From Prorocentrum cordatum (taxonomy: Eukaryota), in contig CAUYUJ010000155.1 in NCBI GenBank assembly GCA_963575745.1, positions 62,001 to 117,486 of the forward strand: 55,486 nucleotides of DNA, read 5' to 3'. Below, piece after piece: positions 1-55,486 of the stretch. The position numbers and the translations under genes were made by a program. The first letter of the stretch is position 1; each line of letters opens with the position of its first letter. The notes below the pieces were generated by a model. It was given only the letters and a program-made list of their open reading frames with translations, made no database searches and was not told the origin of the DNA.

Positions 1-378
1 CTGGAGTCGGGAAGAACGGAACCGAAGTCGGGAAAATAATGGGCTGGTTACGTGTCGCTTCGTTGCAAGGGTCGGAGACAGGAGGGCCAGAGGCGGAGAG
101 GCGGGAGAGCCCAAGTCGGACAGACGGCCCTTGCAGCCGGAGTCGGAGAGAAACGATGTGGAGTAGGAAGCATGGGTTAGGTACGTGTCCTGGGACGCAC
201 AAGAACATACTGACACTATGTGTCCTCCTTGGAGGCGTGCGTCCGACTCAACCATATAGTATGACCATCTTGTCGTAGACTGTTTCCCGGACGGTATGGC
301 CAGAAGGCGCCCGCCACGGAGCTTATGCACTGAGGTTTCTCGGCGCGCGCGTCGTCCCTGGGGGAGCGACGCACAAGG

Positions 379-510
379 GGGAGGAGGAGGAGGAGGAGGA
401 GGAGGAGGAGGAGGAGGAGGAGGAGGAGGAGGAGGAGGAGGAGGAGGGGGAGGAGTAGGGGAGGAGGAGGGAGGGGAGGAGGAGGAGGAGGAGGAGGAGG
501 AGGAGGAGGA
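379..510 (+). repeat. (GGA)n microsatellite
   Basis: Seen directly in the sequence. Confidence 0.97.
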
Positions 511-779
511 ATAGGAAGATACCCCCACGTTGGGATGATGCCGATGTCAACTCGCTCCAGAGCGGAAGCTGGGGTCAGAAAAGTGGGAGCCGCAATCGAA
601 AACATAGCTGGTCTCGGAGAGGTGCGTCGAGCGGCAGAGCTGGAGTCCTCAAGCTGCGTCGGATCCTGCAGCTTGTCACAGGCCTCAGGAGTACGACAGC
701 AGTACACATGTTTGCCCTAGTTGCTGATCGGTCGCAGCTGATAACCACAATGCGTTGTGTTCCTGGTCGTCGGCGCATT

Positions 780-2090
780 CGTGAATGTCCCTGGTGCGTA
801 GGCAAAGGCTGATGTTGTCTGCCCACCGCTTCCGCCGTGGTCTTCCGTGCCGTCGCTGTGCTGGGCGTGCGTCGTGTGCGGCTGGCTCCCACGAGCAGGT
901 TGAGGATGTCTATCTGTCGGACCTGTGCGCTGCCACACGGGATACCCACCACCATTCTCGCTTGAAGCCTGAAGCTCTCCATTCATCCACTTGCGCTCGA
1001 GATGCATGCTGGGCTGCTTCGCGTGTGGCTCTTCGCACTGAGTCGATCCACGGTTCCCGCCCGTCGCCCAACCACTCGTCTGTGCTGTCGGCTGGGTGGT
1101 CGGTGTTGTTTGCACTGTTGGTGTCGGCGGTGACGCGTCGGCGGTGGCGGCCGTGGTCGGAAGTGTCGGGGGCGTGCTGGCAGCAGTCGGTGCGCCGCCG
1201 CGGCACACCCGTGACACGCCTGAGCATGTTCAGTCGGACCCGCCTGAGAACAGCGAACATATTTCTGGTGATGGCTCATGCCAACCGTACACCACGGATG
1301 GCGTGACAGAGCCGTTGAGAGGCTTCAGTCTACACGCGTTTGTCAGTTCGTAACGAAGTGGGTTGAAGCGAGCTCACCCTGCGGCAATCCTGTTGCGTAG
1401 TGCTGCATCGCGAACGTCGAGGAAAATTAGCGTTCTATGTATATATGTATATATATATATATGTACCGACGCTATCGCCGTTAATCTCGACAGTGATTGT
1501 CTTGCCTCCCCTCTGGCTGATATTTGTCAGGATCTTGATGTTGTTCGGGTGTAGGGATAGACTGCATTTGGCTGCATAGGTTTGCGCGTCTCGAAGTCTG
1601 TAGGTAAACTGTCGCAGGCTGAGGGCGTAGAGCAGCACGTCGTCGGCGAAACGCAAAGTTGTGATCCGCATCTGCGGTGCGAAGCCAAGTTGAATCCCGA
1701 AGTTCTTGCGAAGCCTGAATGTCTTCGCTTGTCTGAATACATGCTCGACGATGGCGTTGAAGAAGAAAGAGCCTAGTGGGTCTCCTGGCTTAACGCCCGG
1801 TTCGATGTTGAAGGCTCTGCTGCCGGTATATGTTCGGACTGTAGCTGTTTGGGTGCTGTACAACTGCTTCAAGAAGGTGGTGCACGCGGATGGGATATGC
1901 TATTGTCGAAAACGTCCCATAAGCATTCGTGGTCCACGCAATCGGATGCTGTCCTGAAGTCTACCGCGACAGCCCAGAGATGCAGTAGCTGCCACTCGTG
2001 AGAGCTCTCGTGCAGCTTTATAATGGTAAACCTGTTGCATTCCGACCAGTAGCCTCTGCGAAAACCTGCTTGGTCGGGGCATTGTTGCCT
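780..2090 (-). mobile_element. Degenerate non-LTR (LINE) retrotransposon fragment: RT domain, thumb and C-terminal region
   Basis: Minus-strand reading gives QAGFRRG...AVDFRTASDCVDH (1869-2090), GVKPGDPLG...LRFADDVLL (1435-1872), then LRNRIAAG*ARF...VTPSVVYG and EPWIDSVRRATREA...WWWVSRVA. It has frameshifts, a stop and a (TA)n insertion at ~1440-1462. Confidence 0.9.
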
Positions 2091-2369
2091 GGTCGTGGAG
2101 AGGAGGAGGAGGAAGAGGAGGAGGAGGAGGAGGAGAAGGAAAAGGGGGAAGGAGCTTTTTTGACGGGAGTGCGCCGTGATACAGAAAGGAGGGGGGAGGG
2201 AGGAGGGAGGAGGGAAGAAAAGGAGAAGGGGGGGGGAGGAAGGCCAGGGTAAACCCAGGAGGGCCAAAGAGTCCGAATTTTAAGTACGTGACAGGCCGGC
2301 TGGTCGTTCACTGGGCGAAGACGTGGAATGGGAGGGGAGGGAGGGAGGGGGAGGCAGGGGGAGGGAGGC

Positions 2370-3215
2370 AAGCTAGGGGCACTCGCATCATGTCTGACGT
2401 CCTACCCCTCCCTCCCATCCCTTATCATGGCGCAGGTATCCTCTCTATTCACACAGTCGGATGTCGAGCAGGGCAAAGATCGCGAGAGGGTACGCGATGC
2501 ATGGTAGAGCACGGCATGGCATGGCGTAGAAGAGCACGGCAGAGCGCAGCATGCCGTAGCATGGCGTGGCAGTGCGCAGTGAAGCATTGCATCACATCAC
2601 ACAGCATTGCAACGCAAAGCATGGCATTGCACAGCGGCGCAGAGCACAAACAACACCGCACAGCATGTCATGGCATGGCGCCGGGTTGCTTGGAGGGAGA
2701 GTGGATCGTCTTCGAGAGGTCTGGGCTGGTCTGGAATCTTGGCTCCATGTCTTGCTCCCTGGGCTCCCAGAAAAGCTCCACACAAGGCGGGGCTGGCTGG
2801 CTTTGCTTCAACACGCCTTCTCAAAGCAGAAACAGGGCTCCCGCTTGATACTTCCTGAACACGACGACGCCCCAAAGTAGGGGGGGGGCTTCTGCGGCAC
2901 AAAAAATCAACGAATCGACACCGAACGTGTAATCACTTCCGATGGTTTTTTCGGGGGCATCTTCTAGATTTTGAAGCCTACTTGGAAGGACCGAAAACGC
3001 CCGCGCTGCAGCGCAAGCACGATTTGGAATAGTAGCAACCAGAGGCGCAGAAATGGGGCCAGCGCTTCAGCGGGAGCAACCTTTTGAAAAAAAACGAAAG
3101 CGAAAACCCATTTCCCGAGAATCCTGTGTAAAAACGGTACGCGGAGGACATCTTCCGGACGTCATCAGGGGAGAGAGGAGAGTAGCATTCATAAGTTCAA
3201 ACTGTGAAGGGCAAG
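2370..3215. repeat. Interspersed element copy 1 (conserved end blocks around a 5-mer-repeat core)
   Basis: Block 2372-2450 (…TGACGTCCTACCCCTCCCTCCCATCCCTTATCATGGCGC…) matches 4045-4122. Block 3051-3215 (…GAATCCTGTGT…CATCAGGGGA…GAGAGTAG…TGTGAAGGG) matches 4764-4918. Confidence 0.75.
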
Positions 3216-4039
3216 GAGAGAAGGAGGGGCGGGAGGGGAGGGGAAGGGGGAGGGGAAGGGGGAGGGGAAGGGGGGGAGGGAGGTAGGGAAGCAGAGAGGG
3301 GGAAGGATGGAGGGAGGGATAGATCAGCATCGAGTCGGGAAATCGATCGAATCGGAACGTGCGTCGGCGAGGGCTGCATCGCACGGAGCCGAAACCGAAT
3401 CGGATCGGCCGCGCAGTGATGCCTAACAACGCCACGCAAGCATCGGGCCGTATCAGGATCGACGGGAACATTGAAATAGGATCGGATCGGGCCAGATCAA
3501 AATCGGCATCGAATCGGATCGATCGGATCGAAATGACCCTGGCCGTAGGGGAGGAGGAGGGGAGGGGAGGGAGGGAGGGAGGGAGGGAGGGAGGGGAGAG
3601 AGGGGAGGGAGGGAGGAGGGCAGATGAGAGGAGGGCTGAGGAAAGGGCGGGGAGGGGGGGGGGCAGGGAGGGGGAGGGAGAGAGGGAGGGAGGGAGCGCG
3701 GGAGGGAGGGAAGGAGGGGGGGAGGGGGAGGGAGTGGCGGAGGGAGGGGGTGAGGGAGGGAGGGGAGGGAACACCCCTCTTTTGAACGCAAACCGCAAGC
3801 AGCAGAAAGAAGCGTCCAGAGGGCGTCCTCCCAGGGGCCACAGCGGCAGCCGCTGGGGTCGGGCCGGGGGCGGTCAACAAGCAACACAGCGGCGGCGGGG
3901 GAGTGCGGCAACAACGAACACGCAGTATTGGGCCACGGGCGCGGATCGCCTGTGGCCTAGGAGGGAGGGGAGGGGGGGGAGGGGGAGGCGGGAAGAGAGG
4001 GGCAGGGGGAGGGGGAAGGGGAGGGAGGGATGGGGGAGG

Positions 4040-4920
4040 GCAAGTTAGGTGCGCTCGCGTCAACATCTGACATCCTACCCCTCCCTCCCATCCCTTACCA
4101 TGGCGCTGATTTTCTCTATCCGCGGACGCGTGTCGTAGCGGACCTGTGGCTCCGCGCGCGTGTGCGTAGTGGGTGGTGGTGCGCGTGCGTGCGTGCGTGT
4201 GTGCGTGGTTGTGGTTGTTGTGGTGGTGGTGTGTATGTGTGTGTGTGCGTGTGTGCGCGTGTGCTGTGGTGTGACGTGGTGTGGCGTCTTGGTGGTTTGG
4301 TGGTGGGCCAGGTGCGTACGTGCGTGATGGCGGAGGTGGTGGTGGTGGTGGTGGCGGTGGTGGTGTGTGTGTGTGTGTGTCTGTGTGAGCGTGTGTGTGT
4401 GTGTGCGTGTGTATGTGTGTGTGTGTGTGTGCGTGCGTGCGTGTGTGTCTGTGTGTGCGCGCGTGTGATGTGGTGTGACGCGGTGTAGCGTGGTGGTGGT
4501 GGGTGGGGTAGTGCGGTGGTGGTGGCGGTGCGCGGTGGTGGTGCGCGTGCGTGCGTGCGTGCGTTGGTGGGTGGAAGTGGCGGTGGGTGTGCGTGCGGCG
4601 GGGCGGGGCGTGGTGCGGCGCGGTGGTGGCGGGCGGATGGGCGCGCGAGAAAGAGGCCCGCGCTGGGGCGAGAACGCCATCCTGAACGACGGAGGCAAAA
4701 CACCGATCCGAAAATGAGGCCCACGCTGCAGCGGGAGCACGATTCGGAACGATTCGGGAGCAGAAATGAGGCCCCCCCCAAAAAAAACGCAGGCGAAAAC
4801 CCAACTCCCGGGAATCCTGTGTGTAAAAAACAAAACGCGGGGGGGGTCGAATATTCCCAGCACGCCATCAGGGGAAGAGGGAGAGTAGTATTCATATTGA
4901 GTAATTGTGAAGGGGGAGGG
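4040..4920. repeat. Interspersed element copy 2 (GT/GGT microsatellite core)
   Basis: Same two end blocks as 2370-3215, in the same order and orientation. Confidence 0.75.
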
Positions 4921-5666
4921 GGAGGGGGAGTGGGCTAGGGAGTTCGGTGGTACTTCATGGGAGCCTCCCATACCATCTTGTCGGCTCTTGCGAGGGGACG
5001 GAGGGGGGAGGGAGCAAGGAGGGAGGGAGAGAGGGAGGGGATGGGAGGGGGGAGGGAGGGAGGGGTCTGTGCAGTTGACTTCTGTGGTGGGGCCGTCGTC
5101 CGACGACACCCTCAGCACCCCCTGCGCACCCTCTCGCTCCGACAGCTTCTAGCTGCTGTGCAGCACGGCACGGCACCGCAGCCCCGCTCCATGCCGCAGC
5201 CGGGAGAGCCCCACCTGCTGGGATCCCCCTCCCCTCGTGCCAGAGCCAGGGCACACGCGTGCCACTCGCTTCGGAGAGATGCTCACTCTGGGGACCTTCC
5301 TGGAGACACGCGCTCCACTCATGCGTCGAAGCTGCGTCGAACGTCCGTCGATGTGAGGCGGCCCTGAGTCGACCCTGAGTCTAACCAGAGTCGAACTTGG
5401 GTCGAACTTGAGCCGAACTGGGGTCGAACCAGAGTCGAACAGATCCGTTGGGCGGGCCCCGAGAGGGTCCCCAAAACGAGCATCTAAGTCTGCCACTCCG
5501 CGGCCCCATGCAGAGCACCCGACTCCTTGCCGTCACGGCTGCACGCTGGATGGCCCCAGAGCTCGAACAAACGGCCCCTGGGGGCCGAAACCGAGGAAAA
5601 GTTTTTGTTGTTGCTGATCAAAAAGAAAACATCAAAAAGCAAAAAAAAAAAAGGTCTGCGGGGAGG

Positions 5667-5780
5667 GCGTCCTCCGAACTCGCCCCTGGCGTCGAAGAGG
5701 CACAGGTCCTCTGGCCGCACCGCGGCAGAGTCCACGGCGAGGCGCCAGGCCGCGTACACGCCGGCCCAGCCGGCGCCGAC
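5667..5780 (-). CDS. Exon encoding the N-terminal FAD-binding Rossmann motif of a flavin oxidoreductase (amine oxidase-like)
   Basis: After an AG, the frame reads VGAGWAGVYAAWRLAVDSAAVRPEDLCLFDARGEFGGR. This contains GxGxxG, an acidic residue at the end of beta2, and the GGR motif. The donor boundary is uncertain. Confidence 0.7.
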
Positions 5781-6807
5781 CTCGCGGGGGCGGCGCTGGC
5801 AGAGTCGGACTTCATTGGACAGGACAGGAGGCATGGGTCACGAGACGCAGGACACAAGGGTACCCTTGATTTGGCAGGGTCGACCTACTAATCTGGGCCG
5901 AGTGTATGGAGGGAAAGAAACCGAGAACCGTGACCCGAACGCGGAAACGTCGGTGTCAATGCTGGTAATCATCCATCTTGACCATCGTCCCTTCGTGGAG
6001 CATCCTCACGAATCGGCGGGCATGGACCATGACCGAGATCGGCGTCGACCAGGTCCCTCGACGCCTTGTTCATAGTCCCTCGTTGGTTGCTGTGAGGGAC
6101 TGCCTCTAGAGAAGTGGCCAGGAATCCACTCCAAGCGTGAAGGTCAATGTTGAAGTCACACCTGGAGCGTGGCCTGGCTGGGCTGACCAGAGTCGGGACT
6201 TGCGGAACCACATGAGTTTCATCAGTGGTATCCTGGATGATTGTATCGTAAGGGGTCGCGGATGCAGCTCACGCCACCTGTGGAGGCTTCTATAAAGATG
6301 GGCCCTTGAACTCTGACACAAAAAAAAACATCTTTCTCAATTTTCAGCCTCGCCCAGCCCCCGAACCGTAAAAAAAAAACTCGGTGTAAAAAAAGTCGCC
6401 AGACGCACCCAGGCTGTTATTGGCATTGGTGGCATGTCACCTTACACCTGGAGACCTGAAGGAGCAGCAACAATTCGTTTGAGGAGAAGGTAAGACTCAC
6501 GCCGATCGCATCTCCAGCTACCCCGAGATCCGACGTCGTGGAGGCAAGGCGCACCACCTCGAAAGAGCAGAGTGCTGAGGCCCTCGACCACATCATCATC
6601 CCAGCCTCCCTCGAGCCCGACTGAGCTGCGAAGGGCCCCGGGGCCCGAGACGTGGCGAGGGCGCCCGTCGTGTTTGGTCCGGGGCACCCGGAGCTGAGGG
6701 AGGCATGGGACGCAGAGGGCCATTGCTGGTACTGGGCGCCCACCTTGGAGGCGCAGGTCCGAATCGAACAGAATGTCCAAGCATTATACAACGTACGCAT
6801 ATTTGTG

Positions 6808-7477
6808 TGATGATGATGCTGATGATGATGATAATACTAGTTCTAATAATAATAATAATAATAATGATAATAATAATAATGATTATGATAATAATAATAA
6901 TAATAAAAATAATAATATAAATAATATAAGAATAAAAAACAAAAATAATAATAATAATACTGATGATGATGATGATGGTGATGTAGGTTGTGATGGTGAT
7001 GGTGATGGTGATGGTGGTGATGATGGTGATGGTGGTGGTGATGGTGATGGTGATGGTGATGGTGATGGTGGTGGTGATGGTGATGGTGGTGGTGATGGTG
7101 GTGGTGATGGTGATGGTGGTGGTGATGGTGATGGTGATGGTGATGGTGATGGTGATGGTGATGATGATGATGATGATGATGATGATGGTGATGATGGTGA
7201 TGGTGGTGGGGATGGTGGTGGTGATGGTGGTGGTGATAGTGATGGTGATGCTGATGATGGTGTGGTGATGATGATGATGATGGTGATGATGATCATGGTG
7301 ATGATGGTGATGATGATGATGATGATGATGGTGGTGGTGATGATGATGATCATGACGATGATGATGGTGATGATGATGATGATGATGGTGTGGTGATGGT
7401 GATGGTGGTGGTGATGGTGATGGTGATGGTGATGGTGATGGTGGTGGTGGTGATGGTGATGGTGGTGGTGGTGATTG

Positions 7478-7509
<32 letters not shown>

Positions 7510-7595
7510 CTGGTGATGATGATGGTGGTGATGGTGATGATGGTGATAATGATGATTGTGATGGTGATGGTGGTTATGACGATGATGCTGACGAC
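6808..7595 (+). repeat. Compound microsatellite (GAT)n-(AAT)n-(GGT/GAT)n
   Basis: Seen directly in the sequence. Confidence 0.95.
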
Positions 7596-7779
7596 GATAT
7601 TCGCTACCCTGGCGGTATGGCCAGAAAGAGCCCACCACCGAGCACGTGCTGCTGATCTCCGAGCGCGCGCGTCGCCCCAAGGGGGGTGGGGGACAAAGGG
7701 GGGCCCGCGCACACGCCCACAGCTAGACGAGCGCGCTCCACGACTCGCAAAGCAACTACTCTTAAGTCGGGCGTGTCCC

Positions 7780-7905
7780 CCTACAGGGGGATTTTCGACG
7801 AAAAGTTAAGAAAAATACCCCAAAAATACCCCCAAATGGTAAAAAAAATATCAAAAAATAGTCCCCCGACTATTTTTTGATTATTTTTGATGTTTCCCCT
7901 GTAGG
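7780..7905. repeat. Small nested inverted-repeat element
   Basis: Outer IR CCTACAGGGG (7780-7789) / CCCCTGTAGG (7896-7905). Inner perfect 14-bp stem ATCAAAAAATAGTC-cccc-GACTATTTTTTGAT (7850-7881). Confidence 0.8.
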
Positions 7906-8599
7906 ATGGGGTTTGGGGTTGGGGTTGCCCGCAGCATGTCCACGGTCGCGTGATGAGAAGGGGCCCCGGGACGCACAAATAAATAGACACAAAGAACCGG
8001 ATTCCCGATATTTTCCTGTATTTCCTGGGTTTTGTCTTCCCCCCCGGTTCTACATCCTGCGATGCTTCTTGATGGTCCCGGGGCCCGGCGAGGGCCCCCA
8101 CAGAGGCCGAGAGCGGTGAAACACTTCCGCATGGAATGTTCCATCGTGGCCAACTCTGCATTCTTCGCAATGACGCCAGTGACCAGCCCCGCCCTCCCAC
8201 ACCACCCCTCTCCCCCCCCCCTGGTCACGTCACGACTCGCGACGGCGCCGTCTGTGAATCCCACGAGCCATCTGGGCGTGAGTGTTTCAGGGAGTTTCCT
8301 CCTCCAGCTTCCCTCCTCCACTTCGGGGAGGGGCGCATCACTGCTCCTTACCAACAAACACCCCCTCGCCCAGGCGACCGGCAGCGAACTCGGACCAATG
8401 AGACCCCCCCCACCATCCCTTGTCCGCCACCGTGCCTCTGGGCGAGGAGTGGGCGTGTCCTCAGGTCCGCTGCCCAATCCCCTGAGCCTCAGCCGTCACT
8501 CCTGAAGAGCCTCTCAGGGGCCCAGAACCCGAATTGCCGCGATTCCCCTGGGGCTTGCCGCGGTTCCCCTGGGGCTTGCCGCGTCTCGTCGCGTGACTC

Positions 8600-9274
8600 G
8601 TGACCTTTTTCGGGCCCAAGAGGGGCCCCGAGGGTCACGAGAGGCCTCGAAGACGGCCCCAGACCGCCTCGAGTCGCGGTGAGATCGGCCTCAGACGCTC
8701 CAGATGGCCCCTAGAGAGGCCGAGAGGCCCCCAAGACGCCCCAAGAGACCTCCAAGAGGCCTCCGAAGAGGGCACCGAGAGGCCACAGTCATTGATTGCC
8801 CTTGGGTTTTTGATGGATTGTCGCGTTCCCGCCTTGTCGGCTCTCCCACGCTACAAGACGGCCCAAGGCGCTTCCAAGACCGCCCCAAGACGGTCCAAGA
8901 GGGCCCCAAGAGGGCCCCCAGACGGCCCAAGAGGGCCCCAAAACAGCCCAAGAGCCGCCCAAGACGCGCCAAGAGGGGCCAAAAAGATTGAATACGAACC
9001 GAACATCCGAGCCCCCAGCCCCAAGAGGCCCCCAGGAGGCCCCAAGAATCGCCCAGGAGGCCGCACGAGGCCCCCTGAGAGGCCCCCAAGAGTCCTCAAG
9101 AGGCCCCCGATAGACCCAAAAGAGGCCCCAAGAGGCCCGCAAACGGCCTCCTAGAGGCGTCCAAAATGCCTCCAGAAGGCCCCCGAGAAGCCTCCCCCGA
9201 GATCCCAACTAACACCCAATAGGCTGCATCCCCACAACCCAAGCACGGTGGCATGACGGGCCGAAGGCCGCTAG
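8600..9274 (+). mobile_element. Satellite-cored non-autonomous element with a Helitron-like 3' end
   Basis: CCCAAGA(G/C)GG-type core. It ends in the hairpin GGCC-GAA-GGCC (9259-9269) followed by CTAG (9271-9274). The 5' end is not defined. Confidence 0.5.
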
Positions 9275-9275
9275 A

Positions 9276-12200
9276 CCTGGCCCGGCACAGAAACGGAAAG
9301 AGCGCTTCAGAAACAGAAACCGAAATTTCTCACACCACCGTTCGTACTGGGAGCCTTGGCGTTGAGAGCTTGTTACGTCACCCCTCGCTCTTGGGAGCCT
9401 TGGTGTTCAGAGATTGTTGCGTTGCCGCCCGTTCCTGAGCCTTGGCTGGGCCTTGGTGTCAGGAACTTGTTACGTCACCGCTCTCTGCTGGGAGCCTTGG
9501 TCTTATCAGCTTGTTTACGTCACCGTTCGCTCTTGGGAGCCTTGGTGTGAAGAGCTTTTTGCGTTACCGATCGCTCTCTATTTGGCGTCTCTGGGCCTTC
9601 TTGGGAGTCCTATTGGGGCCCTTGTCGGGCCCTTTTGGAGGCCTCTTGGGAACCTCTTGGGGGCCTCTTGGGGCTTCTTGGGGGGCTCTGGGGGCCTCCT
9701 GGGAGCGTCTTGGGGCGAAAGGCTAGACTTTTCGGTTCGTGGTCCCCCTCTTGGGGCCGTCTTGGGGCCCTCTTGGGCCGTCTTGAGCGCCTCTTGGGCC
9801 GTCTTGGGGCGCCCTCTTGGGCCGTTTTGGGGGCCTCTTGGGCCGTCTTGGGGCGGTCTTGGGGGCCTCTTGGGCCGTCGTCAACGCCGTGAAAGCCGAC
9901 AAAGCGCATATGCTAAAAATATACGTTTTCCGATGGAAAATCTATGATTTCGGCCTCTTGGGGCCCTCTTGGGACGCCCCTTGGGCGCCTCTTGGGGGCC
10001 TCTTGGGGGCCTCTTGGGCCGTCTTGGGCGGTCTTGGGCTCTCTTGGAGCGCTCTTGGGCCGTCTTGGGGGGGAACCCGAAAAACATGCAAAAACCCAGG
10101 GAAAACCCGAAAACGGCCATTAACACCAAATGCGCACGCTACCCCCCTCCCCTGGAACCCCTCCCTTTAGGGCTTCGCCCACACCAGAACGTCATCACTC
10201 GTACCTCGCTCTTTCCGTTACCTGGCCCGGCACAGAAACGGAAAGAGCGCTTCAGAAACAGAAACCGAAATTACTCACACCACCGTTCGTACTGGGAGCC
10301 TTGGCGTTGAGAGCTTGTTACGTCACCCCTCGCTCTTGGGAGCCTTGGTGTTCAGAGATTGTTGCGTTGCCGCCCGTTCCTGAGCCTTGGCTGGGCCTTG
10401 GTGTCAGGAACTTGTTACGTCACCGCTCTCTGCTGGGAGCCTTGGTCTTATCAGCTTGTTTACGTCACCGTTCGCTCTTGGGAGACTTGGTGTGAAGAGC
10501 TTTTTGCGTTACCGATCGCTCTTTATTTGGCGTCTCTGGGCCTTCTTGGGAGTCCTATTGGACCCCTTGTCGGGCACTTTTGGAAGCCTCTTGGGAACCT
10601 CTTGGGGGCCTCTTGGGGCTTCTTGGGGGGCTCAGGGGGCCTCCTGGGAGCGTCTTGGGGCGAAAGGCTAGACATTTCGGTTCGTGGTCCCCCTCTTGGG
10701 GCCGTCTTGGCGCCCTCTTGGGCCGTCTTGAGCGCCTCTTGGGCCGTCTTGGCGCCCTCTTGGGCCGTTTAGGGGGGCCTCTTGGGAGCCTCTTGGGCCG
10801 TCTTGGGGCGGTCTTGGGGGCCTCTGGGGCCGTCGTCAACGCCGTGAAAGCCGACGAAGCGCATATGCTAAAAATATACGTTGTCCTATCGAAAATCTAT
10901 GATTTCGGCCTCTTGGGGCCCTCTTGGGACGCCCCTTGGGCGCCTCTTGGGGGCCTCTTGGGGGCCTCTTGGGCCGTCTTGGGCGGTCTTGGGCTCTCTT
11001 GGAGCGCTCTTGGGCCGTCTTGGGGGGGAACCCGAAAAACATGCAAAAACCCAAGGGAAAACCCGAAAACGGCCATAACACCCAAATGCGCACGCTACCC
11101 CCTCCCCTGGAACCCCTCCCTTTAGGGCTTCGCCCACACCAGAGCGTCATCACTCGTACCTCGCTCTTTCCGTTACCTGGCCCGGAACAGAAACGGAAAG
11201 AGCGCTGCAGCAACAGAAACCGAAATTACTCACACCACCGTTCGTACCGGGAGCCTTGACGTTGAGAGCTGGTTACGTCACCCCTCGCTCGTGGGAGCCT
11301 TGGTGTTCAGAGATGGTTGCGTTGCCGCCCATTCCTGAGCCTTGGCTGGGCCTTGGTGCCAGGAACTTGTTACGTCACCGCTCTCTGCTGGGAGCCTTGG
11401 TCTTATCAGCTTGTTTACGTCACCGTTCGCTCTTGGGAGCCTTGGTGTAAAGAGCTTTTTGCGTTACCGATCGCTCTTTATTTGGCGTCTCTGGGCCTTC
11501 GTGGGAGTCCTATTGGGGCCCTTGTAGAGCCCTTTTGGAGGCCTCTTCGGGGCCTCTTGGGGGCCTCTTGGGGCTTCTTGGGGGTCTGTGGGGGCCGCCT
11601 GGAGCGTCTTGGGGCGAAAGGCTAGACTTTCGGTTTCGTGGTCCCCCTTGGGGCCGTCTTGGGGCCCTCTTGGGCCGTCTTGGGCGCCTCTTGGGCCGTC
11701 TTGGCGCCCTCTTGGGCCGTTTGGGGGGCCTCTTGGGAGCCTCTTGGGCCGTCTTGGGGCGGTCTTGGGGGCCTCTTGGACTGTCGTCAACGCCGCGAAA
11801 GCCGAAAACCCGGGTATGCTAAAAATGTACGTTTTCCCGTCGGAAACCGATGATTTTGGCATCCTGGTGGCCTCGCGGGACGCCTCTCGGGGGCTTCTTG
11901 GGGCTGCTTGGGGGGCTGTAGGGGCCTCCCGGGAGCGTCTTGAGGCGATAGGCTAGACTGTTCGGTTCGTGGTCCCCCTCTTGGGGCCGTCTTGGGGCCC
12001 TCTTGGGCCGTCTTGAGCGCCTCTTGGGCCGTCTGGGAGCCCTCTTGGGCCATTTGGGGGGCCTCTTGGGAGCCTCTTGGGCCGTCTGGGGGCGGTCTTG
12101 GGGGCCCCAAGGCCGTCGTTAACGCCGTGAAAAGCGAAAAGTCGTATATGCTAAAAATAAATGTTTTCCTCTGGAAAACAACTGTGAGTTTGGCCTCTTG

Positions 12201-13600
12201 GGGCCCTCTTGGGACGCCCCTTGGGCGCCTCTTGGGGGCCTCTTCGGGGCCTCTTGGGCCGTCTTGGGCGGTCGTGGGCTCTCTTGGAGCGCTCGTGGGC
12301 CTTCTTAGGGGGGAGCCCAAAACACATGCAAAAACCCTAGGGAAAACCCGAAACCGGCCATTAGAGCCAATCCGTCCCCGCTACGCCCACCCCTGGACCC
12401 CCCCCTTAGGGGCTTCGCCCAACGCACAACGTCATCACCCGCACCTCGCTCTTTCCGTTACCTGGGCCGGCACGGGAACGGAAAGGTCGCACTCAGCAAT
12501 TCGCTCGAACATTATCATGGCATCATTCGCCTCTCCAGTCTTGGTATAAAGAGTCTTTTGCGCCGACACTCACTCTTCGGAGCCTTGTTACTCCTGCTCC
12601 TCCTGCCCCTGCTTCTGCTCCTTCTTGTTCACCAACCAATCGAACATCAGCGCTCCTCCTCCTTCTTCTTCTGCTCTTTCTTGCTCATCCTCTTCCTCCT
12701 CATCCTCCTCCTCCTCCCCTGCTCCTCTGCTTGCTCCTCCTCCTCCTCCTCCTCCTCCTCCTCCTCCTCCTCCTCCTCCTCCTCCTCCTCCTCCTCCTCC
12801 TCCTCCTCCTCCTCCTCCTCCTCCTCCTCCTCCTCCTCCTCCTCCTCCTCCTCCTCCTCCTCCTCCTCCTCCTCCTCCTCCTCTCTCCTCCCTCCTCCTC
12901 CCCTCGTCCTCTTCATCCTCCTCTTCCCTCCTCCTCATGCTGCTCCTCCTGCTGTTCCTCCTCCTCCTCCTCCTCCTCCTCCTCCTCCTCCTCCTCCTCC
13001 TCCTCCTCATCCTCATCCTCCTCCTGTTCGTTGTGCTCCTCCTCCTAAGAGCTTTCTTATGCCAGTCGTCGTTACTAATGAGGAGCCATGGTGTTGTGAG
13101 CGTATGACGTCACTGTGAGCTCTTGGAAGCCTCTGTTATGTGGCGTATCCGAGCCTTCTTGGGGGTCGTTTTGGGGTCATTGGGGGCAGTCCTGAGGCCC
13201 ACTTGGGCCGACTTGGGGCACTTTCGGGGCGTCTTAGAAGGCTTTGGCCGTCTTGGGGCTCTCTTGGGGGTCCCTTCGGGCCCTCTTGGGCGCCTCTTGA
13301 GGCCCTCTTGGGGCTCTCTTGAGAGCCTCTAGACCCTCTTGGGCCGTCTTAGGTCCCTCTTGGGAGCCTCTTTGGGCCCTCTCGGGCCGTCTTGGGGCCT
13401 TCACGGGAGCCTTGAGGCGATCTCGTGGGCCTCTTGGGCCGTCTTGGGCATCGAGCCGCCCAAAGGGCCATCCCAATAGATAAAAATCGAGGCCGGAGGG
13501 CGATTAGACTTTTCGCCCGCCCGTCCCCCTTCCCCTGGACCCCCCCCCCCTGGGCTGACGCTCTACCAAGAACGGAACCGCGTGAACGCTCTTTCCGTCA
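9276..13600 (-). mobile_element. Head-to-tail array A: 4 units (9276-10220, 10221-11175, 11176-12460, 12461-13600) of a subterminal-IR element with a GGCCTCTTGGG satellite core
   Basis: Units 1-3 are clearly alignable; unit 4 is divergent. Junctions read CGCTCTTTCCGTT-A|CCTGGCCCGGCACAGA-AACGGAAAGAGCG, a perfect 13-bp IR (10207-10219 / 10237-10249). The array ends each carry only one arm. Strand is inferred from end architecture. Confidence 0.8.
12730..13045 (+). repeat. (CCT)n microsatellite inside array A unit 4
   Basis: Seen directly in the sequence. Confidence 0.95.
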
Positions 13601-16600
13601 TCCGCCGCCCCCTGTCGGCTTGCCACAGGGGTGCCTGGCGTGCCAAATTCTTTCGGTTTGGGTTTTGGTTCTTTTCCAAAAGAACTCCCCCTGGGACTTC
13701 GGCCCGTCCCGCCGGGGTCCCGGGATGATCTTCCAGGAGCTCAATTCCCGGAAAAATCATCCAAGACGGCTCCAGATGGGCTCCAAGATGGCCACGTTGG
13801 CCCAAGATGGCCTCCAAGATGGTCCCAGATGGCCTCCAAGTCTACCGAAGATGGTCCAAGACGGCCTCCAAGACAGCCTAAGAGAGTCTAAGATAACCCC
13901 AAGTTCGCCCAAGAAGCCTCCAAGAGGGGCCTGCAAGAGGTCCTCCAGGAGGATCTGAAGAGGCCAAAATCATTGATGTTCTTTAGGTTTTTGAGGGACT
14001 TGGGCATTTGCTTCTTCTCGGCATTCCGACGGCTCAAGACGGCCCAAGAGGCCCCCAAGATCGCCCCACGATCGCCCGAGAGGCCTCCAAAAGGGCTCCT
14101 TGACGGCCCAAGAGGCCCCCAAGACGGCCCACAGAGGGCACAAACACGACCCAAGAGGCCTCCAAGACGCCCAAGATGGCCTCTAAGACGGCCCTGGAGC
14201 ACCCCAAGAGGGCCCGAAGTCGGCCCAGAAAGGCCCCCCAAACGGCTTCCGACGGCGTCAGACGGGCCAGGAGCCAACCAAGATGGCCGAAGTTGGCTCG
14301 AAGCTGACCCAAGACGGCCCAAGAGGCCTCCAAGAGGGCCTCCAGGAAGGCCAGAAAAGGCCAAAAACACTGATGTCCCGTTGGTGTTCGAAGGATTTTG
14401 ACATTTGCTTCTTTTCGGCCTTCCGACGGCCCGATACGGCCCACGAGCCCCCAAAGAACGACCAACGATCGCCCAAGATACCTCCAAGATGGCCCCAGAA
14501 CGGCACAAGAGGCCACCAAGACGGCCCCAAGAGGCCCCCAAGACGGCCCAGGAGGCGTTTAAGACGCCCAAGATGGCCTCCCAGACGGCCCTGGAGCATT
14601 CCAAGAGGCCCGAAGTCGGCTCAGAGAGGCCCCCCAAGACGGCCGAAGATGGCACTAAGATGGCCCAAGACGGCCAAAGAGGCCTCCAAGAGGGCCTCCA
14701 GGAAGGCCCGACAAGGCCAAAATCATTGATTTCCCATGAGTTTTTGAAGGATTGTGGCATTTGCTCTTTTGTTTGGCCTTCCGACGGCCCGAGACGGCCC
14801 ACGAGCCCCCAAAGATCGCCCAAGAGGCCCCAAGACGGCCCCAAGAGGCCCCCAAGACGGCCCAAGAGGCCTCCAAGACGCTCAAGATGGCCTCCAAGAC
14901 GGCCCAAGAGCCCTCCAAGACGTCCTCCAAGAAGGCCCGAAAGGGACAAAATGGCCTCCAGGCGACCAAGATGACCTTCAAGATGCCCACGTGTTCCTCG
15001 AAGGCTTTCCAAACCGATTCGGGAACACATGGTCCGATAGCTTGGCAGGTCTGGCCTCAACGTTCGGCCACATAGGCGCTTCCAAAAAGGCAGGGGGCGG
15101 CTGTGATTCGCCGTAGACGTCTTCGATTCGCCGCCCCCTGTCGATTCATCGCAGGGGTGCCTGGCGTGCTAGACCCTTTCGGTTTTGGTTTTGGTTCTTT
15201 CCAAAAGAACTCCCCCTGGGGCTTCGGCCCGTCCCGCCAGGGTCCCGGAAGGCTCTTCCAGGACCGGAAACGACCTCAACGTCCGCAACAAATTCTCCAA
15301 GACGGCTCAAGATGGCCTCCAAGACGGCCAAGATGGCCCTCAAGCTCGCCCAAGATGGTCCAAGATGGCCTCCCAGACGGCCCAAGAAGGTCCAAGATGG
15401 CCTCCAATTCGGCCCAAGAAGCCTCCAAGACGGCCCAAGATGGCCCAAGAGGCCCCCCAGATGCTTCCAAGACGGCCCAAGAGGCCTCCAAGTGGTCCTC
15501 CAGGAGGGCTCAAAGAGGTCAAAATCATTGATTTTCCATTCGCTTCTTCTCGGCTTTCCGACGACCCAAGACGGCCCAAGAGGCCCCCAAGATCGCCCCC
15601 ACAGCGCCCAAAAGGCCTCCAACATGGCCTCAGGACTGCCCAAGAGGCCCCCAAGGACCAAGACGGCCCCAAGAGGGCACAAACACCACCCAAGAGGCCT
15701 CCAAGACGCCCAAGATGGCCTCCAAGACGGCCCTGGAGCACCCCAAGAGGGCCCCAAGTCGGCCCAGAAAAGCTTCCTAAACGGCTTCCAACGGCGTCAG
15801 ACGGGCCAGGAGCCCACCAAGATGGTCGAAGTTGGCTCGAAGCTGGCCCAAGACGGCCCAAGAGGCCTCCAAGAGGGCCTCCAGGAAGGCCAGAAAAGGC
15901 CAAAAACACTGATGTCCCGTTGGTGTTCGAAGGATTTTGACATTTGCTTCTTTTCGGCCTTCCGACGGCCCGATACGGCCTACGAGCCCCCAAAGAACGA
16001 CCAACGATCACCCAAGATGCCTCCAAGATGGCCCCAGAACGGCCCAAGAGGCCGCCCAAGAGGCCCCAAGACGGCCCCAAGAGGCCCCCAAGACGGCACA
16101 AGAGGCCTCCAAGACGCTCAAGATGGCCTCCAAGACGGCCCAAGAGCCCTCCAAGAAGGCCTGAAAGGGACAAAATGGCCTCCAGGCGGCCAAGATGACC
16201 TTCAAGATGCCCACGTGTTCCCCGAAGGCTTTCCAAACCGATTCGGGGAACACATGGTCCGATAGCTTGGCAGGTCTGGCCTCAACGTTCGGCCACTTCC
16301 AAAAAGGCAGGGGGCGGCGGTGATTTGCCGTAGGCGTCTTTGATCCGCCGCCCCCTGTTGCTTGCAACAGGGGTGCCTGGCGTGCTAGACGATCTCGATT
16401 TTGGTTTTGGTTCTTTTTCAAAAAGAACCCGCCCTGGGGCTTCGGCCCGTCCCGCCGGGGTGCCGGGAACGACCTCCAAGCCCGCAAACGACCTCAACGT
16501 CCGGAAAAAATTCTCCAAGACGGCTCACGATGGCCTCCAAGACGGTCTAGATGTCCCAAGATGGCCTCCAGATGGTCCAAGATGGCCTCCAAGTCCGCCC

Positions 16601-18245
16601 AAGATGGTCCAGGACGGCCTCCAAGACGGCCTAAGAGAGTCCAAGATACCTCCAAGTTCGCTCAAGAAGCCTCCAAGAGGGCCCAAGAGGCCTCCAAGAG
16701 GTCCTCCAGGAGGGCCCGAAGATGCCAAAATCTTCCTAAGGTTTTTGAAGGTTTGTCGTATTTGCTCCTTTTCGGCTTTCCGACGACCCAAGACGGCCCA
16801 AGAGGCCCCCAAGATCGCCCCCACAGCGCCCAAGAGGCCTCCAAGATGGCCCCAAGAGGGCACAAGACGACCCAGGAGGCCTTTAAGACGCCCAAGATGG
16901 CCTTCAAGACGGCCCTGAAGCACCCCAAGAGGGCCCCAAGTCGGCCCATAGAGGCCCCCCAAACGGCTTCCGCGTCAGACGGGCCCGGAGCCCACCAAGA
17001 CGGCCGAAGATGGCCCTAAGATTGCCCAACAGGCCTCCAAGAGGGCCTCCAGGAAGGCCCGAAAAGGCCAAAATCATTGATTTCCCATGAGTTTTTGAAG
17101 GATTGTGGCATTTGCTCTTTTGTTTGGCCTTCCGACGGCCCGAGACGGCCCACGAGCCCCCAAAGATCGCCCAAGAGGCCCCTAGACGGCCCCAAGAGGC
17201 CCCCAAGACGGCACAAGAGGTCTCCAAGACGCTCAAGATAGCCTCCAAGACGGCCCAAGAGCCCTCCAAGACGTCCTCCAAGAAGGCCCGAAAGGGTCAG
17301 AATGGCCTCCAGACGGCCAAGATGACCTTCAAGATGCCCACGTGTTCCCCGAAGGCTTTCCAAACCGATTCGGGGAACACATGGTCCGATAGCTTGGCAG
17401 GTCTGGCCTCAACGTTCGGCCACATAGGCGCTTCCAAAAAGGCAGGGGGCGGCGGTGATTCGCCGTAGGCGTCTTCGATTCGCCGCCCCCTGTTGGCTTG
17501 CCACAGGTGTGCCCGGCGTGCTGGACTTCTTACGCTCTGGTTTTGGATCTTTGTCCAAAAGAACTTCCCCTGGTGTTTCGGTCCAGCGCGCCGGCCACCT
17601 GAAAGGGACCATAAACGAGCACAACGCCCACAAAAAGATTCACAAGACGGTCAAGATGGCCTCTAAGATGGTCACGTTGGCCCAAGATGGCCCAAGATCG
17701 CCGAAGAGGCCTCCAAGATGATGACCCCAGAAGAACAGCCCAAGAGGCCCCCAGGACGGCCCCAAGGAGCCCCAAGACGGTCCAAGAGGCCTCCAAGACG
17801 CCCAAGATGGCCTCCAAGACGGCCCTGGAGCACCCCAAGAGGGCCCCAAGTCGGCCCAGAGAGGCACCCAAGACGGCTTCCGACGGCGCCAGACGGGCCA
17901 GGAATGCCCCAAGACAGCCAAAGAGGCCCCAGAGAAGCCCCCCAAGGCCCCCGAAAGCTCCCAAGATGCCTCCAAGAGGCTCCCAGGAAGCTCCCAGGAG
18001 GCCCCAGAGTGCCCCCGGAGGCTCCCAAGATGCCCCCTCCTGTTTCCTCCTCCTCCTCCTCCTCCTCCTCCTCCTCCTCCTGATCTTCCCCGCCATCCTC
18101 CTCCGAGTGTTCCCCGAAAGGATTTCACAACGGCTGGGAGGAACACATGGTCCGATAGCTTGGCAGAGGTCTTGCCACAACGCTCGGCCACATGGGCCAT
18201 TCCAACATGCAGGGGGCGGCGGTAATTCGCCGTAGGCGCCTTCGA
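13601..18245 (+). mobile_element. Head-to-tail array B: 4 units (13601-15126, 15127-16343, 16344-17478, 17479-~18245) of a Helentron/DINE-1-like non-autonomous element
   Basis: Each unit starts T(C/T)CGCCGCCCCCTG followed by a partial IR (CAGGGG), has a CCCAAGA(C/T/G)GG tandem core and a conserved block (GGAACACATGGTCCGATAGCTTGGCAG). Each ends CAGGGGGCGGCGG + CGCC-GTA-GGCG hairpin + TCTTCGA, with single substitutions in some units. Confidence 0.82.
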
Positions 18246-18639
18246 AATAAAAAAAACACAAAATGTGTTGTGCCTCCAAATCTGGAGCATGCGCGAGCGT
18301 CCCGCGACCACTTTGCGTTGGTTGTTGACCAGGACGGCGGGGGTGTCGGCATCTTGCTTGCTGCGCGCAGGGCAACACTCCCTGTCGAAAGACCATACAG
18401 CGTGCACTTTGCCTCCAAAATTTTGAGCACGCGCAGGCGCCCGGCGACCACTCTGCATCGGTTCTTGACAGAGACGCCTTGCTGCCCGCGCTGCCACGCC
18501 TGGGCCTCCAGGGTGTCGGGTGCACCTGGAAGCCGCGGCGCACATAGTATGCGTGGCGTTCCCAGGCGGCATGCAGGGATTCGGGTGCTACTTCTGTGTT
18601 GGGAGGGCGGGTGGGAGTGAGCGAGACGGCTTGCGGGCA

Positions 18640-19748
18640 GAGGGGGTGTCTTGACCCCTCCCTCTGCCCCCTCCCCCCTGGACCTGGACAGGGCATTTCG
18701 CGAGATGTCAGAGGATGGTTTCGGGCTCAAGATGGTTCCAAGAGGGCTTCCAAGAGCTCAAGATGACCTCCTGGAAGGCCCAAGATAGCGCAAGATCCAT
18801 CCAGATGGCTTCCAACATGCTCGAAGAGACCCCAACACTAGTCCAAGACGGGTCTAAGAGGCCTCGGAGCCTCCACAGGAGGTCCCAAAGAGGCCAACAT
18901 CCTTCAAGAACCTTCGGAAATCGATGATGTTAGCCTTCTCGCCCTTTCGCTTCCGATGGCTTCCCGAGGCCTCAAGATAGCTCCAAGAGGGCCCAAGACG
19001 GCCCCAAGAGCGGCTCCAGAAGGGCACAAGACGGCCCCGAGAGTGCCAAAGAGCGTTTCAGGAGCGCTTCAAAAGAGCCCCGGCGCTACTTGGAACCTCC
19101 CCCTTCTTAGACCGATCACCTCCAAGATGGCCCCAAGATGGCCTCCGAGGCTCTCCAGAGTGCCCCAAGAGGGCCCCAAGAGCCGCCCAGGAGGCGCCAA
19201 GAGGCTCCCAAGATGCTCCCAAGATGCCCCAAGAGGCTCCCAAGAGTCCCCCAAGATACCCCAAGAGGCTCCTCCGAGGCACCCAAGACGCGTCAAGAGG
19301 CTCCCAGGAACGCAAGGGGCCCCGAAAACGCCCCAACAGGCCTTCAAAAAACTCTCGAGAGACATCCGAAGAGACTCCGAGAAGCATCTAAGAGGCCTCT
19401 GGCCTTTCTGTTCGCCCTCCTCTTCGTCCTCTTCCTCATCCGCCTTATCCTCTGCCTCTCCCTCCCTCATCCGTTATGCCTCCTCCTCCTCCTCCTCCTC
19501 CTCCTCCTCCTCCTGCTCCTCCTCCTCCTCCTCCTCCTCCTCCTCCTCCTCCTCCTCCTCCTCCTCCTCCTCCTCCTCCTCCTCCTCCTCCTCCTCCTCC
19601 TCTGGTTCCTCCTCCATCCTCCCCTTCTCGTGTATGACGGCTTCCCAGCCTCTGTTCCACTGCGTGCTCCCCCACAGGCCTCATCGGGGCAACCCGCCCG
19701 GGCACCGCTTCTGGATGGGCCGGCGGGGCTGCGCGAAGCGTCCAGAAG
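18640..19748 (+). mobile_element. Satellite-cored element ending in a CGC-GAA-GCG hairpin
   Basis: CCCAAGAGG core, then (CCT)n, then CTTCTGGA (19708-19715)…CGCGAAGCG (19732-19740) TCCAGAAG (19741-19748). Boundaries are approximate. Confidence 0.45.
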
Positions 19749-19878
19749 TTGGCATCCCGAAGCACTCCCGGAGGGCGCTGGCCCCTCGCCCCCCCTCCCC
19801 CCCACCCTGGGCACGCCCGTGATCGTCCCGGGGATAAAAAACAACTGCCTCTACCTCTACCCATTGGCGTCGAGCGAT

Positions 19879-20040
19879 GGGGGGAAGCGAGGAGGAGAGG
19901 GCCTTCTCAGAAGGCGGCGGGACCTCTCGGAAGCCCTCGCGCCCTCTGAGAATGTCTTCGGGGAAGGCTTCGAGAACTTCTCAGAAGGCTGGGGGAGAAC
20001 CGAGCCTTCTGAGAAGGCCTTCTCCTTCTCACTTCCCCCC
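19879..20040. mobile_element. MITE-like element, copy 1 (second copy at ~21210-21370)
   Basis: Perfect 16-bp IR GGCCTTCTCAGAAGGC (19900-19915) / GCCTTCTGAGAAGGCC (20004-20019), extending imperfectly outward. A homologous copy sits at 21210-21370. Confidence 0.7.
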
Positions 20041-20655
20041 CGGGCTCGCCGCCGAACCCAGACCCCCGACGTCAAGTTGTTTCACGACGTGGACTCCAGA
20101 GATCTCGACCCACTCCTCGGGACCGGCTTCTCATCCTGAACCTTGCTGTGAGAGCCCCAGGGCCTGGCGAGGGCCCCGAAAACGGCAACAGAAGCTTCCG
20201 TCGTGATGTTTGCCGTGATCCGACAGGACAGGACAGGCGCCGATGTGCGCCTCGGCGGGGACGCTGGAGCGCCGAAACTCAGATGTCGTAGCGCATGGTT
20301 ACCGTGCGGTCTCGAGTGTGCACGATTGGCTCCACTGATCTCGAGTTTGTGCTATTGGCCCCACGTAAGTGAGGCAGACGCGCCCCTTCTGTTTTCTCAC
20401 GCTGCATGTCGTGATCAGAGGTGGTCTGGGAATGCTGGAGGCCTGGGCCCACTCCAAGTTTCTTAACAAGCGTCGGGGGGGCGCCGCCCCCGCTGACAGC
20501 CCCACATCGACCCCCGTCGCGGGCAGCCACCGCGCGCCGAAGGCGCTCCGACCCGCACCGCGGCGCGACGACGAGGCGAGGTCGACCCCCGCCGTGGGGA
20601 CACCCCCCCACGCTTACCAAGAAACCCAGAGTACGGCCGCGCCGTTGGGGAGACC

Positions 20656-20803
20656 AAAAGGTACCGATACCGCTACTCCCAGGACCTCTCCCGGGGTTCG
20701 TTCTGACCAGGATCTCGAGGCGAATCCAACGGAGGCGACGAGGGACTCCGAGGAGGCCCAAAAAGGGGAAAACGGGCGGAGGGTAGCGGTATGGGTACCT
20801 TTT
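20656..20803. mobile_element. MITE-like element (inverted second copy at ~25455-25610)
   Basis: 21-bp TIR with 1 mismatch: AAAAGGTACCGATACCGCTAC / GTAGCGGTATGGGTACCTTTT. The interior matches the reverse complement of 25460-25610. Confidence 0.72.
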
Positions 20804-21399
20804 TCTCCTCTGAGCCGTGGGCTCCCTCCCTGCGGACCACGCTCACGGGGCAATCCAGCGGCGGCGCCTCGTCCCGCCGCCCCAGGGCGGGCCGAGGCGG
20901 CGGGCGCGCCGCGGCGAGGCAGAGCAGCGCGAGGCACCGCACGACCGTCGGCGCGCACACGGAAGGGGGGGGCTTCGGGGGCGGCGGCCTCCCGAAGAGC
21001 CCAGCTCGGTGGCGAGCGACGGGGGGGGAAGTGGGGAGGAGGGGGAGGAGGAGGAGGAAGGAGGAGGAGGAGAGGAGGAGGAGGAGGAGGGGAGGAGGAG
21101 GGAGGAGGAGGAGGAGGAGGAGGAGGAGGGGGAGGGGGAGGGGGAGGAGGAGGAGGAGGAGGAGGAGGAGGAGGAGGAGGAGGAGGAGGAGGAGGAGGAG
21201 GAGCAGCAGGAGGCCTTCTCGGCAGGCGGGGCTCCTCAGAAACCCCTCGCGCCTTCTGAGAAGCTCTCTCCGCATCTTCGGGGAAGGCTTCGAAAACTGC
21301 TCGAAGGCTGGGGAGGCTTCCAAGCCTTCTGGGAAGGCCCGCCCCTTCTCGCTTCCCCCTCCCCCCGGCTCGCCGCCGATCGGACCCGCTTTCGCGGGT

Positions 21400-21915
21400 C
21401 GGCCGAAACTCCTGGGCCCGCCACGGGACGCGGGGCTGGGCTACTCGCAGGAGCGACCCGAGGCAAGAGTGACCTCTGATGCGCGGACTCAGGCGGCGCA
21501 GGGTGGCCAGATCCAAGCGCGCAGGCAGCCACTGTCGCAGCGCGCTCAGCGATCGGGAGGACCCCGGTGAGCCCGCACCCGAGGTCGCTCTTACGTGCGA
21601 AGGGTCGCTCTTGCGTGCAGTCGAGGGGGCGTGCCCACCGAGGAGGCTCCTCCCTCGCCATCGCTCGGACGCCCATGCCCGTGCAATCGTCGTCGGCTTC
21701 GCGCGTTTTTTCCCGCACGAGGATCCAAGCTGCTCCTCGATGGCTCGCGTCGAGGGAAGCAATGCACACGTCCGAGCGACGCGAAAAGTTCTCAGCACCC
21801 GCCCCCCGGGTCGCGAGGGCGGGGCGTCGGCCTCCCGAAGACGAGCCCCTGGTTTTTCTGCTCCAGGCCTCCTCCTCCTCCTCCTCCTCCTCCTCCTCCT
21901 CCTCCTCCTCCTCCT

Positions 21916-21951
<36 letters not shown>

Positions 21952-22310
21952 CATCCTCCTCCCCAACTACATACGGGCAGCGTCACGTCTGGAGGTCGCG
22001 GATCTCCTCTGCGGATGTATTTCGCGCATCTCGCGCCTGGGCGAGGCTCCGAAGAATACAGTCAGCCCGTATCATGAGGATGCACGATAAGGATGCAAGG
22101 GCCTCGGACGCCCATCTCGAAGCTGTTCGAGCGGGGCGCGGCCAACGAAAGTGGCATTGTCAGGCCTCCACAGTGCTGGAAATCTTGCCAGCCAACCCCA
22201 CGCACGTTTTGTGGCCTCATCGGAGGTTGGGGGGTGAGATCGCAGTGGAACGGAGATCCCCAACTGGAAATCGTGTCGTTTCGTTCGTGTCGTGCGTGCG
22301 GGCGAGGCGA
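21400..22310 (-). mobile_element. Probable LINE relic (end of the endonuclease domain and linker)
   Basis: 21700-21790 is similar in nucleotide sequence to 41390-41480 (end of the APE domain of the large LINE) and to 24350-24440 (…CTCCTCGATGG…CACACGTCC(G/A)A(G/A)CGA…). Confidence 0.45.
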
Positions 22311-22334
22311 AGCTGCGTGGGCGCGCGAGAGGAA

Positions 22335-22980
22335 TGAACCCGCCGTTGCTAGGGCAAAATCAAAACAAATGATTATCCCCCTCCCGTCCGTCCGGCGGTG
22401 GCCCGTGGTGTCCCGCGGTGTCCCGTGGTGTCCCGTGGTGTCCCGTGGTGTCCGCCGTTGCTAGGGCGAAAACAAGACAAATGATTCTCCCCCGCCCACC
22501 CGTCCGGCGGTGGCTCGCGATATCCCGTGGTGTCCCGTGGTGTCGCGTGGTGTCCCGTGGTGTCCCGTTGAGTGAGATCGATAGTGAGATCGATAGTGAG
22601 ATCGATACTGAGATCGATGTGGTGCCCCGAGGTGTCCCGTGGTGTCCCGTGGCGTCCCGCTGAGTGAGATCGATAGTGAGATCGACAGTGAGATCGAGGG
22701 GTGTCCCGTGGTGTCCCGTGGTGTCCCGTGGTGTCCCGTTGAGTGAGATCGATAGTGAGATCGATAGTGAGATCGATAATGAGATCGAGAGGTGTCCCGA
22801 GGTGTCCCGTGGTGTCCCGTGGTATCCCGTGGTGTCCCGTTGAGTGAGATCGATAGTGAGATCGATAGTGAGACCGATAATGAGATCGAGAGGTGTCCCG
22901 CGGTGTCCCGTGGTGTCCCGTGGTGGCCCGTGGTGTCCAGTGGTGTCCCGTTGAGTGAGATCGATAGTGAGATCGATTGA
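22335..22980 (+). repeat. Higher-order minisatellite alternating (GGTGTCCCGT)n and (GAGATCGATAGT)n
   Basis: About five cycles of 10-mer blocks then 12-mer blocks, preceded by a duplicated ~110-bp head (CCGCCGTTGCTAGGGC…AAATGATT at 22340 and 22452). Confidence 0.92.
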
Positions 22981-23369
22981 GTCAGATGTTGGTTCCCCCC
23001 CTCTCCCCCCCTCTCCCCCCCACAACCTCCTTATCACCCGAAGGGTGGTCGTATAGGTAGGAGCTTATACCTAAAGCTCCCAGCTGCAGCGCCCGCATGG
23101 CGCCCCCCCCCTCTCGGCGCACCCTTCACACGCTCAGTGGCCCCACGAGGAGATCCTCCGAAGGCGATACTCACAACCACGGTACTCACGACTCGGACGA
23201 AAGGGGGGATAGCAAAGCGGGGGGGTTGAGAATCGGCTCACGCAGCTGATTTGCCCGGCGCCTCCAGGCGCCGGAGGCGACTATGTATCGAGGAATGGGC
23301 CCCTCGGTGGGGCCGAAACTAGCTGCACGCAGCAAACTTCGTAACCCCCCTTTCGTGAGGCCCGCACCA

Positions 23370-23401
<32 letters not shown>

Positions 23402-23899
23402 GAGAGGAGGAGGGAGAGGAGGAGGGGAGGAGGAGGAGGAGGCGAAGAGGGAGTGAGGAGGAGGAGGAGTTGGAGGCGGAGGCCCGCACCAGGGGCGGGG
23501 GGGGGGGGGCGGGGGGGGGGCGGACCGGGGCGGGGCTTCGAGAGATGCGGGCGCCGCGGCCTCGGCTCCGCTCCGGGGCGGCTCCAGGTGGCCACGCAGC
23601 TCCCCGTGGGGAGCCCCCCGGGAGGCCCCCCGGCAGTGCCCAGGCGGCTCCCAAGAGAGCCCCGAGAAGGGAGCCGGAGCGTCAGCGTCGTCGTTGCCGC
23701 CGCCGCCGCCAGCGTCGTCGCTCCCCCTTCGGGGTCGGCACCAGGAGCGCCCTCCCCTCCTCCTCCTCCTCCTCCTCCTCCTCCCCTCCTCCTCCTCCTC
23801 CTCCTCCTCCTCCTCCTCCTCCTCCTCCTCCTCCTCATCCTCCTCCATGTTCTTCTGCATGGGAGCCAATTTACCGTAGGGGGCGCCTGGGGTGCCCTG

Positions 23900-24540
23900 G
23901 GGAGGCCCTGGGGGGGCTCTCGAATCGCCACGGAGCGTCCCTGGCCGCCAGGCCTTCCCAGTGCTGGCGCTGCACGGCAGGCAGGGGACACGCTGGCGAG
24001 CGGGGAGGAGCGGCCGAGCACTCAGAGTCGAGCTGGAAGGGCCCAGGACCACAGAAAAGAAATGGACACTCATCCCAGGATTCCCCATATCCCCCAATCT
24101 CTTCTGGAGTTGTCCGTCTTTCCCCCCCCCCACACTTCCCATGTTTACCCATATCTTCCGGGGAATCGACGATGACTTGTATCTCTGTGATCTTTGTTCC
24201 CCTCCTGACGAATCTGGTGCTGCCTGGGGCTGGGCTCTGGAGCACACCCTCGGAGTCCACACACGCGATTGGCCTCCTGGTTTTTCCTGAGGTGGCCAGC
24301 CTCTTGCCGTCGCTCGGACGTCCGTTCCCCGTGCATGCTTCGGCTTCGTGCGTGTATTCTGTGGCCCGATGACCCAGGATGCTCCTCGATGGCCCTCGCC
24401 GGAAAAAAAAACACACACGTCCAAGCGATGCCAAGGACTGGCTTTCTGGTGTTCGGAGCTGGCCAGCCATGCTCAGCGGCGTTCTCTGCGGTCAGGCCCT
24501 TCTGTTGCCGGCGTGCCGCCTCTCACCCTAGCGCCGCGCT
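23900..24540 (-). mobile_element. Probable LINE relic homologous to the end of the APE domain
   Basis: 24330-24440 resembles 41360-41480 and 21670-21790. Confidence 0.4.
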
Positions 24541-24559
24541 TTCGTTTCTTGTTTTTTTT

Positions 24560-25085
24560 ATTTTTGTCAGGGTGTCACGGATGGATGGCGGGTGGTTTTC
24601 AAAATGTGGCTCTCGCCTTGGCGCCGCGCACACTCGTTCAAAACAATTTGCAAGAGCTTCGGCGGGTCGTTTTCAAAATGTGGCTCTCGCCTTGGCGCCG
24701 CGCACACTCGTTCAAAACAATTGCAAGAGGTTCACGGATTGAGGGCGGGTCGTTTTCAAAATGTGGCTCTCGCCTTAGCGCCGCGCACAGTCGCTTGAAC
24801 AAATTGCAAGGATGTCAAGGATTGAAGGCGGGTGGTTTTCAGAATGAGGCTCACGCCTTAGCGCCGCGCACTTTCGTTTCAAAAATGAACCAGAGTTTCA
24901 AGGATTCCCATAATCAACGTACCAGAAATGGGGCTTTGGAAGGATTGAGGCGCAGGCGCAACAGCTACGTTGATTCGCGGTGTTGAAGTCCCAGGACTGG
25001 CGTTCTGGCACGATTCGGGATCGTCAAGGCGCAACAGTGATGTTGATCCGTGGCGTTGGAGTCCCGAGAAAAATGCTTTGGCATG
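24560..25085 (+). repeat. Interspersed element with an internal 74-83 bp tandem (GGCGGGTxGTTTTCAAAATGTGGCTCTCGCCTT…)
   Basis: Units start at 24587, 24661, 24744 and 24827. Both the array and its unique flank recur inverted at 45110-45830, with a partial third copy at ~51400-51740. Confidence 0.85.
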
Positions 25086-26279
25086 CTAACAGGTCTTTAA
25101 ACGGGTGTCTTCCAACGAGACAGTTCCCTCAGTGGAAATGAACCGTTGTACGGGCCTATGTAGAGGGAGCTTGGAGGCAGGGTTTTCTCCAACATCGTGG
25201 ATGACTCTTGGGATTACACTGGTCCTCCTCCTCCTCCTTTTCCTCCTCCTCCTCCTCCTCCTTCTTCTCCCCCCCCCCTTGTTGGAAGGCCGCCACCCCC
25301 GCCCCGCCCCCCCTGGGCGCGCGCCGCCGCGCATGGGAGGCATCCCCCGCCGCGGCATGGGCGGCGGGCAGCACCGCCGCCTCTGACCAACCTGCCCGAC
25401 CAACCCCAACCCCACCCGCAGACCCCCGAAATTCGAATTTGGGGGGTACGGGTTCTCAGAGAGGTACCTCTACCCTCCGGCCGTTTTCCCCTTTTTGGGC
25501 CTCCAGGGCGGTCTTCGTCGCCACCGCTGGATTAGCCTCGAAATCCTGGTCAAGAACGCACCTGGGGAGAGGTCCGGAGAGTGGCGGTATCGGTGCCTTT
25601 TTGGTTTCCCCAGGTTGTTCCATATGTGCTTTTGTTCGATGTTCCCGACAGCCCCCCCACAGGGAATGGATGGCAAATTGGGGCCTCTGGGTCGGGTTGG
25701 GGTGGCTTGGTGGGTGGTGACCCCCCCCCACCCGGGACTCGGCTGTGGAGGCCTGGGCCGAAACGGCTGAAGATGGCTCTGGAGCTCTGGGTGTGCCGGC
25801 GCTGGTGACAGGGAGAGAAGTGGGGTACGGGCTCGGGGGGGAAACCTCGACCTGGAGTTGGCGGTGTATCGCCACTACGCACCTCGGCGATAGGCCTCCG
25901 ATATCGAGACTGCACGTTCCCAGCGATCGGGGGTAGACGTGCTTCCTTTTGAGCCTACTCCCCGCCACGGTGTCCCTGAGCTGATCTCTCTTGGCGATGA
26001 GTCGCTGCCTCTCTGAAACAGCAGGCAGGATCCAGCTCAGGTGCGCGGAAGGCGTCAGCCAAACCAGATGCCAGCGCACCGGCCAACCCTGCAGCGGCAC
26101 GCCCCTTCGTGCCGCGGCCCGTGCCGTGGCCCCTTCCCCGGGTGGCACGGTCCTCCCCCCGGCAGCAGCGTAAACGATGCAACCTCGGGCGCGGGAGCGT
26201 GCCAGCCAAGCCAGCTGATAGGCCAATTTTTCACTACCACTACCAGTAGGTAGGACAAAGGAAAAGGGAGGATAGGAAG

Positions 26280-27260
<981 letters not shown>

Positions 27261-27893
27261 CCTCCTCGCTGTCCTACCTATGGTAGCGGTGGTGGAAAAT
27301 CGGCCCAACATGGCCAGCAGCAGGCGCACCCGCAGGCGGACGCCGAAGCCGACGGCGGCGGCAACGCGGAGGGGGCGGCCGCGGCCTCTGCCGGCCTCTG
27401 GCAGTCTGAGCTGACGCCTCTCCGACCGCGCCGGCCCGCGCGGGGCGCTCTCCTCGGGCCCGGCGACCGCCTCGGGGGAGAGGCTGAGGGGAGCGGGATG
27501 GGGAGGGGAAGCCCGCATCCATTCTCCACGGCCTCCTCTTGACCTGAAGAAGGCTGGATGGCACAACCTCGCCGAGGGGGAGGCGGAGTCATCGTCGCAC
27601 GCCGGACTGGTCGGTGGGAGGCTGAGGGGGACGACGGAGAAGGGGAGGCGGAGGGGGGAGGGGGCGCGCCCGACGCAGCCGCGATTCGGGCTCTGGGAAG
27701 AGAAAAAAAAGGAAGGAGCAGGACAGGGGCGTGGGGAAACAGGGGCCCCCACCTCCCTGCCCCATGCTCCCCCCCCTCCAGTTCCTCCTGTTCCTGCTCC
27801 CCCTCCCCCTCCCCTCCTGCTCCCCTACCTACTCATCCTGTTCCACCTCCCCTTCCGTTCCTACTCCCCCTCCCTTCCTCAGGTTCCTCCGTT

Positions 27894-28027
27894 CGTTGCC
27901 GAATTATTGCCAAATCTCCTCGGATGATCACCACGATGATCTGATTAACGCTGATTACATGTTACTTCACCTCGCTAGCGAAGAGGATCCCGCGCTTCCG
28001 GCATGCTCTGGAAAAGAAACACCAACC
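27894..28027 (-). repeat. 3' LTR
   Basis: Aligns without gaps to 35287-35420. I count 30 mismatches in 134 positions (~78% identity). TG…CA ends are degenerate. Confidence 0.88.
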
Positions 28028-31000
28028 AGGTAGATTTACCTCAGCATGATGATGGTATCTCTTTCTGGTGGGGTAGCGCACTTAATAATGATAAACCCTG
28101 AACTGCGCGGCTCGAGCCCAGAAAAGGGGCTACTGGCGAGCTGCTGCACACGTTTCGTGCCTGACCTGCTCTCGACTCGATCTCCGTTATATCAAATCAG
28201 CTTTGGGCGCATCGCTCTCTGAACGCGAACACGCTTGCTTTACAATAAAATTGCCGCCTCTGCGAAACACGGTGCACAGCACGACCGTGCACCTCAACTA
28301 TCAGGCGCAGAAATATTGGCGTAGAAACAAATCGCAGCTCAACGCTTTAGCCGCGAACAGAAATCCGCCGATCAAGCAGGGGTGGTCTTTAGGCCTTCAA
28401 GCGTCTATTACGCGACACGGGGTCGCCGATAATATGGCTAACGCGTGCGTTGGGTCGAAGTCGCAACAACCTGCATAGCTGCAGCTAGCAAAAGTGCATA
28501 AGCGTGCAACATTGACCACGCACACACCTTTTTCATCAGACTATGCAAAGGCTGTCTGCCCAGCTTACCTGTTTGCCATGCCGTGGACACGCAAAACCGG
28601 GCGCCAATCTTATAGTGGCGTTGCAAAGCTTTGGTCCTTAAGAGCTCGCGAACCTAATTATTCTTTTTACCCAAAAAAAATGCATGCTGAGAACTTCAAA
28701 CGGTCAGCCTACAAATAGCTGACCAGAGGACCAGAGCCTGCAAAAGCCTCGCGGCTCAAAGCGAAGTCGCCGAACTCACGAATGCCCGTATCTTCCGCGC
28801 CGTTTGCGGTCTGAAACGAGCATCCTCGAGGGACGATGGGAGAATCCGATTGTGCATCTCGGCACTGCATGCTCCCACTGCACATGATTATGGTTGCCCC
28901 CCTGGAACGTAAACACCAGATACTGACATGCACTTGGCTACTTGTCCGCATGTGTCAGAACAATCGCATACCCTCTCATCATCAATGATTGCGCCATACT
29001 TTTCTGCATCGCTTGGAGCGCGATCAGCACTACCACCCACTGCATTCAACGACACTGGCATCCTGATCTTGCGACCCGCCCGGGCAATACTTCACGCAAC
29101 GACACAAACAATTGACCCGCTTCAAGTTTGAAGCAATAAGCTTCTCCACAACACGCTGCAGCGAGCTCGCATATATCACGATGCCCATTCTGGCATGCAC
29201 CAGCCATGTCACTGCTCCCAAAAGAACCAAGAAGCACGCGTTCAACTCCTCGGTGAGCAGCTGCGCGTCACGCAACTTCTCGGAGCACGCAGCCGCCCGC
29301 GCCTCAGTGGACGCCGCAAACCCGCACTGAGCCCAAACAAAACACTTTCCCATCTTCAACTGCGCGATGTCGAATACTGGCGTGCACGAACGATTGTTCG
29401 ATTTGATGTGCACGTGGTTTCCGTATTCGTTCTGCAAAACCTGGCGAAACTGCAACAGCGCCATCTTGACCCCAGTGGCCTCGTAGTCGCCCACGTGGGC
29501 ACTCACCACCACAATGGGCCCATTCCCCTCGAACGTCATAAAAGATCTCGGGGCCTGATACCGCACGTCGGGCATTTTCGTCCTTCAGCAGCTTGCCAGC
29601 GCTCACAGAGAACAGAATAGGCGCGTCGATCAATCCGAAACCTCCCTCCAACATCTGCCAACATTCAGCGGCATGACTGAACCTCTCAGAGCCCTTGATG
29701 ACCCGTAAAATAACGCGGCCCGCAGGTTCCACTCCACCTCATCCGCGGGGCAATTTCATTGAAACCTGCCCCGCCAATATAAGCAATCGGCCATCCTGAC
29801 CGAACCGCGGCCGCGACCGGGGCTCGTTGTCCCAAAAGACATGCTGTTACACCGAACTGATCGAGACGCCCTCGCTCCATGCGAATCTGAATCTCACGGT
29901 CCACGTCCCATCGCTTTGTAGCTTCCGCGCGAGCACCCATCGCGACGTCAACAGGTTCCCAGCACCCACATTGCTCTGACGCCTGGTAAACTTCTTCTCC
30001 ACCCACGGGGATGGCTCTGCCAAGGCTGCTGCATCAGCCGACTCTGGCTTCTTCTTCAAATCCTCATCAAGCATCGCCATGTCGGACTGTGTCTCGTTGG
30101 CCTAGATCAGCGTTCTCTCGGCGCTGGCCTCGCCCACGTGTAAAACGCACGTCTCCGCGCTGCAACCCTGCATCTTCCGGCACACATCCGCTCGACTAAG
30201 CCGGGCCCACGAGCAACCAGATCCCCGCTGGTTGCCGCAGGATCACCCCCACCACGTTGCGATTATCCTTGGTGAACCTGTCGGCAAGGGTTCCCGCATC
30301 ATTGCCGTATCCCGACACTGTCTGCTCATATCCCAGCAGAGCGCCTTCCAAATCGAATTTCGTCTCGGCCGGCGTCTCAGAGAGAACCACGATACTCCAC
30401 TCACCCTCATCAGTTCGACGCACATCATGCGGATCTTCAATTGCATGTTCCTGCTGCCAGGTTGCCCAAAACTCCGCATCTGGCCCCCTGTCGCCATCGC
30501 CTGCGGCAATCATTCGTTCATCGCCCTCTCCCCGATCTGAAGCGTCATTGGTGGATACCGTCGGTAGAAACACGGGCAAATTAGTATGCTGATCCGCCTG
30601 CAACCCATAAGCTAAAGGCACTCCTGGCTCTTCCTGTCTAGCTTGTTCAACACTGATGAAGCCATCTAAAAAAGGCTGCACCAAGACCGCGGGCCCCCGG
30701 CCACCGCTCTCGCCAAGCAATACCTCCACGCCAACGCTACGGCTGCCATCAACGATGACACACGCGCAATAATTGTCGTGGTTCTGCAACCAGAACGCCA
30801 ACACACCGCCCAGGGCCCCACAACTCAGCGAATTTACGCGTGAATCTCCATGAGCACAAACTCCCGCCAAGCAACTCTGAATCTTCATCAGATCGCGCGC
30901 GTCATCCAGAAACGCATCAAGCACCACATTGCGCGCGATCGAACTCGCCGTCAACTGCCAACCTGCCCCCGCGCGCATCCAGACCCGAACTGCATCATTA

Positions 31001-32689
31001 TTCCGCCGCGCGCGCGTGGAATTCATCACGCACTTCCAGGCGTAGAACACACCGTCGGGTTGAAAAAAGGGCGACACACGTCGATCCTTTTGGCTTCTGG
31101 GGAGACTCCCGGAAGATCTCCACCGAGTCTCCACTCTGCAGACCCATCTGCACCCTGGCCAACGGCGTTCGCGATCGCGGGCCAATCGTGGGCGAATACC
31201 AGCCTAAGACGGCAGTGCAATAACCTCTGGTATCTCTCGCAGACGACGTACATGTTCAGGGCAACCCACCCCAAATTCATCTTGCATTCTGGACTCGGCA
31301 ACGCCGTCTTCAATACAAGGCAACCGCCCGGGAATCCGTCAACACAGCGAGTGCCATGGAGCACCTGGCCGAGTAGCCAATAAAAGACGCTTGGCGGACA
31401 CTACCTCCGAAAGCACCCCTGCGATGCCCACCCCGATGCTGCCGCCTTGCAACTGAGACTGAGCGCGATCAAGTTGCGCGCGCAATATCCCGCGGTACAT
31501 TTCAGCGATCCAGGCCTTCTTGTCTTCGGCTTCACGATCAGCTCGGCGCCCCATCTCGCGGCCCATGTCTTCGCCTCGCATCTGCCCGCAGCAACCCCCA
31601 CACACACACACACACACACCATAGCATCTCATAAGCAGCGGAAGGCCAAACATTCTAAACCGACTATAAGTCATCACGTTGAGTATGGCGCGCGTCTCTT
31701 CGTCAAAACATGTTCTGCCAACATCCGTCTAATGCACTCACTCATCGATCAGATGCAACATGAGAATGCTCCTCTTGTGGGCGCCTGTCTCGCCCGAGCG
31801 AAATGTCAAACTACCCCAGGTTGTTCGGTTGAACCGCATGCGGCTCCGCACTGCAGCCGAACTCGCGGCGCCCCTCGAGCCCATGTCTTGCAGATTTGCA
31901 CGCGCCCACAACTTCTGCGAGATGCCGCATGGCATCATGTGCAACACGCCATTTGGGCACTAGTCGCACGATAGCATCGCGAGTAAAAGATTCGAAAGGC
32001 CTTCCGCTTGGTCATGACATCCACATAGCGAAGCAATCTCATCACATGCCGAAAATTAGAATGACCGGTCACCAGTGGGCCTTCGTCACCTTGCGGCACC
32101 AAAACGCCCATGGCCTTGATCTCGCGATCGAGCGTCTCTTCCGCGACGTAACCCTGTCAAGAATACTCGACCTTCAGCACTCGACACTGGCGGCGCCGGC
32201 ACTACTGCTCCTGCGTCCGCCCCTCCTGCCGCTGCCTCCGTAAAGGCTCCTTCTGCGCGTGGGGTAACCGCTTCTGGCGTCTCCGCTGCAAGTTCTCCAT
32301 CTTCAATTTCCCCGTCTTTTGGATCGTCGAACTCACGCCAGTCAGCAGGCGCTGCCACTCTCCGCCAAGCCCCTGCTGCTTCGACTTCCTCAGGGCGCGC
32401 GTCAGAACCAATATCAACCTAAACCCCATGTCCGACTGGTCCAGCGCGAACAAGCGCCCATCAACTCGCTGATGTCTTGGCACACGCGCTCCTGCTGGTC
32501 GGCCCTGTCTTCCTGCTGTCTCGAAACCCCGCGTGCATACTCCGCCTGTTTGCTCGACTCGGCGCGAGCAGGGCCTGCTCGCGCTTCCCCTTGCCAGCGC
32601 GCAAACACTTCTCGTCAACGGGGGCCACAATCCGCGCAAGGGCAGGGTGTCCTGAAGATCGGTGGCGCTCGCGCCCAGGGCATGCTCTC

Positions 32690-33375
32690 TCAGGTTAGTG
32701 ATCCAGGCTCGGATAGCGCTCGCGATCATCACGCGCGCGCTGCCACTGTCGACGACGCAGTAGTCGATAACCTCCCGGGGCCAAACGCTGCGCCAGTCTC
32801 CATGGCCACACCTGAGAAACAGCCGCACCAACGCCTCCGAGCATCGCGTGGACACCTTCACAAGCTCCAGGGTCATCTTCGCACTCGAGTTCGTCGACGA
32901 CGAGTGTCTGCTTGCACTTGGCAGTACGAGCTCCCGTCTGACGCGCGAGAGTCACCAACAACTACGCGCGGATGCGATCGCGCCTCCAGCCAGCGTTCAT
33001 ACGCATGCACGTCGCTTGCGGCAGGCTGCCCATGGAGCCAACCACACCAACCCTCAATTGAGCAAGAGCAGCCACTGCACAAAAGGGCGACAACACGAGC
33101 GCGTTGGTTGAGATATCGTCCAAAGTCTCCACAAACAAATGCACGTTCGTATGCGACCAACCGCGCGCAGGGCCGAAAGGCCGACATATCGGAACCACGA
33201 TCACCACGCGAGCCCCGCAAAGTGCTGTAGTTCAAGAACGCTCATAGCTCGCTGATTTGCGTTAAGCCCGCACCAAAACATACATGAAAATCCCGAGCCA
33301 CTCAAATTCGATGTCGCACCTATATGACGGAAGTTCTCGCTCGAGTGGCCACCGGCAATCTCACAGGCACCGAAC
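32690..33375 (-). pseudogene. Degenerate C5 cytosine-methyltransferase-like domain inside the Copia element
   Basis: Across frameshifts, in order: CEIAGG…ARTS (motif I-like), RDFHVCFGAGL, VIVVPICRPFG (motif IV PxC-like), WLHGQPAAS (motif VI-like), then CEGVH…VSQVWPWRLA. Confidence 0.55.
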
Positions 33376-35269
33376 TCCTGATCTGCCACCTTCGACTGAC
33401 ATATGCCCGCGGCCTCCATGCCGTTGAAGATCTGCGCGAAGGGAGGGTTCCCCATGTCGCCACGTGGCGCCCCCCACAAGCCGACGAACACACGAGGTTG
33501 AAAAACTGCGTCATCTGCACCTTCGAGATGGTCGAACTGAGCATCCTTCTTGCCATCCACAATTTCGCCGTCTGAGAATCCAGGCGATATCGTCGCACCC
33601 TTGCCCCATCCAACCCAGCCCAGCACGCGGCCACCGTGGCGATTTCTCGTGGAAGTTCGAACGGTTGGCTGCGGAACTTGCGACGGCTCTGCTGCCTTCT
33701 CCTCGGGCTCTCATCGCGGCCCGCTCTCTGTGTCCGATTGTCCTCCGGCGCTGCTGGCAGCGTGAAGAATAGGTTGCCGTTGCCCGCAGCAACAACTGCC
33801 CCTGTCTCTGTTAACCCTATCATGTCGGCTCTGGACGGGAGGGCACGCCGTCTAGGACCGAAATGATACCACTGACGATGGCCCTGCGGTTTTCCACTCT
33901 GATCTCTGCCAACTCGCTACGCTCGTCAAAGGAGAACTTCATGACCGCACCGTATCTGCCAGAAGCTCCATGAGCGCCGATGATATCTACATGCGCAGAC
34001 TCGACGACCTCAAATTGTCGGTGGAACCGCACTGCAACTGACCACGGCCACCTGCTGCACGAGAATGATGACAGTCTGCGTCGCGGACATCTGCCGCGCG
34101 CTTGCTCTTTTTGGAGCGAAGATGACAGAGGCAACAAGGCGACGAACGGTGAGGCATGTCGCGAAACAGCCCGAAACTACCCCGCCGTTCCGCGCCACTG
34201 AACTTGCTCCGCAATGTGTGAGCCTAGCAAGAACCAAGACAGAATCTCCTGGTGGATCTATTGCGAGCCCCCAACCACGATGAATCCAAGGACGTAGTTC
34301 GCGACACCATACGAGCGCGCAGACATCGCTCAACTAGTCGCTGCTACCAGTGGGCAATTTCGCTAACCATCACAACGCATCAGCGATGAACGTTCTCCTC
34401 CGCGATGGCTCCATCACGGCATTCCACTCCTCGCCTGCTGACTCAGCAGCCGATCCCGAAGACGGCGGCGCCGCCTCCCGGACGAGGAAGCCCGCCGCGC
34501 GCGCTGTGTTAGGCTGAAAGGTCCCAGCTAACCGACATATCATCCGACGTCGACGTCCTGGTCACAAGCGAAAGAAACCCAGTACCAGCGGCGGCCCTGT
34601 TCGCGCCGCTCGCGTTGCGGCTCGACATCGCCACGTTGCTGGTCTGGGAGGAACGGCCGCCTTTCTCCCCACGGAACCCGCTGATCGGGACCTGCCAGCG
34701 GCCAGACTTTGCCTTGAGCATCTAAGTGTCTGCTGCAAGGCGAAGCCTCAACCATGCCCCACAAGGCCCCGGGAACCAAATCTGACCCGTCCTGCATTGG
34801 GCGAGGGCGCCATTGCGCGCCAGACTCCGATTGCCAACGAGGCCCGCCATGCCAGAATTCAAGGCACAGCGACAAGAAGACGTCTCCGTGATAAACGCCG
34901 TCGGCGCCCACCATGTCCGTCGTCAACTCCACCTCGCAGTCGGCCCGCTGCGAACCGTTGCCGACGCCTGCAACGCATCGCGGCTTGACCAGGGCCTGCT
35001 GACCCACCTTCCTGCCGCGCTCCGCAAACTCGGCGACCACGGTGGCGGGTTTGTCATGCTGCCTCTCATGATGCTCCAATTTCGCGGATCTGGAACCTGA
35101 TGCCCATAAGGCCAAGCTGGGCGTGCTCGTTTTGCTCGCACTGCTCGGCCAACTCCGATAGTATGAAGTCCCACTGGCTGTCTGAACATCCTGATGAAGA
35201 CAGGCATGTAGACGCTATGATGATTGTCGCGTATTGGATTTCCGTACCCGTGGAGCTGACGGCGTACCA

Positions 35270-35281
35270 GCTCCGCTACCA
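35270..35281 (-). promoter_or_regulatory. Putative primer-binding site (TGGTAGCGGAGC, resembling the complement of the initiator tRNA-Met 3' end)
   Basis: Lies 5 nt inside the 5' LTR and begins with TGG (complement of CCA). It resembles the TGGTA(G/T)CAGAG iMet PBS. Confidence 0.55.
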
Positions 35282-35286
35282 GCTAG

Positions 35287-35420
35287 AGTTGCCGAACATT
35301 TGTCAAATCTCCACTGAAGATCACCCCGATGATGCGATTGATGCTGAGTAGTTAATACTTCATATCGCTAGCGAAGACAATCTAGCGGTTCTGGCAAGCT
35401 CCGGAAAAGAAACACCAGCA
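35287..35420 (-). repeat. 5' LTR
   Basis: Direct repeat of 27894-28027, ending in CA on the + strand. Confidence 0.88.
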
Positions 35421-35629
35421 CGATCAGCATCCACCTTCGTTGCCCCTTATTAGTGCTCATCCGTTCACCGGACCCCGCTCAAACTGCGGGCTCGGGTGAT
35501 CAAGTCAGGGGCCGACCCATGTCACGAGGGCACACCCGAGGTCATCACCCCTCCTCCTTCCCAATCCTCCCCACTCCCTTCTCTTTCCTCCAGCTCGCTT
35601 TTCTCCGTCCTCCCTCCTACGCTGCATCC

Positions 35630-36960
<1,331 letters not shown>

Positions 36961-36999
36961 TCCTCCTCGTACCTCCCCCGTCCTCCCGGCGAGGCAGCA

Positions 37000-39900
37000 C
37001 CAACGGCAGCGAAACGCGGCTGCAGCGCTGCCGCGGCCGACTCGCAGCGCTCGCCGCGCGCAAGCCAGGCGGGGGCTCTCACTCGCCAGCGCTATGGCGT
37101 CGGCGGCGGCGGGACCTTGGGCGGCGCCAGTGAAGGCCTGCAGTCCCGCTTCTGGTTGGGCAGATCGGAAGCGTTCAGCTGGTGCATCCTCGGAAGTCGG
37201 GGCTGGAGGACCGAGGACCGAGAAGAAGGAGGGAAAGGGAAGAGAATGGAGAAGAAGGAAGAGGAGGAAGAGGAGGAGGAGAAGGAGGGAGGAGCGAGAA
37301 GGTACAAAGCATAGAGACGCAAGCCAGTCTCTGGCCAGCGTTTAGAAGCGACATGATAGCTACGGCGCAACCCTTGAAGCCCGCCTCGCAAACTCGAAAG
37401 TAGGATAACTATCCACCTGTAAAATGATGCCCCGCGAGAATATTGACGAGAGCCTCTTTGCCCCTTCTCCGAGCGTCCCCTGCAAAGTTTCTTCATAAGA
37501 GGCCCCGGCCTCTTCGAACAGTAAGCCCCAGTCCCAAAATAACCTGTAGGGCCCTTTGCGCCCCACCCTGTGGCCAAGGGGTGCGAAACAATTCTCGCCC
37601 TGCCCCGTCGCTGTCGCTTCCCCAGAGGCATTCGCACAGGCCCTAGGGTCCCCAGGCACTGGACCAGCCAAAACCCTCTGACGCAGGACTCAGAACGAAC
37701 GGTGGAACAGGCCTCTTAAGATCCCCACCCAACGCCGAAGTCCATATTGGCACGGAAGACCTGGAACCGCATGAGAATTTGCCTGACCCACCGGCGAGGT
37801 GCTTTTAGGTTGCGGGAATCCGAGACCGCGCTAAACACCTTCTGCAAACCAAATGGCCGTGTTGCAAAACTCTCAACCCATGCTCCCAGAGTCCACGAAG
37901 ATTATTGAACAATGCCCCGCGGGCACGAGGACGACACTTGTATTCGCGAGCACGAGCCGAGATTTCTCCATCGTCACTCTCTCTGTCTCTCTGGGCGCGG
38001 CAATCTGAGCACCAGCCCGCGCGAAATACTTCGCACGGCTCTCGCACATCTTTGAATTATCGGCGGCATTCTCGACCCCAGCGTCAGCCACTCCATGATC
38101 GTTGGCCCCCAGCCGCGCGAAGAAATCAGCCCAACAATTGCCTCTCTGCTAGCGCGGGGGCTCATCTGGGCGGGCCTGCAGAAAATCACACGCGTCTGAA
38201 TGAGCAGGGGCCCATTCCAAAGACGAGGGCTCTGAACCAGGCCTGCACATGCCAAAGATCCGACGCCAGACCGAGCAGCGCGGTCCTCCTGCGGCCCCAA
38301 AGCTGGGACTCCAGTCCTGGCACCCCCAGACGGCCCTATGGAGATCCGAGACCAGTACCTGGACCCCAGGATTGCGATGCTGAGCTCTGAGCAACGCAAT
38401 CCGCTCGGCCACGCCGACCGTCTGGGCGGGGCCTGGGAGCGGGCCACGATAAGCTCTGACAAGAATCCCTTCCCTCTCCAGCTGAACCACCGCCCACCCA
38501 CATCTTCGAGGCTCGATCCAGGCACCGCGCAAGCCTGGCCCGTCCGCCAAGGCCTCGCGGGGCCAGGAGCTGGGTCAAGACCCCCAGTCTCCCGCAGCGA
38601 AGCTGACCTCATGGGAGCCCGCGGGGCGCAGAGGCAGTGGCCCACAATGCCCCAGCTTTCGTTGCCGAAGACGCCCGCGGCGCGCTCGCTGAGGCGACCC
38701 CTGCCCCGGCTCATCTCCAGGCCCCACTCAGGCAGCCCCTCCGCGACCTCACCATCCGCCCCCCCCCCAAAAAAAAAAACGCATTCCTCACGCGCCCAAG
38801 CGCGCCGCGCGCCTGCTTGGCGCAGCACTCGGGGCGAGGACAGATCAGCGATTTCAGCGGCCTCCTCTCGCGCCTCTTGACCGCCGTTATGTAGCCACCT
38901 GACCAGAACGATCTGAGCGCTTCCGCTAAGCGCGGCCGGCCGACCGCGCCGTCAAACCGCCCCACAACGAGCGGAATGGCACAAATGCAAATCACCTCGC
39001 TGCCGTCGAGGCGCTAAGAGATGCGCCCGCTGATCTGGCGACCCTGCCAGCGTCGCACACGCGCCCTTGAGCAGCTGCTTGATATCTTCGGGGGGGCGTC
39101 GTCATCAGCAAGAAACACTGGCCCTCGTCGCCGGCGAAGACCGCGCTGCTCGCCATGCCCCATCCAACCCTGCGCCGGCTAAACCAGCAGGCCGCCAGCG
39201 GCCCTCGCACGCCACTCCAAGACGGCCCCCGCAGCGCCCACTTCTCCGCCGGCACTCGCGAAGCGCGCCCCAACCTGCCCACCTCGAGCCGCTGGCCCGC
39301 GCGAAGCACGCGCGCGTGCTCGCGGCCCCCAGCGCGGCCACACAGCCACCGCGCCTGTCGCTCTTCGAGGCCAGGCGCGCCGCGATGCTCGCCCCGCCCG
39401 GCTCGACCCCGCGCGCCGCCGCCGACCGCCTCGACTGCTCGGCAAGGGCAGGGATGCCAGCGACAGCAGAAACACGCGCGCAAGACGGCGCCAGCCCTGA
39501 TCGCCTGAGCGCCTGGACCTTCGCACCGGCCGCCCCGCGCAAGATCTTCACTCTCTGCACGCGCCCCATCAACTTGTCAAGACGCACCCTCGCCACCAGG
39601 CGCGCCGCGCGCCTCGAGTCGAGGTCGCGCACGAAGTTGCGGATCACCTCTTGGGCATGCTGCGCCGTCTCTTGGCCCAGGTGCCGAACGCTGCGCCGGC
39701 GACCCCCCCGACGCAGGCGAACCCCAACTTCGTCGGCCGCGCGATGGGCCCTCGGCCCCGAGACCCCCCGAAGGGCCCCCGCGGCAGAGGCGAACTTCTT
39801 GGCGCGAGCCAATTCAGCGCCAATCCACCACAGCGCTGCGTCGCCCACCAGGGCACGCGCCGCGACGGACCTCCACCCGCTCTCCGCCTGAACGAGCGCC

Positions 39901-42150
39901 CTCCGCATCAACGCCCGTAGGAGCGCGGTCGCGCGCGCGCAACTTGGCAGGGCCCCCTGCCTCGCAGTCACCACCGCGCAAATGCTGCCGCGGGCCTTCA
40001 TCCCCCCAACACTTGCCACTTCATGACAAAATGCCACGACAATCTAAGGGACAGTTGACCGATCGGGCCTGCTCGAACAACTGCTGCGGCATAAACGCGT
40101 CGAACGGTTTCCGCGCGCCCGCCGCGACCGACATCGCATGCAGACCCAACAAGTCCACATTCAGATACTCTTGCTAATGGGCGCCACCCGTCGAAAGTCT
40201 CCACTTACTCTCGGAGCCCGAACCATTTCAGCGCAAATGCCACCACTCGGCCACGGCAGCAGCTCCTCGCACTCCGCGCAGAAGCTCGCCTCGGCCTCCA
40301 GACCATGCCCCGACGAGAACAATAGTAATCGCAGCCTGATGCGGCTGGGACCTGCCGCAAGTCTCCCATTTTAAAAAAACAAAGATGAAGCCCGCCACCA
40401 TCTCCACAGCGACGCGGGGGGGCCCGACAAATCGGCATGATCGGTGGCGAGAAGGAAGGCGCCTGCATCGCGACAGCGCCAAATCTCACGCAAGGGCCCC
40501 CCCACTTCGTCGGCCAGCCCACACAGCGGCTGCCCCCCGCCAGCCTCCAGGGTCTCCTGCGCAGCCTGGAGGCGCGCGAACTTGCGTGCCCCACTGGCCC
40601 CTGCGGCGAGCGACTGGTCGACCCAACTCCGCCACCCGGCCTGACCTTCCCGATCGCGTTCCTTCCGCGGCCCGCCACGCCCAGACAACATCTCCTGCGC
40701 CATAGCGCCCAAGGCCGGGGCCTCAAGGACAGCGGGCCCCGATCGATCTCGCAAGATGAAGCCACCAACCCACATCGGCATTTCTCTCACCCTTGATCGC
40801 CTCACGTCGGCGAAGATGGCACGTACGCGCCATTGCCCAGCGGCTGAAGGTCAGCACCAGCGTTCACCGCCCCCGGGGCCCATCCCTCGCCACGGTCTTC
40901 TCCGCGCATCGCCGCTGGCGAGCGCGAGCGCCAAGCAGGCGAATTGCCCACCGACATGCCACGAACATCGCGCGCAACGGAGCACCGAGCTGCTGCCTCA
41001 CGTGAACCGGCCTCCCCTGCGCATTGGACAACTGCGCGTCGGCCGATCTTCCTCTGCCCGAATGCCTCTCCGCCTCGGGCCCCCTTTCGCCGTGGACCCC
41101 CTGCAGCTCCTGCTCGACGCAGCTCAGCGTGGCGCCCCAGGCCTGGCGCACCTCCTCCCCCCCCGTCTTGGCGCGGAAGGTCCGACGACCCACAAAGGCC
41201 CAGCCCATTGCAAATCGCGCGCAGCCAACTGGCGGAACCCTGGGGAAGGCCCGAGGTTCGATCGCAGCCTAGAACCAGGAAGGCCGGCCCTCGCTCAGGG
41301 ACGGCATTCTCACTGACCGATGCATCTTCACCTCTGCATCATGCACTCGCCGTCGCCCGGACACCCATGCCCCTGACCTGTTTCGGTTTCGTGCGTGTGT
41401 TTTTGTTTGCTCGATGGTCCAGGATGGTCCTCGATGGTTTTCGCAGAGAAGACATGCACACGTCCGAACGATGCAAAGTACTTCGCCACGGAACTTCGAA
41501 CACGGGTGGCCAAATTCTCGCAAACCAGCGCGCAGTCAGACGCGCTGCCAGGGAGCAGCTGGATGCAAGCCGCCCTCGCCAGCAACGAGACAAATTTTCT
41601 GGCGCCGCCCAACCACCCTTTTCCAACCAAGCCGGGGGTGATATCTGAGAAGGACCGCCCAGCGTCGCCCAGCAATGTTGAGAATAACCAGGTATCTGGA
41701 GAGCGCGAGGAGCAGCGCTTCATTTTCAGGCGTGGGCCCCACTCCCAAAACCAAGTAGACGACAAGCACGACGACGCCTCCAAGGGCGCCCCAATCGATA
41801 CCAACAGCTGCAATACGCCCTTGAGCCAGGATGGCACTCTCAGTGCACGACGGTGTTTCGACTTCAATGCGAGGCTGCGCCAACCCCGCAACCCCGCCAA
41901 ATTTGCATCCAGCCTCCGCGACCACCGCTGGCGGGCGCATTGATCCTTCGGAGGCCAAGGTCTTCCACGCGCCGCTGCAGGGAGGGGGCGCTGGCCGCCA
42001 TCGTCTTGCGACACTGCGCCGCGACGATCTCGGCCGAGCAATCCTCGTGGAAGGCCTTGGGCGGCCCCGCGCCCTCCGCGTTGACCGAGACTAAGTACTT
42101 GTCGTGGCCCACTGCGCCCTGCATCTGCTGCCCCTTCACTCTGCCACACC
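37000..42150 (-). mobile_element. Decayed LINE ORF2: AP endonuclease, RT and RNase H
   Basis: APE: LVSVNAEG…EIVAAQ, GGVAGLA…GGVVVLVVYLVLGVG…EN (41500-42110). RT: ECEELLPWP…VRAPRVSGDFRR, KPFDAF, QGALPSCARAT, ALVGD (39800-40320). RNase H: DG…RCGWAVVQL…GPLPGPAQTVGVAE (38380-38550). Confidence 0.85.
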
Positions 42151-42175
42151 TGGATCGCACATCGCCTGAGGCACC

Positions 42176-42366
42176 TGTATGCGAGGCGGGAATTTATCCA
42201 CATCCACCGCCTGGGAACGGACGCCCTGGCGCCCCAGCGGGCGGTGGATATGGATATATTTCGGCCCCCAGGGGCCCGAATATGTCCATATCCACCGCCT
42301 GCCGAGGTCCCCGAAAATTGATCCTCCAGGCAGTGGTCATGCATAAATTCCCGCCTCGGACTGTAG
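42176..42366. mobile_element. MITE with nested inverted repeats
   Basis: Perfect 16-bp IR CGAGGCGGGAATTTAT (42182-42197) / ATAAATTCCCGCCTCG (42343-42358). Internal IR GGCGGTGGATATGGA…TCCATATCCACCGCC. TA on both flanks. Confidence 0.78.
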
Positions 42367-42454
42367 CTCTCGGCGTTCCTTCTATTGCGATGGCGCCCCA
42401 CTGCCATGGACGCCACGCTCTGGGAAGGCGGCCAGACTCGGGAAACGCGCCCTT

Positions 42455-42692
42455 GTCGGGGGTCTTCTGACCCGGGTCAATCCAGACCCGGGTCAGCAGG
42501 AAACTAAAAACTGCAATGCAGGAGGAAAAAAAACTGCAACGCAGATCTTCGCAAACCCGGGTCAGCCAATATGCGCGGCCGCCTCGCGGCCTCGAGCGGC
42601 TCGCTAACCCGGGTCAGCCAGAGGGGGTCTTCGCAGGATCCCGCAGGATCTGGCGCCCTGGCTGACCCCCGTTTGCATCGACCCCCGTCTCC
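42455..42692. mobile_element. MITE-like repeat (second copy at ~48727-48915)
   Basis: About 150 bp are near-identical between copies (AAAACTGCAATGCAGG…GATCTTCGCAAACCCGGGTCAGCC…GACCCCCGTCTC). Rich in GGGTC/GACCC inverted motifs. Confidence 0.75.
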
Positions 42693-43359
42693 AGGCCCCC
42701 GACCTGGCTCTCGGGCGAGAGCGCCGGCCGGCTCGCGCCCAGACCAGATCCCGAGGACAACGCCGAGGCCGCCTCCCCCCAACGACGGCGAGGCGCAGTC
42801 GGCGGGCCCCGGTCCCTGCCACGGCCTGCGGAGCAGGGGGCCGCGGCGGCAGGGCATGCCGAGGCTGGCGGGGGCCACTCGCCCCGGCGCGCCAGCTGGA
42901 CGCAGCAGACGTCGACGCAGAGCCCGCCGACACCGGACCCGGCCGCGAGCCACCGATCTCTGCTGCACTTGCCCCCAACTCAGAGGAACACACATCTCTG
43001 GCCACTTGGGGGGGGGGGGGGCCAGGCCGAACTGGAGCTCGAGCTGCCACTCTGCGCCGCACACGCGCACCACCCAGAGGAATGCACATCTCTGGCCATT
43101 CGGGAAAAACGCGGCGCCTGCCGAGCCCAGGCGAGGGCGGCCTATCCGTCGCAGAAGACATCCACCAGTCGAGGTCGTCCTGGTAGGAGATATCTTACTC
43201 ATTATCTAGGGTAGTGCGCGCGCCTGCGGCTGCAGCAGTGTCGCGCTCGCCAATCACAGGGGCAGAAACGGGCCCCATCTCAGCGCCATTCGGAAGACTC
43301 GTGGTCATGATGCCGACAGCGCTAACGCACACACACACACACACGGGTTCGACAAACTT

Positions 43360-44850
43360 CTGGTCAGCATTGGCGCTGGCGCTGCTGGTAGTTCATGGCA
43401 GCCAACACCTTGGCGAGCAGCGGGTTGACTTGAAGCCGCACAGCAGCAGCACGCAGAACCACCAGGTCCCTGGGCAGCTCGGGCGCCCTGCCGTCTGGGC
43501 AGCAAGCCGGCAACCCGCCTCGAAGCTCCTGCTCGAAAGCGGACTCGAGGATCTGATCAGCGCCCTCGGCACTCGGCATAGGGGCCGTCGACTCCCGCCC
43601 CTGCTGCCGCGCCCGCTGCCCCTGCCGCAGGGCGCGCTGCCCCTGCCGGTTCCTGCCCTCCAGGGCCCTGCGCCGGCACCGAGGTGAGCTGCGGGATGAC
43701 CTCGGCCAGCGACTCCGCCACCGCGCGGGACTGCTGGCCGACTCCACGCTGGTGGAGCAGCTTCTCAAGCAGAGAAGCGAACTCCATGTACACCGACGCG
43801 TTTCCCGACCCTGCGCTGAAGTTCGCACGGGAACGCGGATTCTGGTGCATACGGGATCCTGGTGTATACATTTGTCGTTGCTTTCCCGGGACATCGGGGA
43901 AAAAACTATACACCACACCACCCCAGCGTCGTCCCCGACCCTCAAAAAGTCATGGGATTCAAGAAACAGCCCGCCACGTAATGTATACGCCCCAGTTTCC
44001 GATCAAGCTCCTCCTGAGCTTGGTCCCAAACATCGGGGCGGCCAGGGCAAACTCCTTCGGGGGGGCCACCCCAAAGTTCGTGAGCTCGTGCACGCGCACC
44101 CTGACCTCAGCGGCCTCGCCTTCGAGCTTCTCGAGGTCCTTCTTCGTCTCCCCCAAGCTGCTTTGCAACTTGGCCAAATGGACCTCCTTAGCTTCAGTGA
44201 GCTCCCTCGTGGTGGCCACGCGTTTGCGGGCCACCTTGAGACGCGCCAAAGCCGCGCACAGCTGCACGTAGATCGGGAAGCTTTCTGGAGCTGTTTGTGG
44301 ACGTCCTTCTTCTCGCAAGGGAGCTCCTGAAGGACGGGCGAACTATTCGGATCGGCGTCCACTTCGCGAACAGCCCGATCTGCCCCTCCACCTCCTTGGG
44401 CCTTTTGCGTTCGATTACCTCCCCAGGCTCGGAAAGAGGCCCGCGCACCTCGTCATGCATCTCGGTTTCCTCTGCACTGGCTGCAGGCGGACTGGATTGC
44501 AGCTTGTTGTTCTCTGCCTCGAGCCTCTTGGCCATGTCCTCGAGATCCTTCGGCTGCTTCGCCCAGAGCGGCAACCGCTCGGACGGAGCGAGGGGTTGCA
44601 CGCTCGAGTGGAAGCAATCACCCTTCAGCAGCCTACAGCGCACACACGTCTTGCTGTCGGGGATTTCACCATGGCTTTCCCATCCCAGGCTGCGAGCATC
44701 ACTTGCAGAGCCACTGGACCGCTGCCTCTGCACGCGCAGGAGGCGCCATGATTCTGGATGGGCAGCGCACAGCCTACCCTTGCACGAAAAACTCTTGTGA
44801 CCAAGCCTCGGAACAGAGCCATCCACGCGCCCCCCTTGTGGAACAGAGCA
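43360..44850 (-). pseudogene. Putative LINE ORF1 (Cys-rich N-terminus plus coiled coil), frameshifted and interrupted by a small IR insertion at ~43860-43990
   Basis: HGEIPDSKTCVRCRLLKGDC, then heptad-like DLEDMAKRLEAENNKLQ and RELTEAKEVHLAKLQSSLGETKKDLEKLEGE. It lies upstream of and co-oriented with the APE-RT ORF. Confidence 0.5.
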
Positions 44851-44851
44851 T

Positions 44852-44873
44852 CTTGCGCCAAAACGGCTAAGGA
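44852..44873 (-). other. Relic dinoflagellate spliced leader
   Basis: TCCTTAGCCGTTTTGGCGCAAG matches DinoSL DCCGTAGCCATTTTGGCTCAAG at 19 of 22 positions. Confidence 0.8.
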
Positions 44874-45109
44874 GGAGAAGGAGGGTGGAAGAGGAGCGAA
44901 AGATCAAAGAGAGGGAGGGCGGAGGAGGAGGAGGGAAAAGGGAGGAGGAGGAGAAAAAGGAGGAGCAGGAGGAGGAGGCGAACCAGTGCACATCCAAGAC
45001 TCATTAACGATGCTGGAACACACCCTCCCACCAAGCTCCCTCTTCACAATCCCCTGCAAGGGTTCCTTTCCAATGAAATGATTGCCCCGTTGGGGGACAA
45101 CCGCGTGGA

Positions 45110-45830
45110 AATTATGAAGCGCGCGAAAAACACCATTCTCAGGACTGCAACGCCTCAAATTAACCTGACTGCTGCGTCTTGACGATCCTAAATCGCGCCA
45201 AAAGACTGTTCCTGAGACTTCAACACCGCGAACCGACGTAAGTGTTACGCCCTGACAATCCTGAGCCGCTCCGAAATACCATTCCTGCTGGTACGCTAAC
45301 CATGGGAAGCGGTAGAACTCTTGCAACTGTGTTAAACACATGTGCGCGGCGCTAAGCGAAGCCCCATGTTGCAAAAGAGACGTCCTCAGTCCGCGAAGCT
45401 CTTGCAATGTGTTCAACGAGTGCGCGCGGTACTAAGGCAAAAACTACATTTAGAAAACGGCCCGCCCTCAAACCGTGCAACCATTGCAACTTGCGAAAGC
45501 AAATGCGCGCGACGCTGGAGCGAGAGCACCATTTTGAAAACGACCCGCCCCCCATCCGTCAATTTCTTGAAAATGCACAAAAGCGAGAGCCACATTATGA
45601 AAACCACCCGCCCTCAATCCGTGGAACTCTTGCAAAAGTGTCAAGCAAATGTGCGCGGCGCTACGGCGAGAAACACATTTTGAAAACCACCCACCAGCCA
45701 TCTGTGAAACTGCTGCTAGTTGTTAAGCTTCAGGCTCAGAAACGGCGCGGGAACCTCCGGGCACGACTGGCCGGCCCTTCCGACTGGCCTCGGGTTGCGA
45801 CAGGAAGGAGATACTCAGAAGGAAAAGAAA
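45110..45830 (-). repeat. Inverted copy of the 24560-25085 interspersed element
   Basis: Reverse-complement similarity of both the ~80-bp tandem units and the flank. Confidence 0.8.
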
Positions 45831-45956
45831 TGGATGATGATGATGAGGAGGAGGAGGAGCGCACGCACACAGAGGGGGACGAGACGAGGGCAAGCGGACA
45901 AGACGCGAGACGAGGGCAAGTAATCCCGCTCCTGTCAGTCGCTGCGCGTCTAATCC

Positions 45957-48156
45957 TCAGCGGATGTTGACAAAAGATGCAGTACATTGAGAAGGAGACT
46001 GCGCAAGCTGCAATGAAGAAGTGAGGGAGCGCAGGAGCTCGTCACTCTCGAACTGCAGCTTGAGCTCGTCGGTCTCGCTCGGCGAGCACAGCTGGCCGAA
46101 CTCAGACTGCAGCGCGCGCTCGTCAAACTCGTCCAGCTCGTCGCGCGCGGGCGGCTGATGCAGCTCGTCGAATTCCAGCTCGTCATGCGCCAGTTCGAAA
46201 GCGATATGTTGCTGCAGCTCGTTGGTCTCGCTCGGCATAAGCAGCTCGTCGAACTCAGACTGCGCCGCCTTCAGCTCAGGCTGCGGCATGCACGGGCCGA
46301 TGGAGTCCAGAACCTTCGTGAAGTCGTCGCAGCAGTCGACTTTCTGGATGCGCGCGAGAAGGCGGCCGAAGAAGATGTCAAAAAAAAAAAAAAAAGACGT
46401 CGTGATATTCATTGGTCGGCTCGACGTGCCCGAGCTCTGAGTTGAACTCTATCTCGTCGGGCCCCAGCTCGTACGCGATCTGCTGCAGCTCGTAGGTCTC
46501 GCTCGGGGTGAGCAGCTCGTCGGTCTCGAACTGCGTCGCCTCCGCATCGGCGGCCTCGTCGAACTTCAGCTCGGTGGACGCGGCCGGGGTCGGCGCGGCG
46601 AGGGTCTTGAACGGCATGGGCAGCGCGGCGGTCTCGGACTGCGTCAGCGGCTTGGGCGAGTTGGTGACGGCAGCGCCTTGGATACCTGATGCAGGCGGCT
46701 GGCAGTCGCTAGAGTGCCAGCCACCAGAATGCGGCTCGGGCAGCGAGTTCAGGATCTCCATGAAGCCGTTGCAGCAGTCATCGCGCTTGACGTGCGTCAG
46801 CAGGGTGTCGAAGTAGTTGTCGAAATGGGGAAAGCCATCGCGGTTGTCAGGGTACTGCTCGTGGCCTTGTCAGAACTGAACGTGCTGCTCGATGGAGTCG
46901 ATTTGCTGCTGCATCTCTTCGGTGCCCACTTCGATGAGCTTCAGCCTCTGGTCGGCTGTGTCCAGGAGCTCCTTACACGGGTTGTTGACGCGCAGCCCCA
47001 GCTGGGAGACTTGCGTCTTCAGCTCAGTTGGATGAGTGCGAGTTTCTGCTATCGATGGGCGAACGTCAGCCGCAGCACTGTGAAGAAGTTCTACCACTCG
47101 GCGTGCTTCGTCACCTGCTCGGCGACTGGCATGAAGGCGACCGTGAGCGTCATCTGCCGCACGCCGTGCATCAGTTGCAGCTGCGCGAAATTCATCTGCA
47201 ATCTCGCGGATGCCGAGGGTCAGGATGTGCGAGTCGTACGCGGCGCCGAGCTCGGAGCGGATGTCGATGATCTCTTCGGCGGCCTGACTCTGGAGGGAGT
47301 CCATGACGGGCTTGACCGAGGCAGCGAACAGGGTGGGCAGCTGCTTGGCGTTGGAGGCCGACAAAAGTTCGAAGCTCGCGAGAAGCTTTCAGCTTTATCG
47401 AGGGCCCGTTTCTCGAACGCGTGGAGGATACCATCGAGGGTCGCCTCGCTGGGGGGGCGCTGGATTTGAGCCACAGTGGCAGGAGGACCCAGACAACCTG
47501 GAACGGGTACCCAGCTCTATGGAGTCGACGCGGGGCTCGAAGCTGTTGGCCGCAGGCATGTTCTCGCCGATGGTGTCAGCGGCGGCAGCGGGAGCCCACG
47601 CAGGGAAGTCCGTGTCGTAGGTGTCCGCCCAGGCGACGCGCTTGACGGGCGGCGGAGATGGAGGGCTCCTCGACGTTGCCGACCAGCGTTTGTGGCGAGC
47701 AATGTTGCCAGCCGTATTCCAGTACTTGAAGTCTAGCTCCTCCAGTGGGGTGAGGTGTCCACGGGCAGATGCCACCGCGCAGAGCTCGGAGCCGTTGCGC
47801 CTGTAGGGCCCCGTCTTGAGCTCAAGCTTGCGCGCGTTGTCCGTCGCGCAAGCCAGAGCCTTCGCCTCGTGCGAGACGGCTGTTGGAACAGAGATCCGAT
47901 CCAGCTCAGGACCAGCACGTGGACGCAGAAGTCCCTTTTCCACAGCTCGTCGCCGGCGGGCGTCAAGTGCAGTGAGGAAACGGCGTCCGCGGGGTCGAAG
48001 AGGGTTCGGGGTACGAGTCGAAGTCGTACGAGTTGTAGAAGCTGATGAGGGAGTCGCCGCGCTTGCAGCTGGGGGCGTCCATGGAGCACCTCCAATGGCC
48101 GTGAGCATCACCACGCTTGCAGTGTAGAGGAACGTCGACCAGAACAGGAGCTTCAT
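45957..48156 (-). pseudogene. SL-headed intronless retrocopy (or ORF1-like reading frame) of an unknown protein with a hydrophobic N-terminus, coiled coil and acidic internal repeats
   Basis: ATG at 48156 lies 70 nt after the SL (MKLLFWSTFLYTASVVMLTAIGG). ORFs 46870-47364 and 46378-46761 are in frame across a single TGA. There is a frameshift at the 16-nt A run (46380-46395). Confidence 0.6.
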
Positions 48157-48226
48157 GAACGTTCCATGGCCTCCGCGCCTGCGCAGTCGCCGCTCGGGTC
48201 CCGGGGCTCCGCGCACGGGAATGGCA

Positions 48227-48248
48227 CTTGAGCCAAAATGGCTACGGA
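48227..48248 (-). other. Exact 22-nt dinoflagellate spliced leader in genomic DNA
   Basis: The reverse complement reads TCCGTAGCCATTTTGGCTCAAG, a 22/22 match to DinoSL. Confidence 0.97.
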
Positions 48249-49314
48249 GGAGGAGGAGAAGGAGGAGGAGTCGCACCCCTTGAAGAGAAGAAAAGAGAAA
48301 GCGGACACGAAACGAGCAAGGGAAGGACGGGCGGACAAGAAGCGGAGGAGGAGGAGGAGGAGGCGGAGAAGGAGGAGGAGAAGGAGCAGGCGGAGGAGGA
48401 GGGGCCGGCTGCGCCCGTCACTGTGGTACCGAGGCCGTCGGATCGCATCGCAGGAGGAGGACGCGGACGAGGCACAGGAGGAGGAAGCGAGGATCGATCG
48501 AGGCTCGAGACTGGAGATTCGAGATTCGAGCCTTCTGGAAAGAGGGCAGGGGATCGGCGCTCGAGGCCCGAGGCCTTCGTGGACGGGCGCCTGGCCCTGT
48601 CTGGGCCCCCTGCAGGTGGGGGGAGGCTGCGGAAGCCTCAGCGTGACCTCCAGGGCATCCAAGGGCCTCTGGCAGCCGCCAAGGTCCGAGCGTGCCCCCC
48701 CCAGCCCCCGGACCCTCCTGGAGGGAGATCGGGGATCTTCTGCAGCAGGAGACCCAAAACTGCAATGCAGGAAAAAAACTGCAACGCAGATCTTCGCAAA
48801 CCCGGGTCAGCCAATATGCGAGGCTCGCTAACCCGGGTCAGCCAGAGGGGATCTTCGCAGGATCCTGCAGCATCCGGTGCCCTGGCTGACCCCCGTTTGC
48901 ATTGACCCCCGTCTCTCAGGCCCCCAGGAGATCGAGCTTCGAGGTTGCCGGGCGCCTTGGGGCGCTCCTGCGCCTCCGGAAGCGCCCTCGCGGCCACCGC
49001 CGGGCTCGCCTCGACGCTCCTGGCCACGACGCGCCAGGACAGGCCCGGCGGTTCTGCGAGGGGCCCTGCGCCTCGGGGGTCCTGCGCATCGAGGGCCAGG
49101 GATCGGGAGCGTGCAGCACCCGGTGCCCGCTTTGTTGGGCCGTCGGCGGCTTCAGCACAGGCCGCGAGGGACTGCTCCGAACCTCCGAGGAGGAGGCGTC
49201 AGGGAGCTCCGGGGGCCAGCAGCGTGGAGAGGCCGCGGAGCCAGAGGCCCCGGCACCCTCGCCAGGAGCCCGCCGCGCGGAGGCTCTCGACCTCAAAGTC
49301 TGGATGCACTTACA

Positions 49315-49426
49315 CTCCTCCTCCTCCTCCTCCTCCTCCTCCACCTCCTCCTCCTCCTCCTCCTCCTCCTCCGCCTCCTCCTCCTCCTCCTCCTCCTCCT
49401 CCGCCTCCTCTCCTCTCCTCCTCCTG

Positions 49427-49502
<76 letters not shown>

Positions 49503-49830
49503 TCAGCATCAGCATCAGCATCAGCATCAGCATCAGCATCAGCATCAGCATCAGCATCAGCATCATCATCATCAGCAGCAGCATCAGCATCAGCATCAGC
49601 ATCATCATCATCATACCAAGCATCATCAGCATCACCATCATATAATCATCCTCAACATCATCAGTGGCATCATCAGATCATACGCATCATCAACAACAAT
49701 ATCACCATCATATGATCAGCATCATCATCAGCATCATCATCAGCATCAGTATCATCAGCAACAGCATCATCGTCATCACCATCGTCGTCATCATCGTCGT
49801 CAGCATCAGCATTATCAGTATCGTTAGCAT
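49315..49830 (+). repeat. Compound microsatellite (CCT)n-(CAT)n-(CAG)n-(CATCAG)n
   Basis: Seen directly in the sequence. Confidence 0.95.
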
Positions 49831-52239
49831 CTTACGAGTAGTAAAACGGTCAATGTTGTTCTAAGTTCTGTTATAGCAGTGCTTTGTCAGCACTAGTATG
49901 ATCAGTCGCATGCGTATTAGAACCTTATTCGCTTCGAAGTGTGTGTGTGTTGGTGTTCGTAGTGCCAGTTCACGTGGCAGGAGAATCACACTTCGTAACG
50001 AAAGGATTAATGTTACGTTTGTCGTAATAGGTAGCACGTTTGTATACAGTCTCATATTCGCAGTATGAATATGAATAATACTATTACACTGTCCTTGTCT
50101 TCCTCCTCCTTCCTTTCCTCTTACTTCTTCACGTTCCTCCTCATCCCAATCATCCACATCATCCCCACCATCTTCATAATCAGAATCGTCATAACCACCC
50201 ACGTCAACATCAGCAGCAGCATCATCATCAGAATCATCATCCTCAGCAGCAGCACCATCATCATCAGCAGCAGCATCATCGTCCTCGTCCTCGTCCTCCT
50301 CTTCCTGCATCCATCATCATTCTGGGACACACACAGCAGATCATGGTTAAATGCGCACAAGCACTGGCTCCTCCTCCTCCTCCTCCTCCTCCTTCTCATC
50401 CTTATCCTCCTCCTCCTCCTCCTCCTCATCCTCCTTCCCTATTCCTCGCACGTACCCACAGAGCGCGGCGGTCCTCGACTCCGATCACCACCGATTGAGC
50501 TGCTCCGAACACCTCCTCGTCCTCGTCCTCCTCCTCGTCCTCCTCCTCCTCCTCGTCCTCCTCCTCCTCCTCTCTCCATGATCCTCCTCCCCAGCGAGGA
50601 CACTGGATGCACTGAGTCGCACTCCGTTCTGAAGGCTATGCGAGTCGTCCAACCTCGCGCTGCGCACCTGGCGATGCGCGACGCGCGGCTACACTCGGGC
50701 CCCCGCGCGACCGCCATCGAGAAGGGCACATCTCTGGCTCGGGCAGCGACGCGCGAGGAGTAGGAGGAGCTGGCGGAGGAGGAGGAGAAGGCGGAGCTGG
50801 CGGAGGAGGAGGAGGAGGAGGAGGAGGAGGTCCCCCCGAGGTCTTCCAGGTCCTCCATCGGCCCCTTGGAGGCCTGCAGAGGCCCAAGCATGGCCGAAAT
50901 TGTTCAAAACCTCGATGTTCGATCATCGATCATCGAGGAAGGAGGAGGATGAGGAAGAGGAGAAGGAGGATGACGACGACGACGACGAGGAGGAGGAGGA
51001 CGACGACGACGACCAAACTAAACCCAGGATGTGTCGAAGATGCTGCATCTATCAGAAGCGCCCACTTGAAACACCCGCACCTTATAGGACTGCAATTCAG
51101 GCGAGAGCCTCGCTGCGAAGAGTAGAACTTCGAGCGAACTATAAGGAAAGCTGAAACAGGGGATCGTACGGTGCAACGAAGTGTCCAACGAGGGCCCCCT
51201 TTGTGAGCAGAGGCCGCACTCCGTCCGTGCAGCTATGACACCTGTGTGAGCTTCTGGCCGCCGGATGCGCGGAAGTCTCCCGCGAGAGCCCCATGTTTGA
51301 GAAGGGCCCGTCCTCCGGATTGGCACCTGCTGCGCGACTTCAAGACACGTGGGCGCGGCGCCAAACCGAGAGCCCCATTGTCAAAAGGAGCCACCCTTCA
51401 TCCTTGTAGCAAATGCAAGCTGTTGCTATGCAAACGAATGCGCGATGCTAAAGCGAGAAACCCATTTGTAAAAAGGTTCCATTCTCAATCCCTGTAACTA
51501 GTACAAGCTTTCAGACGAATGTGCTCGGCGCTGGGGCTAGAGCCGCATTTTGAAAAAGGTCCACCCTCCATCCTTATAATGATTGGAAACTTCGAGCTTC
51601 AACACAATGAACGGTTTGGAAATCTTCGGAGAAACACCCGGACTGCCCTACCGACACATCTGGTGGTGACAGGGAGGGATTCTCTCCAGAAACATATGAA
51701 GAAGGAAGAAGAACAGCAGCAAGAGCACGACAACGACGAAGAGAAGTGGATCCTGCTGTACGGCGCCCCCCTGGACGAGAACGTAGCTGGCGCGCGGACC
51801 GGGTCTCCCGACAAGGCCCTGCAGAAGAGGCACGGCATCCGCTTGGCCTCCACCTGGCCAACGTCCTGAGGGGACAATTGTCTTGTCGAGGAAGACGAGG
51901 GGAAGGAAAGGAACGAGGCTCGAAGATGGGACGCGTTTGGTCCCCATGGGCCCCTGGAAGCTTCCAGAAGCCTCCGCGAAGACCTCGGAAACATCCTCTT
52001 TCAGAAATTTGGACCTTTCTCGCAGCGACAGCGCACCGAAGTGAGGCAAGCCTAGTGTCGCAGAACGTTCCCCTCAAAACATGCAGAAGACTAGGCGAGA
52101 GGCGGGGGACAAAAGCGTGACGGCCGCGCCACCACCAGGGAGAGGGAATGAGGGGGGGAAGGGAGCAAGGAGACCAAGTGAGCTACTTTGTGTACCCAGA
52201 CACGACGGGCTCATGTTTCAGTCCGCGGGCAACGGCAAC

Positions 52240-52253
52240 AACAACAACAACAA

Positions 52254-52294
<41 letters not shown>

Positions 52295-52297
52295 ACG

Positions 52298-52362
<65 letters not shown>

Positions 52363-53120
52363 TACTAGCACGTGGGGACACTCCGTTCTCACCAGTGCCA
52401 GGGTTTTCATAGGAGGCGGGCAATACCCCCACTTTGTGGGGGGGCCGGTTCAAGCTCTACCAAATTTCCAAACGACTCTTCGCCACCACCCACACCCAGC
52501 TTCCCGCCCTATGACGTTCGGACACTTCACTTCGTGGCATGCGGACGACCGTGGCTACTATTCAGGGCCCCGCGGCCGACGACGACGGCGTGCGCGCGCG
52601 AAGAAAAAACGAATGTGTCCCGCATGGTATTATTTGACAGGGATGATGGCCCTGGCAGGTGCGCAACCGTTGTCGCAGAAGTTCGAAAAAGTTGCTCGCA
52701 AAAGCCCGTTTGACAGAAATGTTTAAAAAGTGTTGGGTTTCCTACGAATCCGCAAGAGCGCGCGGGATGAAATTTTGACATTTTTTTTTTGAAAAACCAT
52801 TGGTTTTTTGATGTTTTTATGTTAAAATCGCTACGAACACTAAGTTTTGGAAGGATTTCGTCTTGCGCGCGCGAATGTCCACTTTACCTTATTTTTTTGC
52901 AAGGGATTCTTGAAGTTTGGTTATGTTAGAACAAGAAATGTCCACTTTAGCTTATTTTTTGCAAGGGAAAGCGGGCAACAAAACAACCGGATCTGGACAC
53001 ATCGTTTTGCCTGAGACTTCCTCACGAAAATTATGAAAATGTGGCTGCGGCCTAGGCGCGGCGGGGGGGCCATGCACCAGGGGTCCCAACAATAATTATT
53101 CTTTAGAAGTAATAATGTTC

Positions 53121-53189
<69 letters not shown>

Positions 53190-53601
53190 TACTAGCACGT
53201 GGGGACACTCCGTTCTCACCAGTGCCAGGGTTTTCATAGGAGGCGGGCAATACCCCCACGTTGTGGGGGGGCCGGTTCTAGCTCTACCAAATTTCCAAAC
53301 GACTCTTCGCCACCACCCACACCCAGCTTCCCGCCCTATGACGTTCGGACACTTCACTTCGTGGCCTGCGGACGACCTTGGCTACTACACTGGCGCATGC
53401 AAATGATACGGGCTGCCGCAGTCAGCCAAGGGAGGCCGCGACAGCTCTGGGCCATACTGGTCGTCAAGGGCTTTCGCCGACAAAGCCATGACCCATCCAA
53501 GAACACAGGCGATACCTTGATCCGAGATGGCTACGGATGTGACAGTGATCAGTGATTTTGTTCGATGACGTGTGACGCACGGACTTGTTGTGGTAACATG
53601 C

Positions 53602-53632
<31 letters not shown>

Positions 53633-54464
53633 ACGACGCGCGCATGTGTCCCGCATGGTATTTTTTGCAAGGGATTGTGGCCCCTGGCAGGCGCGCGAAC
53701 GCCGTTGAAAGAGCGTGCGAAAGTAGCTCGCGCGAGCTCATGTAACATAAATGTTGAAAAAACATTTGTTTTTAAGGATTCGGACAGCGCGCGCGGGTAG
53801 AAATTTGGAAAATCCGTGCACGTGTCTTTCGAGGACCTACGGTGCGATTCGTGCGATTTTATGATACGCGGTGCTGAAATCCTTAAGAAACCCAATGGTG
53901 TTTGAAGATTCCGGCGTGCGCGCGCGAGGAAAAAACGAATGTGTCCCATATGGTATTATTTGACAGGGATGATGGCCCTGGCATGCGCGCAACCGTTGTT
54001 GCAGAAGTTCGAAGCACGTGAAAAAATTGCTCGCAAGAGCCCGTTTGACAGAAATGTTGAAAAAGTATTGGGTTTCCTAAGAAATCCGCAAGAGCGCGCG
54101 GGATGAATTTTGGAAACTTTTTTTTTTGAAAAAAACATTGGGTTTTTTTTCATGTTTTTATGTTAAAATCGCTACGAAAACTAAGGTTTTGGAAGGATTT
54201 CATCTTGCGCGCGCGAGTGTGCACTTCGTGTCATTTTTTGCAAAGGATTCTTGAAGTTTGGTTATGTTAGAACAAGACATGTCATTTTATAATGTTTTTT
54301 GACAGGGAAAGCGGGCGTCAACAAAACAACCGGATCTGGATCACATCGTTTTGCCTGAGACTTCCTCACGAAAATTATGAAAATGAGGCTGCGGCCTAGG
54401 CGCGGCGAGGGGGCCATGCACCAGGGGTCCCAACAATAATTATTCTTTAGAAATAATAATGTTC

Positions 54465-54555
<91 letters not shown>
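52240..54555. repeat. Two tandem copies of an AT-richer element (52361-53120, 53188-54464), each flanked by (AAC)n
   Basis: Near-identical heads (ATTACTAGCACGTGGGGACACTCCGTTCTC…) and tails (…CCATGCACCAGGGGTCCCAACAATAATTATTCTTTAGAA…GTTC). Copy 2 has extra internal sequence, including a duplicated segment. Confidence 0.9.
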
Positions 54556-54556
<1 letters not shown>

Positions 54557-54715
54557 AAACGTCGGAGGTCTAGGGCGAGAGGAGGAAGCGAGGAGGGCAC
54601 AAGGGTCAAGATACGCCCAGGCTAGCGCATGGGTAAGAAATGGTTCGAACAGAAGCCATGTGTATACGTGTATACATGTTAATACATATACATATATGTG
54701 TAAACACATCTATAC

Positions 54716-54771
<56 letters not shown>

Positions 54772-54879
54772 ACGCACACCCATAATATGATCCAGGGTTG
54801 CCCCCCTCCCCCCGAATGCATATGGAAACGAGCCCGCCTCCGCTGCATGGGTACGCCCGTGAGCCTTGCGAAGGCCTCG

Positions 54880-55400
54880 CGAATGGGATCGCTCCCCCCC
54901 CATGTGGCCTTCAGCGCCTCCTGAAGGCTTCCTGGAAGCCTCCCGGGGCCTCTTGGGGGCGTCTTGGGAGCCTCTTGGGGGCCTGTTGTGGGCCACTCGG
55001 GGGCCTCCTGGGGCATCTTGGGGGCCTCTTGGCGGCCCGATGTCGGTCTCAGGGTCCCTTTGGGGGCAGAAGGCTCGAAATGTCAATTGGAGTCTCCCAT
55101 CTTGGGACTCTCTTGGGGCCCGTTTGGGACGTCTTGTGCGTCCGTCTTGGGATCCTTTTGAGCCTAGTTGTGGCCATCTTGGCGGCCTCCCGGGCCGTCT
55201 TGGGGCGGTCCAGCGGGCAGAAGCGAAGATGCTAAAAATGCCAGGTTTCTGGAAAAGACGGGACGAGTTTTGCATCTCGGCGCTCTCTTTGAGATCGTCT
55301 GGGAGCGGTCTTTTGGACGCCTCTGGGGTCGTTGGAGACGCCACGGGAGCCGCCCAAGACTCCTGGAGGCCGTCTCAGGGGCGACGCGTGGCCCTCCGCA
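54880..55400. repeat. Degenerate GGCCTCTTGGG satellite-cored repeat
   Basis: Same core motif as arrays A and B. Confidence 0.75.
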
Positions 55401-55486
55401 GCCGCCATGATGACGGCGGTCTGTGCGCTCCGGGGGCAGGAGGAGGAGGAGGAGGAGGCGGAGGAGGAGGAGGCGGGGGATGGGGG

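What the first reader, a model, noticed from the sequence alone, without database searches (positions are those of the whole stretch)
13601..18245. Array B matches the Helentron/DINE-1 layout in a dinoflagellate
Seen in the units: a 5' T, a 13-bp subTIR (CCGCCGCCCCCTG), an adjacent partial IR forming a 5' stem-loop, a variable central tandem repeat, a conserved block, the complementary subTIR (CAGGGGGCGGCGG), a short 3' hairpin and a few terminal bases. Unit lengths are 1526, 1217, 1135 and ~767 bp. Established: this layout defines Helentron-associated non-autonomous elements such as Drosophila DINE-1, which seed satellites. Inference: the dominant CCCAAGAGG 'satellite' here is cargo of rolling-circle elements whose transposase is encoded elsewhere.
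Basis: partly seen in the sequence, partly recalled or inferred. Interest (0 to 1): 0.75.

Follow-up and report, generated by a model that had tools for sequence, protein, structure and literature searches.

The report
Array of rolling-circle-like mobile elements
Four head-to-tail copies of a non-coding mobile element carry the local CCAAGA-type repeats in what looks like a dinoflagellate genome, and their ends are built like those of Helitron2/Helentron rolling-circle transposons, though the enzyme that would move them could not be looked for.

Summary
Window 13601-18245 holds four whole units of 1526, 1217, 1135 and 766 bp. Each has a 5' T, the 13-nt repeat CCGCCGCCCCCTG, a nested 5' hairpin, variable central repeats, a conserved tail block, the complementary 13-nt repeat, a small hairpin and about 8 end bases.

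It is a mobile-element family, not a plain satellite. A metagenome scan found the same 37-nt 3' end in six contigs (five loci). It is followed by unrelated DNA in three loci and by the same 5' head in two. In three contigs the interior next to the end is unrelated. The tail and junction are extremely abundant in contigs of three labelled organisms and one seawater metagenome.

The layout fits non-autonomous HLE2 (Helitron2/Helentron; HINE, DINE-1-like) elements. The asymmetric 3' end and the lack of a target-site duplication argue against a TIR/DDE element or a retroposon.

Not shown:
- No Rep/helicase partner was found, because no genome is held and the window encodes none.
- Only one solo 5' end was seen.
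- The target-site rule is unresolved (T^T or A^T).

An exact DinoSL relic supports a dinoflagellate origin. The neighbouring Array A (9276-13600) has the same architecture with different repeats and abuts Array B head to head with no gap.

The parts
13601..15127 (+). Unit U1 (1527 nt with the 5' T): head, three repeat modules, tail
15128..16344 (+). Unit U2 (1217 nt)
16345..17479 (+). Unit U3 (1135 nt)
17480..18245 (+). Unit U4 (766 nt). It is a diverged subtype with no spacer module and a CCT microsatellite at 18045-18104, as in metagenome locus L001.
13602..13614 (+). 5' 13-nt subterminal inverted repeat CCGCCGCCCCCTG. The other copies are at 15128-15140, 16345-16357 and 17480-17492.
13607..13634 (+). 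5' hairpin whose left arm lies inside the 5' repeat (CCCCTGT..ACAGGGG plus a variable distal stem). The same position holds a hairpin in U2-U4, L003 and L005.
   Evidence: the hairpin is the minimum-energy fold in 6 of 6 heads. The distal stem reads GGC/GCC, CGA/TCG, TGC/GCA or GGCT/AGCC.
17290..17479 (+). Conserved tail block of U3. Its counterparts are 14939-15127, 16163-16344 and 18107-18245.
   Evidence: 96%, 93% and 84% identity to the U3 tail
17338..17384 (+). Hairpin inside the tail block (GTGTTCCCCGAA..TTCGGGGAACAC). The outer stem is kept in U4, L001 and L002.
   Evidence: z -3.4; 0 of 200 shuffles fold as well
17443..17455 (+). 3' 13-nt subterminal inverted repeat CAGGGGGCGGCGG. The other copies are at 15091-15103, 16308-16320 and 18210-18222.
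17461..17471 (+). Short 3' hairpin CGCC-GTA-GGCG, followed by 8 end bases TCTTCGAT. The U4 copy is at 18228-18238.
17443..17492 (+). Tail-to-head junction. The two 13-nt repeats lie 24 nt apart and can form a 13-14 bp stem with the joint at its base.
   Evidence: -21.4 to -24.5 kcal/mol, z -2.3 to -3.2 at three junctions
9276..13600 (-). Array A: four whole units (9276-10220, 10221-11175, 11176-12460, 12461-13600). The architecture is the same but the 13-nt repeats differ (AACGGAAAGAGCG / CGCTCTTTCCGTT). Its 5' end abuts the 5' end of Array B with no base between.

Best explanation
Array B is a concatemer of four complete copies of a non-autonomous DNA transposon family whose ends are built like those of HLE2 (Helitron2/Helentron) rolling-circle elements.

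Shown here:
- The elements have a defined 5' end: a T, a 13-nt repeat and a nested hairpin within a head of about 125 nt.
- They have a defined asymmetric 3' end: the complementary 13-nt repeat, a small hairpin and about 8 bases.
- The 3' end is conserved across copies with unrelated interiors and unrelated flanks.
- Copies occur mostly joined 3' end to 5' end.

Inferred:
- A Rep/helicase (HUH nuclease plus Pif1-like helicase) encoded elsewhere nicks at the 5' end and peels off one strand.
- It stops at the 3' signal and joins 3' end to 5' end. In that joined form the two 13-nt repeats pair and present the joint at the base of a stem.
- When termination fails, several rounds give head-to-tail multimers that integrate as arrays of whole units.
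- The CCAAGA-type 10-11-nt repeats and the 340-400-bp modules inside the units then grow and shrink by slippage or unequal exchange, which gives the different unit lengths.
For: 1. Layout. All parts are present in 4 of 4 units.

2. Whole units. The array begins at head position 1 and ends at tail position 189 of 190. Array A likewise holds 4 whole units.

3. A sharp 3' end with different flanks.
- A metagenome scan gave 6 contigs; L002 and L006 are one locus.
- Among the 10 ends compared, the terminal 37 nt are 86-100% identical.
- The 40 nt downstream of solo ends are 7-38% identical (ungapped).
- The 60 nt upstream fall to 30-50% between the subfamilies.
- The end is followed by unrelated DNA in U4, L002/L006 and L004, by a different element head in L001, and by the family's own head in L003 and L005 and at 3 window junctions.

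4. A conserved 5' hairpin. It is the minimum-energy fold in 6 of 6 heads, with four different distal stems that stay complementary. The heads align over about 125 nt.

5. The 24 nt beyond the 3' repeat belong to the element, so the ends are asymmetric. The array flanks CCGTCA and AATAAA share no duplication.

6. Abundance.
- 6228, 502, 33410 and 105 contigs of runs X1, X13, X15 and X9 were laid on the 1.5 kb.
- Summed depth on the tail and junction in X1 is 52,955, against 10.6-48.5 on the flank at 18423-18575. The tool warns that this figure is not a copy number.
- Nearly all contigs that cover position 17480 read the junction as GAT|CCGCC (27,044 of 27,086 depth in X1).

7. Literature.
- The HINE/DINE-1 and HLE2 definitions match this layout (PMC4067079 and PMC11417382, passages read).
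- A Helitron2-like RepHel is reported in a dinoflagellate (PMC8788227, passages read).
- Oyster HINEs carry satellite-like repeats and were classified by structure alone (PMC7492417, passages read).
Against: - No Rep/helicase was found. The only enzyme-like match among the 346 ORF translations scanned is a reverse-transcriptase fragment at 1438-1899 on the minus strand (E 9.7e-7, below Pfam's cut-off). It is 12 kb away and has no visible link to the array.
- Only one solo 5' end was seen (13601), and it abuts Array A.
- The 3' palindrome has only 4 bp, and an isolated 3' end folds no better than shuffles (z -1.44; 15 of 200 shuffles do as well). The U4 5' hairpin is also weak (z +0.47).
- The base after CTTCGA is T in 2 of 4 independent loci (L001, L004), A in U4 and C in L002/L006. 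No clean TT rule emerges, and the data fit A^T about as well.
- Two of five 3' flanks are A-rich: AATAAAAAAAAC in the window and AATAAATAAAAAG in a loose end of run X9.
- Inner copies are not 3'-truncated, unlike the tandem Helitron copies mentioned in PMC7492417.
- The L002/L006 element has the B-type tail, but its 5' side has no perfect 13-nt repeat (11 of 13 match, about 90 nt inside).
- Metagenome contigs can be chimeric at repeats.
Confidence: 0.6

Rival explanations
1. A plain higher-order satellite. A unit of 1.1-1.5 kb that happens to contain a palindrome is amplified by unequal crossing-over, or by excision, rolling-circle copying and reinsertion of extrachromosomal circles. No dedicated transposase is involved.
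For: - Tail-to-head junctions are by far the commonest context of the tail.
- Unit length varies by whole internal modules.
- No transposase was found.
Against: - Arrays A and B both consist of whole units that start and end in the same phase to within 1-2 nt.
- The same 37-nt end borders unrelated DNA in three other loci.
- L003-L005 share only about 46 nt at the 3' end and about 125 nt at the 5' end with the window units, with different interiors.
- U4 belongs to a different subtype from U1-U3 yet is joined in exact register.
Confidence: 0.15
2. A MITE-like or foldback element with 13-nt inverted repeats, moved by a cut-and-paste (DDE) transposase.
For: Perfect 13-nt inverted repeats lie near both ends. 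DINE-1 itself was first taken for a MITE (PMC2374699, search listing only).
Against: - The 3' repeat is followed by 24 conserved nucleotides that end at the same place in all copies, so the repeats are not terminal on that side.
- There is no target-site duplication around the array.
- Head-to-tail joints carry no duplicated target bases.
Confidence: 0.08
3. An element moved by another single-strand, hairpin-reading enzyme (an IS200/IS605-like HUH transposase, or a Rep of an integrated circular replicon) rather than by a Helitron-type RepHel.
For: - Hairpins lie at both ends and there is no target duplication.
- The joint sits at the base of a stem in the joined form, much like a replication origin.
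Against: - Complementary 12-16-nt repeats with a hairpin after the right one are the stated HLE2 signature (PMC11417382, passages read).
- I recall no eukaryotic family of the other kinds with this layout; this is recalled, not searched.
Confidence: 0.1
4. A retroposed non-coding transcript (SINE-like).
For: A-rich DNA follows the 3' end in the window and in one loose end of run X9. An RT fragment lies in the window.
Against: - There is no A tail in L001, L002/L006 or L004, nor at any of 5 tandem joints.
- There is no target duplication.
- There are no 5' truncated copies among those seen.
- No tRNA, 7SL or 5S-like match was found (0 Rfam matches).
Confidence: 0.02

Closest known systems
HINE / DINE-1 (non-autonomous Helentrons of mites, mosquitoes and Drosophila; Thomas et al. 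2014, PMC4067079)
   Same: - 13-nt subterminal inverted repeats.
- The 5' repeat lies 1 nt from the end.
- An inverted repeat is nested in the 5' repeat, as in DINE-1.
- Central tandem repeats and, in U4, a microsatellite.
- A palindrome after the 3' repeat.
- No coding capacity and no target duplication.
   Different: - The host is an alveolate protist.
- The 3' repeat starts 37 nt from the end (38-60 nt in mite HINEs).
- The palindrome has only 4 bp (5-10 bp reported).
- The TT target is not shown and the partner is unknown.
- Copies stand mostly as arrays of whole elements rather than dispersed singly.
Cg_HINE of the Pacific oyster (PMC7492417)
   Same: Satellite-like repeats are carried between element-specific flanking modules that hold the subTIR, IR and 3' palindrome. 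Those elements were classified by structure, without a matched autonomous partner.
   Different: - Here the carried repeat is a 10-11-nt motif nested in 340-400-bp modules, not 140-180-bp monomers.
- Here the whole elements are themselves tandemly repeated.
Helitron2-like autonomous element of Symbiodinium microadriaticum (Heringer and Kuhn 2021, PMC8788227)
   Same: It shows that HLE2-type RepHel transposases, without the endonuclease domain, exist in dinoflagellates. It is the kind of partner this family would need.
   Different: No sequence link to the present family was tested. Its termini are not given in the passages read.
Tandem arrays of canonical Helitrons (HLE1)
   Same: Head-to-tail arrays of whole elements with exact 3'-to-5' joints. 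With the T counted as the first base, the element starts 5'-TC and is preceded by A.
   Different: - HLE1 elements lack terminal inverted repeats and end in CTRR.
- Inner copies of HLE1 arrays are reported to be often 3'-truncated (PMC7492417, introduction). Here they are complete.

Membership tests
HLE2 non-autonomous elements (HINE / DINE-1-like) | Short (12-16 nt) inverted repeats at or near both ends | tested here: met
   The 13-nt repeats have 0-1 mismatch at 8 of 8 positions in the window and are also present in L003 and L005.
HLE2 non-autonomous elements (HINE / DINE-1-like) | [quoted passage not shown] | tested here: inconclusive
   CGCC-GTA-GGCG lies 8 nt from the end in all 10 ends compared. 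It is intact in 8 of them, with one stem change each in U1 and U2. The stem has only 4 bp, and the isolated end folds no better than shuffles (z -1.44).
HLE2 non-autonomous elements (HINE / DINE-1-like) | DINE-1-type inverted repeat next to, and partly inside, the 5' repeat | tested here: met
   The hairpin is the minimum-energy fold in 6 of 6 heads. The distal stem changes on both sides between copies. U4 is weak.
HLE2 non-autonomous elements (HINE / DINE-1-like) | Defined boundaries with unrelated flanks at different loci | tested here: met
   For the 3' end there are 4 independent flanks (U4, L001, L002/L006, L004) and one further loose end in run X9. For the 5' end there is only one solo case (13601).
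HLE2 non-autonomous elements (HINE / DINE-1-like) | Insertion between T and T without target-site duplication | tested here: inconclusive
   There is no duplication around the array. A single T lies between 3' and 5' ends at 5 of 5 joints. After solo 3' ends the base is T in 2 loci, A in one and C in one. The data fit A^T as well as T^T.
HLE2 non-autonomous elements (HINE / DINE-1-like) | Autonomous partner with the same ends that encodes Rep plus Pif1-like helicase | not testable with these tools
   No genome is held. The window has none among the 346 ORF translations scanned. The metagenome contigs are 1.1-2.8 kb. The genome contigs and viral-contig scans found 0.
HLE2 non-autonomous elements (HINE / DINE-1-like) | Paralogous empty sites | not testable with these tools
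   This needs the whole genome.
Helentron in the strict sense | AP-endonuclease domain in the RepHel of the partner | not testable with these tools
   The partner is unknown. The one reported dinoflagellate RepHel lacks the domain (PMC8788227, passages read).
TIR (DDE) transposon / MITE | Inverted repeats at the very termini, flanked by a target-site duplication | tested here: not met
   24 conserved nucleotides lie beyond the 3' repeat in all 10 ends. There is no duplication.
Plain satellite DNA | No fixed unit ends; arrays break at arbitrary phase | tested here: not met
   Arrays A and B are whole units in phase. The same end borders unrelated DNA elsewhere.
Non-LTR retroposon / SINE | 3' poly(A) or A-rich tail, target duplication, frequent 5' truncation | tested here: not met
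   A-rich DNA follows the end in only 2 of 5 solo ends and at none of 5 joints. There is no duplication.

The most novel reading that the evidence does not exclude
The main long-period satellites of this dinoflagellate are built from whole rolling-circle elements of several families, and new copies integrate exactly at the termini of resident elements.

Three observations point that way:
- Arrays A and B meet 5' end to 5' end with no base between them.
- U4, a different subtype, is joined in register to U3.
- In L001 a B-type tail runs straight into the head of another element type.

The transposase would then treat an existing element end as its preferred target. That is a self-seeding route from transposon to mixed satellite array, in a lineage whose huge genomes are largely unexplained repeats.
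Probability: 0.2. Interest if true: 0.7.

Novelty: new member of a known kind. Interest (0 to 1): 0.5.

Why it matters
Repeats in dinoflagellate genomes are mostly unclassified, and these genomes are among the largest known. If this family is mobilised by a Helitron2-like RepHel, three things follow:
- It gives a concrete mechanism for one very abundant repeat class in a bloom-forming marine protist.
- It extends the HINE/DINE-1 'transposon seeds satellite' pattern from animals to alveolates.
- It supplies defined termini (a 5' head of about 125 nt and a 3' end of about 46 nt) with which repeat annotation and a search for the autonomous partner can start.

The stretch searched is also held in part by 20 public runs from 16 studies, mostly aquatic, estuary and seawater metagenomes. 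Only four of these runs were laid, so the rest is a lead and not evidence of habitat.

Tried and rejected
- Earlier findings of this scan: four look-ups returned nothing.
- Rfam on the whole window: 0 matches.
- Pfam scans:
  - One search took 80 of the 117 ORFs of at least 150 aa listed. I left out the 37 that lie in simple repeats or inside the arrays.
  - Searches took 266 of the 338 stop-to-stop ORFs of at least 70 aa with entropy of at least 3.6. I left out 72 lying between 8597 and 20136.
  - The result was no Rep, helicase or DDE family, and one RT fragment.
- The 3'-end pattern found 0 loci in genome contigs and 0 in viral contigs.
- A coding reading of the CCAAGA repeats was considered and dropped. 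The periods are 10, 11, 21, 32 and 43 nt and no family matched.
- A formal covariation count on alignment A1 was not run. MAFFT placed the hairpin arms out of register between copies, so single-sequence folds were used instead.
- (fuzzy regex) timed out and was replaced by blastn-short.
- Depth holes over the U4 head and the flank say nothing by themselves.
- Literature:
  - Search: 34 papers hold 'helitron' and 'dinoflagellate'. Judged from the titles and abstract starts of the 20 listed, none describes non-autonomous Helitron-like elements in dinoflagellates. PMC8788227 reports one autonomous Helitron2-like element.
  - Searches added nothing.
  - Supplements of these papers were not opened.
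Full report
**The observation**

The region 13601-18245 was read in full.
- The 13-nt motif CCGCCGCCCCCTG lies on the + strand at 13602, 15128, 16345 and 17480. Its complement lies at 15091, 16308, 17443 and 18210, each with 0-1 mismatch.
- Only one other site in the 55 kb matches that well (42834).
- With at most 2 mismatches there are 21 sites against 6.4 expected, and 0 of 100 shuffles reach 21.
- A BLAST of the U3 head, tail and internal spacer against the window shows that head and tail occur only in these four units. The array begins at head position 1 and stops at tail position 189 of 190. It therefore holds exactly four whole units.
- Each joint reads CAGGGGGCGGCGG, then 24 nt, then CCGCCGCCCCCTG. 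The 24 nt contain CGCC-GTA-GGCG followed by TCTTCGAT.

**Internal anatomy**

- CCAAGA cores occur 125 times in the array, at 20-33 per kb against 0.2 per kb elsewhere. They are spaced mostly 11 or 10 nt apart (TRF rows).
- They are grouped in modules of about 340-400 bp, separated by a spacer of about 90 nt. The spacer occurs three times in U1, once fully and once partly in U2, twice in U3 and not at all in U4. This explains the differences in length.
- U4 instead carries a CCT microsatellite (18045-18104) ahead of its tail.
- The tail block contains a second, strong hairpin, GTGTTCCCCGAA..TTCGGGGAACAC (z -3.4; 0 of 200 shuffles fold as well).
- The 5' hairpin is the minimum-energy fold in 6 of 6 heads. 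Its distal stem reads GGC/GCC, CGA/TCG, TGC/GCA or GGCT/AGCC in different copies, so both sides have changed together. U4's version is weak (z +0.47).
- Across a joint the two 13-nt repeats can form a 13-14 bp stem (-21.4 to -24.5 kcal/mol, z -2.3 to -3.2).

**Element or satellite?**

No genome is held for this window, so I scanned public metagenome contigs for the 3' end. Six contigs matched; L002 and L006 are the same locus.

I anchored all ends on the 3' repeat and compared them.
- The terminal 37 nt are 86-100% identical among the 10 ends.
- Downstream of solo ends, identity drops to 7-38%.
- Upstream, L003-L005 share only a few bases with the window units (30-50% ungapped over 60 nt).

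What follows the end differs between loci:
- unrelated DNA in U4, L002/L006 and L004;
- the head of a different element type in L001;
- the family's own head in L003 and L005, exactly as at the three window joints.

The heads of L003 and L005 align with the window heads over about 125 nt. Conserved ends with exchangeable interiors and changing flanks are what a transposon family shows, and a plain satellite does not.

**Abundance and junction form**

The U3/U4 joint region is held in part by 20 runs from 16 studies. Most are aquatic, estuary or seawater metagenomes, and three organism labels also appear.

I laid four runs on window 17250-18750 at 85% likeness.
- 6228, 502, 33410 and 105 contigs were laid for X1, X13, X15 and X9.
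- Summed depth in X1 is about 52,000-53,000 on the tail and joint, against 10.6-48.5 on the flank at 18423-18575. The tool warns that this is not a copy number.
- At 17480 nearly all depth reads C (27,044 of 27,086 in X1). The usual joint is therefore GAT|CCGCC, and most tails run on into a head.
- Listed loose ends include a U2-type hairpin variant (X15 at 17493). They also include a different upstream sequence directly before the 3' repeat, and an A-rich flank after the end (both in X9).
- Only the best-supported rows of that output are shown, so I could not collect more solo 5' ends.

**Which kind of element?**

Thomas et al. 2014 (PMC4067079, passages read) describe HINEs and DINE-1 as follows:
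- subTIRs of 12-15 bp;
- the 5' subTIR 2-4 nt from the end;
- a palindrome of 5-10 bp near the 3' end;
- in DINE-1, an inverted repeat nested in the 5' subTIR, central repeats and a microsatellite;
- insertion at TT.

The HELIANO paper (PMC11417382, passages read) gives the canonical HLE2 structure as 12-16-nt terminal inverted repeats with a stem-loop after the right repeat. All structural items are present here.

Two alternatives are excluded:
- The 24 conserved nucleotides beyond the 3' repeat, and the absence of any duplication between the flanks CCGTCA and AATAAA, exclude a terminal-TIR/TSD element.
- No A tail occurs at 5 joints or in 3 of 5 solo ends, which excludes a retroposon.

Three points remain weak:
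- The 3' palindrome has 4 bp, and an isolated 3' end folds no better than shuffles.
- The base after CTTCGA is T, T, A and C in the four loci.
- If the T is counted as the element's first base, the data fit A|TC... as well as T^T.

Orientation cannot be fixed without a coding partner. Read on the other strand, the layout would be the 'HLE2-reverse' form mentioned in PMC11417382.

**The partner**

None of the 346 ORF translations scanned from the window matches a Rep, helicase or DDE family. The only enzyme-like hit is an RT fragment at 1438-1899 on the minus strand (E 9.7e-7, below Pfam's cut-off). The metagenome contigs are too short, and scans of prokaryote genomes and viral contigs found nothing. 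Heringer and Kuhn (PMC8788227, passages read) report a Helitron2-like RepHel without endonuclease domain in Symbiodinium microadriaticum, so a suitable enzyme exists in the group. Whether this organism has one with these ends is untested. That gap is why confidence stays near 0.6.

**Host**

The full 22-nt spliced leader TCCGTAGCCATTTTGGCTCAAG lies at 48227-48248 on the minus strand.
- The 21-nt core matches exactly, with 0 matches expected by chance, and there are two degenerate copies elsewhere.
- It is followed by TGCC rather than GT, and an ATG lies downstream. This is the pattern of a relic leader on a retroposed gene copy.
- I recalled the motif from memory. PMC3101222 (passages read) gives a probe that confirms its last 14 nt and names AUUUUGG as the DinoSL Sm site.

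**Neighbours**

Array A (9276-13600, minus strand) is also four whole units. Each is bounded by its own 13-nt repeats (5' T + AACGGAAAGAGCG ... CGCTCTTTCCGTT + 16 nt). Two of its three joints fold into a 13-bp stem (z -4.7 and -3.9; the third -0.2). Its 5' end (complement of A13600) and the 5' end of Array B (T13601) touch with no base between.

In L001 a B-type tail is followed at once by a second kind of head (CCCACCAGCC...). That head also occurs in L002/L006 and at window 8266. In each case it is preceded by a short hairpin plus a few bases ending in AT(C).

These end-to-end contacts suggest insertion at resident termini. With so few cases this remains a lead.

**Verdict**

- The element nature is well supported.
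- The HLE2-like rolling-circle mechanism is the best reading, but it is inferred.
- The strict 'Helentron' label and the TT rule are not established.
- In kind it is a new member of a known class in an unusual host, of moderate interest.

Noticed in passing
window 9276-13600 (- strand): Array A is four whole units (945, 955, 1285 and 1140 nt) with the same architecture as Array B but different 13-nt inverted repeats (AACGGAAAGAGCG / CGCTCTTTCCGTT). It also carries a 44-nt internal repeat and CCTCTTGG-type repeats. It abuts Array B 5' end to 5' end at 13600|13601.
   Followed up: partly
window 48227-48248 (- strand); weaker copies at 44852-44872 and 53516-53536: Exact 22-nt dinoflagellate spliced-leader sequence, followed by TGCC (not a GT intron) with an ATG about 50 nt downstream. 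It looks like a relic leader on a retroposed gene copy.
   Followed up: partly
window 1438-1899 (- strand): ORF fragment matching reverse transcriptase RVT_1 (E 9.7e-7, 29.1 bits against a cut-off of 29.6). Probably a decayed retroelement.
   Followed up: no
window 8266-9250 and 18600-19800; L001 (oriented copy) 296-1300; L002 45-590: A second element type with a head CCCAC(C/G)AGCC..GGGCGTGAGTG..CTTCGGGGAG and an inner CCCCTCCCCTGGACCTGGAC motif, followed by CCAAGA repeats. In L002/L006 it ends with the B-type tail. In three loci its head is preceded by a short hairpin plus a few bases ending in AT(C).
   Followed up: partly
window 18246-18600: About 355 bp lie between the end of U4 and the next element, with two direct repeats of about 60 nt (18271-18330 and 18411-18470). 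In L001 the corresponding gap is absent.
   Followed up: no
window 22340-22977: Compound tandem repeat of 101-112 nt built from a 10-nt unit (GGTGTCCCGT) and a 12-nt unit (AGTGAGATCGAT).
   Followed up: no
window 6961-7591, 12653-13025, 19416-19622, 35700-36400: Long trinucleotide-type microsatellites of the (TGA/TGG)n, (CTC)n, (CCT)n and (CAA/CAT/CAG)n kinds. Several sit at the edges of the repeat elements.
   Followed up: no
L002 937-2313 (- strand): A 458-aa open frame beside the element contains a GDPH motif and a PTPF/PTPS repeat. It was not searched against any library.
   Followed up: no
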